From assembly GCF_009914755.1 (NCBI RefSeq), contig NC_060938.1: a stretch of 64,000 nucleotides of DNA. The stretch is one strand, 5' to 3'. Below the pieces are notes generated by a model. The model was not told the origin of the DNA. It searched no databases and saw only the letters and a program-made list of their open reading frames with translations. Position numbers and translations under genes: made by a program. Positions 1-64,000 of this stretch are shown here, piece after piece. Position 1 is the first letter of the stretch. Each line of letters begins with the position of its first letter. This DNA comes from the human T2T-CHM13v2.0 reference genome, Homo sapiens.

Positions 1-3000
1 CTTGACACAGGTGGTGGTCGCCAGGTGGTCGTTCTAAACTTAACCACTGAACTGTGCGGATATTTATTAATGTCTCTGCAGGCCTATCACAGTTCACGAC
101 TTTGAAAAATTCTATTTTGGGGGGAAAACGTGGACACCAAACAGGAGTAGCTCTGGGCACCCCAGGAGCCATGAGAGGCGACTGACCCACTTCTCTGTTT
201 GACAGAGGAGGGAACCGAAGCTCAAATAGAAAAAGGGGCTGCCCAGCAGCACGCTGCAGGAGGCAGGCAGGAGGGACCCTGTTTGGAGGGAGAGGAGGGG
301 ATTAATTTGAGGGATTAGAGGCACAGAGGCTCTGAGCACACGGAGAGCCAGCCGGGACTTGGTAATATCTATAAATATTTGAGAGTCACAAGAATAGTTT
401 TTCCAAGCAGTCGAAGACAAGATAGCTGAGTGTGGCTGAGCAAGGGTCAAAGGACAAGAGCCAAGGTGGCCAGGCCATCAAATGGTGTGGCTGCATATCT
501 ACCATGTGGCCCCCCGGCCTGTGGGAGCCCTACTGTGCGCCAGCCTCTGCCAGGCACTGTGGCTGTCAGAACACCAGGGGCCAGACCCCGGCTCTGTTCT
601 CTGGGGTGCCCATCTGGGGCCCTGGGGAAGACAGAAGACACCCCAGATGTCAGTGGGAGCCCCACTGACCTCCACTCCCCACCCCTTACCTGTCTTCCCT
701 AAACACATCTGCTCTGGGCAGCCCCCAGGCCTTTGCACCTCTTGGAGGGTGGCCTGTCTGTCCTTGGAAACTCCTACCCATTCTTCATGCCTTGGCTCAA
801 GTGTCCCTGCTTCCCGGAAGCTCTTCCCAATACCCCAGGCCAGGGTTCACAACCTGGGACCCCAGAGCATTGTGGGCAAACCCCTTCTGTATTCTGTCCG
901 CTGGCCTAGGAGGATCTGTTGTGGGCCTCTGTCCCCGGCACTGGAGGGCCAACCGGGTCTTTTCACAGAGCTGGTACCCAGAGGGGGCTGGAGTCCACTT
1001 GGGAGGGAGGGGCAAGAGCGTCATGAAAACCCCAGGGAAAAGGCGACAGGGAAGACACAGAGTTTGTCATGTGGACAAGAAGGCAGGGAAGGGCATTCTC
1101 TACAGCAGGGACTGCGTGGGCAAAGGCAGGGGCATGAAGGTGGCAGCTTGTGGGGAACTCGGAAGCAGGGCGACAGCATGGGGGGGCAGCCAGTGGGAGG
1201 GACCAGGGAAGAGAGACCCCTCAATGTACACCTGCCCACCAAAGGGAGCCATTGAGGGCCACAGTGCCACCAGGTGACATGGTCCTTTTGCTCTTCAGCA
1301 AATATTTACAGGACTGTCCCATAAGTCAGTCCTGGCTCCAGGCCCTGGGGGGTGTGGGAGAGGAGGGGGCCAGGACCAGCACTCTCAGAGCTCAATCCAG
1401 ACCCACAGACCCAGCCTGTGATGTGCAGACTCCACAGTCCAGGGGCCAGGAGGCAGGACCGACCATAGGGTCATCCCTGTGGACACTTCAGGACCCCTTC
1501 ACTGTGACCACCGTGTGGTCTGAGGTTCCCCAGAGACCCTCTACCTGGGCCTGCTCTGGGCCAGGTCCCAGGAGAGATGCTTCCACCACAGGGGCTCACG
1601 GCACCCAACATCCCTGCAACCTGGTTGTGGTTAGGACACCCACTTTACAGATGAGAAAACTGAGGCCCAACCAGGGCCAGGACTTTGTCAGTGACTGGGT
1701 CTGTGGGACCCCAAACCCTGTGCCCTTCTGTGCAGGAAGCCATGCTGACCAACTTCCCTTCCACTCCCCTGGGCTTTTGGTTCTGAATCCCAGGCACCAA
1801 ATGCAGGACAGAAACCCACTGGGGCAGCCCCGACACTGGCCAGAAGGGAAGATTCTGGAAAAGCCCTTCAGGCAACTCTGAGAACACTAATTGGGTGAGA
1901 GGGAGAGGAGGGCAGGACCCCTCCCCAGTTCTAGGAGTCCTTGCCCCACGCCACCCCTGGCAACTCCAGAAAGGCCACATGGCCCGATGCAGCCCAGGAG
2001 CCCAGGCCCTGGCCACTGCCTCCAGCCTTTATGGCTTAGCCCAGGGAAGCCTCAGCCCGCCTGGGACAGCAACGCTGACGCCATCAGCAGCTCAGGCAGC
2101 AGATCCGCCCACCTGGCACACCTGCCTACCTGTGCACCCAGCCGGGCGGGGTCATGCCTCTGTCCTCAGTGCCTGGCACACAGGAATAGGTGCCGGAGAG
2201 CCTTGGCCGGGCACAGGGAAGGAGGGAAAGAGAAAGAGAACCACCGCAGGGAACCCCCAGGCTGGCCTCAGGGCACCCCATGAATGCTAAGTTTTTCCTC
2301 AAGTCTCAGCTGAGTTAAGCAGTGTTTCCTCCCCCCCACAGGCGGTACAACCCAGGTGGTGAAATGACAGCCAATGTGGGGCACCAGGGAAGGGCCCTGG
2401 CCTGGGCCAGAGCCTGAGTTTGGGCCTGAGGTCATCTGTGTGACCACAGCCAGGGCTGTCGCTCTTTGGGCCTCACCGCCCCCACCTGGACCTTGGCCAC
2501 GACAAGGTGGGCCTGGCTGATGGGTATCAGGTATTTGGGGTCTGAGATTGAACCACCTCAGAGACTGGACCCCTCCTCCCAGCACAAGACATGTTGGTCC
2601 TGTCCCTGTGGGACCCACAGTGGGGGCTGCACATCAGCTCCATGGCCCAGGAGATGGCCCTGCTCTGAGAGTCCACCCTGGGTCTCTGTGTGAGCCCACC
2701 TGCCCCCAGGCTCCCACCTGGGTGTTTCCAAGCCACTCACCCACGGCACTAAGGGTCAGCTGGCAGAGCCCAGGGCCCCTCTGCCCTAGACCTGGGCCCA
2801 GGCTGGGCTCTGCTCCTTGGGGGAGGGATGCTCCTCTACCCGGCCTCCTCCCCAGGATGCCAATTCTGGCCTCGGGAGGGAGTGGCGAGGACGGAGACCC
2901 TGTGGGCCAGGGGAGACAGTGCTGAAACCCAGCAGCCAGAGCTGGGCCTGCCGCCCACACAACGCCTCGGCTCAGGCTCCGGAAGGAAAACACGGGAGGG

Positions 3001-3726
3001 GTGTTCCCAAAGTAGGGGTCAGGGTGCCAGGGGAAGTCGTGGAGGAAGTGGCAAATATTCAAACTGGCTGATCCCAGGCCTGCCGCGCAGGTGGTCCCGT
3101 GAAGTCTACCAAGGCTTAAAGTTTGGCACCGGGAGGGAGGCCGCGGGGGACACTCCCCAGAAGCTGTCGCGGGATTCCCCCAAAATGGCTCCAAGACGCG
3201 GCTGCCTGGTCCAGCCGCGAGGACTCCATCCCCCACCCCCGCCCCCCAGAGGCGGACACTTAAAAGCTCAGAGCCAGGCAACTGGCAGCCCGGGGGCTGG
3301 GGCGGGTGGTGGTTGGGGGTGGGGTGGGGTCGGGGGAGAGAGCGCCGGGGCAGTGCGGAACGGCACGAACGGAACCCGGAGGGTCCCCGGGGACCAGCGA
3401 GAGTCCAGGGCAGGGAGCCAGAGGGGCGCTGAGGACCGCACAGGACCAGGCGGCCCCGGGTAGGGGGCAGCCCGGCCCTCAGTGGCGCTAGCCCCAGCCC
3501 CCGCCGCAGCGGCCCGGGCCGGCGGAGGAGCCCCGCGCGAGGCTCCCCAGCGCCTCGCGGCGCGCACACACGCACCACACACACGCACCTGGCCCGCAGC
3601 CCCGCCGAGGCCGCCCGCGGGCCCTGGGGGATGCGCTCGGGTGGAGCCCCCTTCCCCCGCCTTCCCCAGCGCCCTCACCCCCGACCCGGCCCCCGCGAGC
3701 CGCGGCACGGGAGACGCTCCACTCAC

Positions 3727-3755
3727 CTGAGTTTCTCCATGTCTGCGGCAGAGGC
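3727..3755 (-). CDS. BEGAIN: BEGAIN common 29-nt coding exon, ASAADMEKL(S), with internal ATG at 3740
   Basis: Minus strand reads ctgac (branch point) cctctcgtttggtttctcgcAG | GCCTCTGCCGCAGACATGGAGAAACTCAG | GTGAGT. Canonical acceptor and donor, phase 0 in and phase 2 out. MEKLS is the known start of the short BEGAIN isoform. Confidence 0.95.
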
Positions 3756-4260
3756 CTGCGAGAAACCAAACGAGAGGGTCAGCAGGCAGGAGGCGTGCGC
3801 TCCGCGGCCGCGCCGGGCAGAGCCGGGCACAGCGGGCACGGCCGGGCAACCCCGCGGGGCCCCGTCCGTGGGAAGCCCGGCGCCGCGCGTCCCCAGCTTC
3901 CAGTCCCGGCCGCGGCCCCCGTGACTCAGTGGGCGCGCCGGGCCGCGGCCGAGTAACAGGTGAGCCCGCCCGGGCCGCCGCGCTCCCCGCACCGAGTTAC
4001 GCCCCCCGGGGCGAAGAAGGGGCCGGCCCGGGATGGCCCGGCCAGGGGCGATCTCGGCCTCGCCCGGAGGAGGGGGACTCGGCCTGTCCCCGTTAACTCT
4101 CCGGCGGCCGCGGCCCCGCTGCTCCCCCCGCCCCGCCCGTTAACCCTTCCTGCCCCGCGCTCCCTCCCGGAGGAAGCCGAACCCCGGAATCGCAGAACCT
4201 CCGAGTCGGAGAATGTTGGGGAATTCGGGGCCGTGCAGGATTGCAGAACCTGACACTCAC

Positions 4261-4281
4261 ACAATCCGAGGGCGATGGCAT
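4261..4281 (-). CDS. BEGAIN: Possible alternative first exon MPSPSDC
   Basis: aaATG, 7 codons, TGT|GTGAGT phase-0 donor; the exonic side of the donor is weak. Confidence 0.3.
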
Positions 4282-4714
4282 TTGGAGCCTCGACTCCTCA
4301 ATCAGGGACCCGCTGCCCTCAGATTCTGGGGTTTTGGGCCTGGCTTGCCCCTCCCGGGCCCCAGGGATTAACCCGTGAGCGCCCGGCTCGCCGGCGGGGC
4401 TCCCTGCCTTGCTTGCGCAGACCCGCCCGCGCGCGGCTTGGAGACCCTCCCTGCCCAGCCCCGCTCAGCCGGGCAGCCCCTCCGCGCGCCGGGCAGGGGG
4501 ACCCACCCGCCGCCGTTAACCTTGTGGGCGCGGGCGAGCGACGGGGACCGCGAGCGGCCCGGGCGGGATCGCACTTCCTGCGTGGAGCTGGGGGCGCCGG
4601 GCGGGCTCTCTATCACCCGGGAGAGGCCGCTCCCCGGGGCTTTGCCCGTCTTTCTGTGCCGTGACTGGCACTCAAGGGGGACAGGGGTCCGAGCTCAGGG
4701 ACCACGCGACAGAC

Positions 4715-4738
4715 CTGGGAAGACTGATGACTGCCCAT
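4715..4738 (-). CDS. BEGAIN: BEGAIN alternative proximal first exon, coding part MGSHQSSQ
   Basis: gggATGG strong Kozak context, 8 codons, CAG|GTCTGT phase-0 donor in the proximal CpG island. MGSHQSSQASAADMEKLS resembles a rodent Begain N-terminus as I recall it. Confidence 0.7.
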
Positions 4739-7700
4739 CCCGGCCCCTCGCGCCGGGCGCCGCCGCCGCGTCCGCCGGGAGCGCGCTCCGCTCGGGTCCG
4801 GGCCCCACGCCGCCTCCCCCACCGCCCCGCCGGGCGAGGGCGCAGCCCGGCCGCAGCGCCAAGCTAGAAGGCCCGGCCCCGGGGCCTCGGCCAGGCTCGG
4901 CCACCAACTTCCCGGGTGCTCGGGCCGGCCTTCCGGCGCTCTCCCGGCCTCAGTTTCCTCACCTGAAAGCTGGGGGGAAGGGGGAGGCAGCTGGACGAGG
5001 CGCTCCACTGCCCTTCCGCACCCGCGGGCTGCGGATCGGCTGGGGTGGGGGAAGGAATTTCAGGGGAAGGGATCCCTAAGGCGCCCGGATGGCGGTTCCC
5101 CTCCCCAGACGCTCTAAAAGTTGTCCAAGACCACAAGCCTGGACCCCTCCATAAACCCTCCTCCTGCAAGACAAGGAGTTTGCCGGGAAGACTTTGCCGC
5201 CGGCCAGCGCGACCCCCACACCGCTCTCTTCCCCAGGCCCACCTTTCCGGGTCCCCATGACAGCGCTTCTCATGCTAGGTCCCAGCATACAGCAGGCGCT
5301 CAATAAACACGGACAGTGCATGCCTGGATCCTACGGCACTGGAGCCTGTCTTTCCTGGCCCTTTCCCCTCCTGGCTGTGAGCTCCCGGGCAGGAGCCCTG
5401 TGTTCTCACCAGGACACCCCCAGCACCCAGCAGGCTTGGCCTGCGCTGAGCCAGCGCAGGGTGGGAGGAGCCGTCCACTCAGAGGGTCAGACCTGAACCA
5501 GGATCAAACCAAACCCAAGAAATCCAAGTGTTCCTCCATCCACGGACACCCACTCGTTCACTAGCTCTGGGCTAAGTTCTCCAGCAGAGAGGGGACAGCA
5601 GACAAAGCAGAGAGGGGACAGCAGAGGAAGCAAGCTCTGCTCTCCAGGGGCTAATGAGGAAAACCCCCTCCGCCCCCCTCCGGTCCTGGGAGGCCACCCT
5701 CAGCAGAATGGCCACGGTAGTCATAACAATAACGTCCACCGCCCCTTACACATCATAGCGCTTCCCACGGCTCCTCACCACAGCTCTGCCATGGAAGCCC
5801 CGGACCCCCTATGCGGGAGCAAAGCTCCAACAGAGAAGAGGCTTGCTGGAGATCCCGCAGCTGAAGGGGCCCAGCTGCGCCTGGACCCCACTGCTCAGGA
5901 GCCTTTCCCACCCAAAGGCTGTCTCTGGTTGCCAACCTCAATCACTCACGGCGAATGACCTGCCAGGGAGTTTGTCTAAAATTAATAAGAATGTATTAAA
6001 ATTTAATTTTAAAAATCTAGCATTAATTATTTACATTGAATGTTTCAGCCCTTCTAAAAGGCCTGGATGGGAATTCCCCCCACCCCCAGAAGGGAACTGG
6101 GGGGAAAGGCAGGGGAGGTTGCTGAGCTGCCCTGGTGGAGCAGTGGGGGCTGGGCAGGGCAAGAGACAGGCAGGGAACAGGCAGCCCCTGCCCTTCAAGC
6201 CTATTCTAGAGCCTGAAGCCTGGCTTTGATGCTGCTGTAGCTCAAATCCTCCTCTGACCCATTGCCTTCGGGGCAACCACTGCCCTCCCCCTTGGAGGCT
6301 GTATCCTCCATGCGGCCCTCTGTGGGAACTCTGGGGAGTCACTGAGTTTACCCCCACACCAGATGGGACAGGACTCTGTGTCCCAGCTCTGTGTCCCTGG
6401 ACCAGCCCAGCACCTGGCAGGGGCGGGGGGACTAAAAGATGGGTTGTGCCTGATGCTCTCCATGCAGGAGTGACACAGGCATCTTTATGGGTGGCTAGGG
6501 AGAAGATAGCAGGGAAGCTCCCCTGGCCGAGGTGCTACGCCCTCGGGGACAGTCTCCCATGAGGCTCCTGCACGGGCCCAGCACCCCGGGTGCAAGTTTT
6601 GATTCAGCCATTCATTGACCACAAGACTCGGTGATTTTCGTGAGACCCTTACTACGGGTGAGGAAACGGAGGCCAGCGCATGAAGTGGCTTGCTCAAGTC
6701 CCCTGAGGTTAGCCGAGGCCTGCCTGATGGGCTGGAGAACCGCGGCGCTGCCTGGGTCTTGGGCCAGTGGGTGGGGGCCATGAGGATGAGGAGTCTGTGG
6801 GGTGCCCCAGGGTTCCCACTGTGAAGTGAGGGGGCGGGATCTCCCTTAGGGAGGCTGGGACCCCAGGGTGCACACTGGGTGCCCTCGGGGGACAGTCCTC
6901 ATGGCACAGTCCTTCCCCGCCTCTGGGCGCTGTCCAGCCCCATTCACACCCGCTGCCTCTTCCTCCAACACACCTCTCCCCACCGTCTGCCTTAAGTCCC
7001 TACCTCTTTCTGGTGGTCCAGCCCAGCAGCCACCTTTATCTTCTGACCCCTCACAGGAGCCCTGCCTGTTGGCCACTAGCCCCTGCTCTCTCCTCACTCC
7101 CACCTGTGGCCATCTGGGTCCTGATGACGTGCCCATCCCTGCATGGGCTGAGGCCTGTGGAGCTCCCAGCTGCCTCCCTCCCACCTACTACTTCCTTTTC
7201 TTACTAGCGATGGGAGGGCCGCCCGGGTCAGAAACATGCCCGTCCACCCTTTCCTCTGCTGCTGTGTCCCCAGGGTGGCCTTGGGCCCGGTCACAGAAAT
7301 CAGTTCCATTGAAGTGTCACAGCAGCTTTGCTGGGTGGGTCTCATCAGCTGTGCATTTGCAGTTTATAGGCAAGAGCTTGGAGATTTGGGGCCAGGGACC
7401 TTGCTATCTTCCCTGTGGCACCCGGGCACAGAGACTGGCACACAGTAGGGCCTCCCCAGACAAGGTGGAGGGGGTGACTCTGTGCCACCTGTCAGGCCTC
7501 CATGAGGGGTTGGTAAATACTGACCTGGCCCTGCCAAATCATCCGACCCCCATGCCCAGCAGCCTCCCCTCGCTAGGCACACACTGGCCACACTGGCTGC
7601 CTTGCTGGCTCCAGGCTCACCTGGCCCATCCCTGTCTTAGGGCCTTTGCACTGGTTCCTTGCACCTGGAATGTTCTGCCCTGACTCTGCACGGCCGGGGC

Positions 7701-8988
7701 CTCCCTTCCCTGACTACCCATCTAAAGCATCGGTGAGGCCCGACAGCAGAGCTCCTCCATTCTGCCGCTGCATCTCCCTGTGTCCAGGGCCTGGCATGGA
7801 AGCCCTGCGGTGAGCAGGTGGTGTTGGCCTGAACGAATGCAGTGCGTCTTAATCCCCAGCCAGAGGCACCTGCTCCTCAGCCCTGGGCAGCATCCTTCCT
7901 GCTCTCACAGCAGGGTCCTCGTCATTCTAACACCATCCGCGTCCCTTCTTCAAGCCTGCCCCTGCGCGGGAGGGCACAGAGCCCCTTGGTACCGGGCATC
8001 GTATCTTCGCAGAGCTCTGCCCTGGGAAACCCCTCTTCAGATGTGGGTCAGTCCTGCTGTGGCCCCCATAATGGAGCACATAAATCCTCTGCCGGACCAT
8101 CTGACCCCATTGCACGGCTGCCCACTGCCCCCTAAATCCGGCTGATTTCTGACACTGTGAAGAGGAGAGTGAGCCCACCTCTGCAGGGGGCCTGCCAGGT
8201 GAGGAGTGCCATGCCAAGGACAGAGGCCTGGGTTCCTGTCCCAGCTCTGCCTCCGACTCAGGCCAGCCCCACCCTCCCTCAGGGCATGGGGCTGGCCTCT
8301 CCGACCCCAACCCCAGTGCTTGGCCCCCCAGGACTCCTTACACCCATGCTGGGCTCTAGCTTCCTCAGTTTCCCTGAATCTTGTTGCCCTTACCCCTCCT
8401 GGAGGGGAGGAAATGAGCCTAACATGTGGAGGGCAGAGATGAGCCCTGGGGGGTTGGGCCTTCTCCGCAGCTGTGGGACCTTGGGCAGGGCTCTCAACCT
8501 CTCTGACCCTCAGTTACTCATCTAGGAAGGAAAGATGGAAAATCCTTCACTGGGAGCAACAAGGCGGCTGTGTGTAAGGGACTGTCCTGGGGACGGGGTG
8601 TGGCTGTTCTGGAGAGCCAGCCTTCTAACTGATCACTTGGAGTGGACAGCTTTCTAAGATGTTTTACATGGTACCCTGCCTTGTGACATTCATTTGGCAA
8701 ACACTGACTGTGTGCAGAGCCCTGTTCTGGGGGATTCAGCACTGGTCAGACTGGATGAAATTCTCTGCTCTCACTGTGCTGATATTCTCATGCAGGAAGA
8801 CAGACCCCAAGAGATGAATCAGTACACCACCCCTCCCACCCTGTATGTCCGACGGGGATATGTGTACAGAGAAGGATGGGAGGCAGGGTGGGGCAGGAAA
8901 GGGGTGCAGTGATGAACACAGAGGCCCGGATGAAGTGAGCTGAGCCCAGTAGCAGATGAATCCCAAGGGGCCACTGGAGGAGGGAGCA

Positions 8989-9190
8989 GGTGAGTCTGGG
9001 GGGAGGGGCTTCCGGAGGAGGGGGCTGGTGAGTCTGGGGGGAGGGGCTTCCGGAGGAGGGGGCTGGTGAGTCTGGGGGGAGGGGCTTCCGGAGGACGGGG
9101 CGGGTGAGTCCCGAAGGGGCCGCCAGAGGAGGGGCGGGTGAGTCCTGGGAGGTCGCTAGAGGAGCAGCCCTGCGGCTGTGCCTGGTGAGT
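8989..9190. repeat. 38-bp G-rich VNTR
   Basis: GGTGAGT anchors at 8989, 9027, 9065 and 9103 (38-bp spacing), with degenerate copies at 9137 and 9184. Confidence 0.92.
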
Positions 9191-10254
9191 TGGGAAGCAT
9201 CCCGGTCACCAGTGGGAAGGAGCAGCTGGGGTGCGGGGCCTCGTGCACCCTCATCAGGACCTTGGCTTCTGCCATGAGGTGGATGGGAGCCCCTGGAGGG
9301 ATGAATGGGGGCGTCTCTGGCACACCACTGTGTGGAGAGGGGCAAGTGCAGGACCCCAGGGCATCCAGCCAGGCCCACGGGGCCTGGGGTGGAGGTGGGA
9401 GGGATTCTCAGATTCCCAGGCAGTCTAGAAGCAGACATGGAAGGAAGAGAACCCCTGAGGTGACAGAAGCATTGTGACCTCATGTTGAGCAGGGGAACAT
9501 GGGGAATTCAGGGCTGGTGGTGCCCCTTGGCCATCCCAGGGGAGACACCAAGGGCTGGGAAATGGGCTTGGAGTTCAGGGGAGGCTCCAGGAGATGTGAA
9601 CCTGGAAATGGCCAGATCAGAGGTGACACAGCCGCAGCACTGGGGAGGCCGCCAGGGCAGCCACGGTGGGAGGCGACAGGGGCTGGGACAGAGCCCGGGA
9701 CTCTGCCACTGTTGGGGATCAGGAGGTGAGCAGGACCGGCCAAGGAGACTGGGAAAGGGTGGGTGGGAGGTGGGAGGAGAGTCTGCATTAAGGGTGGAGG
9801 TGGTCCTTCGGGGGCTGTCTCAAGGAGGAGAGCGGGATCATCGGTGTCATGCGCTGACCCACAGGTAGGACAAGGACGGAGAGCCGCCTGGGCCTCGTGA
9901 ACCCCAGGCATCCCCAAGGGCCTCGCTGGTGCTGGGCACGTGGTGGGGTTCCCCAGAGCCTCCGCTGCAGTCCCAAATGAGCCGCGGGCTTTCCTGGCCT
10001 TATCTGATCAATGGGAGAGGGAAGAGTGCTTGCCCTGGGTTACCCGGCAAGTTGAGGATCTGAACCCAGGCCCTGGCTTGGGGCTGTCCCCAGATGGGGC
10101 CAAGAATGTCCTTCCCCTGGGGAATTTGGGCACCTGGCCTCGGCTGCAGAGGTGACCCTGTCCCACCTGTGACCTGAGCCCTGGGTCTTGTCTAGGCTCT
10201 GTGTGACTTCATACAGGGCCTCCCTTTTCCCAGCTGTGCCCCGGTGCCGCCAGG

Positions 10255-10500
10255 CTAGGCTGGTGACTGCGAACTGGCCTCCCGGAGCTAAATCTGGCCC
10301 ACCACCAGCATGTTGTATTTGGCCTGCACAAAGGTTTTTTTTTTTTTTTTTTTTTAAACATTTGAGCCAACATTTAAAAATTGGGAGTTTACATTTTAAA
10401 ATCCGTATTTTTGGCTTCTACTGAAAATTTTGGAAGATCTGGCAACGTCGGCCCACATTCCCACGTGGCAACAGTCAGCGGGGCTGGGAAGCAGCTGCCC
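10255..10500. mobile_element. hAT-Charlie DNA transposon relic (MER102-like)
   Basis: aaatctggccc...tttggcctgcaca...gaagatctggcaac motifs. Confidence 0.45.
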
Positions 10501-13126
10501 CCTCTCCAGGCACCTTGGGGGTCCCCCATTCAGGAAGGGGACCATCCACATCTGAGCTTTCCCTATTATCGGGAGGCTGAGGCCAGTAGGGCAGAGTGAC
10601 TTATTCAAGGTCACTCAGCCGGAAAGCCTCTCAGACAGGATCCAACTGCAGCCTTGGGGACTTGCATTGGGGGTGCTGTCATGACCCCACCCAGGGCCAT
10701 GCCCCTGGCCCTGTGCTTCCTGCTCCTTCTTGACTTTTGTTCTCAGATAAACATTGGATCGAGTCATTCACACTAGTATAAATGAGGCTCAGTCCCAAGT
10801 CTGTGATAACCGGCGGTCCTAGAGACCTTCTACAGTAGCCTCTTGTTTGCTGACCAGTGAAGAGGAGGACCAGAGACTCACCCATGGCCACTCAGCCAGG
10901 CAGGACAGCACAGGACAGGACTGAAACCCAGGGTCCTCCTGGGGCAGCAGCTTCCTCCCAGAAGTGGTTCATGGTGGAGCCCCAGGCATTGTCTCTCAAG
11001 AAACGGTCTGCAGGTTGGTGACTGGAAGCCAGGGATCTGCCTTGCTTCCCCAGAGCCACCCCCTCCAGAAAGCATTCTGGGGACACAGGCTTGTCCAGGC
11101 CAGGAAGGTACGAGGCACACAGTGGGTGCTCAAATCAACAGACAAGCCCCTGTGAAGGGCTGGCATCGCTATCTTTATCACCACTATCATCCCGGCGGCT
11201 GAATCCCTACCTTGGGCCAGGGTCCTTCCCCAGTTATCTCTAATGTCCCCATGGAGACACTGGGGGGAGTGTGACTTGAGCCAGGGCACAGCCCAACCAG
11301 GACTCTGCTGGACTCAGTCTTCCGGGCCTCAGTGCCTGGTTTATAGAATGAGACTGACCCTAGGATCACTTTCTCAGGCTTGCTGTATTTGATCTGAGGC
11401 TGGAGCTGAGGGGCTCAGAGTTGGTGCCCATCATGAGATACGATCCTGGGGGGCTGGTGGGGGAAGGTGGGGTGCAGCAGGAGTTAGGCCTGGAGACCAG
11501 GGCCTCCAAGGCCAGGTATGGTCCAGCCCCTCCTGCTGGGGCTGATGCCACCTCCCGCTTCAAGGAGTCAAGCTGGGTTCCCGGGTGGGGCCACTCTGGC
11601 CAGGCCCCAGGGTGCAGCCTCGCCCCCTGAACACACTGTTGGGCCCCAACAGGCCCTGAGGCCCCAAGAGATATGTGCAAGAAGCCCTGGGATGGAATCC
11701 TCCAGGGCCTGGGTGGCACCAGGACTCCCCCAGGGCCCAGCAGCCCCCAGAGGACGGTCTGCGTGGTAAGTGGAGCCAAGAGCAGCAGAGAAGTGGGGCT
11801 CCCAGCTCACCACCCCTGGAGGAGCAGGCGGGGAAACAATGCTTATTAGGTGCCTGTGGTCATGACTGACTTTTCACTGCTGGGGAAACTGAGGCATGAT
11901 GAGGATGGGTGACCTGTCCAGAGTCACACAGAAGGCCACTGACCCTCGAGATGCACTTCCACCCAGAGCTGCCTGGCCCCAGCTGGCCATGCAGACCTAC
12001 AGGGAAAGGGCTGGCAGGGCTTCAAATCACCAGAACTTCCCACCCACCGGCCTGTCCCTGGCCATCCCTGGACAGAGCAGGCCACCTGAGGGCCAGCAGC
12101 ACACAGGTGGCAGAGGTGCAGAGGTGGAGGGCAAAGTGCCTGGGCCCAACCCGGCTCCTCCACCTCCCTCCTCCTCCATGCACTGGGGACATAATGATGG
12201 CGCCGACCTCCTGGGGTTGCGCCCAAGCTGGGGGTCAGAAGCTGAGAACACTAGTCAATGCTCGGCGAGTATCACTCGGCGAGAGTCACCGTGCTCACCC
12301 GGAATTCATCCTCAGAACAGACCCCCTCCCGGCAGGAAAGCCTTCCTGGGTGGCTACAGGTTGATATCCCACAAACCCATCCCACGGCCTCCGTCTCCAT
12401 CCTGTGTTGGGAGAAGGTGGAACTGGGGCACGAGCAACATCCGGGCAGCCCACGAGGACCCTCCCTGGCCCAGGGGACACAGATGGTACAGGGCAGGAAA
12501 GGTCAGCACCAAGGTGGGGGTGCCAGCCCCTGGATGAGGTCCCATTTGCCCGACGCTCTGCACAGCTCCATCACCAGGACAGCCAAGGAAATCTCACCAC
12601 ATCTTTTGCCCATCCACCTGTCCATCTGTCTGAGGCCAGAGTGCATGTGTGGACGGGGTACGAGGAAAGAGCTCTACAGCCCAAGCCCGGACTACCTGTG
12701 TCACCCGGGACAAGTGGCAGCCCCTCACAACCTCAGTTTCCAACTCCATATAATTGGGGCAGCTATGAAAGCTGCCTGACAGGCCTATGGGACAGTCTGC
12801 CTCATGTGGGGTTGTGTCAGGTTCAAAAATGTAAAAGGATAATCACGGGAAAGCCCAAGGTAAACCACCAAGGCTCTGCCGCAGTGGGGAGGGGATTATT
12901 ATAATTGTTATCATTACTGTTCATGCATATGCCTTCCGTACAGAAATAGTCTGCCTGCCCCAAAGCCAGAAATTTCACCTTAGAGATTCATTCTTTTGGC
13001 AATTAAGGTCTTTCCCGTTACAAATATTATAAATGGGGTGTGGGGAGGGAACTCGGAGCAGGTCAGCCAGGGCCTGTGGGGAAGCGGCACATGGGGAGGG
13101 AAGAGACCTCTGGGGTTGAGACTCAC

Positions 13127-13768
13127 CCGACCTGGAGACCTCCAAGGGGAGGCAGTCCGGCCTCCACGCTTGCCACTGCCCAAGCAAGGCCCACTAGTTC
13201 CCACGGCCTGGCCTGGCCCCACTCTGCTTGCAGCCTCAGTGGCCGCCTCCGAAGAAAGCTGGGAGCTCAGGGCTGGGTCCTTCTCCCCTGGGGCTGCAGC
13301 TCTTGTAAGGGCCTCCTGGGCTAGACCTTGGCCTCGATCCACTGCAGAGGGCTCTGGGCTGCGGCCTCTGGGCACCCTGAAGGCCTCCAGGGTCCCAGGG
13401 TCCAGAACCCGCACAGTGACCTCATCCAGGAACCTGGAGAAGGGCAGTCTGGCCTCCCGCCAGCGGCCCAGGCGTGCGAGGGAGCCAGTGACAGCCCGGC
13501 TGCCTGTGTTCAGGGACTCTGGGGAGGAAGGCTGGGCTGGCGACACCCGGGCCATCTCCTGGCTGGACCGAGCTGCCCAGCGGTGGCAAGATGCTTTGCC
13601 CTTGGGGTTCCGACCTTGGCTGGGGCTTGGCATGTGGCTTCGAAGGTCCTGTCTGTGAGCTTCCTTGATGGGGGCTTCTGTCCCGGGCTCCAGGAGGGAG
13701 CTGTAGCCGTCCTGCCTGGGACAGGTAGGGTTAGAGCCCCGTGCCTGGGAGCTGGCCCCTGAGAGCAT
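13127..13768 (-). CDS. BEGAIN: Candidate large alternative BEGAIN coding exon (214 codons)
   Basis: aggATG at 13768, open for 214 codons to CGG|GTGAGT at phase 0, in frame with the common exon. Unique, non-repeat sequence. Confidence 0.6.
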
Positions 13769-14289
13769 CCTCCTGAGTCAGTCCAAGGTCCGGGCTCCCC
13801 AAGAGCGCCGTCACCCACTCCTCTCCTCCCATGGGGCTGGGATCCCTGTGCCCTCTTGGGGGCTGTGCCTCCCGTCCTCACAGGCCAGGGCTGCCTGCCA
13901 GATGCCCGCCTGCCCATTGATCCAGTGGCAGGGCCTCTTGGCCTCCCACCCCCAAATCGATTCTCACTAAATGAGAGCTGAGCTTCAGGGCTTAGAAAGT
14001 GCTAGAGAGGGGAAGGTCGTGTCCTGGGCTCTGCCTGGGGAGGAGCCCTCCCTGAGTGAGCTCCCATGGTGCACAGGGCCCTAGGCTGGGCCTCCCCCTC
14101 TCCTACTCTCACATCTCCTCTGCCAGGTGCGGTGCAGGGTGCAGGGGCACAGAGGACAGGCAGTGGACAGATGGCCACGGTGGCCACCATGATGGCTTGA
14201 GTGCTGGGCCTGAAGCAGGGCAAACTGGAACTGCAGCAAACCAGCAAATGGAAGGGGGTGGCAGAGGCTGCGGGCAGCCCACAGTCCTC

Positions 14290-15085
<796 letters not shown>

Positions 15086-15838
15086 GGTTAGGGTGAGAAA
15101 AAGCAGTTGTTAACGCTATGAGCAAGAGCCTTTGGCACATGGAGGCCTCGGGTGTAGTTAGGTGGGAGTGGGGCCAGGGAGATAAACTTAGAGAAGGGTT
15201 AGAGCCAGACCTGGACCCTCCATCATTTGTGTGAAGGGAGACACGCCTGCCCACTGCACCCCACACAGAGATCCTTCCTAGGATGCGGCTTTAGGCTGCT
15301 AGACTGAAGGAAGGCTTTCCAGGGGTGGCAGCCCAGGCCCTTGGCCTGGTGGGCATTACCACCATCCCTGGCCTGGCCTCTGGTGCTGCTTGGAGCGAGG
15401 CTGAGGCCCTGTGTGGCATGCTCATAGCTGTACATCTGGGCTCTGTCTGGATGCCTCCATCAGGTGCTGAGGACCCCTGCTTTTCTGAGCTCTGCCGGAC
15501 ACCTCTCTGAATGCCCAAAGCGCCCCTGACTGAGTCTGCAAAACTCAGTGCGTGGCCTCACCATGGCCTCAGCCACCCAAGACAGGAACAGGGGCCGCTT
15601 CAACTCTTTCCTTCCCTCTTCCCTGTCCCCGCCCCTGGCTGCCAGGCCCTGGAGATTCAGCCTTTCTCAGGCCTGGCCACCTCCCTGCATCCTCACCATC
15701 ACTTTGCTGGTACCAGACACTACCATGTCTCACTTGGACATCTGCGATCATCCCTTCCTGTGCCTCCTGAGTCGATGCGGATCCAGCCCGGCCTATCCCA
15801 CAAACACGGCGAGTGTGACCTTTTAAAATCACAGACCA

Positions 15839-16154
<316 letters not shown>

Positions 16155-16189
16155 ATCACAGGCCAGGTGACTAGACAACGTCACACCTT

Positions 16190-16640
16190 CATATACACTG
16201 CAAGGCCCTGACAATTGCTGGTGTCTTCTCTCTCTCTCTGCTACCCTCCCGCCCCGTGCTCCCCGCTGCCAAGGAACGTCTCTCAGGTCCTGAATGTGCT
16301 AAGCTCTATCTGACCTCAGGGCCTTTGCACTTGCTTTCCCTCTGCCAGAAACACTCTCACTCTCTCCCTTCCCCTCCTTCCCATCATCTAATTCCCAGCT
16401 GACCTTCAGGGTCCCAGTTTCACAGCCTGTCCCCCTCTGTCCCTCAGATTAGATCAAGTACCCCTGCGGCAGCCCCTTATAGCCCTGGCCCCCAGCTGTA
16501 ACTAATGTTTGCAATTATTTATTATCTGTGTGTGTGTCCCCCCGTAGAATGTAACTTCCACTGTATCCCAGCTCTTTGCATAGGGCCTGGCACATAGCAG
16601 GTGCTCAATGCGTAGTTCTTGAATGACTGACTGAATGAAT
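16190..16640. mobile_element. L2 relic
   Basis: cctcagggcctttgcacttgct...cctggcacatagcaggtgctcaat...gaatgactgactgaatgaatg, the L2 3' end signature. Confidence 0.7.
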
Positions 16641-17885
16641 GGCATAGCAGGTTCAGGCTGTCAGTTCACAAACATCCCCAGCCTGGTGTGGGCCTACTGT
16701 GACTGGAAACAGGATGAGAATATAGGGGAGGGATCTCAGGCTCTCGGGAGGCCACAGTGTCCTCCTCCCACCCTATGGTCCCCGACAGTCGCCCCTCTAC
16801 ACCCGGACAGCCCTTCCCCAGCAGCAGCCGTTCAGCCCCTGCCCTATTACCAGTGGGAAAGAGACTTGGAGGCTGGCAGATCCAAGTTCAAATCCCTTCT
16901 CCAACACTCCAACAGGCCTGCGGGCAAGCCACATCCCCTCCTCATCTGTCAGGTGGGCATGGGGCAGTACTCAGCCCATGGCAGTGCTGGGAAGTGGCAT
17001 GAGCAAGGGACTTCAGGACTCATTAGCACTGGGGCTCTGATGTGGCCGTTTCACTAGCACGCATGGTTGCAGGAGTGTTCTGGGGGCTCTGGCCAACCAG
17101 TCCTCTGAGCTGCTTCCAGAGTTTCAGGCTGCATCAGGCAAGTTTCCGTTGTCATAACAACCTGCTGGCTCTCAGGCGCCTGGGCCTGAGGCTCTAAGGA
17201 TGCTGCCGGCTACCGTGGGCTCACGGCCTGGACCTGCTCACCTACCAGCAGCCTGGACAACCTCTCCTGGAGGGGCTTCCGGCTCCTGGCACCGCAGCCC
17301 CTGCCTCTTGACTCATCTGATTCAGTCCTGCTTCCCAAGCCCATCCTGCGTGCCAAGCTCCGTGCTGTGCATGCGTCATCACCCCAAATCCCCACCCGCC
17401 TCTGTGCATCAGGACAGCCAAAGGCTCTATTTTCTGCTAAAAGAAGCAGGGTCTCAGAAAGGTGCAGTGACCCGTCGGAGGTCACATGGCTTGGGCATGT
17501 CAGGCCCAGGACAGAACCCCAAAGGTCAGGCACTCACACCCGTTTCCTCTCCAGATGCCCAAGCCCCTCTCCTGCTGCCTGGCACACACTGCCCCTGTGG
17601 TTGGAAAGCTGGCCCCTGCCAGCTCGGACAGAAGGGGCATGAGGCTGCCCACTGTCTGCTGGGATTGGAGCAGGAAGACCAGGCCACAGGATGTTGGGAG
17701 GACCCTGCCGAGTGGGCAGGCATGCCGGGCTTCTGCTGACAGTGCCAAACGTCACCTCGCTTCATTCTTACAGCAGGCCTGAAAGCTAGGAGCAGCTACC
17801 CCGCTTCACGGAGGAGGAAACTGGGCTCTGAGGGGTCTCGGGTAAACCCCCATGGTGCGGGCATGCGCCAGGGGCTGCAGCATAG

Positions 17886-18256
<371 letters not shown>

Positions 18257-18799
18257 TCAGAAGTGTCTATTATTATTCCCCTTTTGCAGTTGAGGACACT
18301 GAGGCTCTGGGAATCCGCACACTTGTGCTCCTAATCACCTGCCCCGCTGTCCCTGGATTTTCCACGCTGGCCTCAGAATCTCCAAGGGCAGCCATGGTCT
18401 TGATGTCTCCCAGTCCCCAGCACCCAACACAGGTGCCCCAGTTCTCTTCCTCAGATAGGACATGTACACAGCTGTCCAGGTCTTCCAGGGAGATCCCTGG
18501 GCAAGGACGCCCCTGTAGGAACCCCGGCTGGCCGCTGACCTTTCGAAGAGGTCTCACTGCTTCTTCCTTATTTCCTGAGTGGGTCTTCCAGGGCAAAGCG
18601 GGCCTGGAAAGGCCAAATAGCTGTTAGTTTGGGTTGGCTTTTCTCCCACCAAAGTCAAGGTGGGGTTAAGTCTCCCTGTCTGATCAGCCCCCTCCTGACC
18701 CTGCGCCTGCGTAGTATATGTCTCTGAAGCAGAGGGACATGGGGGTCTGTGAGCAAAACACTGGCATCTGGGAAATCAAGGCATGAGTGACCTGAAGCT

Positions 18800-19440
18800 T
18801 CACCCATTCAACCAACCGTCCTTCACCATCCACCCCTGTGACCGCTCACCCATTTACAGGTGCCATCCACGCACCAACACATCCTTCTGTCTCTGTGTCC
18901 CTCACCCGCTGATGGGCACTCATCTGTTCACTGGTCCTCTCACTCCCGTCTCCATCTGTCCGCCTGCCCATCCCTCCATGTCTGTCCATTCCTCTGTTAC
19001 TTGTGTCTCGTATCCATGCATCCATTGCTTTGTATCCATTTGTGCACTGAGCTGCCTTCTCAGGCCTCTATCCACACATCCGTCAATATACACTCATCAC
19101 CTATCCATGCACTCACTCTTCCAGTGTCCATTCATTCCTCTGTCCATCATTCATGGACATGTATTCAAGTATTCATCCACCCATCCCAACATCCAGGCAC
19201 TACCTGTATCCATTTATGTATCCATTCCTTCATCCATCCATCCAAAGATCCTTCCATCCATTCATCTACCAATCTTGCCTTGTGTATCAGAAGTCTCCCT
19301 CCCTCCACCCATGTATCATCCATTGATATTTTGTTCTATCAATCCAGTCCTGTATCCATATCAACTTTTCCATCTGTCCACCCACCCATCCCTATCTTGC
19401 TACTTACATCCATCAACCTCTCCTCCCGTCCATCTATCCC
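18800..19440. repeat. Ancient degenerate (CCAT)n low-complexity tract
   Basis: Recurrent tccatc/catcc words over about 640 bp. Confidence 0.75.
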
Positions 19441-19823
19441 TCTTTCTCTCTTTCTTTCTTTCTTTTCTTTTTTTCTTTCTTTCTCTCTCTCTCTTTCGTT
19501 TTTCTTCCTTTTTTTTTTTTTTTTTTTTTTTTTTGATGGAGTCTCACTCTGTTGCCCAGGGGCTGGAGTGTAGTGGCACGATCTCGGCTCACTGCAACCT
19601 CACCTCTGCCTCCTGGGTTCAAGCAATTCTCCTGTCTCAGCCTCCCAAATGGCTGGAACTACAGGTGCACACCACCACACCCACCTAATTTTTTTTGTAT
19701 TTTTATAGAGACGGGGTTTCACCATATTGGTCAGGCTGGTCTTGAACTCCTGACCTCAGGTGGTCCACTCACCTTGGCCTCCCAAAGTGCTGGGATTACA
19801 GGCGTGAGCCGCTGCGCCCAGCC
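19441..19823 (-). mobile_element. Alu with (TTTC)n/poly-T tail
   Basis: Antisense Alu dimer. Confidence 0.96.
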
Positions 19824-21012
19824 TATCCCTCTAGGTTTCTACCCATCCATCCGCTGCTCTATCCTGCTAGTGCTTCCCTTCCATACAGTATCATCCACCC
19901 ATGCATCCCCTTCAGCATGCCTGCGTTGCTTCTCCACCTCATGCACCTCTTAATCCCAGCATGCACCCACTGTGGGATGACCAGGCTTCCATGTCTGGCT
20001 TCCCCAGGCAAAGCCCAGGCCTGACCCATCTCCATCCCTGACTTGGGCTCAGGGCTTGCTGATTGAACCAATGACTGCAATTCCCCTGCTTGGCTCAGAG
20101 CTGGGCCCTGGCTGATCCCCACCCCAGGCAGACCACAGAGGCTGCTGTACTGTCCTCCAGACTCAAGGCCTGCTGAGGCAAGGGCCACTTTTGAGTTCCC
20201 TTCCTGGCTAGAGGGGAGAGAAGAGCCCCAGCAGCTCCTGACTCCTGCCGTACTGGCCAAGGTCCATGTCTCCCAGCAAACTGTGGACTCGTGGAGGGCA
20301 AGGTCTGTGTCAGACTCACCTAAGTGACCCCAATGAGCAGTGCAGAGTGGGTGCTTAGGTACAGCATGTTAGGTGAGTGTAGAATTCACACACTTAGTCA
20401 TTCATCATTCATTCATTCATTCATTCCTATAATGATTAAAGCAATAGAGACACCTCTGGCCAGCTTCTCCCACCACAGGCTACAATCTGATGCCTGCTCT
20501 CAGGCCACAGAAGTCACTCCCCTGACTGTAATGGGTGTTAAGCTTCTGATACGGAGCCCTAGAGAGGAGACAGTGAGTCAGCGGCAGAGGAGGAACCAGA
20601 ACCCAGGGCTGCAGACCTCCGTCCAGGCCTCTCCACTAAGGCTAGCGACCAGCTCTGCGGCAGGAAGGGGAGTCAGAAGATAACCATGCGGGGTGATTCT
20701 AGACCAACACGGCGAGTCCTAGGGTCACCCACCCATCTGTCCCAGGGATCCTTACCTCCCTTAGGGGGAGGAGCCACACCTCCCCACCGCCATGGCTTCC
20801 ACACTCCAGCAGGACACAGCCTCTCTAAGTCTTGAGACTTGAACACTCTACACTCTCCCCATCACCTTCAGGCCTTGGGCCAGGCTCCTGTAACACACCT
20901 TGACCCCTTCATCTGTTCAGCAACTACTCAGCCCTTGGACCCCACCTCCTGGGACCCTGGGTAATGATTTGTGGACTGTGTCCAATAGCCATGGACTCAT
21001 GGGCTTCAGTCA

Positions 21013-21287
21013 ATCCCTCCCATCCATCCATCCATCCATCCATCCATCCCTCCCTCCCTCCCTCCCTCCCATCCATCCATCCATCCATCCCATCCATCCA
21101 TCCCTCCCATCCCTCCCATCCATCCCTCCTTCCCTCCCTCCCATCCATCCCTCCCTCCCTCCCTCCCATCCATCCATCCCTCCCTCCCTCCCTCCCATCC
21201 ATCCATCCCTCCCATCCATCCCTCCCTCCCTCCCATCCATCCATCCATCCATCCATCCATCCATCCATCCATTCATCCATCCATCCA
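21013..21287. repeat. Compound (CCAT)n/(CCCT)n microsatellite
   Basis: About 275 bp of interleaved ccat and ccct units. Confidence 0.97.
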
Positions 21288-22399
21288 CTCTTCAGCATCA
21301 GGAGTGCCTGCAGGAGTAGGGAAGCTCCTTCAAAGTGTTGCCGTGGAGATGATGCGTGGAAATGCTGATCCAGGGCCCAGTACATAGCAGGCGTTCCATA
21401 AATGGCAGCTATGTGGGCCAGACCCTGCGCCCAAGTCTTGGGAGAGTGGATGGAAGATCTTCCAGATTGCTTAGGGCTCATTTCCTCTCTCCAGGCCTGG
21501 GCTCTGACAGGTGTCCCCCTACTCCACCCCAGCGCATGGAAAACTCATCCTCCAGGCTGAGGTTCTAGGCAGCCCTCCCCTCCCCACTCAGCTCCCAGGT
21601 GCGAACAGCTCCAGGTTTTGACGACAAACGGAACGCGGAGCCTTGGAATCTATAAATATGAGACAAAAGCTGGGGAGGGCCCTTGGCGGCAGCGCAGCCG
21701 CCCATCGCCCAGAGCCCGTGTGCTGAGCCCGGGCAGAGCCGCATCTGCCACAGTGCTTGCTTTTCCAAGCTGCCCTGATTATAGTGAGAGTCGGGAAAAT
21801 TAAGGGTTTGCAGGATGCTGCTGGGGCCCTCTCTGCCGTCTCCCCGCCCTGCGTGTCACAGATGCCAGGCAGAGCCACCCCCAACGGCCAGTTGCCCCTG
21901 CTGGCAAGACCAAGGCCAGCCTGGCAGGGCTGCACACCGCAGTTTGTTAGGGGCTTCTGCCCACAGTCCTCGTGGGAGCCTGGCCCTGGGAGTAGTGGGG
22001 GTCTCTGCTGCTCTTGGCAGGCAGAGGAACTAGGGTCCAGAGAAGGAAAAGAACCTGTCCATGGCCTCCAGAGAGCCAGAGCACTGGGGCCTCCGACGGA
22101 GCCTGGCTGTGGAGACCCCGCCCCACCCATACCCCCAGGGCCTGGACCCCCAGTCTGCACTGGCGGCCGACCTTGGCCATGCGGACTTTGCACGTGCAGT
22201 GCTCCCTATCCATCCGGCCCCGCTCCCGGGTGCCCACTCTGCTCCCATTCTGCCGGCTCAGGAGACTCCAGCGCGTCGCCCACGCTGTTCCTGCCCTGAG
22301 GAAACCACATTGGGGATGGGGTGGGGCACAGACGAGGAAGGAAACACCTCTAAACCAAGCAGGAAGCGGAAACGCTGGGGCAGAAATTCCCATCCAACG

Positions 22400-23530
22400 T
22401 GCTGGGGCTCAGGGAGGGTGAGCGCGCCGGCTGAGCCGCTCTGGGCGAGGCCCTGGCCTCCCTGAGCCTCAGTTTCCTCGCCTGTAAAGGGGCAGGAGGA
22501 TAGTACCTGCCGCGAGGTACTGAATGGGATGGTGGTGTCCGAGGTTCGTGCGCGCCCACGCGCTGCAAACGCTCAATGAGGCGGCCCCGGGTCCAGCCTC
22601 CTTCCGGCTCCCGGGCCTTTCTCCGGCCTCCCAAGCAGGGGCTGGCCCTGCCCCCAGACGCAGGCGGGTCCAGGCCTGCCCGCACCCTCGCCACCCGCCC
22701 GGGACAGCGGCGGGTCCCCAGTCCTCCGGCCGCGCCCTTGGTCACCCGTCCCTCCTTTCCTTCCGCCGCAGGGGCGCGCGTGTCAGGGCGCAAGGACCCC
22801 GCGATAGGACCCGGGCGCTCCCGGCGGCGCGCGGAGGCTGGGCATCCCCGCCCCACCCGAGAGTGCCCAGTTCCCAGGAGACCCGGCCCGGCTCCTCCCG
22901 GGCCAGTGAAGCCTCCACGGCGGGGGCGCAGCGCGGAGGGGAGCGGGGCGGGGGGCCGGCCACCTCCCGCGCTGAGCAGGGACCGCCCCAGGCGTGGGTG
23001 GCGCCCGCCCCGCCTCCGCGCCCGCGCCCGCGCCCTGCCCTCCCGGCTCGCAGGTACTCACCGCCCGGCGCAGCCGGCCCGGCCGGCGACCGCCAGTCCA
23101 CATGGCCCCAGGGCAGCCGCGCCGCTCACCGCCGCCGCCGCTACCGCCGCCCCCTCCCCTCCGAGGCCGAGCGCGCCGGGAGCCGGCGCGGCCGGGGCTC
23201 CCCCACCCCGCCCGGCTTCCCGCAGGGAGCGCCCGCCCCCCGCCCCCAGCCCGGCTCCCCGCCAGCCCCGGCCCCGCGCAGCCGCGGCTGAGCCCGCGCG
23301 TCCTCCCGGCAGCGCCCGGCCGGGGCGCAAGTGGTGGGCGCAGGGCCGGGCAGGGGCGCGGGGGTGCGGCGTGCGCGGGGGCCAGGCGAGGAATGGCAGA
23401 GGGGCAGGGAATGAATGAACCCGCGCCAGCTTGAATGGCTGAGCGCGTGAATGAATGAGTGCGGTAGAGCATGCGGGGCTGGGGGGGCGGGGGGAATGAA
23501 TAAAGGAGAGAACTAATGCACGGGCGCGAA
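22400..23530. promoter_or_regulatory. Distal CpG island promoter of BEGAIN
   Basis: Dense CpG, many GGGCGG/CCGCCC boxes, interrupted (GCC)n at 23130-23152, contains the distal first exon. Confidence 0.92.
23062..23103 (-). CDS. BEGAIN: BEGAIN distal first exon, coding part MWTGGRRPGRLRRA
   Basis: gccATG at 23103, 14 codons, then GCG|GTGAGT phase-0 donor, in frame with the common exon and inside a CpG island. Confidence 0.9.
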
Positions 23531-24254
23531 GGTGAGTGACAGAGTGAATGGGCCCTTGAAACCCAGAGGCTGTCAGTAATGACCTGCCCAACCTTTTCAT
23601 CGGTCCATCCATTCAATCCCTCAACATTTATTAGACACCTAGTGTGTACCAACCAGCCCTGCTGTAGGCCCCAGGGGGTACAGTAGCGAGTGAAACCAAG
23701 CTCCTGCCCTCGCAGAGTCACATTTTACAGATGAGGAAACCCTGGCTCCCAAGGGTGCCTCCTGGCCAAGCTGCCCCTTACCCTGCCCTTGCTCTGCCCG
23801 AGCCCCCAGTCGGTGGCTTCCAGGGCTTGCCTTCTCCCCAAGGAGCTCTCAGGAAGGGAAGGTGGCTTCAGGAGGACCAGTGTTGCCCCCTGCCTATCCC
23901 TCCAGTCTGAAGCATCCCACCGACCTGCCCGGTAGAGCCCAGGCTGGCCAGTCCTACCCTGGTAAAGGTGCAGCGTGAACCCTCCTCTCTCCTCCCAGAG
24001 CGGGCAAGGGGCAGCCCTGAGGGTGCCAGCTACATGAGGGTCTTCCATCCCAGCCAGCCCAGCAGCAGCCAGCGTGGGAACCCGGGGAGGAGCACTGGCA
24101 GCCAGGGAGGGTCCTGCGTGGTGGAAACAGAGCTGGCAAAGCCCGTGTGCTTCGCTCATATCCTCCCTCGGGACCTATGGGCTCATGGTTCACACATGCT
24201 TATATCATTTCCAAGTACATGGCAGATTAGAAGATGCTGCGAATGAGTACCTTG

Positions 24255-24385
24255 TATATTTTTGTTTTTTAATTGTGGAAAACATGGAAAACATAAAATT
24301 TACCATTTTAACCACTTTTAAAGTGTACAGTTTGGGGACACTGAGTTCCCACTGTTGAGCTGCCATCACCACCATCCTTATATGC
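24255..24385 (-). mobile_element. L1M 3' end fragment
   Basis: ataaaatttaccattttaaccacttttaaagtgtacagtt. Confidence 0.75.
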
Positions 24386-26164
24386 TGTATGTTGTATGCT
24401 TTGCAGTTTCTACGCTCTCTCATTTAATCTGGGGAGTAGGTTGCTACATTCAGGCAGTGTCAGTGCTGAGAAAAGGCACTGATAGCAAGGCAAGAGGGGA
24501 AACCCAGAAAAAAAGGAGACAAGCAAAAGAACCAGCAGCTGACTGGAGCCACTTCGTGTCAAGCAAAGTCCTGTCTCTGCTCCCTCTCAGGTCCCAGGGA
24601 CATGATTGGGTAACCAATGGACAGAGGGAGGCGCCTCCAAGTGCACCCCACCACAGTCAAGACAAAATGAGAGGCGGCAGCTCAGGGCGGGGCTCTCCCA
24701 GTTTGGGTGAAGCGTGGACAGACTTCGCCCAAACCGTCGCTGGTGTGCACCACGGGACCAGCCTCTTTGCTCAGGGGGCCTTAGTCTCCCCAGCAGGAGT
24801 AGGGACAGGCTCCCTGACCTCCACTCTGGCCTCTCAGGTTCAGACACCATTCAGGCAGCACACAGCAGTGGAGGCATCCTGTGAGAGGTAGTGAGGCCCA
24901 GCCTGCCAGCTCCAGTGTCCCTTCCCTCCCCAGTCCCTAAGGGGACAAACACCAATGGGGGATGTGGAACCTGGGGTACAGGCAGGGCTCTGCCCACATT
25001 GCCTCCTCCTGGGCTGCGGCCCTTCCCCAGAGGCTGGTCCTGCTCAGATGGTGCCAGAATGTTCACCGCCCGCCCTGGCACTGCTGCTGCCAACGCCACA
25101 GATGGCTGGGGAGGCGGGGGAGGGGCGGGTGGGGTGGGGGCGGCTCCTGCTTCAGCTCCAGCAGCTTGCAGGCTTCAGCTCAGGCCTGCCTGGGAAGGCC
25201 CCAGGAGAGCCCCTCCCCCATGCTGCACGCACCTCCCGTCCCCACCCTCCCTGCCCTCTCTTCTATCCTTCCCACTCCAGCCCCCTTAAGCTAGGAAGGC
25301 GGAGAGAAAGCAGGCATTGGTTGTGGGTCTGGGAGCATCCCTGCAATGCCCCTGTAGGGGAAGTGGTACTAGCCCCTTTTTGCAGATGGGGAAACTACAG
25401 TCAGTGCAGCAGAGCCTGGGGCATCAGGCAGGCTTCCTGGAGGAGGCAAGGTTTCAGCCGGGTTGGGAAGAAGGGATGAAAGTGGCAGGACTTCGAGGTG
25501 ATGCCCTGGGGCCATGGAGGACCCTCTCCTCAGGCCCCTGCCCTCATTCAGACCTCTACGGACCACTCTGTTTGACATCACCATCCCCATGGCTCAATCT
25601 CGTTGCCCTATTTTGTTTTTTGCGTGTCTCTTACTGCGTTCCAGAGCTATCTGATCTGTCTGTTGATGTGGACATCAATCTCCCCGCTGGGATGCGTGGT
25701 CCTCTACTGTGGTCAGGGAGCAGGGCAGGAAGTGGCACCACACTGGGGCTCATGGTTAAATGTGCCAAAGAATGCATGGATGGATGGAGGTGGGGGAGAT
25801 AGGAATAGCCTGGTGTGATGCCAGGCTTCTGGCCCTGGTGGCTGAGTATAAAAGAAAGGACAGCACGTCAGGGAAGTCATTGACAGTGAGGCACCCGCAG
25901 ACAGCCACATACAGGGGCTCCAGCATCAGCTAGCCATGCTGACCAGTTCCCTGCCTCATCTTCCAATCCCCACCCACAAGAACAGATTGAGCAAGGGTTC
26001 TGACTATGAGCCCTAGAGAATGGGAAGGTGAGAGGTATCTTCCCACTCTCCCACAAACAACAGGTGCTCCAACTGAAACTCTGGAGTCCCCTGCAGAATC
26101 GGGCTACAGCTGCCCTCCACAGGTGGTGAGAAGGCCCTGAATTGGCCCAAGTGTGTATCTAACA

Positions 26165-26590
26165 ATGACCCCAACTGCAATATTAACCCAAATTCCAACC
26201 TATATCAAATGCTAAACCTAACTCTAATGGGACCCAAAACCAAAGCAAACTTTAACCCTACCCCAATGCTAGCCTGAACAGTAACATGAACCCTAAACCC
26301 GACTCTAACCCCAACACTGTCCTGCCAGAAAGCAATAACCTCAACCCACACCACACGCTAAAGTTAACCCAGACGCCAACCCAAAACCAAATCCCAAAAG
26401 GAACATTAAACCAAACCCCAACCCAGCCCTAACCCTAACACTAAACACTGCCAAAAACACCCCAAGCACTAGCCCAAATCCTAACCATAATCCCAACCCC
26501 AAACCTAAGCCTAATCCCAACCTGACCCTAACCCTAATCCCAAACCAAATCCTAACCCTAATCCTAACCCCAGCCCTAACCCTAACCGTA
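26165..26590. repeat. Degenerate (CCCTAA)n telomere-like hexamer array
   Basis: 6-bp periodic ccctaa/cccaaa/tcctaa variants; perfect tandem pairs at 26427, 26526 and 26574. Confidence 0.85.
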
Positions 26591-29147
26591 CCCCGCTGCC
26601 CTGTTCCTTCACCTGCTTGTCCTGGGAGCAACGATGAGGGGGGCCTGGGACCGTAGGAAGCGGGCACAGGCAGCTGGGAGCCTCGTAGGTGCTCTGTCCG
26701 AGGCAGGTCCCAGGCCCAGGGGTCTGGCCCACTGCTCCTCCTGGGGTGGTGCTGTGAGCCCCTTGGCCTCCACCCCACTGCCTGCCCTGCTCTGTCTCCA
26801 TGGGAAGCAGCAGTGGCCTCCTCCCTGGGCCTCTGCCCCTGTCAGGCCTTTCCAGCAGGTGGAGGTGGTTTGGATGCTGTGGCTTGGGCTTCAAAACTGT
26901 AAATAGGGGAAACCATTTTCAAACAAATATTTGTCAAGCAAAATCCCATCTCATCTCAGTGTGACTGGGCTTATCTCTTTATGCCCTGGGCCTGGGTACG
27001 GAGGGCACCATCCTGGGCCTCCCATGCTTGAGCCTGGGCAAGGGGAGCGGACACAGAGCAGGGGATGGCACCGAGGTGGCCTCACTAAGACAGAAACTGC
27101 CACTGGGTGTGCGTGCTGCTGCGAACAGTCAGCAGGGGTTCACCAAGGCCACCTGGGGGTCTGGGCTCCTTCAGGGGCCCACCTGCTAGGTCCTGGGCCA
27201 GGCTCGGCCCTGCTGCTGCTGTGGTGCCCTCCCCAGCCAGGCTGAGCTCCGGCTACATCATCCCTGTCCATACCTTCTGTTTCCGGGTCCTTGCACAGGG
27301 AGTTCCCTCATCCTGAGATGCCCTTCTGTGGAGTGTCCATGTGGAAACCTCCTCATCTCAGCTCCCAAAGTTGCTTCTTCTTGCAAGCTTTCCCAGATTG
27401 CTCCCAGCTAGGCCCCTCCCACCTATCCCACTGCTGATGCCCGGCAAGGCTCATAGTCAAAACCATACATCAGGCTAAAAGAGGCATCTAGCCCCTCCTT
27501 GCACACCTCAGGTGATGAGAAATTCCCCCCAAGAAGTCTCTACCGTTTAACAATGGCCCAGAAAGTTCTGAGCTACAACTGTGGCCCCACAGGGGCAGGG
27601 CTAACCCCCTCTGCCGAGGCAGGACAGTGTTTCAGGGGGTTGGAAACCACCAGCGCCCTCCCGTCTTCTCCCAGCCATTTCTCCTAGTCCCTTCTCCAGG
27701 ACACGCATCAGCTCCTCCAGAGGCCCAGACTGGGGCCCCAACCCAGGTACTGTTCAATCCCAACAGCCCTGGCCGGGAGGCAGAACATGGACCCCTTCCT
27801 CGGCAGGATCTTCGCCAAGCTTGCAAGCGACAGCTACAGCAAAGGACCCCCAGGGGACATTGGCACACAATGTTCCTCAGCATGGAGCAGCCTGCCTTGC
27901 CCTTTCATCTCCTGCATTGCAGCTAGGCTTTCTGGTCTCCATTCAGGCAACCTCTCCTCCAGGAAGCCCTCCCCGATCCCTAGTTGGTGTGTTTCTCTGT
28001 GTGCCCTTGAGCTTGGTTCTGACCTCAGTGACTGTCCCTGCCCAGGGATGTCCTTCTCTGCCCCACCATGGGCCCTCCAGGCGGGACTGGCCCTCGTTCC
28101 CGGTGCCTCCCCAAACCTGCAGAGGCTTGTCGCCCAAAGCTAAGACCACTGAAGGTGCAGGCAGAGATGAGCTGAATGAATGAATGAATGAGCGAGGGAT
28201 GAAGTGATCGTGGGAACACCAGAGGGCTGAACCCCAATGTGAGGGGGAGTCAGCAGGCAGGGCTGAAGAAGGTTCCCCAAGAGCCTTGGCACATGGGCTG
28301 GCCATACCAGAGCGTGGAGCCGGAGGCTGGCACCGATCAGCTCCTCTGTGGTTAATGCAGTAGGACTGCAAGGAGAACACACCTGCCTCTGCACTCTGCC
28401 CCACAGGTGTATGTGGCATCCGGACAGCGGCAGTGTGGCCAGTGCCCCTGGGCAGGACTCCGGGCCTGGGGGAGCCTTGCCAAGCTGGTGGAAGGAGGAG
28501 TGTCCTGCAGGGGCCTGGACTCCAGGGCAGCGAGACGGAGCCCAGACCTCTGAGAGCCTTAGGTGGCAGGAACACGGCAAGAAGCAGTGCCTGAGGTCAG
28601 GGATGGCCACAAGCCAGGCTGCCTGGAGGCTGGGCACCAACTCCTGCTGTGCTCGCCTGACACTGCCCTGAGTGGTATGGATTGGAGGTGGAGACCAAGG
28701 CAATGTGGAGTTGGGATGCTGGCCTGAAAGATGGAAGCCGAGGGTGCCCAGAGCCCGGCAGGCCCCCACATCCCCCGTTCCCAGCCAAGAAACTCCCTCC
28801 TCCTTCTGGGGAGTCCCTGTAGTCTCCTGCCTGGCCCTGTCTCTGAAACCTGCCTTGTGTCTGTTCCAGTATCCTCTCACCCTGCCCCTCCTCTGCTCAA
28901 GAACCTGCCATGATTCTCACCTGCCTGCCTGCCGCATCCCATCCAGGCACTCAAGGCCTTCCATGGGCTCACTGGTGTCTCTGATGTGACTCATCCTCTT
29001 GGCAGATGCTGAGGCTCTCCTGCTCCCTCACTCCCCTTGCAGGCTGCCCTCCACCCCGACCACCCACAGGCACACACACTCAGCCTCCTTTCCCCTTGTC
29101 CCTGCTCAAAACAGGAGGCAACATTCCCATAAAAAAAGAGGCTCCAT

Positions 29148-29492
29148 CGGGTCTGGTGCCTCACGCCTGTAATCCTAGCACTTTGGGTAGCCGAGGTGGG
29201 AGGATCACTTGAACCCAGGAGTTCGAGACCAGCCTGATCAACATAGGGAGGCGCCATCTCTACAAAAAGTAAAAATTAAAAAATTAGCCTGGCATGGTAG
29301 CGGGTGCCTGTGGGCCCAGCTACTGAGGAGGCTGAGGTGGGAGGATCACTTGAGCCTGGGAGGTCAAGACTTCAGAGAATTGTGATTACACACTGCGCTC
29401 CAGGCTGGGTGACAGAGAAAGACCCTGTCTCTTATGCACTCCAGGCTGGGTGACAGCGCACGACCCTGTCTCTTAAAAAAAGGAAGAAAAAA
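29148..29492 (+). mobile_element. Alu (AluJ-like) with duplicated 3' end
   Basis: Dimer in which ctccaggctgggtgacag...gaccctgtctctt occurs twice. Confidence 0.95.
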
Positions 29493-31789
29493 AGAGACTC
29501 ATGTGATCCAGGGCCCCTGGAATGGTGGGGGGAGGAGCTCGTTCTGTGCAACCCCACCTCTGTCCAGACCACCATTTCTTGGCCCAGAAGACGCACCTGT
29601 CTTCGCTACTCCATCCTTTAATGGGCCCACATGCGCTCCTCCCAGCCTCACGGTGGCTCCTCGAGGGTATTCCCGCATCTGCTGCTCTTCTAGCTCCTAC
29701 ACAGGACAGTGCCAGTCAAGGCATGGGTGACCCGTACGTCCCCCAGATGTCCACATGGCCACTGGTCAGGCCTCCTGCCCGGGCCCCAGGAAACCTCGGG
29801 CCTGGTCCTGCCTGCCCACGACTGCCCTGGGCAAGACATTCTCCTCTCTGAGCTCAGTTTCCTTGTCTCTCCTTCTGTGGACTGGAAACGCACCCCCAGC
29901 CCCGGTCCACTTCTCACATGACTATTCAGAAGATCTTCCCTGTGAGCAGGGGATAAGGCGGCAAACAAGAGGCTTGTCCAGGAGGCATTTGCAGTTTCGG
30001 TCCTGGGGGCAAATAACTGGGAGACTCTGATGCTGGGGCACCCTCTGTGCCAGGCACTGAGCTCCTTGTAAAGGGACGCAAGGTGGCGGGAGGGCTGCGG
30101 CTGCGGGATGCCCCATGCTGCCCTTGTTGGAAATGGGGCCACAGAGGCGGCCACAAATTTGCCTCACTCCACTGGGCAGGAAAATTGTTTCCGCCATTCT
30201 TCTGTGTTCCAGCCGCTTCTAGTGCCTGCAAGGGATCTAGGGGCTGCTCAGCTCATGGAACAGTGGCTGCGGCCAGCCTCAAAGGCACGGTGTGGACAGG
30301 GACATCCCGCTCTAGCCAGGATTGGGGGGCAGGAGGCAGGAGCCATCCTGGCCCAGGGCTGTGGACCGAGTCTTCTTCCACCAACATCTCTGGCCACCTC
30401 TGGCCTTCTCAGGTGACAGGGCTCTTCCCAGCAGCCCCCCATCCCATGATCACCTTGCTCTGGGCTTTGTGCTGGTGACCCCCAAACCAGGCCGGTGTGT
30501 TCCCTCTGGGCTCCACACATGGAAAGTGAGGGGCAGGAAGGAAAAGTTCATGGAGCAGCTTCACGTGGCCCCCAGAGCCCTTTATGCATCACCATGGGTC
30601 CAGCTCCCCTGGGATCTCAACCCCACCTTATAGGTGGCGAACCAAGGTATGGGACCACAGGGTAAGTGTGCTCCACGGCAGTGAGGGGCTGGGGTTTGAA
30701 CTGGGATCTGCTGTCACAACAGGAAGGCAGAGGCCGGACAGGCCCTCATTGTGCCTCTGATCTCAGAGCCTGGGGAGTGTCAGGTGCCTCCCCATCCATC
30801 TGGGCTCCTTCCTCACCAATGGAACCCCTGTAAGCCCAGTGGAGGAATGCGGCCAGCCAGAGGGTGCATTTCCCAGCCTCCCTTGCAGCCAGGCACAACC
30901 AGGATCCTGTGGAAGAAGGTCGTTGAAAGAGGTTCTTTTTGTTGTTTTTTTACAGCTTTATGGAGGCATAATTGACTTACAGTAAACTGCTCGTAGTTAA
31001 AGCGCATCACTGGATAAGTTTTGGCATGTGCACACTCTTGAAGCCATCACCACCATCAAGATAATGGATATTTCCATCAAATGCAAACGTTTCCTGGTGT
31101 CTCTTGGTAAACCATCCCTCCCTCCACCCCTGTTCCTAGGTAATCACTGATCTGCCGTCTGTCATTAGAGATTAGTTTGCATTTTTCTGGATTTTATATG
31201 AGTGGTATCCTACGGTACGTATTTTTTTTTTTGGCGGGGGGGTGTTCTGCCTCCTTCCACTCCGAAGAATGATTTTTGAGTTTCACCCACGTTGCTGTGT
31301 GTATCAATAGCTCATTCCTTTCTGTTGTTGAGTAATTCTCCACCAAATGAATATGCTATAATTTGTTTAACCATTATTCTACTAATGGATATCAGGGATT
31401 TTCCAGTTTTGGGTTGTTATAAACAGATTCTCTGAACATTTGTTTACAAGTCTTTGTGTTAAGACATAGTGCTTTAATTTCTCTTGGGTAAATACCTCAG
31501 AGTGGAATGGTTGAGTTGTACGGGAGATGGTGGGTCTAACTTGATAAGAAACCGCCAGACTGTTTGCAAAGTGATCGCACCATTTTATATTCCACCAGCA
31601 GAGTATGAGAGATTCAGTCACTCCACATCTTTGCTGACACTTGGTATGGTGCATCTTGTTAATTTTAGCCATTCTAATAGGTGTGTAGTGACAGCTTGCT
31701 GTGGTTTTAATTCTAATTTTCTTAATGACAGATGATGCTAAAAACCTACTTTAGTGAACTGTCTGTTCAAATCTTTTGCCTGTTTCTTC

Positions 31790-32309
31790 CTTTTTTTTTT
31801 CTGAGACAGAGGAAAAAAAAAGAAAAGAAAAAAGAAACGTTCTCAACCTGATAAAGGACATCTAAGAGAAGTTTAACAGTTTAGTAGTACATTACACTTC
31901 ATAGTAATGGACCCAGAGCTTGCTTTCTAAGATAGGGAATAAGGCAAGGATGTCTGTTTTCACTGCTGCTTGCCGTTCAATATCGCACTGGAGGTCTCAG
32001 ATACGCAGTAAGGCAAGAAAATAAAACAAAATAAGATGAAAATCTGTCGCCTAGGCTGGAGTACAGTGGTGCGATCTCGGCTCACTGCAACCTCCGCCTC
32101 CCGGGTTCAAGCTATTCTCCCTGCCTCAGCCTCCTGAGTAGCTGAGATTACAGGCGCCCACCACCACACCCGTCTAATTTTTGTACTTTTATTAGAGATG
32201 GGTTTCACCATGTTGGCAAGGCTGGTCTCAAACTCCTGACCTCAGGTGATCCACCCACCTGGGCCTCCCAAACTGCTGAGATTACAGGCCTGAGCCACCA
32301 CACCCAGCC
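31790..32309 (-). mobile_element. Alu interrupted by a ~230-bp inverted copy of nearby sequence
   Basis: poly-T-ctgagacagag [insert 31812-32042] tctgtcgcctaggctggag...; imperfect TSD tgcc(tg/ca)tttctt. Confidence 0.93.
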
Positions 32310-32399
32310 TGCCCATTTCTTAATTGGATTGTTTGTGTTACTGTTATCCAGTTGTAAGTGTTCTTCGTCTATTCTGGATATAAGTTATTTGTCAGATAA

Positions 32400-33195
<796 letters not shown>

Positions 33196-33726
33196 GTTTT
33201 ATAAATATTTTCTCCCAGCCTTTTACTTGCCTTTTAATTTTCTTAAAAGTGACTTTCAAAGAGAAAAAAAGGTCTTAATTTTGTTAAAGTCCACTTCATT
33301 GATTTTTCTTTCATAGTTCGTGTTTATTGTGTGAAGACATCTTTCCTCACCAGTTACTTGTTACTAGTATACAGAAATCAATGGACCCTGTATCTGGCAA
33401 TCTTGTGAGTCCTGATGTATTAGTACCAGTAGATTTTTTTGCAAATTCCTTAGAAATCTTCACACAGATGACCATGTCATCTTCATGTGAGGACAGCTGT
33501 GCTTCTTGGGTTACAATCTGAATGACCTTTATCTTGTTTTGTTTTGTTTTCTTGCCTTACTGCATGTCTGGGACCTCCAGTGCAATATTGAACAACAGCA
33601 GTGAGAACAGACATCCTTGTCTTATTCCCTATCTTAGAAAGCAAGCTCTGGGTCCGTTACTATGAAGTGTCATGTTCTAGTAAGCTGTTAAACTTCTCTT
33701 AGATGCCCTTTATCAGGTCGAGAACA

Positions 33727-34087
<361 letters not shown>

Positions 34088-36346
34088 GAGAAAGTTTCTG
34101 TATGTTCCTAGTCTACTGAGTCTTTATTAGAAATGGAAGTTGGAGTTTATAAAAAATGGTTTTTTTGCATCTACCAAGATGATCGTATGTGTTTTTCTTT
34201 TTAGCCTGTTAAGATGCTGAATTATAATGATTGATTTTCAACTGTTAAACCAACATTTGAATTGCTGAGACAAACCCCATTTTGACATAATGTCATTCTG
34301 TTTATATTTAGTTGGATTCAACTTGCAAGTATTTTGTTAAGAATTATTGTGTCCATGTTCATGAGAAATATTGGTCTGTAGCTTTCTTCTGTGATGTTGT
34401 TTTCCAGTTTTGGTATCAGGGTAATGGCAGCCTCAGAAAATGAGTTGAAAAATTCTTTTCACTTCTATCTTTGGGAAGAGTTTCTGTAGAATGGATACAA
34501 TATCTTCCTTAAGTGCTTTGGTGGAATTTTCCAGAAAAGCCATCTGGGTCTGGAATTTTCTTTGTGAAAGGTTTTTAAACTACAAACGCAATGTCTTTAA
34601 CAAATGTGTGGCTATTCAGAGACCTATTAATTCTTGAGAGAGCCTCAGGGGTTTGCATGCTTCAAAGAATTTTCCAGTTCACCTAGGTCGTCAAATTTGT
34701 TGGCAAAAAGTTGTTCAGAATATTCACTTGTTATCCTTTTCATGTCTGTGGGATCCATAATGTTGCCTCTCATCCTCGACATTAGTTATATGTGTTTTCT
34801 CTCTTTTTCTCCTGATCAATCTGGCCAGAGGTTTAGTCATTCTGTTGATTTCTTAAAAAAACAACTTTTGTTTTCATTGATTTTTCTAGTGTTTTAATGT
34901 TTTCATTTCACTAATTTCTGTTCTTATCTTTATCATTCCCTTTCTTCTGCTTAATTCGGATTTTTCTCTTCCTTTTTTCTTGTTCCGTAAGGTAAAGCCT
35001 GAGGTTATTGATTTGAGACTTTCTTCCTTATAACATAAGCATTTCATGCTATAACTTCCCTCGAACCATCGCTTTAGCTGCATTTTTATATGCCATGTTT
35101 TCACTGTATTCAACTTAAAACATTTACCGATTTCCATTGTGATTTCTTCTTTAACTCATGGATTACTTAGGAGTTTGTTGTTTAGTGTCCAAAGGTTTGG
35201 TGATTTTCTTGGCATATTTCTGTTATTGATTTCTAATTTAATTCCATTGTGGTCAGAAAATATATTTGGTAGGATTTCAGTTCTTTAAAAATTGCCTGAG
35301 ACTTGTTGATTGCCCAAAACATATTTTCTTTTGATAACTGTTTTGTGTTCTCTTAAGAAGCGTGTGTATTCTGCTGTTGTTGGGTGGTGTGTTGTATAAA
35401 TGTCAAGTTCATTGTTACTGTCATTCAGATCTTCTATATCCTTACTGATTTTCTGTCTGCTTCTGTCAATTACTGGGAAAGTAGTGTTGAACTCTCCAAC
35501 TACAGTTATGTATTTGTTAATTTCTCTTTGCAGTTCTATTGGTTTTTGTATCACACATTAAGATTATTATGAACTCTTGAATAATTGACCTCTTTATCAT
35601 TACAAAACTACCCACTTTATTCCTGGTAATATTCTTTTCTCTTAAATCTATTTTGCCTGATATTAGTCTGATCATAGACACTCCAGCTTTCTTTTAGTTA
35701 GTTTTAATGTAGTTCATCTTTTTCTGTGTTTTTTACTGTTTGTCTATCTGTGCCTTTATAGTTATGTGTAATGGGTTTCATGAAAGTATAGTGGGTTTCT
35801 TGTAGGCACTGTATAATTGGGTCTTGCTTTGTCTTCTGTTTGACAATCTCTGCCTTATAATTGGTGAATTTGCACAATTTACATTTTGATTATTAATTTT
35901 GTTCAGTTTAATTCGATTGTCTTAATACTTATTTTCTATTTGGCCTGTCTGTTTTTAGTTCCCCTTTTCTCTTTTCCTTCCTTCTTTTCGGATACAGTAA
36001 TATTTATGATTACATTTTACCCTTGTGTTGGCTCATCAGCTCTACTTCTTTGTTTTATGTGTATATGTGTGCTGTTATTGTTGTTTGGTGATTACTTTAG
36101 GTATACATATTTAACTTAGGTGTATATATTTCACTCACTTTGGTGGTATATGTATTTAACTTATCACACTCTCCCTTCAAATAATATTAGATTATTTCAT
36201 GAGTTAATATAAGAACCTCATCACAATGCACTTCCACTTTCCCCTACCCTAGATTTTGGGTTATTTTGTTATACATTTTATTTCTACATGTAAGTCCCAA
36301 AATACATTGTTATTATTTTTGCTTTAGAAAGTTACATATCTTGTAA

Positions 36347-36603
<257 letters not shown>

Positions 36604-37413
36604 AGCAAAGCCTTTTATATTTTCCTACATGATAGCCATTTTTGGTGTTCTTCATTCTTTGGAGTAGATACAGATTCCTTCTGGTATAATTTTCCTTCTA
36701 CTTGAAGGACTCCCTTTAACATTTCAATCTGGACTGCTGGTGATCAATTCCCTCTGATTTAAAAGGTCTGAAAAAGCCTCTATTTCACCTCCATGTTTGA
36801 AAGATATTTTCATTGAGTGTTACTTTTTAGGTTGACTTTTTTTTCCCTTTCAATAAAGATGTTGCACCATTTTCTTTTGGCTTGGGTTATTTCCAACATG
36901 AAGCCTGTTGTCATTCTTTTCTTTGTTTCTCTACATAATGTGTCTCTTTACTCTGCTTTTATGAGTTTTCAGCATTTGGTTATTATGCAGCTTGGTGTAG
37001 TTTTCTTCCTGTTTCTTTTTTTCTGCTTAGGGTTCACTGGGACTCTTGGATCTGTAGATTTATCATTTTCATCGAATTTGGAAGCAAATTTGGTTATGAA
37101 GTCTTCAATTTTTTTTTTCTGTTCCATTTCTGTCTCCCCGCTCCCTAGGACTCAGTTACACATGTGTTAGGCCACTTGATGTTGTCCCACAACTCAATTA
37201 TCCTCTGTTCATTTTTTTCCCCAGCAATTTTCCACTGTTACATTTTGCAGAGTTTCAATTGCCATACCTTTATATTCACTAATCTTTCCTTTTGCAGTGT
37301 TTAATCTTCCGTTAATCCCATTTAATCTGCTGTTAATCTTATCTAATCTAGTGTATTTTTTATCTTACACATTTTATTTTTTAACTCTTAAAAGCTCAAT
37401 TTGGGCCTTTTAA

Positions 37414-37822
<409 letters not shown>

Positions 37823-38571
37823 TAACATCAGATCATTTCTAGATTTGTTTCTATTGATTTATTTTTCTTCTTCTTATGGGCCATGTTTTCTTCCTTCTTT
37901 TTATGCCCGGTAATTTTTGATTGGATGCCAGACATTGTAATTTTACTTTGTTAGGTGTTGGAGGTTTCCTTTTCCTTTAAATGTTTTTTGGCCTTGTTCT
38001 AAGACACAGTTAAGTTGCTCAGAGACAGTTTGGTCCATTCAAGGTTTACTTTAAGCTTTGGAGGCAGATCCAGGTCAAATTTAGTCTAGAGCTAATTTGA
38101 CCCCACGACTGAGGCAACACCCGTCTGAAGACTCTATGTTCTATCAATAGGAGGTCTTTCTACTCTGGCTAGTGGGAAGATAAACTATTTTCATTCCTCA
38201 GTAAGGTTGTTCTGCCTCTTCTTTTCTGATTGCCCTTTCCTCAGTCTTGGCAGTTTCCTCAAGCTCATGCACTCAGTCCTTAGCTAAAGATTGGAGTAGA
38301 AAACCTCTGCAGATCTCTAAAAGTCTTTCTGTCTGTGCAGCATTCTCACCTCTGGTGTTCTCCACTGTGAATTGTAGGTGTCTTTTGTTCCCTGAGCTCT
38401 GTGTTCCAACTCAGAGAGATTGTTGGGCTCGCTTTGGATTTTCCTTCCTGGGAATACAGCCTGGAAATTCTCTCCAGGGGCTGTCAGAGGGCTCACTTGA
38501 CTTGCTTATGTTTGCTTTGGGCTCATTCCTCTGAGCTACCTTTCATCCAGTGTCTGAAAACCGTAATTTCG

Positions 38572-38741
38572 TGTGTGTATGTGGGTGTGTGGGTGTGTAG
38601 TGTAAGGTTGGGTGTGTGTGTGTGCATGTGTGTGTGTAGTGTAAGGTTGGGGGTGTGTGTGTAGTGTAAGTTTGGGTGTGTGTATGTGTGCATGTGTGTG
38701 TGTGCATGCGTGCATGTGTGTGTGTGTGTAGTGTAAGGTTG
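38572..38741. repeat. Compound (TG)n repeat with four tagtgtaag(g/t)ttgg anchors
   Basis: The anchor occurs four times, separated by variable TG runs. Confidence 0.93.
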
Positions 38742-38794
38742 GAGGGTAAATCTGATCCCTGTTACTCAATTTGCCAGGCAATGGAAGTTCTTAG

Positions 38795-39118
38795 CTTGAC
38801 TTCTCAGAAGGGAACAGACAAGCAGGCCGAGCCTTCTTTGGCATTTCCCCTTTTCTCCTTCCTGCTATCTGGAATGAAGATGTAATAGCTGGAGTTCCAG
38901 GATCTTTCTTAGACCAGGAGGTTTTCTGAGGGATGGAAATTACATGCTGAAGATGTGGGAAAAGACAGACGGGTGGAAGGATCAGGGTCCTTGATGATTC
39001 GCCACCCCAGCCCTGGATGGCTGATCTCCCAAGTTATTTTACTGGAGAAAATAAATCCTCGTGTGTTGAATCCTGTGCTATTCTATGCCTCTTGTTTTGC
39101 AGCCAAACCTAGTTCTAA
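38795..39118 (+). mobile_element. MLT1-type LTR fragment
   Basis: tggaatgaagatgtaatagctggag core; 3' end gcagccaaacctagttctaa. Confidence 0.6.
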
Positions 39119-42100
39119 TGGACGCAGAAGCCCCCACCCCAAAACATCCTAATTTCTCTCCCCGGTGTCCAGCCAGAGAGCGCCCAGAGGATGACGACCC
39201 ACAGCAGGGAGTGACAAAGCTGGCTCAGTTTCTGTGATGACCCCTTCCCCTGCTCAGCCAGGACTCGATGCCAGCAGGCGGCAGCTGCCACTGCTCTCCA
39301 GGACCCCTCCCGCCCCTGCTGTGCCCGGCTTTCTTCCTCCCTGTTGCTTCCCACATCTTGTTGCGGCTCCTCCTCTCTGAGTGGCGGCCCCTCCCCTGGC
39401 CAATCTCCCTGGCTGAGGTCTTGGCATCCTACCTCTAACCCATGGTGCTTGCCCACAAGTGGCCTTTGTTCCCGGTCCCGCCTCTCTATCCTGCCCTTGC
39501 TCCTCAAATACCATCTCCAGCCTTCGTCCAGCCCTGCTGGGCCCACACACCTTGCAAGGAGCAGTGGTGGGGACAGTGCAGTCTGTAGCCCTGTGGAATG
39601 CAGTCGTGGGTGGGGGCAGTGGCATGACTGGTGCAGGGGTGGAGCCATGGGGGTGGTTTGGCAGTTTGGTGGGTAGTAGAGGCAGTGCAGGGAGTCCCGG
39701 TGGTGGGGTGGGGTGCAGTGCAGGGGTGTGACTTTGGCGTGGACGATGTGACTTCCCTCTCACTCCTGCCTCCCACAGGCTGCTGCCCCTGGCAAGGGTG
39801 GCCAACATGTGGGGTGTTGCCACCTGATACCCTTCCCCTCACCCCCTTGCCCGTCCTTCCATCTGGCTAAGAGAACCCTGATTTGCTCTGATCACCTTGT
39901 TTCTTGCATATGGCCACCAAGCCAATCGTGGTGCCATTGGTCTTGCCAGCAACGGTTCAGGATGGGCATGGAGGTGGCTGGGGCAGTCCCGAGGAGATGG
40001 GAGGAAAATGCACTGGCGAACTTCCCCCATCAAAGGGACTCATAGGACAGACACTGTCACTGCTCCCTGAGGTGTGTTAACACGTGCAGGCGAGGTCTGG
40101 AACCAAGGGCCACCTTGGGACATGTGGGATGGAGCCACCAAGGCTGGGAGAGCAGATTGGGGAAGGACCCCAACCCCAATGAAGCCACCGAGGTGCTGAG
40201 ATATCCCATCTGCACGCCTTCCTTAGAAAGCAGGCCCTCCTCATCGCTGTGATGCGGGGACGAGAGTCACCACCTGCCTGCGTCATCAGGAGGAGCAAAG
40301 GGCTCACGGAGGGGGCTCCCAGGACAGGCTGTGGACACACTATGTGCCCCAGAAGGACTTGTTTTCCTTCCTTGAAGTGGGGGTGGCGGTGGCAAGAGAA
40401 TATGGGTCCCAGATGGTCCCCACCTCACCCTGGGGCACAGAGACTTCAATATTATTTGTAGTGTTTCTATATTTTGCTCTAAAAAAGGGAAAGAGTTGAA
40501 ACAATCAGGACAGAATGCTAGTGATTGTCCTTTCTGTGTGGCGGGCGCACAGCTGTGCGCGCTTTGTTCAGCGGACTGTTCCGAAATGAAATAAAACGAA
40601 ACGCAGAGCCGCCCTCCCCCCACCCCCCGTGCCCGGTCTGCAGGCCTGCGGGTGCTGCGTGGCGCGGCGGAGTGTCCCCTGCTCTGGTTTCAGGATGGCT
40701 CAGCCCAGCGTCCTCCCCGTCCCTGTCCTTGCCAGCGTTGCCAGCTCACGCTCCTCCCTGCAGCCCTCGTGCTTGGAGCAGAGGAGCAGATGGCGGCTCC
40801 GAGGGCCACCTGGGTGCCCTAGACACTTCTCTTTTCCCTGCACCATGCAGGGCCTGTGGCCTGCCAGCAGCTCCGGGTGAGGCTGTGGAAGCTGCTATGG
40901 GCTGAGAGATGGAGAGGTCCTGGTCTCCACAGGGAGGAGGGAATCAAGGGGAAGGTTCACCCTCTTTGCTTCTCTCCCGCAAGCTGCTGTGCAGCCCCCT
41001 GGCTCTGTGGGTGTTGGGGAAGGGGGGTGCTATCAGGAAATCCAGTGTAACTAGGGGTTCTGTCTTACTGTTTGGGCTTCAAGGGATGTCCCCAGCAGGG
41101 CCCCAAAGAGCAGCTGTCAGGCCCAACACATGAGCAGTGTCAGGAGGCCTCAACCCACCTCTGCCCAGTAGGTGCCCCCATTCCAACCAGTGTCCTGGGT
41201 CTCCCTCGGGCCTTGCTGCTTGTCTCTGCCATTGTCAGAGCCCGGGGAGTTCCCACCCCTCCTGGGTGCTGGGTCCACGAGGGGACTCAGCAAAGGGTGA
41301 CTTTGAGCCAGCTCAGAGCAGAGGGGCTGGGGGCTGGGGGTATGGAGGGAAGGGGTCTGCAGGGCAGGGGGCGGGTGGCCCAGAGTGTGGGTGGGAGCAG
41401 GTTTGAGGAGGGTGGATGCATGTCCAAGGGGGAAAAGGAGAGCTGGGTTTGTCCTGCTCTGGGTCTCAGAAAGTCTGAATGACTTGGATGAACCACCCTG
41501 TCTTCCAGCCTCAGGTTTAGCCTTTTGTAAAATGGTCCTGTTATGGAGGACTTGGGGTTACTGAAAGAACACAAGACACCCTGGTGCTTTATTCAATAAG
41601 TGCCGCCCCTTCCTGCCTCTGGGGCAGGCTGGTCACTGGCTCTGAGCACCAGGCATTCAAGACGCCTTGCTGCTGGCTCTGGCCATTTACTTGGTCTCTG
41701 TTTGGGCTTATCTGGGGCCTTGTGGCCACCAGGCCACCCACACGCTGAGCAGCCCGCCACCCTGAAAGCTGGGCTCTGGTGTCCCGTGTATACCTTCTTT
41801 GTCCTGAACTGCCTGCACCAACCTGTCAGGAGCGCAGGGTAATGTACCGGTTAGGTGCTGAATGCAGGATGGCTATTTCACTGTTGTTACGGAGAGGAAA
41901 ACCCAACAGTTCTCACCCCCATCCTCCTTGCCAACGTCTCTGGAGGCACGAACATGTTAACTGTGTTAGGCAAAGTTGGAGATTTCTAAGCTCCACAAGC
42001 CCCAGTCCGCCCAGCCTCCACCTTCCTCCCACACACCTCTCTCCCCCGCCGCAGCTCCCCGGCGAAGAGCGACTCCCAAGGTCTCCAGGCTTTGCAAAGT

Positions 42101-42542
42101 GATCATCGTGGGCTGCGTTGCCGGAGGTTTTCTTCACACTGAAATTATCCAGAGGGAAGGCGAGAGCCCCTGCGTGTCCTCTGTGGGCGTGCTTGTCAAA
42201 CGGATGCTGACGGAGTGGGCCCATGTGTGTGGATAACGCCCACCTTTTTGCTGCCCTCACCTTGCCTCTGGGGCCTGTGGTTATAACTGAAGGCCCCTGC
42301 CTGCCTAGCTGACCACTTGGTCATTCAAGGCGCCTCTGTGGTGTCCTCAGGGCGTCATAGTAGCTGAGCCAAGAGTGACTTTGCTGCAGCAAGAAGCAGG
42401 AAGCCAGCTGAGCTTCTCAGCCTCCTCTCCACCCACCCACTGGCTCCAGACTGGAAAGCGCGTGTTCTTCCTGTCCATTCAGTGAATCTCATATTTCACA
42501 TTCCCGCTCTTGGGTCTCAGGCAACCAGAGGGATGCCCTATT

Positions 42543-42990
42543 TGTCAGGACTCTTTAGGTTGCAAAGAACAAAGAATACAACTCCTGGTGGCTTCAACAT
42601 AAAGGAAATATATTGGCTTATGTAAATGAAGAGTTAGAAGCTTCAGGTAAGGCTTGATCCAGCACCTCAAAAGATTGTCACCACAGACGCAGCTGTACTC
42701 TGTCTCTCTTCATTCTTGGGATCCAAATGGTGCCCCCAGCATGCCCAGACACTCCCCTCTTGGGAGTAAAATGTCTGCCCAGACTGCAAGCTCATACCCT
42801 TAGGTCTCCTCACCACTCCATTCTGGGGAAGAAAGGATCAATTTCAGTAACGCCAGACAGTCCTGAAATTGCCTCTTTTATTGGCTAAAAGTAGGTCACA
42901 TGCCCGTTCCTAACCAATCCCTGTACCCAGGGGTGGGAGGTGCTGATTGACTTAAGCCAATGGTGGCCACGTTTAGAGTGGAGTTAGAGT
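42543..42990. mobile_element. MLT1-type LTR
   Basis: tgtcaggactctttaggttgcaa...ggtcacatgcccgttcctaaccaatc. Confidence 0.65.
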
Positions 42991-43230
42991 CAGTTGTGGA
43001 GAGTCAAGTCTCAGTTGGCCAGAGAAAGGAGAGGTGACCAGTGATTGTCCACTAGAGTCACCTAGCCCGGGCAGCACAGGCAATACACTGTCATTTATTG
43101 AGCACCTGTGACATACAGGAGCTATCTGCTGCCTTCATGGGTACAGTCCCATTTAATCCTCATGACAGCCCTGAGAGAGGAGCACTCGGACTTCATCTTA
43201 CCAGCAAGGAGGCTAAAGCTCTGAAGGGTG

Positions 43231-43282
43231 CAGCCACGTCACCACAGCCACGCAGCCACGTCACCACAGCCACGCAGCCACG
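43231..43282. repeat. 22-bp tandem repeat, about 2.4 copies
   Basis: cagccacgtcaccacagccacg at 43231 and 43253, partial at 43275. Confidence 0.9.
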
Positions 43283-43404
43283 GCCCCACAACTCAAAGGA
43301 ACAGAATCGAGGTTGGTGCCTAGGTCTGGTTTTCCATTTACAGCAGGGGCTTTGTGCAAGTCCGGAGCTAAAAGCCAGCATGAACTAGATCCTCAGCGCT
43401 TCCT

Positions 43405-43836
43405 GAGCTATTTCCCCTGCCCACCCTGGAGGGTACCGGGGCTTGTGGGCTTCTAATGCAAGCACCTACGTTGCCCTGCTAAGGGCTTCTCTGGCCATGG
43501 TCCTGCACTTTGGCCTGCAGGCACTGGGCAGGCTGGAAGTGCCAGAGGTAACAGCTCTGGAGCAAACCCTCAACTCAGAAGGGGCGGGAGTGGTGGACAA
43601 ATACCCTAGCCTCCTTGCCCTGCAGTGGGACAACTCCGAGGTGCGTTCTGTACCACTGCTTGGAGGGTCCCCAGCAGGCTAAGCCCCGGTCGCCACGGAG
43701 TCAACCTGCTCACTAACACCCCCACCCTGTCTCGCTTCCCCACTTTTGCACACGCTTCCTGGAATCACCTCCCACATAAGCCACTGGTACCCAAATGCTC
43801 GTCTCAGGGTTGGCTTTGGGACTTCCAACTAAGACA
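43405..43836 (+). mobile_element. LTR16-like ERVL LTR
   Basis: gggacaactccgaggtgcgttct...gcttcctggaatcacctccc...aactaagaca. Confidence 0.75.
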
Positions 43837-44354
43837 GCAACATTTGGGGCCTGAACCTCCTGTGTCCAGGTACCATGTGCTACCAGGCACATTGGGCGTC
43901 GACTTTTTATTTAACTTCTGTGTGAGTGTTCCCTTTACTGGCTCAGGATCTGTGGGCAGGGCAAGGGGAGGAAGAGAGGGCCTGGCCCTCCAGGTCTAGT
44001 TGAGGCCATAGGTCAGCACACAATACCTGATCTGGTGTTTGATGGACACTTCCTTACACTCCCTACCTGATGCCTAAATACTACCTACAACTTTCCTACC
44101 CCAGTGATTCCACTCTGCTTGCATGCCCCTAGAGATGGGGAGCTCACTACTATTGCGGCAACCAGCACCATCTATAGATGCCCCTGACTGCTTGAAATGT
44201 ATTAGCTACTTAACAAATACTGCATGTTGAGTAAATGACTAAACAAAATAATTATTTTAATATCAAATCTCCAAGTGGAAGACTGGGACAGCCAGAAACA
44301 CAATAATGCTGGGAATGAAGGGAAGGCTTGCATTTAGGCTTCCGTAATCTAATT

Positions 44355-44692
44355 CAGTGGGCCAAATCTGGGTCACTGTCTGTTTTTGTCCATCCTGCAA
44401 ACTAAGAATGGTTTCTACATTTTTAAATGGTTGGAAAAAAAGAAGAATATTTCATGTAAAATTATATGAAAATTATATAAAATTATATATAATATATGTA
44501 AAATTATATGAAATTCAAGTGTCCACAAATTGAGTGCTCCTGGAGCCCAGCCAAGCTCACTGGTTCCTGTCCCGTCTGTGGCTGCTCTGACATCCCAGTG
44601 GCAGAGTTGAGGTGACAGAGGCGGCTTGGCCTGTTTAGACAGAGCCTAAAATATTTACTATCTGTCCCTGAAAAAGTGTGCTGACCCCGGTC
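44355..44692. mobile_element. MER58-like hAT DNA transposon with internal AT-rich (aaaattatat)n
   Basis: gtgggccaaatctgg...actaagaatggtttctacatttttaaatgg...agcctaaaatatttactatctg. Confidence 0.8.
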
Positions 44693-47209
44693 TGGCTCAG
44701 CCTCACCAGCAGTGGGACCCCCCCTTTATATTTGAGGAAACCGAGGCTCAGCAAGATCAGAAACTCAGGCAAGGATTTGAGGGGCCCAACGCCCAGGATG
44801 GGAAGACTGACCCCAGAGCCAGGGGACCTCCCTCAGCCCGGCGCTCAGGCCCTCTGAGAGGCGGGTCCTCCCTCCCATGTCCTCGCTGGTCCTGCTGGGT
44901 GGCTCTGTGCTGCGCAGGGTGGGTGCAATCAGAGGCTCATTGATGCGCCGGCTTTGCGCGTCAGAGAATCAACGTTGCTTCCCCGAGCAGCTGGTGAAGG
45001 CTGAAAAGTGGGTCAGGTCCCAGGAGGTGCAGGTCCGTTTTTAGCTTTCATTAGGGCTTCATTCATTAATTCATTCGTTTAGTATTTACTGAGCAGCTAC
45101 TCAGTTCCAGCCCCTGCCATGGGGACTGAGAACACGGGCAGGGCTCGATGGAGTCGGGGTGGGGGTCCCAGCCCTGAAGGGGCCTGCAGTCTGGCGTGTG
45201 GGGGCCAATTATAGAAACAAGCGTGAAGTGGGGGTGTGATCAGGTGGAGAAGTAGCCCCCCAGCACTCACGTTCAGCGGGGCAGATGAGTGGAAGATGAG
45301 AAGGGCTCCTGACATCTGAGTGTTGGCGGGATGGAGCGGCAGGGAAGGCTTGCCAGGCAGAAGGACCTGCGCTTGCAAAGGTGTGGAGGGGTGAGGGTGG
45401 CGGGGGGGGCTTGGGCCAGCTGACGCCTATGTGGTGTGGGGGGCTGGGGCTGTGAGGGGTGAGGAGGCTGCAGAGTGGGTGGACATGGGGGCTTCTGGGG
45501 GAAGAAAGCAGGCCCCACGTGCGGTAGCGGAAAGGGCCCAGTGACAGCTTTGGGATGGGGTCAGGGGCCAGGCCTGCCACTTAGGAAGGTCATCTTGGAG
45601 CCACAGTGTGGAGGGGGTCCTGGCAAGGCAGCAGGGACAGAAGGCACAGAGGGGATGAGGGAGAGAGAAGCCTGAGTAGAGTGGGTGAGCTGGGGCTGGG
45701 GCAGCAGCAGGCCGCAGGCTGGGAGGCTCCTGGGGCCCCTTGGAGTGGTTTGATGGCCTCCGAACCCAAGCACCCCTGCTCTCTGCTCCTGCCCCAGGGC
45801 TGGGGGAGGGCACGGGTGGGGACAGAGGTGTTGGTGCTGGGGTCCTCCAAAGGTGCATCGCCAACAGCCACGCACCCTCAGCCTCCCCACCAGGTCCCTC
45901 CTCTGCAAGGACCCGCTGTCCCAGCCCTGCCACCTTGGAGAGGCTCCCCTGCTGTGCCCTGTTTTCTGACCCGAAGTATCCATGCATTCCCAAGACCTTG
46001 CCCCTGGGGACCGGGCAGGCTCGTGGATCCCCCATCTGATTCTAAACCAAGGCCAGACGCAGGCCCCATCAGAGGACAGACTGGTATGGTCACTGCCATA
46101 GCCTTCACCGTGGCACCGGCTGGCAGAGGAGCATGGGGCGCTCGGGGTGGTCCTTTGGGCCTCTGGAGCTCTGGGCATCACAGAGCATGTCCTTGGAGCC
46201 TCCCTAGAGCCCTGGGCGTGTTCGTACCTTCTCTGCTCCACAATTCAGTCCATGCTGCTGTCCGCAGTCCTCATGCCCTTGATGGTGATTAATGGTTGAT
46301 GTGTGTGTTCTCTCCAGAGGCTGGGCCCTTGGGCGCAGTTAGTACCCTCAGCCCTGTGGACCACCCCTCCTGTGTGCCCAGAAGCTGGTAATGGGGTTAC
46401 CAGATAGCCAGGGTCACATGGACTTGGGTGACAGGCATTCTGGGGTGACCAGCTGGGCAGAAAATGGGCCTCCTGGAGCCAGGCCAAGGAAAGCAACCAC
46501 CCCATTGGCTATGGGGTGAACCCACCCCAAGGCAGGGCCCAGGGAGCCAGGTGCACGGATGGAGCAGGCAGGGATGGGTAGAGCAGTGCAGAGGCCACGA
46601 TTAGTGGCTGAGGAGGGGGTACTGAGGGGAGCAGGGGCCTGGTGGGGATGGGTGCGGTTGAACTGTGGTCACTCTCTCAGATGACAAACAGCGCCAGCTC
46701 CTGCCATGTCTCAAAGCCCCTCCTCAAAATCCTGGGTCCCAGGTGGACTTTCCAGACCCCTCAGACTGTGCATGGCCCCCTCAGAGGCCATGAGCCCTGG
46801 TTCCTGACACCGTGGTGCAGGGTCCTATTGTGCAGGGTGGTGGCCCTCAGCTACCTGCTGCGTCCGTCCTCGAACCAGCCTCCCTCTCCCAGCCCTCTCC
46901 ACTGGGCTGTCCCTCCTGGGTGTGGCCCAGTGCCTTATTGGTGAGAAATCACCGTTGTTCCAGCTGTAAACATACAGTTGAGCCTGAATCATCGCTGCCA
47001 GCTGCCGTGGGGGGTAATAAGGGAGCGTGTGTCAGGGTTTCTAAGTTCTGCTGGGCGGGTGCACCTCAAGGAGGAGACACAAAAGCCTTGGGGAAGGCCC
47101 GCTCTCTTCTACCTGGCCCGCCTGGGGTAGGCAGGGTCCTTCTGGCACGGGAGGGGCAGCGTGGAGCCTCCGCTTTCACTTCCAGTTGCAGTCAAAGCAT
47201 CTGGTTTGG

Positions 47210-47489
47210 GGGCCAGGAGCAGTGGCTCACGCCTGTAATCCCAGCACTTTGGGAGGCCGAGGTGGGCAGATCATGAGGTCAGGAGATCGAGACCTTCTTG
47301 GCTAACACGGTGAAACCCTGTCTCTACTAAAAATACAAAAAATTAGCCGGGCGTGGTGGCGGGCGCCTGTAGTCCTGGCTACTCAGGAGGCTGAGGCAGG
47401 AGAATGGCTGAACCTGGGAGATGGAGCTTGCAGTGAGCCGAGATCGCGCCACTGCACTCCGGCCTGGGCGACAGAGTGAGACTCTGTCT

Positions 47490-47532
<43 letters not shown>

Positions 47533-47550
47533 AAGAAAGAAAGAAAGAAA
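47210..47550 (+). mobile_element. AluY-like element with A40(GAAA)5 tail
   Basis: Diagnostic gagatcgagacc, gctaacacggtg, gagaatggc and ggagcttgcag. Confidence 0.95.
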
Positions 47551-47869
47551 TTGAGCATATTGTTCTCTTTGTAAAGGAATAGAATTTCCTGCTATGAAGA
47601 TTGAAAGTGACTTTAAGGATACCGCTGCCCCAGTTCATTTTACAAAGATCCCAAGGTCAATCCCCTCTAGAGAGGAAATATGATCTGGTTTTGGGGAGAC
47701 ATTCGTCAGACCATGGGGTGAGCCTCAATGTCGCCTTGAAGAGTGAGGCAGGTGCTAACCCCAGGGATCCCCCAGAGGTGTCTAGGCCCTCTAAGATGCA
47801 TGCCTCCGGAAGACCCTGCCTCGGTTTCCCTCCAGCCACAGGCTGGTGGATGTCTCAAGAAGTGTCTTG

Positions 47870-47996
47870 GACAGGCTGGCTCACGCCTGTAATCCCAGCA
47901 CTTTGGAAGGCCAGGGCAGGAAGATTGCTTGAACTCGGGGGTTCGAGACCAACCTGGGCAACATAGCAAGACCTCATCTCTCTCTTAAAACAAAAA
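47870..47996 (+). mobile_element. Alu monomer (FLAM-like)
   Basis: Single left arm with short A tail. Confidence 0.88.
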
Positions 47997-48376
47997 TGAT
48001 GTGTCTGAAGGAGTCAGCCTCTTAGAGGAACTGCCCAAAGTCCTCACCCTCCCGGGTCTTTGTGCCAAACCAGCACTGTGGCTGGGGCTTCTCCTAGGCC
48101 GGGTCCTTCTCTGGGGCTTCCAGGAGTCTAAGGTGCTCTGAGGTTGAGACACAGGGCTGCGCAACCCCTTCCCTCTTCCCCCAGAAGCCTCCAGATGCTA
48201 CTGTCCTCATTCATGCATCCTGTGGATTCAATCATTCATTCAACAATGATGTTTTTGCATACTTACTGTGTGCCAGGCTTTGCTATGAGGGCTGGGAACA
48301 CAACAGTGAACAAAAGCCCTTGCCCTCACAGAGCTCACGTTCTAGTGGGGAAGACAGACAGTAAATCAACAAACAA

Positions 48377-48687
<311 letters not shown>

Positions 48688-48774
48688 AATCAACAAACAA
48701 AGCAATAATATGTCCGGGCATGGGGGTGTCTCTCCTGCCACTGTATTTGGACAAGGGGACTGCGGTTAGGGGAG

Positions 48775-48925
48775 GCGTCCAACACAGTAGCCACCAACCA
48801 CACGTGCCTGCTGAGTCCTTGAGATGTGGCGAGTGCCACTGAGAATGGAATTGTACATTTTATTAAATTAATTTGACTTTACATAGCCACATGTGGCTGG
48901 CAGCTGCCGTATTGGACAGTGTGGC
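48775..48925. mobile_element. MER3/MER33-like palindromic MITE
   Basis: Inverted ends gtccaacacagtagccac...gtggctggcagctgccgtattggac. Confidence 0.8.
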
Positions 48926-49434
48926 TCTAGAGGAGCACATGGACAGGAAAAGCTGTCACAGCCAGTTGGAAAGTACGATCTGTGGTCCTCAGTAGTAAGG
49001 GGTGGAGCCCGAAGTGACCCTGAGGCTGCAGACTCCAAGGTCCCCCCACCCCCGCCACCCCGTTCACTGTGGCGGAGGCCCTGAGTCAGATCAGCCCCTG
49101 GCTCCATCTGGAAGCTTTGGATTGGGAGATAGCTCTGCAGTAGAGCATTTGACTGCAGAAGCTTCCGATGCCCCAGTACAGGCCAGGGGCAGGAGCAGGT
49201 CTGGGGCAGAACAGGGGCTGCCATCACTTTGGCTTGGAAGGAGGGGAACAGGAGCCGACTCCACCTGCATCCAGGTAGCTTAACTCTCAGCACTCAGAAC
49301 TAAGACCACTCATCAACATGCTGTAACCCTTTGTCCTAGGAGATTCTGGTTCAGGAAGATGAGACTGTAAATCAGCGACTTGCTTCCTTGTTTGCTCTGG
49401 ACACTGTTTTCGCTGTAGTCTATCCTTTTCAAAA

Positions 49435-49992
49435 TGATTGATCGATTGATTGATTGATTGATTGAGATGGGGTCAGGCTCTGTTGCCCAGCTGGAGTTCA
49501 GTGGCATGATTTTGGCTCACTGCAACCTCTGCCTCCCAGGCTCAAGCAATCCTCCCACCTCAGCCTCCTGAGCAGATGGCACCACAGGTGGGCGCCACCA
49601 CACCTGGCTAATTTTTTTGTATTTTTAGTAGAGACAGGGTTTCACTATGTTGTCCAGGCTGGTCTCAAACTCCTGAGCTCAGGAAATCCAACCCCTTCAG
49701 CCTCCCAAAGTGCTGGGATTACAGGCTTGAGCCACTGTGCCCGGCCTATCCTTTTTGAGACAGGGTTTTGCTCTGTTGTCCAGGCTGGAGTGCAATGGCA
49801 CGATCACAGCTCATTGGGACCTAGAACACCTGGCCTCAAGCAATCCTCTGGCCTCAGCCTCCTGAATAACGGGGACTACAGGTGTGTATCACCATGCCCA
49901 GCTAATTTTTGTATTTTTTGTAGAGACGGGATTTCTTTATGTTACCCAGGCTGGTCTTGAACTCCTGTCTTGAAGAGATCCTCCTGCCTCAG
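49435..49992 (-). mobile_element. Two tandem antisense Alus (the first with a (GATT)n tail)
   Basis: Alu bodies at ~49463-49746 and ~49752-49992. Confidence 0.94.
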
Positions 49993-50107
49993 TCTCTAGC
50001 CTGTCCTTTATAAGCAAGTCATGGTGCCACCCACACTTGAGGGGTGGGCATGACACAATAACATGAATACCAAAAGCCACAGGATGATGTATAAAAATCA
50101 AGTTATC

Positions 50108-50390
<283 letters not shown>

Positions 50391-50584
50391 TTAAATCAAA
50401 TTATCTCTGCAGTGGGTTGCTCGAACTGTCCCCTTCACAGGACAGTGAGTGCCCATGGGGACCAGCCTCTCAGGTCGGTGGGTCCCTCAATGGGGTAACT
50501 GCTCATTATCAAATGGGACTCACTTTAAGACTTACCCTTGGCACTGAGTCTACCCATCCTAAGCTGTTGTATATCAAAACCTGT

Positions 50585-51796
<1,212 letters not shown>

Positions 51797-52047
51797 AATT
51801 CTTAAAAATTCTAAGAGAAAAAAACAAAACAAAAAACCTTTGCCAATCTCCATATTGAAAGGCCTGCTTTGAACTCCTCCAGCCCAGACCCCCAAGCCCT
51901 GTAAGTGTTAGCCCTGCCCTCCTCTCCTGGGACCTGACCCAGATCCTTAAGCAGTAGCTGGCAGGAGGTAGTCAGCTCCGCCTTGCCTCGGAGCAATGGT
52001 TCTGTTGGTCTTTTTGGGGAATAAGCAGCAGTCACATGGCTACATTG

Positions 52048-52116
52048 CTGCTCAGGAGTTTGAGACCAGCCTGGGCAGCAGAGTGAAACCCCGTCTCTAC
52101 TAAAAACACAAATACA
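52048..52116 (+). mobile_element. Alu left-arm fragment
   Basis: caggagtttgagaccagcctgggc...tctctactaaaa. Confidence 0.85.
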
Positions 52117-52493
52117 ATACTGAGATATTGTGGCCCGGGATTTCCATGTGGAAGCTGCTCTCTGAATGAAGACGGCCCAGGAGGTTGCCTGTCTGCCCTA
52201 GGCTATTGGACACCACATCCCCAAAGAAATCTGCGATTGTGCCGGCCAGTCCGCAATGCAGTCGCTCCACGTGGAGGCTGGGCCAGACATACGGGAGGAC
52301 ACAGGATTGAAGAGCCGGCCAGAGTGGACAGGGCAGCAGAAGAAAGATGGGGTGCACAATGTTGGGGGACCCTGGACAGCACCTGTGGATGTAGCCGCTG
52401 CTCCTGACAACTTCTGGAAGATTCCACAGACCCACGGAATGATGGCCAGCAGCACACGTGGATGTGGCTGTGCCGGTTGGTTGATTGGTTGGT

Positions 52494-53085
52494 TGTAGAA
52501 AAGAATTTTGCCTTGCCCAAAAAAGAGTTCAGGTCTTTGCTTTCAACTCCTGGGAGGTGACCTCTAGGTCCTTGGAATGTCCTGCCAAAGAGTGTCTTCT
52601 CCCTGCAGGCTTTGGGCCAGACCAGCAAGTCTAACAAGGTGATTTGAGGTGGGCAGTTTGAGTCACACGGTAACACGGTATCAGCTGGATGTCTGGGGGA
52701 AGCTTTTGACTGGGGTCTCCCAGGTAGATGATTGACGGTAGAGGCCCCAGAGAAGATCCTGAGCTGAATGCCAAAGCTTGGGCGAGCTTCCCTAGTTGAC
52801 AAAACCCCATGTCACAGGAAGTAACACTGTCCATGACCCCATGGGGAGAAGACAACGGGAAGCCCCGTGTCTGGAACTTTCCTGAACTCTGCCCCATGTA
52901 CCTCCTCCCTCAGCAGAGTCTAATCTGTCCCTTTCATAAGCTCACTGTGAGCATAGCAGCTTTCAGTGAGTTCTGTGAGTCCTTCCATCAAATTTTGAAA
53001 ACGAAGCATGGTCTTGGGAACCTCCAAACCCTCAGCTGGTGTCAGAAGTGAGGGTGAACTTGTGGACTGTCCCTTATGTCACAGC
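52494..53085. mobile_element. MER21-like LTR
   Basis: tgtagaaaagaattttgccttgccc...ctcctgggaggtgacctctaggtccttggaatgtcc...ggtgtcagaagtgaggg. Confidence 0.75.
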
Positions 53086-53213
53086 GACTCTCTGATTGGC
53101 AGATGTCCATGCAGAACGGAGTGCTGGATATGTTGACTGTCACCTTGGTGAGCAGGATTTTGAGAAAGAGCAGTTGATGTCGGTTCCCTCTTATAGGTTA
53201 TCCTAGAGTAGTT

Positions 53214-53256
53214 GAGAGAGAGAGAGCAAGAGAGAGAGAGAGAGCGAGAGAGAGAG

Positions 53257-53297
<41 letters not shown>
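53214..53297. repeat. (GA)n microsatellite
   Basis: Interrupted GA run. Confidence 0.97.
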
Positions 53298-53300
<3 letters not shown>

Positions 53301-56300
53301 CTTCCTGCCTCAGCTCAGAGCTCACCGGGTAGCTGCTTCCTGGTAGATCTGTGTTAGGGTGCCACCCTGGAAAGTTGGAGTGAGGGAAAAGGGGAGTGGG
53401 GGAGGCTGTGCACAGGAGAGCGCAGGAGAAGCACAGACTTTGTTCTGTCTCCTGGGATGACTTCAGAGGCTGCCTGAAAATTCTTATGTGGAGCATGTGT
53501 ATGGGCGGTGGGAGGGAGAAGAAATGATCCCAAACTCTTGTCTCCTATTGGTCAAAGCAACTGGGGAGATCCCTAACCTCTAGAGAAACTGGAGTGACAG
53601 ATGCTGGTTCCCCTTGGTGTGCGTGGGAGGGAGGCAGCCTGGGTTAGAAGCTGCGTTTTGCGGGAGACCTGGCAGGCTGGACTGGACAGGGCTTCCTGGG
53701 CAAGAACTCCTGGGGGCACCCGGCTTCCTTCCGGCTGTCGAACTTCCTAAATGAACATCCAACATATCCTTCTTATGAGGAAGAGAGAAGCCTTAAGGAC
53801 TTTGGTCCCTGGGATGGGACCAGAACCAGTAGAGTTTGAGCTAAAAACAAAGACCGCCTTAAGGAGGGCCGGCTTTCAGAAAGCCTCGCTTGTTTGGGAA
53901 CCTTCCTAAAATAACACTGTTCGAAAGCTAAGACAAGAGCTCAGTTGTGCAAACCATAGGGAGTTTTAATCTGTGTGCCTGCTTGCGCCTGCCAGCTCGG
54001 CACGTGCTCGGAATCGGAGGCCAGTCTCTGGAGGGTTCTCTGCTGGAGTGGCTTGAATGAGGCCTTCATGCAGAAGCAGATCCCACCCTCACTTCTCTGA
54101 AGGATGATAGCAGGCTCCAGGGCCCTGAGTGGGGCACTGATCAAATGCGTGGGTCCTTCTTAGGATCTTTTTAATGGGTTGCTCCTTTTTAAATGATGCT
54201 CAGTTCTCAGTGGGCGTCTCTGCCCTTCTGAAAGACGAGGCTGCCTCCTGCCCACCCTCATCGTAGGCAGCCAGGGTCCTGGCACGGGGAGGGAGCTGCC
54301 ACTGCCGAGGAGTGTCTCTTCCTGTGAGCAGCTGCGGCTGGCTGCCCAGAGCTTTCTGGGGAAGTAGGATCAGAGCTGTGGCTCTGATGGGGTTTTCTCT
54401 GCCCTGGCGGGAGGGGTGAGAAAAATGAAGAAGTCAGGTCACTGCTACTCTTCCTGGGAGGAAGACTGGGGGAAACGTTATAATGTTTTGGCTCAAATCC
54501 TCTTTGTGAGAAGGTTCTGTGAGTCCAGAAAGGATAGGGTCACCATCTGACTTCTAAGGGTGATTGGACTTTGGGTGCCAGTAGAGCCTCCCAAGATTCT
54601 GCTGCCAGGGGAGGGTGGTGGGGGTTGGTCACAGCAGGAGCTGACATTTTCTGTCAAATGCTGCCTTGTTTGTCATTGCACCCAGAAAATTAATGGTGGT
54701 AGCAGGAGCAGTTTCTGCCAGCCAGGCTCGCTGCTAAGCACACGAGCGCCTTTAAGCCTCACCGCAGCCCTTATCCTCACTTCCAAATGCACCGTGCTCT
54801 AAACATTGAGAACGTTTTCCTAAGCTTGGCAGCACAGCCAGATGTGATTCGACACAAGGCTATTTGTGATCTTTATTGATCCCTTGGAGTCAATATGCAC
54901 ACATCACACTGGGAGATATGGATGTTTGATTAGGAAGTGCTATCCCGGCCCCTGGGGGTTGTTATGTAATAGATGGTATAAGTGCCATGTGACCTGTCTG
55001 AGAGCCACACAACTTGAATTTCTAGTAGACATCTGGCCTTGAGGCTTCTGGAGAAGGGACTTGGGACCTATATTCGCCTTATTTTATAGACATGTCATTT
55101 GAAGCGTTGGAGTCAGGAAGAGAAGCTGAAGCTGGGATTTGCTCCCAGCTCCGTGAGACCTGAAGCTGGGGCACTTTGCAAGCCTTCCATGCAAAACCCA
55201 GTCTGGCTCTGAGGTACAGGCTCAGTTTGCTCAAAGGAAAGATTTCTCCAGTGTTGTCTGGATTTGTGTGGCCGTCAGAAGAGCACAAGGCGTGTCAAGT
55301 TCATGCAATGCCACTGACAATGAGTGAACACTGCCATCACCGTCACAGTTGCCATGATGATCTCGCCTGAGCCTCACAGCCCTGGGAGTGGGCGGCATCA
55401 CCCCCATTTGACAGGGATACTCAGGACCCTGGTGACAGGCTTACAGGTCACCCGACTGGGAGGGGAAGTCGGGGATCCAGGCTTTGCCCAACATTTGCAG
55501 CAGTTTCCCCTACACTCCTGGAGGCAGGGGTGACTTATGAAATGAGACTAATTTGGAAGCTGCTGGATAACTAGAGATAGGAGTGACCTGGGCCCTGCCG
55601 CCAGGGAGCCCAGTCTAGTTCAGGAGCAGAGCTGCAGCAAGCTGAGGGCAGAGATCACCTAAGACAGCACATCTCCAGGGACCCTTCAAGGGCTGTGAGC
55701 CCAAGGGACCCTGGCTGGAGGCTGGGGGCGCCTGTGGCCTCTCTCCTGTGCACCCTCCCTGTGGTCCTGAGCCCTGAGGGAAAGGCTGGTCCAGGGAGGC
55801 CTTGCCTGGGAGGGGTGGAGAAGAAGCAGCTAAGGTTGGTGCTCTCCTGCCAGGAGCTGTCAGCACCTCTGGCTTCCAGGCCCCCCCTGCAATTTAGGGG
55901 AATGGCTGGGACTGGCTTTCTGCAAGTGCTAATTTTCAGCTGTTGCGTTCATGTGGAACCTAAAATTAATTAGCTCCTACATGAGCTCCAGCCTGAGTGC
56001 ATAAAAAGGATCCTCATTAGGAAAACTTCACCCTTTGGTTGACAGGAGGCTGGCAGCTGGAAGTCAGATCTATAGAGCAGTAACGGTGCAGTGGCTCGGC
56101 CAGGAGAAGTCCCACTTGCCCCTAACCCTTCAGGTCATGCCTGCCTCCCCGAGAAAACTGGGTGCTTCCAAAGCCCATTACCACCCCGCAGGTGTTCCTG
56201 AGTGTGGACCTAATCGCAGGCTTTGAGGAACCCTGGCCTATGCAGTAGGAAGCCCTAGAGGATGTCATTTGGACGGGATGTCAGAGAAGGCCCATTTAAG

Positions 56301-57057
56301 GTGACTTAGGTAGTGACATTTAAGGAGGAACCCCCAGTAGGAGTTAGCCAAGCAGGGGACAGAGGGAACAGCTTTCCAGGCGGGGGAACAACCCTTGCAA
56401 GTACCATGAGTTGAAAAAGAGCTTGGCAGAGAGCCAGGGTGTCTGGAGCACAGAGAATGCAGCAGAGTGGTGGAGACCTGAAGGTGGCAAGGGACAGTCT
56501 AGACCGGGCTTTGGAGGCCAGCAGGAGCGTTTGATCTTTATTCTAAGAACTGTAGGGATCTAGAAGGGTTTGGGCAGGGAGAAGACTGGACCAGGCACCT
56601 TCCAAAAAGACTCCCTCCCCCAATGCTCTCTCCAAAGAGGGAAGAATCCCCCCAGCCCCTTCCCCACCCGCCGACAGCATCTAGCGCCACTGCCATCGTC
56701 ACTGTGGATAATTGCTAGGTGTGCCGGGCAAGTGTTTTCTCTTCTGCTGAGCCAGCGGCGGGCAGGCGATAATCACAGCTTTCACCATCCTCCCTCCAGC
56801 CAGCCTCCACCTCCCTATCCCCCGTCCTCATATCCTTTATTTGGCAGAGCCCTGAGGAGGCTGCAAAAAGGCTCAGGACCCAAGAACTGAGAGGGTCCTT
56901 GGAGGCTGCTGAAGAGGTGAAAGGCATCAGGCCAGTCTTTCCAAACATAATAATAAATAATGTTGCTGTCGTTTGTAATAAGAATGATGAGGAGCCAGCA
57001 TTTGCCAAGCCTTTCCTATGCTCAGGCATAATTGCTTGAATTTCCTCATTGAATCTT

Positions 57058-57058
57058 A

Positions 57059-57113
<55 letters not shown>

Positions 57114-57143
57114 CGGAGTTTCACTCTTGTTGCCGATGCTGGA

Positions 57144-57186
<43 letters not shown>

Positions 57187-57414
57187 CGGAGTTTCGCTCT
57201 TGTTGCCGACGCTGGAGTGCAGTGACGCGATGTTGGCTCGCTGCAACCTCCACCTCCTGGTTCAAGCGATTCTCCTGCCTCAGCCTCCCAAGTAGTTGGG
57301 ATTACAGGCATGCGTCACCACGCCTGGCTAATTTGAACTCCTGACCTCAGGTGATCCACCTGCCTTGGTCTCCCAAAGTGCTGAGATTATAGGCATGAGC
57401 CACCACGCGTGGTC
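57058..57414 (-). mobile_element. Alu with (TC)n(TG)n tail, tandem duplication and internal deletion
   Basis: (TG)n plus the Alu 3' 39 bp occurs twice; junction cctggctaatt|tgaactcctg. Confidence 0.94.
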
Positions 57415-60400
57415 TAATCTCCTTTTTTAATTTGCAATTTTTTGGGTTCATAGTAGGTGTATATATTTATGGGGTACATGAGATGTTTTGATACAGGCAT
57501 GCAATGCGTGATAATCACATCAACCTCATTCAATCTTTTACTTCAACCTTATGAGATGGAGACGGTTTTGAGCCCGTTTTACAGAGCAAGAAATGAAGGT
57601 GTGGAGAGGCAGAGTGACTTGCCCAAGATCCCGCAGCCCCGTGGCACATGGTACTACACTGGGGCATATACCTCAGCGTGACCTCCCTTCACCCTCTCAG
57701 TCCGCAAGGGTTTCTTGGTACCCACTAGCACTGGGTTGGGAGTCTGTCCCATTATGTCGGCCACACCCCCAGCCCCAACTAGGGGCGGCTCTAAGAAGGC
57801 CGTGTGACCACACCCCCCACAGCCCCACATGATTGGTCCAAGGTAGACACACCCCTGGAGGGCAGCCAATCCACGTGCAGGGGTGTGGCGTGCAAAGATG
57901 AGTGGGACCAATCCCCGGGGCAGCGAAGCAGAGAGAAGGAGCCTGGCCTAGGACTGTGCCTCCGAGAGGGCCAATGCGTAGACAGTGGCCGAGAGGGAGT
58001 GATGTCCAAGGAGGCCCAAGGCACAAAGCAGAAACCAGATTTCAAGGGAGAAGGGAGGAGAGGAAGAGGCTGACCCACAGGGGGCCCATCATCGTGGACC
58101 CAGAATGACTCCCCTCCTGCTCCCTCCCTGGCTGGGCTGTCCAGCTCGAACAGGTCCTGTGTGGGTCTCCCCTTCCCGAAGGTGGGGCCGACAGGATGTG
58201 AGAGGAAGTCCCAGAACAGCTCCTGAAAGGGACCGGTCCAGCTGGCAGGCACCAACTTGCCCTTCCTCTTTCCCCCTCCTCCTGCTGGAAGGAGGAAGTG
58301 GCAGCTGGAGTCATCCTGGGAGCATGAGGTCACTTCAGGGACAGAGATCATGCCCCTTCGATGAACAAGGAGGCCTCCTGCTGCAGGCCCACCAGCCCTG
58401 CCTCCCGGCCTGTAGACTGCTCGTGAGGTGAGAGACCACTGTGTCGAGGGTCGTCTCCCTGTGACGCTTATCTCTGGATCCCCATAACTGGCCACTGAAG
58501 GCAGCTCCTAGCTGAATGCTGTGTCTGATGTCTCCATGATAGCTCCCTTTATACACAGCAACTATAGATTCTACCCCTACGCTCCCAAGAGTAGCACCAG
58601 GACCCTTGTAACAGTGCCGTGAGGAAGGGATGGTCAGCCTCATCTTTAGGACCCATCACCCGCGAGTCTCTCCCTCAGTCTGAAAAGGGAGATAAGAACG
58701 AGTCCTCAAGGGCGCGGATCAAATGCAGAATGTGGGTGGGGCTCCTGGCACAGAGCAAGCAAACTGGAGGTTGTTCACAACTGAACCCTAATGCATCCAT
58801 CTGTGACCCGCAGACCTCACTGTCCCCTTCCCTGCCCGACCTCCCACCACCAGCTGTACCACATCTGAGTGGTGGGGGCACCGGTTTCTGTTTGGGGGAT
58901 TCATGCATATTTTAAACTTTGCCTTCACACCGATCAAGAAAAATCAGCCCACTGAATAAATGATCACTTGCCTTCCAGAGCTGGTGAGAAGGGGCAAACA
59001 GATTGATTATTTGCTGCCGGGTGTTGTGTGTGTGTGTGGGTCCTCTGTGCCGCTGCCGTGTGTCTATTGATGCCAGGTCGGCAGAAGCACCGGGTGGCTA
59101 GGGCAGCCATGGGGCGGAGGCTGTGATGCCCCCCACCCAGGTGGGGGATGTTCGATTGCAGGTCTGGCTGGTTGTATTGCTTTTGGCCAAAGGCCTTCTC
59201 GAGACCACTGGGGAGGGTTGGAGTTCAGGGCAGTGAAAATTTTTGGTCTTTCAGGGGCGATTTAATGAGAGAAAACTCGATGCATCTTGGGTTCATTTAA
59301 CCGTGGAGCCAACAAGGACAGCAGACCTACTTCCCTGATCCCCCACATCAAGCATAAAGGGACCACGCTGGGGACCAGCTGTAGCTCACCCCATCATGAC
59401 CCTGAGGCTATGACAGCATATAAGTTCCCAGGAAAAGGGGGACCTCAAAGAGAGACTATTTGGAATTATAGAAAATAAAGGCACCCGCATGTTTTTCATG
59501 CCAAGTTTGTGTCTGCCTTTTCTACATCACTGTGGGGAGGTGTCCTGGTGGGCCACAGCAGCTGCCTCTTCCAGGAAGCCCTCCCTGATGTGCCTTCCAA
59601 GACTCCTGTGGCTCACTCCTTCCCTGCCCTTTCTGCTCAGTCCCAGCTTCTGGATGTTGGGTGCCTGCATTTCTGGCTCAGCCTCTCACAGCAAACTGTG
59701 AGCCCCTACTGTCCAGTTAAGTTCTGTATCCCCAAAACCTGCTTACATACAAACCTGCTGGAGCAACCAAACTTGACCACTCATGGCCGCCAGGAAACCC
59801 CCTGCTTCCAGCCTCCATGCTTTTGCTCCAGCTGTAGCCTCCACCTGGGATGCTGTTCCTGAGTCTTGCCCTCCTCAAATCGAACTCATTTTCAAGGACT
59901 GCGTAGGTCATCTCCTCCTTAAGGTTGACTTCCTCGCCGCTGTAGGGGAATGGCTCCACCATGGTGCTCTGGCAACCTGTACTTCTCCATGTCGGCCACA
60001 TACACATAACCCACCTGGTCTGAGCCTTGGCAGAAAGCCAGAAGAGCACCAGGGCTTGTGAGGAGCTGCTTCACGGCCATTTCTCTTCCTCCTCCCTTCT
60101 TCCAGGCTGGCGGGCAGGAACCTGGGTCCCATGCCCTCCAGGTTTCCAATGAAGCATGAGGCCTTCTGCCTTGCCCTGTGGGGTAGAGCGACAGGCTACA
60201 AAACTGCTTCCCTGCACAGGAAACAGGCTCCTTAGCAATGGGCTGTCCGGCATCCACATGGCAGTCACCCAGCCCCTTTTATTTTTGTGTTGCCCTGCTT
60301 CAGGGAGACCCGGTGCCACTGGCTCTCCTGCTTTTGTGATGTAAGCAATTGGTTGTCTGAATCTAAGAAAGATCCCTTTGATTCTTTGCCTGCTAGGTCT

Positions 60401-60719
60401 CTTAGCTTCACCTCTCGACACATTCTGCTCCCTCTTCTGGGATCCCAGGACACAGCACTTGTGTCTGCTCCTAAGTTTGTGACACCCCACATCTAGGAAC
60501 CCCGATGACATAATCATGGTGAACCACAGAGGCTCCAAGGCTAGGATGGTGGTGGTGGCAACAGTCATATTGACAGCCACGTGGGAGAGCTGAGGATGTG
60601 CCAAGTGCTAGAGGCCCTGAAGTGCAACCCTGGGGTTTGGTACCATTGTCATTTCCATTTCTCTAACATGGAAACAGAGGTGCAGAAGAGCTTGATAACT
60701 TGCCCAGGGCCATGCAGCC

Positions 60720-60838
60720 GTGAGTGAGTGAGTGAGTGAGTGAGTGAGTGAGTGTGTGAGTGAGTGTGTGAGTGAGTGAGTGAGTGTGTGAGTGAGTGTG
60801 TGAGTGAGTGAGTGTGTGAGTGAGTGAGTGAGTGAGTG
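60720..60838. repeat. (GTGA)n/(GT)n microsatellite
   Basis: Visible directly in the sequence. Confidence 0.97.
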
Positions 60839-61155
60839 ATGGAGAAGGGATTCAGGCTCAAGAGATGTGGCTTTGAACCCACACTTGACCGGCATGTGTG
60901 TCCATTGTATGCACTCATTTTGGCTGATTCTGAATTCCTCTTTCTTGAAACCTGAATGTTGACCCTTGTCTTAGTCTACCTGGGCTGTCATAACAAAATG
61001 CCATAGGCTGGGGTACATAACAGACATTTGTTCCTCCTGGTTCTGGAGGCTGGAAGTCCAAGATCAAGTTGCCAGCTGATTTGGCTCCTGGCAAGGACTG
61101 TCTTGCAGATGACCACTGCCTTCTTGCTGTATCCTCAAATAGGAGATATATATAT

Positions 61156-61191
<36 letters not shown>

Positions 61192-61465
61192 AGACAGAAT
61201 GAGAGAGACAGAATGAGTGAGAGAGAGGGAGAGAGGGAGGGAGGAGAGAGTTTCTTTTGGTCTGTGGTCTCGTCATCTAAGGACACTAATCCCATCATGG
61301 AGCCCCACCTTCATGACTTCATTTGACCCTAATCACCTCTTGTCTCAGTATGGGCTGCCACAGCAGCCATCTTCTCCTTGTATCCTCTCTCTCCTGACTC
61401 TTCTTCTAAGGGCACTAATCCCATTTGTGAAGGCTCCACCCTTACGACCTAGTTCCTCCCAAAGG

Positions 61466-61869
61466 TGGTTATGGTTTGAATGATGGTGTCCACTCCAAAA
61501 TTCATGTTGAAACTCAATTCCCAATGCAACAGTATTACGATATGTGGCCTTTGGGAGGTGATTAAGCCATGAGGGGTCTGCCCTCATGGATGGGATTGGC
61601 ACCCTTATAAAAAAGTCTCGAGGTTGAAAGGAGCACTCTTTTGCCCTTCCATCCCTTCTGCCTTGTGAGGACACAGCCTTCCTCCCCTCCAGAGATGCAG
61701 CCACAAGGCACCATCTTGGAAGCAGAGAGCAGCCCTTGCCAGACACTGAACCTGCCAGCACCTTAATCTTGGATTTCCCAGTCTCCAGAGCCATGAGAAA
61801 ATAAAATCTAATTTTTATCAATTACCAGTCTCTGGTATTTTGTTACAGAAGCACAAGTTGACTGAGACA
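61466..61869 (+). mobile_element. MST-type solo LTR nested in the opposite orientation
   Basis: tatggtttgaat...aaaattcatgttgaaac...ccatcttggaagcagagagc...aataaa...actgagaca. Confidence 0.85.
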
Positions 61870-63140
61870 GACCCTGTCTCCAAATACCATCACACTGGAG
61901 ATTAGAACTTCAAAATATGAACTTGGGGGGGACACAAACATTCAGTCCATAGCATCCCACCCTTGGCCCCCCACATTCCTGTCCTTCTCACATACAAATA
62001 CATTTGTTCCATCCCACAGCTCCAGAAGTCTTAACTTTTTCCAGGATCAACTCTAAAGTCTCTCATTCAAAGTCTTACCTGAATAGCATCTAAATCACAT
62101 ATGGGGGAGACTTGAGGTACAGTCTACCCTGAGGCAAAATTCCCTTCCAGCTGTGACATTGTAAAACTAGACAAATTGTGTGCTTCCAAAATGCAATGGT
62201 GAGACAGCGATAGGATAGATATTCCCATTCCAAAAAGGAGAGACAGGAAAGAAGGAAGGAGTAAGTGCAAAACCCAAGTAAATGCAAAACCTAGCACAGC
62301 AAATTCCATTAGACTTTAAAGCTCGAGAATCATCCTGTCTGGCTAGATGCTCTGCCCTCCAGGCCCACTGGAGTGGCAGTTTCACGTCCATAGCTCAGTG
62401 GGGTGATGCCCACAGCTTTGGTTGGGGGCTGCCTAACCTGCTGAGATGGAAGTACTGGCTCTGATGATCTCTGAATGGCCTTCAGGGCCATTCTTCCATT
62501 TTCTTGAAGAATGGTGCAAGTTTGCCACCAAATAGCTTTATCATCCTGTCCTATAAAAGCCAAGAAGTCCCACAGCCTTTCTTCATTCCGTCCAGTCTCT
62601 GTCTCCTTCAATTCAAACTGGTAGTGTTTCTGCTGGATGGCTGATAAAGTCTGTGGTTCATACTTGCACTAATCTTCTTATCAAATGGTCAGTCAGCCAC
62701 ACACTTAGTATTCTCTTCCAAACATACTTTCTCATTTTTTGCACTATGAATAGCCTGAGCATTTCCCAAATATTTAAGTTCTGCTTCCTTTCTGCTTAAC
62801 ACCTCTTCCTTCATTTCTGTCTTCTTATATTTTACTAGAAGCAATGAGGAGAAACCAAGCCACTCCTTCCACACTTAGCTTAGAGAGCTCCTCATGTAAA
62901 TATCCAATTCATTGCTCATGGCAATTTCATCACTCACAAGTTCTGCCTTCCACAAAGCAATAGGCCATGAACACAATTCTGCCAAATTCTTTGCCGCTTT
63001 GTAACAAGGGTCACCTTTTCTCCACTGTTAGATAATTTCTTCCACGTTCCTGTCCAAGACCTCATGCAGAATCTCCCTTAAATTTCATATTTTTACCTAC
63101 ATCCTGTACATGCTTAATTATGTATTCTCTAAGAAGATAG

Positions 63141-63476
<336 letters not shown>

Positions 63477-64000
63477 TCCTCTTCTCTTTGAGCTCTCACC
63501 AGAGTCACCTTTAACAGTCCTTTCATGGCAATAGTAGCTTTTTCTAGCCTCTCAAAGCTCTTCCAGTCTCTACCCATTACCCAGTTCCAAAGTTGCTTTC
63601 ATGTTTTTAGGTATTTATTACAGCAGCACCCTGCTTCATGGTATCCATTTCTGTCTTGGTCCGCTTGAGCTGCTATAACCAAATACCATCGACTGGGTGA
63701 CTGAAACAATAGGTATTTATTTCTCACAGTTTTGGAGGTTGAGAAGTCCAAGACCAAGGTGCTGGCAGATTTGGTTCCTGGTGAGGCTGCCTTTAGGGTA
63801 TGCCCCTTTGCTGTATTTTCAAATGGTGGACACACACACATCCACACACATGTCCCCCGCCTCCACACACACACGGGGTGGTGGGGTGGGTGGGGGGAGA
63901 GAGAGAATGCTTTCTGATCTCTTTTTCTGAGGGCACTGATCCTCCTATAAAAGCTTCACCCTCATGATTTCATCTAAACCTAATGACTACCCAAAGACCC

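What the first reader, a model, noticed from the sequence alone, without database searches (positions are those of the whole stretch)
3727..23103. Modular N-terminus: several phase-0 first exons converge on one 29-nt hub exon
Seen: four ATG-bearing segments (MWTGGRRPGRLRRA, the 214-aa exon, MGSHQSSQ, MPSPSDC) all end at GT donors in phase 0. All would read through ASAAD into MEKLS, and the hub exon has its own ATG for non-coding first exons. Inference: promoter choice selects an Arg-rich, a lipid-modifiable, a long or no extension on the same core, and so may set localisation. This is the closest thing to an undescribed system in the window.
Basis: partly seen in the sequence, partly recalled or inferred. 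Interest (0 to 1): 0.7.

Follow-up and report, generated by a model that had tools for sequence, protein, structure and literature searches.

The report
Swappable front ends on BEGAIN
The human synapse gene BEGAIN has four alternative protein starts in frame with one tiny shared exon; three are already annotated, but the fourth, a 214-residue exon missing from human RefSeq, carries an ancient unstudied motif that likely docks an unknown partner.

Summary
All four ATG segments, their phase-0 donors and the 29-nt hub are in the sequence. The pattern alone is chance-level: 20 of 42 consensus-like donors in the interval have an in-frame ATG. Conservation is what supports it. Three exons are RefSeq exons, and promoter-specific BEGAIN transcripts are already described in sheep and mouse. 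The 214-codon exon (13127-13768) is absent from the human RefSeq table but is joined to the hub in 43 gene models of other mammals, birds and lizards. It is mostly fast-evolving disorder around a 27-residue motif (13376-13456), predicted helical, that also occurs in divergent, probably fish, BEGAIN proteins and matches nothing in Pfam or PDB. MGSHQSSQ keeps a myristoylation consensus (19 of 20 entries); the Cys of MPSPSDC is not conserved and its start context is weak. Promoter choice is not the only switch: two alternative donors turn the MGS start into a 41-codon uORF. Human use of the long exon, myristoylation and any localisation effect are untested. Verdict: a known kind of gene design with one under-annotated, interesting exon.

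The parts
23062..23230 (-). RefSeq-selected first exon; coding 23062-23103 gives the 14-residue Arg-rich start MWTGGRRPGRLRRA; CpG island
   Evidence: RefSeq table; 30 of 35 entries of this class identical, opossum variant present
13127..13768 (-). Coding part of a long alternative 5' exon (214 codons), not in the human RefSeq table; 5' end unknown; CpG-poor
   Evidence: joined directly to the hub in 43 of 155 motif-bearing proteins fetched
13376..13456 (-). Conserved 27-residue motif (residues 105-131 of the long exon), predicted short helices; no Pfam or PDB match
   Evidence: negative
4715..4793 (-). RefSeq first exon; ATG 4738 in strong context gives MGSHQSSQ, an N-myristoylation consensus (predicted)
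   Evidence: RefSeq table; 17 of 20 entries identical, Ser/Thr at residue 6 in 19 of 20, including quail
4613..4738 (-). 41-codon uORF formed from the same ATG when the RefSeq donors at 4521 or 4507 are used instead of 4715
4261..4309 (-). RefSeq exon; ATG 4281 in weak context gives MPSPSDC; least conserved start
   Evidence: RefSeq table; 7 different sequences among 9 entries
4963..5608 (-). RefSeq 5' exon with three donors (5554, 5243, 4963); no in-frame extension; the two longer forms carry upstream ATGs, out of frame or stopped
   Evidence: RefSeq table
3727..3755 (-). 29-nt hub exon: ASAAD, then own ATG at 3740 (MEKL); entry phase 0, exit phase 2
   Evidence: RefSeq table; ASAA[DE]M[ED]K conserved in mammal, bird and lizard models

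Best explanation
BEGAIN has four conserved ATG-bearing 5' exons in frame with one 29-nt hub exon, which likely give one scaffold core different front ends: an Arg-rich peptide, a predicted myristoylated peptide, a weakly used short peptide, or a 214-residue disordered arm with a predicted helical docking motif. Shown: frames, donors, start contexts, conservation, RefSeq status of three exons. Inferred: (1) the long exon is spliced to the hub in human as in other species' models, giving about 812 residues, about 88 kDa; (2) its motif folds on binding a conserved partner and so adds an interaction next to the dimerising coiled coil; (3) MGS is myristoylated and, doubled by dimerisation, raises membrane affinity; (4) output is set by promoter choice and also by donor choice and leaky scanning, which fall back on the hub's own ATG. 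Localisation control is the likeliest purpose for MGS, partner recruitment for the long arm.
For: Frames and donors. All four starts occur among the 120 listed (of 608) orthologue entries: MW 35, MG 20, MP 9, long 19, no extension 15, other 12, no hub 10. Long exon: 21 hits at 43-98% identity, 19 fused to the BEGAIN coiled coil; 43 proteins join it directly to the hub; 44 of 45 unspliced mammal-type ORFs read Val-Ser 75-125 residues after the motif, as a conserved GT-GAG-T donor would (a loose test). Identity to human in six mammals is 77-92% over residues 101-130, 70% over 1-10 and 27-58% elsewhere: protein-level constraint on an island. A mammal profile finds the motif in 11 of 12 bird and gecko long N-termini (E 2e-13 or better; the miss is a truncated model). 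A library-wide profile search gave 48 hits, 47 with the strict motif; 7 carry BEGAIN core sequence, 4 of them divergent unnamed records. AlphaFold: helices 98-106, 110-121, 124-130, pLDDT 76-79 over 111-130 in otherwise low-confidence chain. Literature passages: two promoters, alternative first exons, one paternally expressed; N-terminal homodimer and C-terminal PSD-95 binding; protein in dendrite, nucleus and postsynapse.
Against: No human RNA, ribosome or peptide data were available; the long exon is not in the human RefSeq table. Orthologue evidence is gene models, related by descent and possibly by projection, and the 120 listed are biased to entries with the hub. The mouse CNS western passage reports a 65-kDa band (PMC5066261), which fits the core (64.8 kDa) or short forms, not an 88-kDa form. 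Short exons lie in CpG islands, so their conservation could be promoter DNA constraint; no dN/dS was run. MGS has no Cys and no basic residue as second membrane signal. The long exon has no CpG island and three possible acceptors lie upstream (13992-14211), so it may be internal. The hub peptide was not found in the four divergent full-length records. No partner is known for the motif.
Confidence: 0.6

Rival explanations
1. The many 5' exons mainly serve transcriptional and translational control (tissue, imprinting, uORFs). The protein is nearly always the MW or MEKL form and short extensions are tolerated, not functional.
For: Promoter-specific imprinting is the documented effect. Most RefSeq 5' variants give no extension and several carry uORFs. 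One 65-kDa band reported. MP start is weak and variable. Phase-0 ATG-donor pairs are common by chance.
Against: Does not explain the motif island in the long exon or Gly2 with Ser/Thr6 in mammals and quail despite otherwise different peptides.
Confidence: 0.2
2. The long exon is a real coding exon in vertebrates but is rare, restricted to a small cell population, or silent in human, which is why RefSeq lacks it.
For: Absent from 31 RefSeq transcripts (table given); CpG-poor; mammals have lost extra conserved blocks that the divergent records keep (27 and 26 of 32 carry two further motifs); not found in the searched supplements of the GENCODE PhyloCSF study.
Against: Human ORF, start, motif and donor are intact, 98% identical to gorilla, with no sign of decay.
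Confidence: 0.15
3. The long ORF is expressed on its own as an unspliced 262-residue protein rather than as a BEGAIN N-terminus.
For: The frame stays open 48 codons past the donor; 10 of 45 unspliced mammal-type ORFs end in the same four-residue pattern.
Against: 35 of 45 end elsewhere; the donor is conserved and 43 models splice it to the hub; bird, lizard and divergent ORFs also end shortly after a conserved exon-end block.
Confidence: 0.05

Closest known systems
BEGAIN promoter-specific transcripts in sheep and mouse (Smit 2005; Tierling 2009; not held, seen through citing passages in PMC2632752, PMC5848613, PMC10713433)
   Same: Same gene; alternative promoters and first exons joining common exons; one biallelic, one paternally expressed form.
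   Different: The passages speak of two promoters and of RNA and imprinting only. I could not map variants a and b to these exons, and saw nothing on the long exon, its motif or myristoylation.
Postsynaptic scaffolds with promoter-selected N-termini: PSD-95 alpha/beta, PSD-93, SynGAP A/B/C (recalled)
   Same: One core, several first exons, N-termini that add lipid or a protein-interaction module.
   Different: Those use palmitoylated Cys or an L27 domain; here a Gly2 consensus and a short motif of no known family, funnelled through a 29-nt exon with its own fallback ATG.
Myristoylation switch by first exon: ABL1 1a/1b, CYB5R3 (recalled)
   Same: Only one first exon supplies Met-Gly with Ser at residue 6.
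   Different: Modification is not shown for BEGAIN; no second membrane signal in the peptide; alternative donors convert the same ATG into a uORF.
Variable-exon clusters: clustered protocadherins, UGT1A (recalled)
   Same: Several same-phase 5' exons spliced to a constant part.
   Different: Their variable exons are tandem paralogues; the BEGAIN exons are unrelated in length and sequence.

Membership tests
Alternative-first-exon genes with variable N-termini | Several 5' exons splice in frame to one common exon | tested here: met
   RefSeq table for three exons
Alternative-first-exon genes with variable N-termini | Each 5' exon has its own promoter | tested here: inconclusive
   CpG islands at about 22250-23750 and 3250-5250; none at the long exon, with possible acceptors upstream; no CAGE data
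Protocadherin/UGT1A-type variable exon cluster | Variable exons are tandem paralogues | tested here: not met
   Peptides of 7, 8, 14 and 214 residues share no likeness; tblastn of 256 proteins hits only 12983-13786 and 4494-4613, so no second copy
N-myristoylated proteins (MGS form) | Met-Gly start with Ser/Thr at residue 6 (consensus recalled) | tested here: met
   Human sequence; 19 of 20 entries (Gly2 was the selection rule)
N-myristoylated proteins (MGS form) | Second membrane signal (Cys or basic patch) beside the myristate | tested here: not met
   No Cys, Lys or Arg in the 8 residues
N-myristoylated proteins (MGS form) | Myristate shown on the protein | not testable with these tools
   Search BEGAIN + myristoyl listed 5 papers, none about it by title or abstract start
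AKAP-type or LD-type helical docking motifs (resemblance recalled) | Short amphipathic helix within disorder | tested here: met
   AlphaFold helix 110-121; hydrophobic moment ranks 7 of 202 windows
AKAP-type or LD-type helical docking motifs (resemblance recalled) | Match to the family's profile or solved peptides | tested here: not met
   No Pfam family shared among 34 members; best PDB sequence E 0.57; no Foldseek match; short motifs can be missed
AKAP-type or LD-type helical docking motifs (resemblance recalled) | Binding to the family's partner | not testable with these tools
   No binding data; no complex was folded
Nuclear localisation signals (MW form) | Basic cluster that drives import | tested here: inconclusive
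   5 Arg, no Lys, no acid in 14 residues; import not testable

The most novel reading that the evidence does not exclude
Human BEGAIN makes an unannotated 812-residue isoform whose first exon carries a vertebrate-wide helical docking motif, found only in BEGAIN and unknown to Pfam and PDB. It recruits a conserved, still unidentified partner to the PSD-95 scaffold, while a sister exon makes a myristoylated form. Exon choice thus rewires the scaffold, and variants in the 642-nt exon are read as deep intronic under RefSeq.
Probability: 0.45. Interest if true: 0.62.

Novelty: new member of a known kind. Interest (0 to 1): 0.45.

Why it matters
BEGAIN affects memory and neuropathic pain in knockout mice (PMC10716515 Discussion), yet the passages I read treat it as one 600-residue protein. 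A conserved coding exon missing from human RefSeq changes variant interpretation, and a motif kept while its flanks diverge is a ready handle for finding a new synaptic interaction. If the imprinted promoter maps to one coding exon, parental origin would change the protein's N-terminus and not only its dose. The general design, alternative first exons on a scaffold, is ordinary.

Tried and rejected
Phase-0 convergence as evidence in itself: rejected. Lipidation through the Cys of MPSPSDC: rejected; the seal entry has Arg there and rodent entries differ. A known domain for the long exon: none in Pfam, PDB sequences, Foldseek or ESM Atlas features; blanks on a short motif do not prove novelty. 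The motif in a non-BEGAIN gene: none recognised among 48 hits, but 41 are exon-only records without core sequence, and 25 of 145 hits were not listed. Prior human annotation: BEGAIN not found in the searched supplements of PMC6886504 (file 1 unreadable, file 8 perhaps cut; hg38 places estimated); GENCODE itself could not be consulted and may already hold this exon, as Ensembl-style primate models do. Mapping mouse Begain a/b to exons: failed. Smit 2005, Tierling 2009 and Yao 2002 are not held.
Full report
Observation. The finding lies in the 5' part of human BEGAIN (minus strand). The hub exon 3727-3755 is 29 nt and reads ASAADMEKL with its own ATG at 3740 in a strong context. The four segments are as described: ATG 23103 (14 codons), 13768 (214 codons), 4738 (8 codons) and 4281 (7 codons), each ending at a GT donor in phase 0 and open into the hub. 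The long segment's donor is the only consensus-like one in its 262-codon ORF. As a pattern this is not beyond chance: 20 of 42 consensus-like donors in 3756-23400 have an in-frame upstream ATG.

What is already known. The RefSeq table given with the finding lists 23062-23230, 4715-4793 and 4261-4309, but not the long exon. Passages of PMC2632752 and PMC5848613 describe two Begain promoters with alternative first exons, one biallelic and one paternally expressed, citing Smit 2005; PMC10713433 cites it and Tierling 2009 and finds no evidence of imprinting in human (passages). Those two papers and Yao 2002 are not held. Passages of PMC5066261 give mouse BEGAIN as 600 residues and a 65-kDa band. 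The Discussion of PMC10716515 states N-terminal homodimerisation and C-terminal PSD-95 binding. Passages of PMC4512258, PMC6909504, PMC3221676 and PMC11163233 added nothing on isoform proteins. Searches for BEGAIN with isoform, splice variant, first exon, myristoyl, PhyloCSF, KIAA1446 and two motif words listed no paper on the long exon or on myristoylation, judged from listings; the library lacks most subscription papers.

Conservation of the starts. A search with the hub and coiled coil gave 608 entries, 120 listed. Among these, 35 begin with the MW peptide (30 identical; an opossum variant), 20 with an MG peptide (17 identical; a quail variant), 9 with a short MP peptide (7 different sequences), 19 with the long exon, 15 at MEKL, 12 other, 10 without hub. 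These are 90% clusters of gene models, not species or observed proteins. Birds have their own set of starts on the same hub, so the design is at least amniote-wide.

The long exon. It found 21 proteins at 43-98% identity, 19 with the BEGAIN coiled coil, from primates, glires, laurasiatherians and an afrotherian. Of 256 proteins fetched, 155 carry its motif: 43 join it directly to the hub, 17 have core sequence without the hub, 95 are exon-only ORFs. In six mammals identity to human is 77-92% over residues 101-130, 70% over the first ten and 27-58% elsewhere. A mammal profile finds the motif in 11 of 12 bird and gecko long N-termini. A profile of 12 exon ORFs against 1.84 billion representatives gave 48 hits, 47 with the strict motif; four divergent unnamed records link it to a BEGAIN coiled coil and C-terminus. 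I infer these are fish from their divergence; the library has no names. They keep two further blocks that mammals lack (27 and 26 of 32). AlphaFold puts helices at 98-106, 110-121 and 124-130 with pLDDT 76-79 over 111-130; in a full-length capuchin model the same helix scores about 55 beside a confident coiled coil at 217-355. No Pfam, PDB or Atlas match was found. A conserved amphipathic helix in fast-evolving disorder is the usual signature of a fold-on-binding docking site (established knowledge; inference here). The partner is unknown.

The short starts. MGSHQSSQ has a strong start context, Gly2 and Ser6; residue 6 is Ser or Thr in 19 of 20 entries. That fits the recalled N-myristoylation consensus. 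There is no second signal, but a dimer would carry two lipids (inference). RefSeq also lists donors at 4521 and 4507 for this exon; with them the same ATG opens a 41-codon uORF ending at 4613, so splice choice toggles between the MGS form and a probably dampened MEKL form. MPSPSDC has a weak context and an unconserved Cys, so leaky scanning to MEKL is likely. The MW peptide has five Arg; a role in nuclear import or acidic-lipid binding is possible but untested.

Against. No human transcript, ribosome or peptide data could be consulted. The reported 65-kDa band fits the 64.8-kDa core or short forms, not the 87.7-kDa long form. The long exon is CpG-poor and could be internal. Short-exon conservation may be promoter constraint. 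GENCODE may already hold the exon; the PhyloCSF study's searched supplements do not name BEGAIN.

Verdict. Observation confirmed; interpretation partly supported. The design is a known kind and mostly annotated. The 214-codon exon with its ancient orphan motif, and the predicted myristoylated form, are the parts worth follow-up. Best explanation 0.6; interest 0.45; new member of a known kind.

Noticed in passing
window 2741-2899 (-): RefSeq exon downstream of the hub; joined to the hub it brings a stop 21 codons into the exon, so it would act as a poison exon for all N-termini.
   Followed up: partly
window 4521-4613 (-): A bonobo model (P0044) starts in frame with the 4521 donor at a codon that reads Ile (ATA) in the window, so that extension is lineage-specific.
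   Followed up: partly
window 5243-5608 (-): With donor 5243, four upstream ATGs open an out-of-frame ORF that runs across the hub ATG, which would repress initiation at MEKL.
   Followed up: no
window about 5390-5850: The promoter assayed for age- and autism-linked methylation in PMC10713433 maps here by offset from the gene end (my estimate), i.e. to the non-coding 5608 exon, not to the RefSeq-selected first exon.
   Followed up: no
window 12980-13000 (-): 10 of 45 unspliced mammal-type ORFs end in the same four-residue pattern about 140 nt past the long exon's donor: probably a conserved intronic DNA element.
   Followed up: partly
window 13769-13780 (-): Rodent and some other ORFs begin 6-15 residues upstream of the human start; the human frame has a stop four codons upstream.
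   Followed up: no
   Followed up: no
bird entries P0089, P0090, P0099, P0117: Birds have further short starts on the same hub, one with Gly2 and Thr6, one of 16 residues not seen among the mammal entries listed.
   Followed up: no
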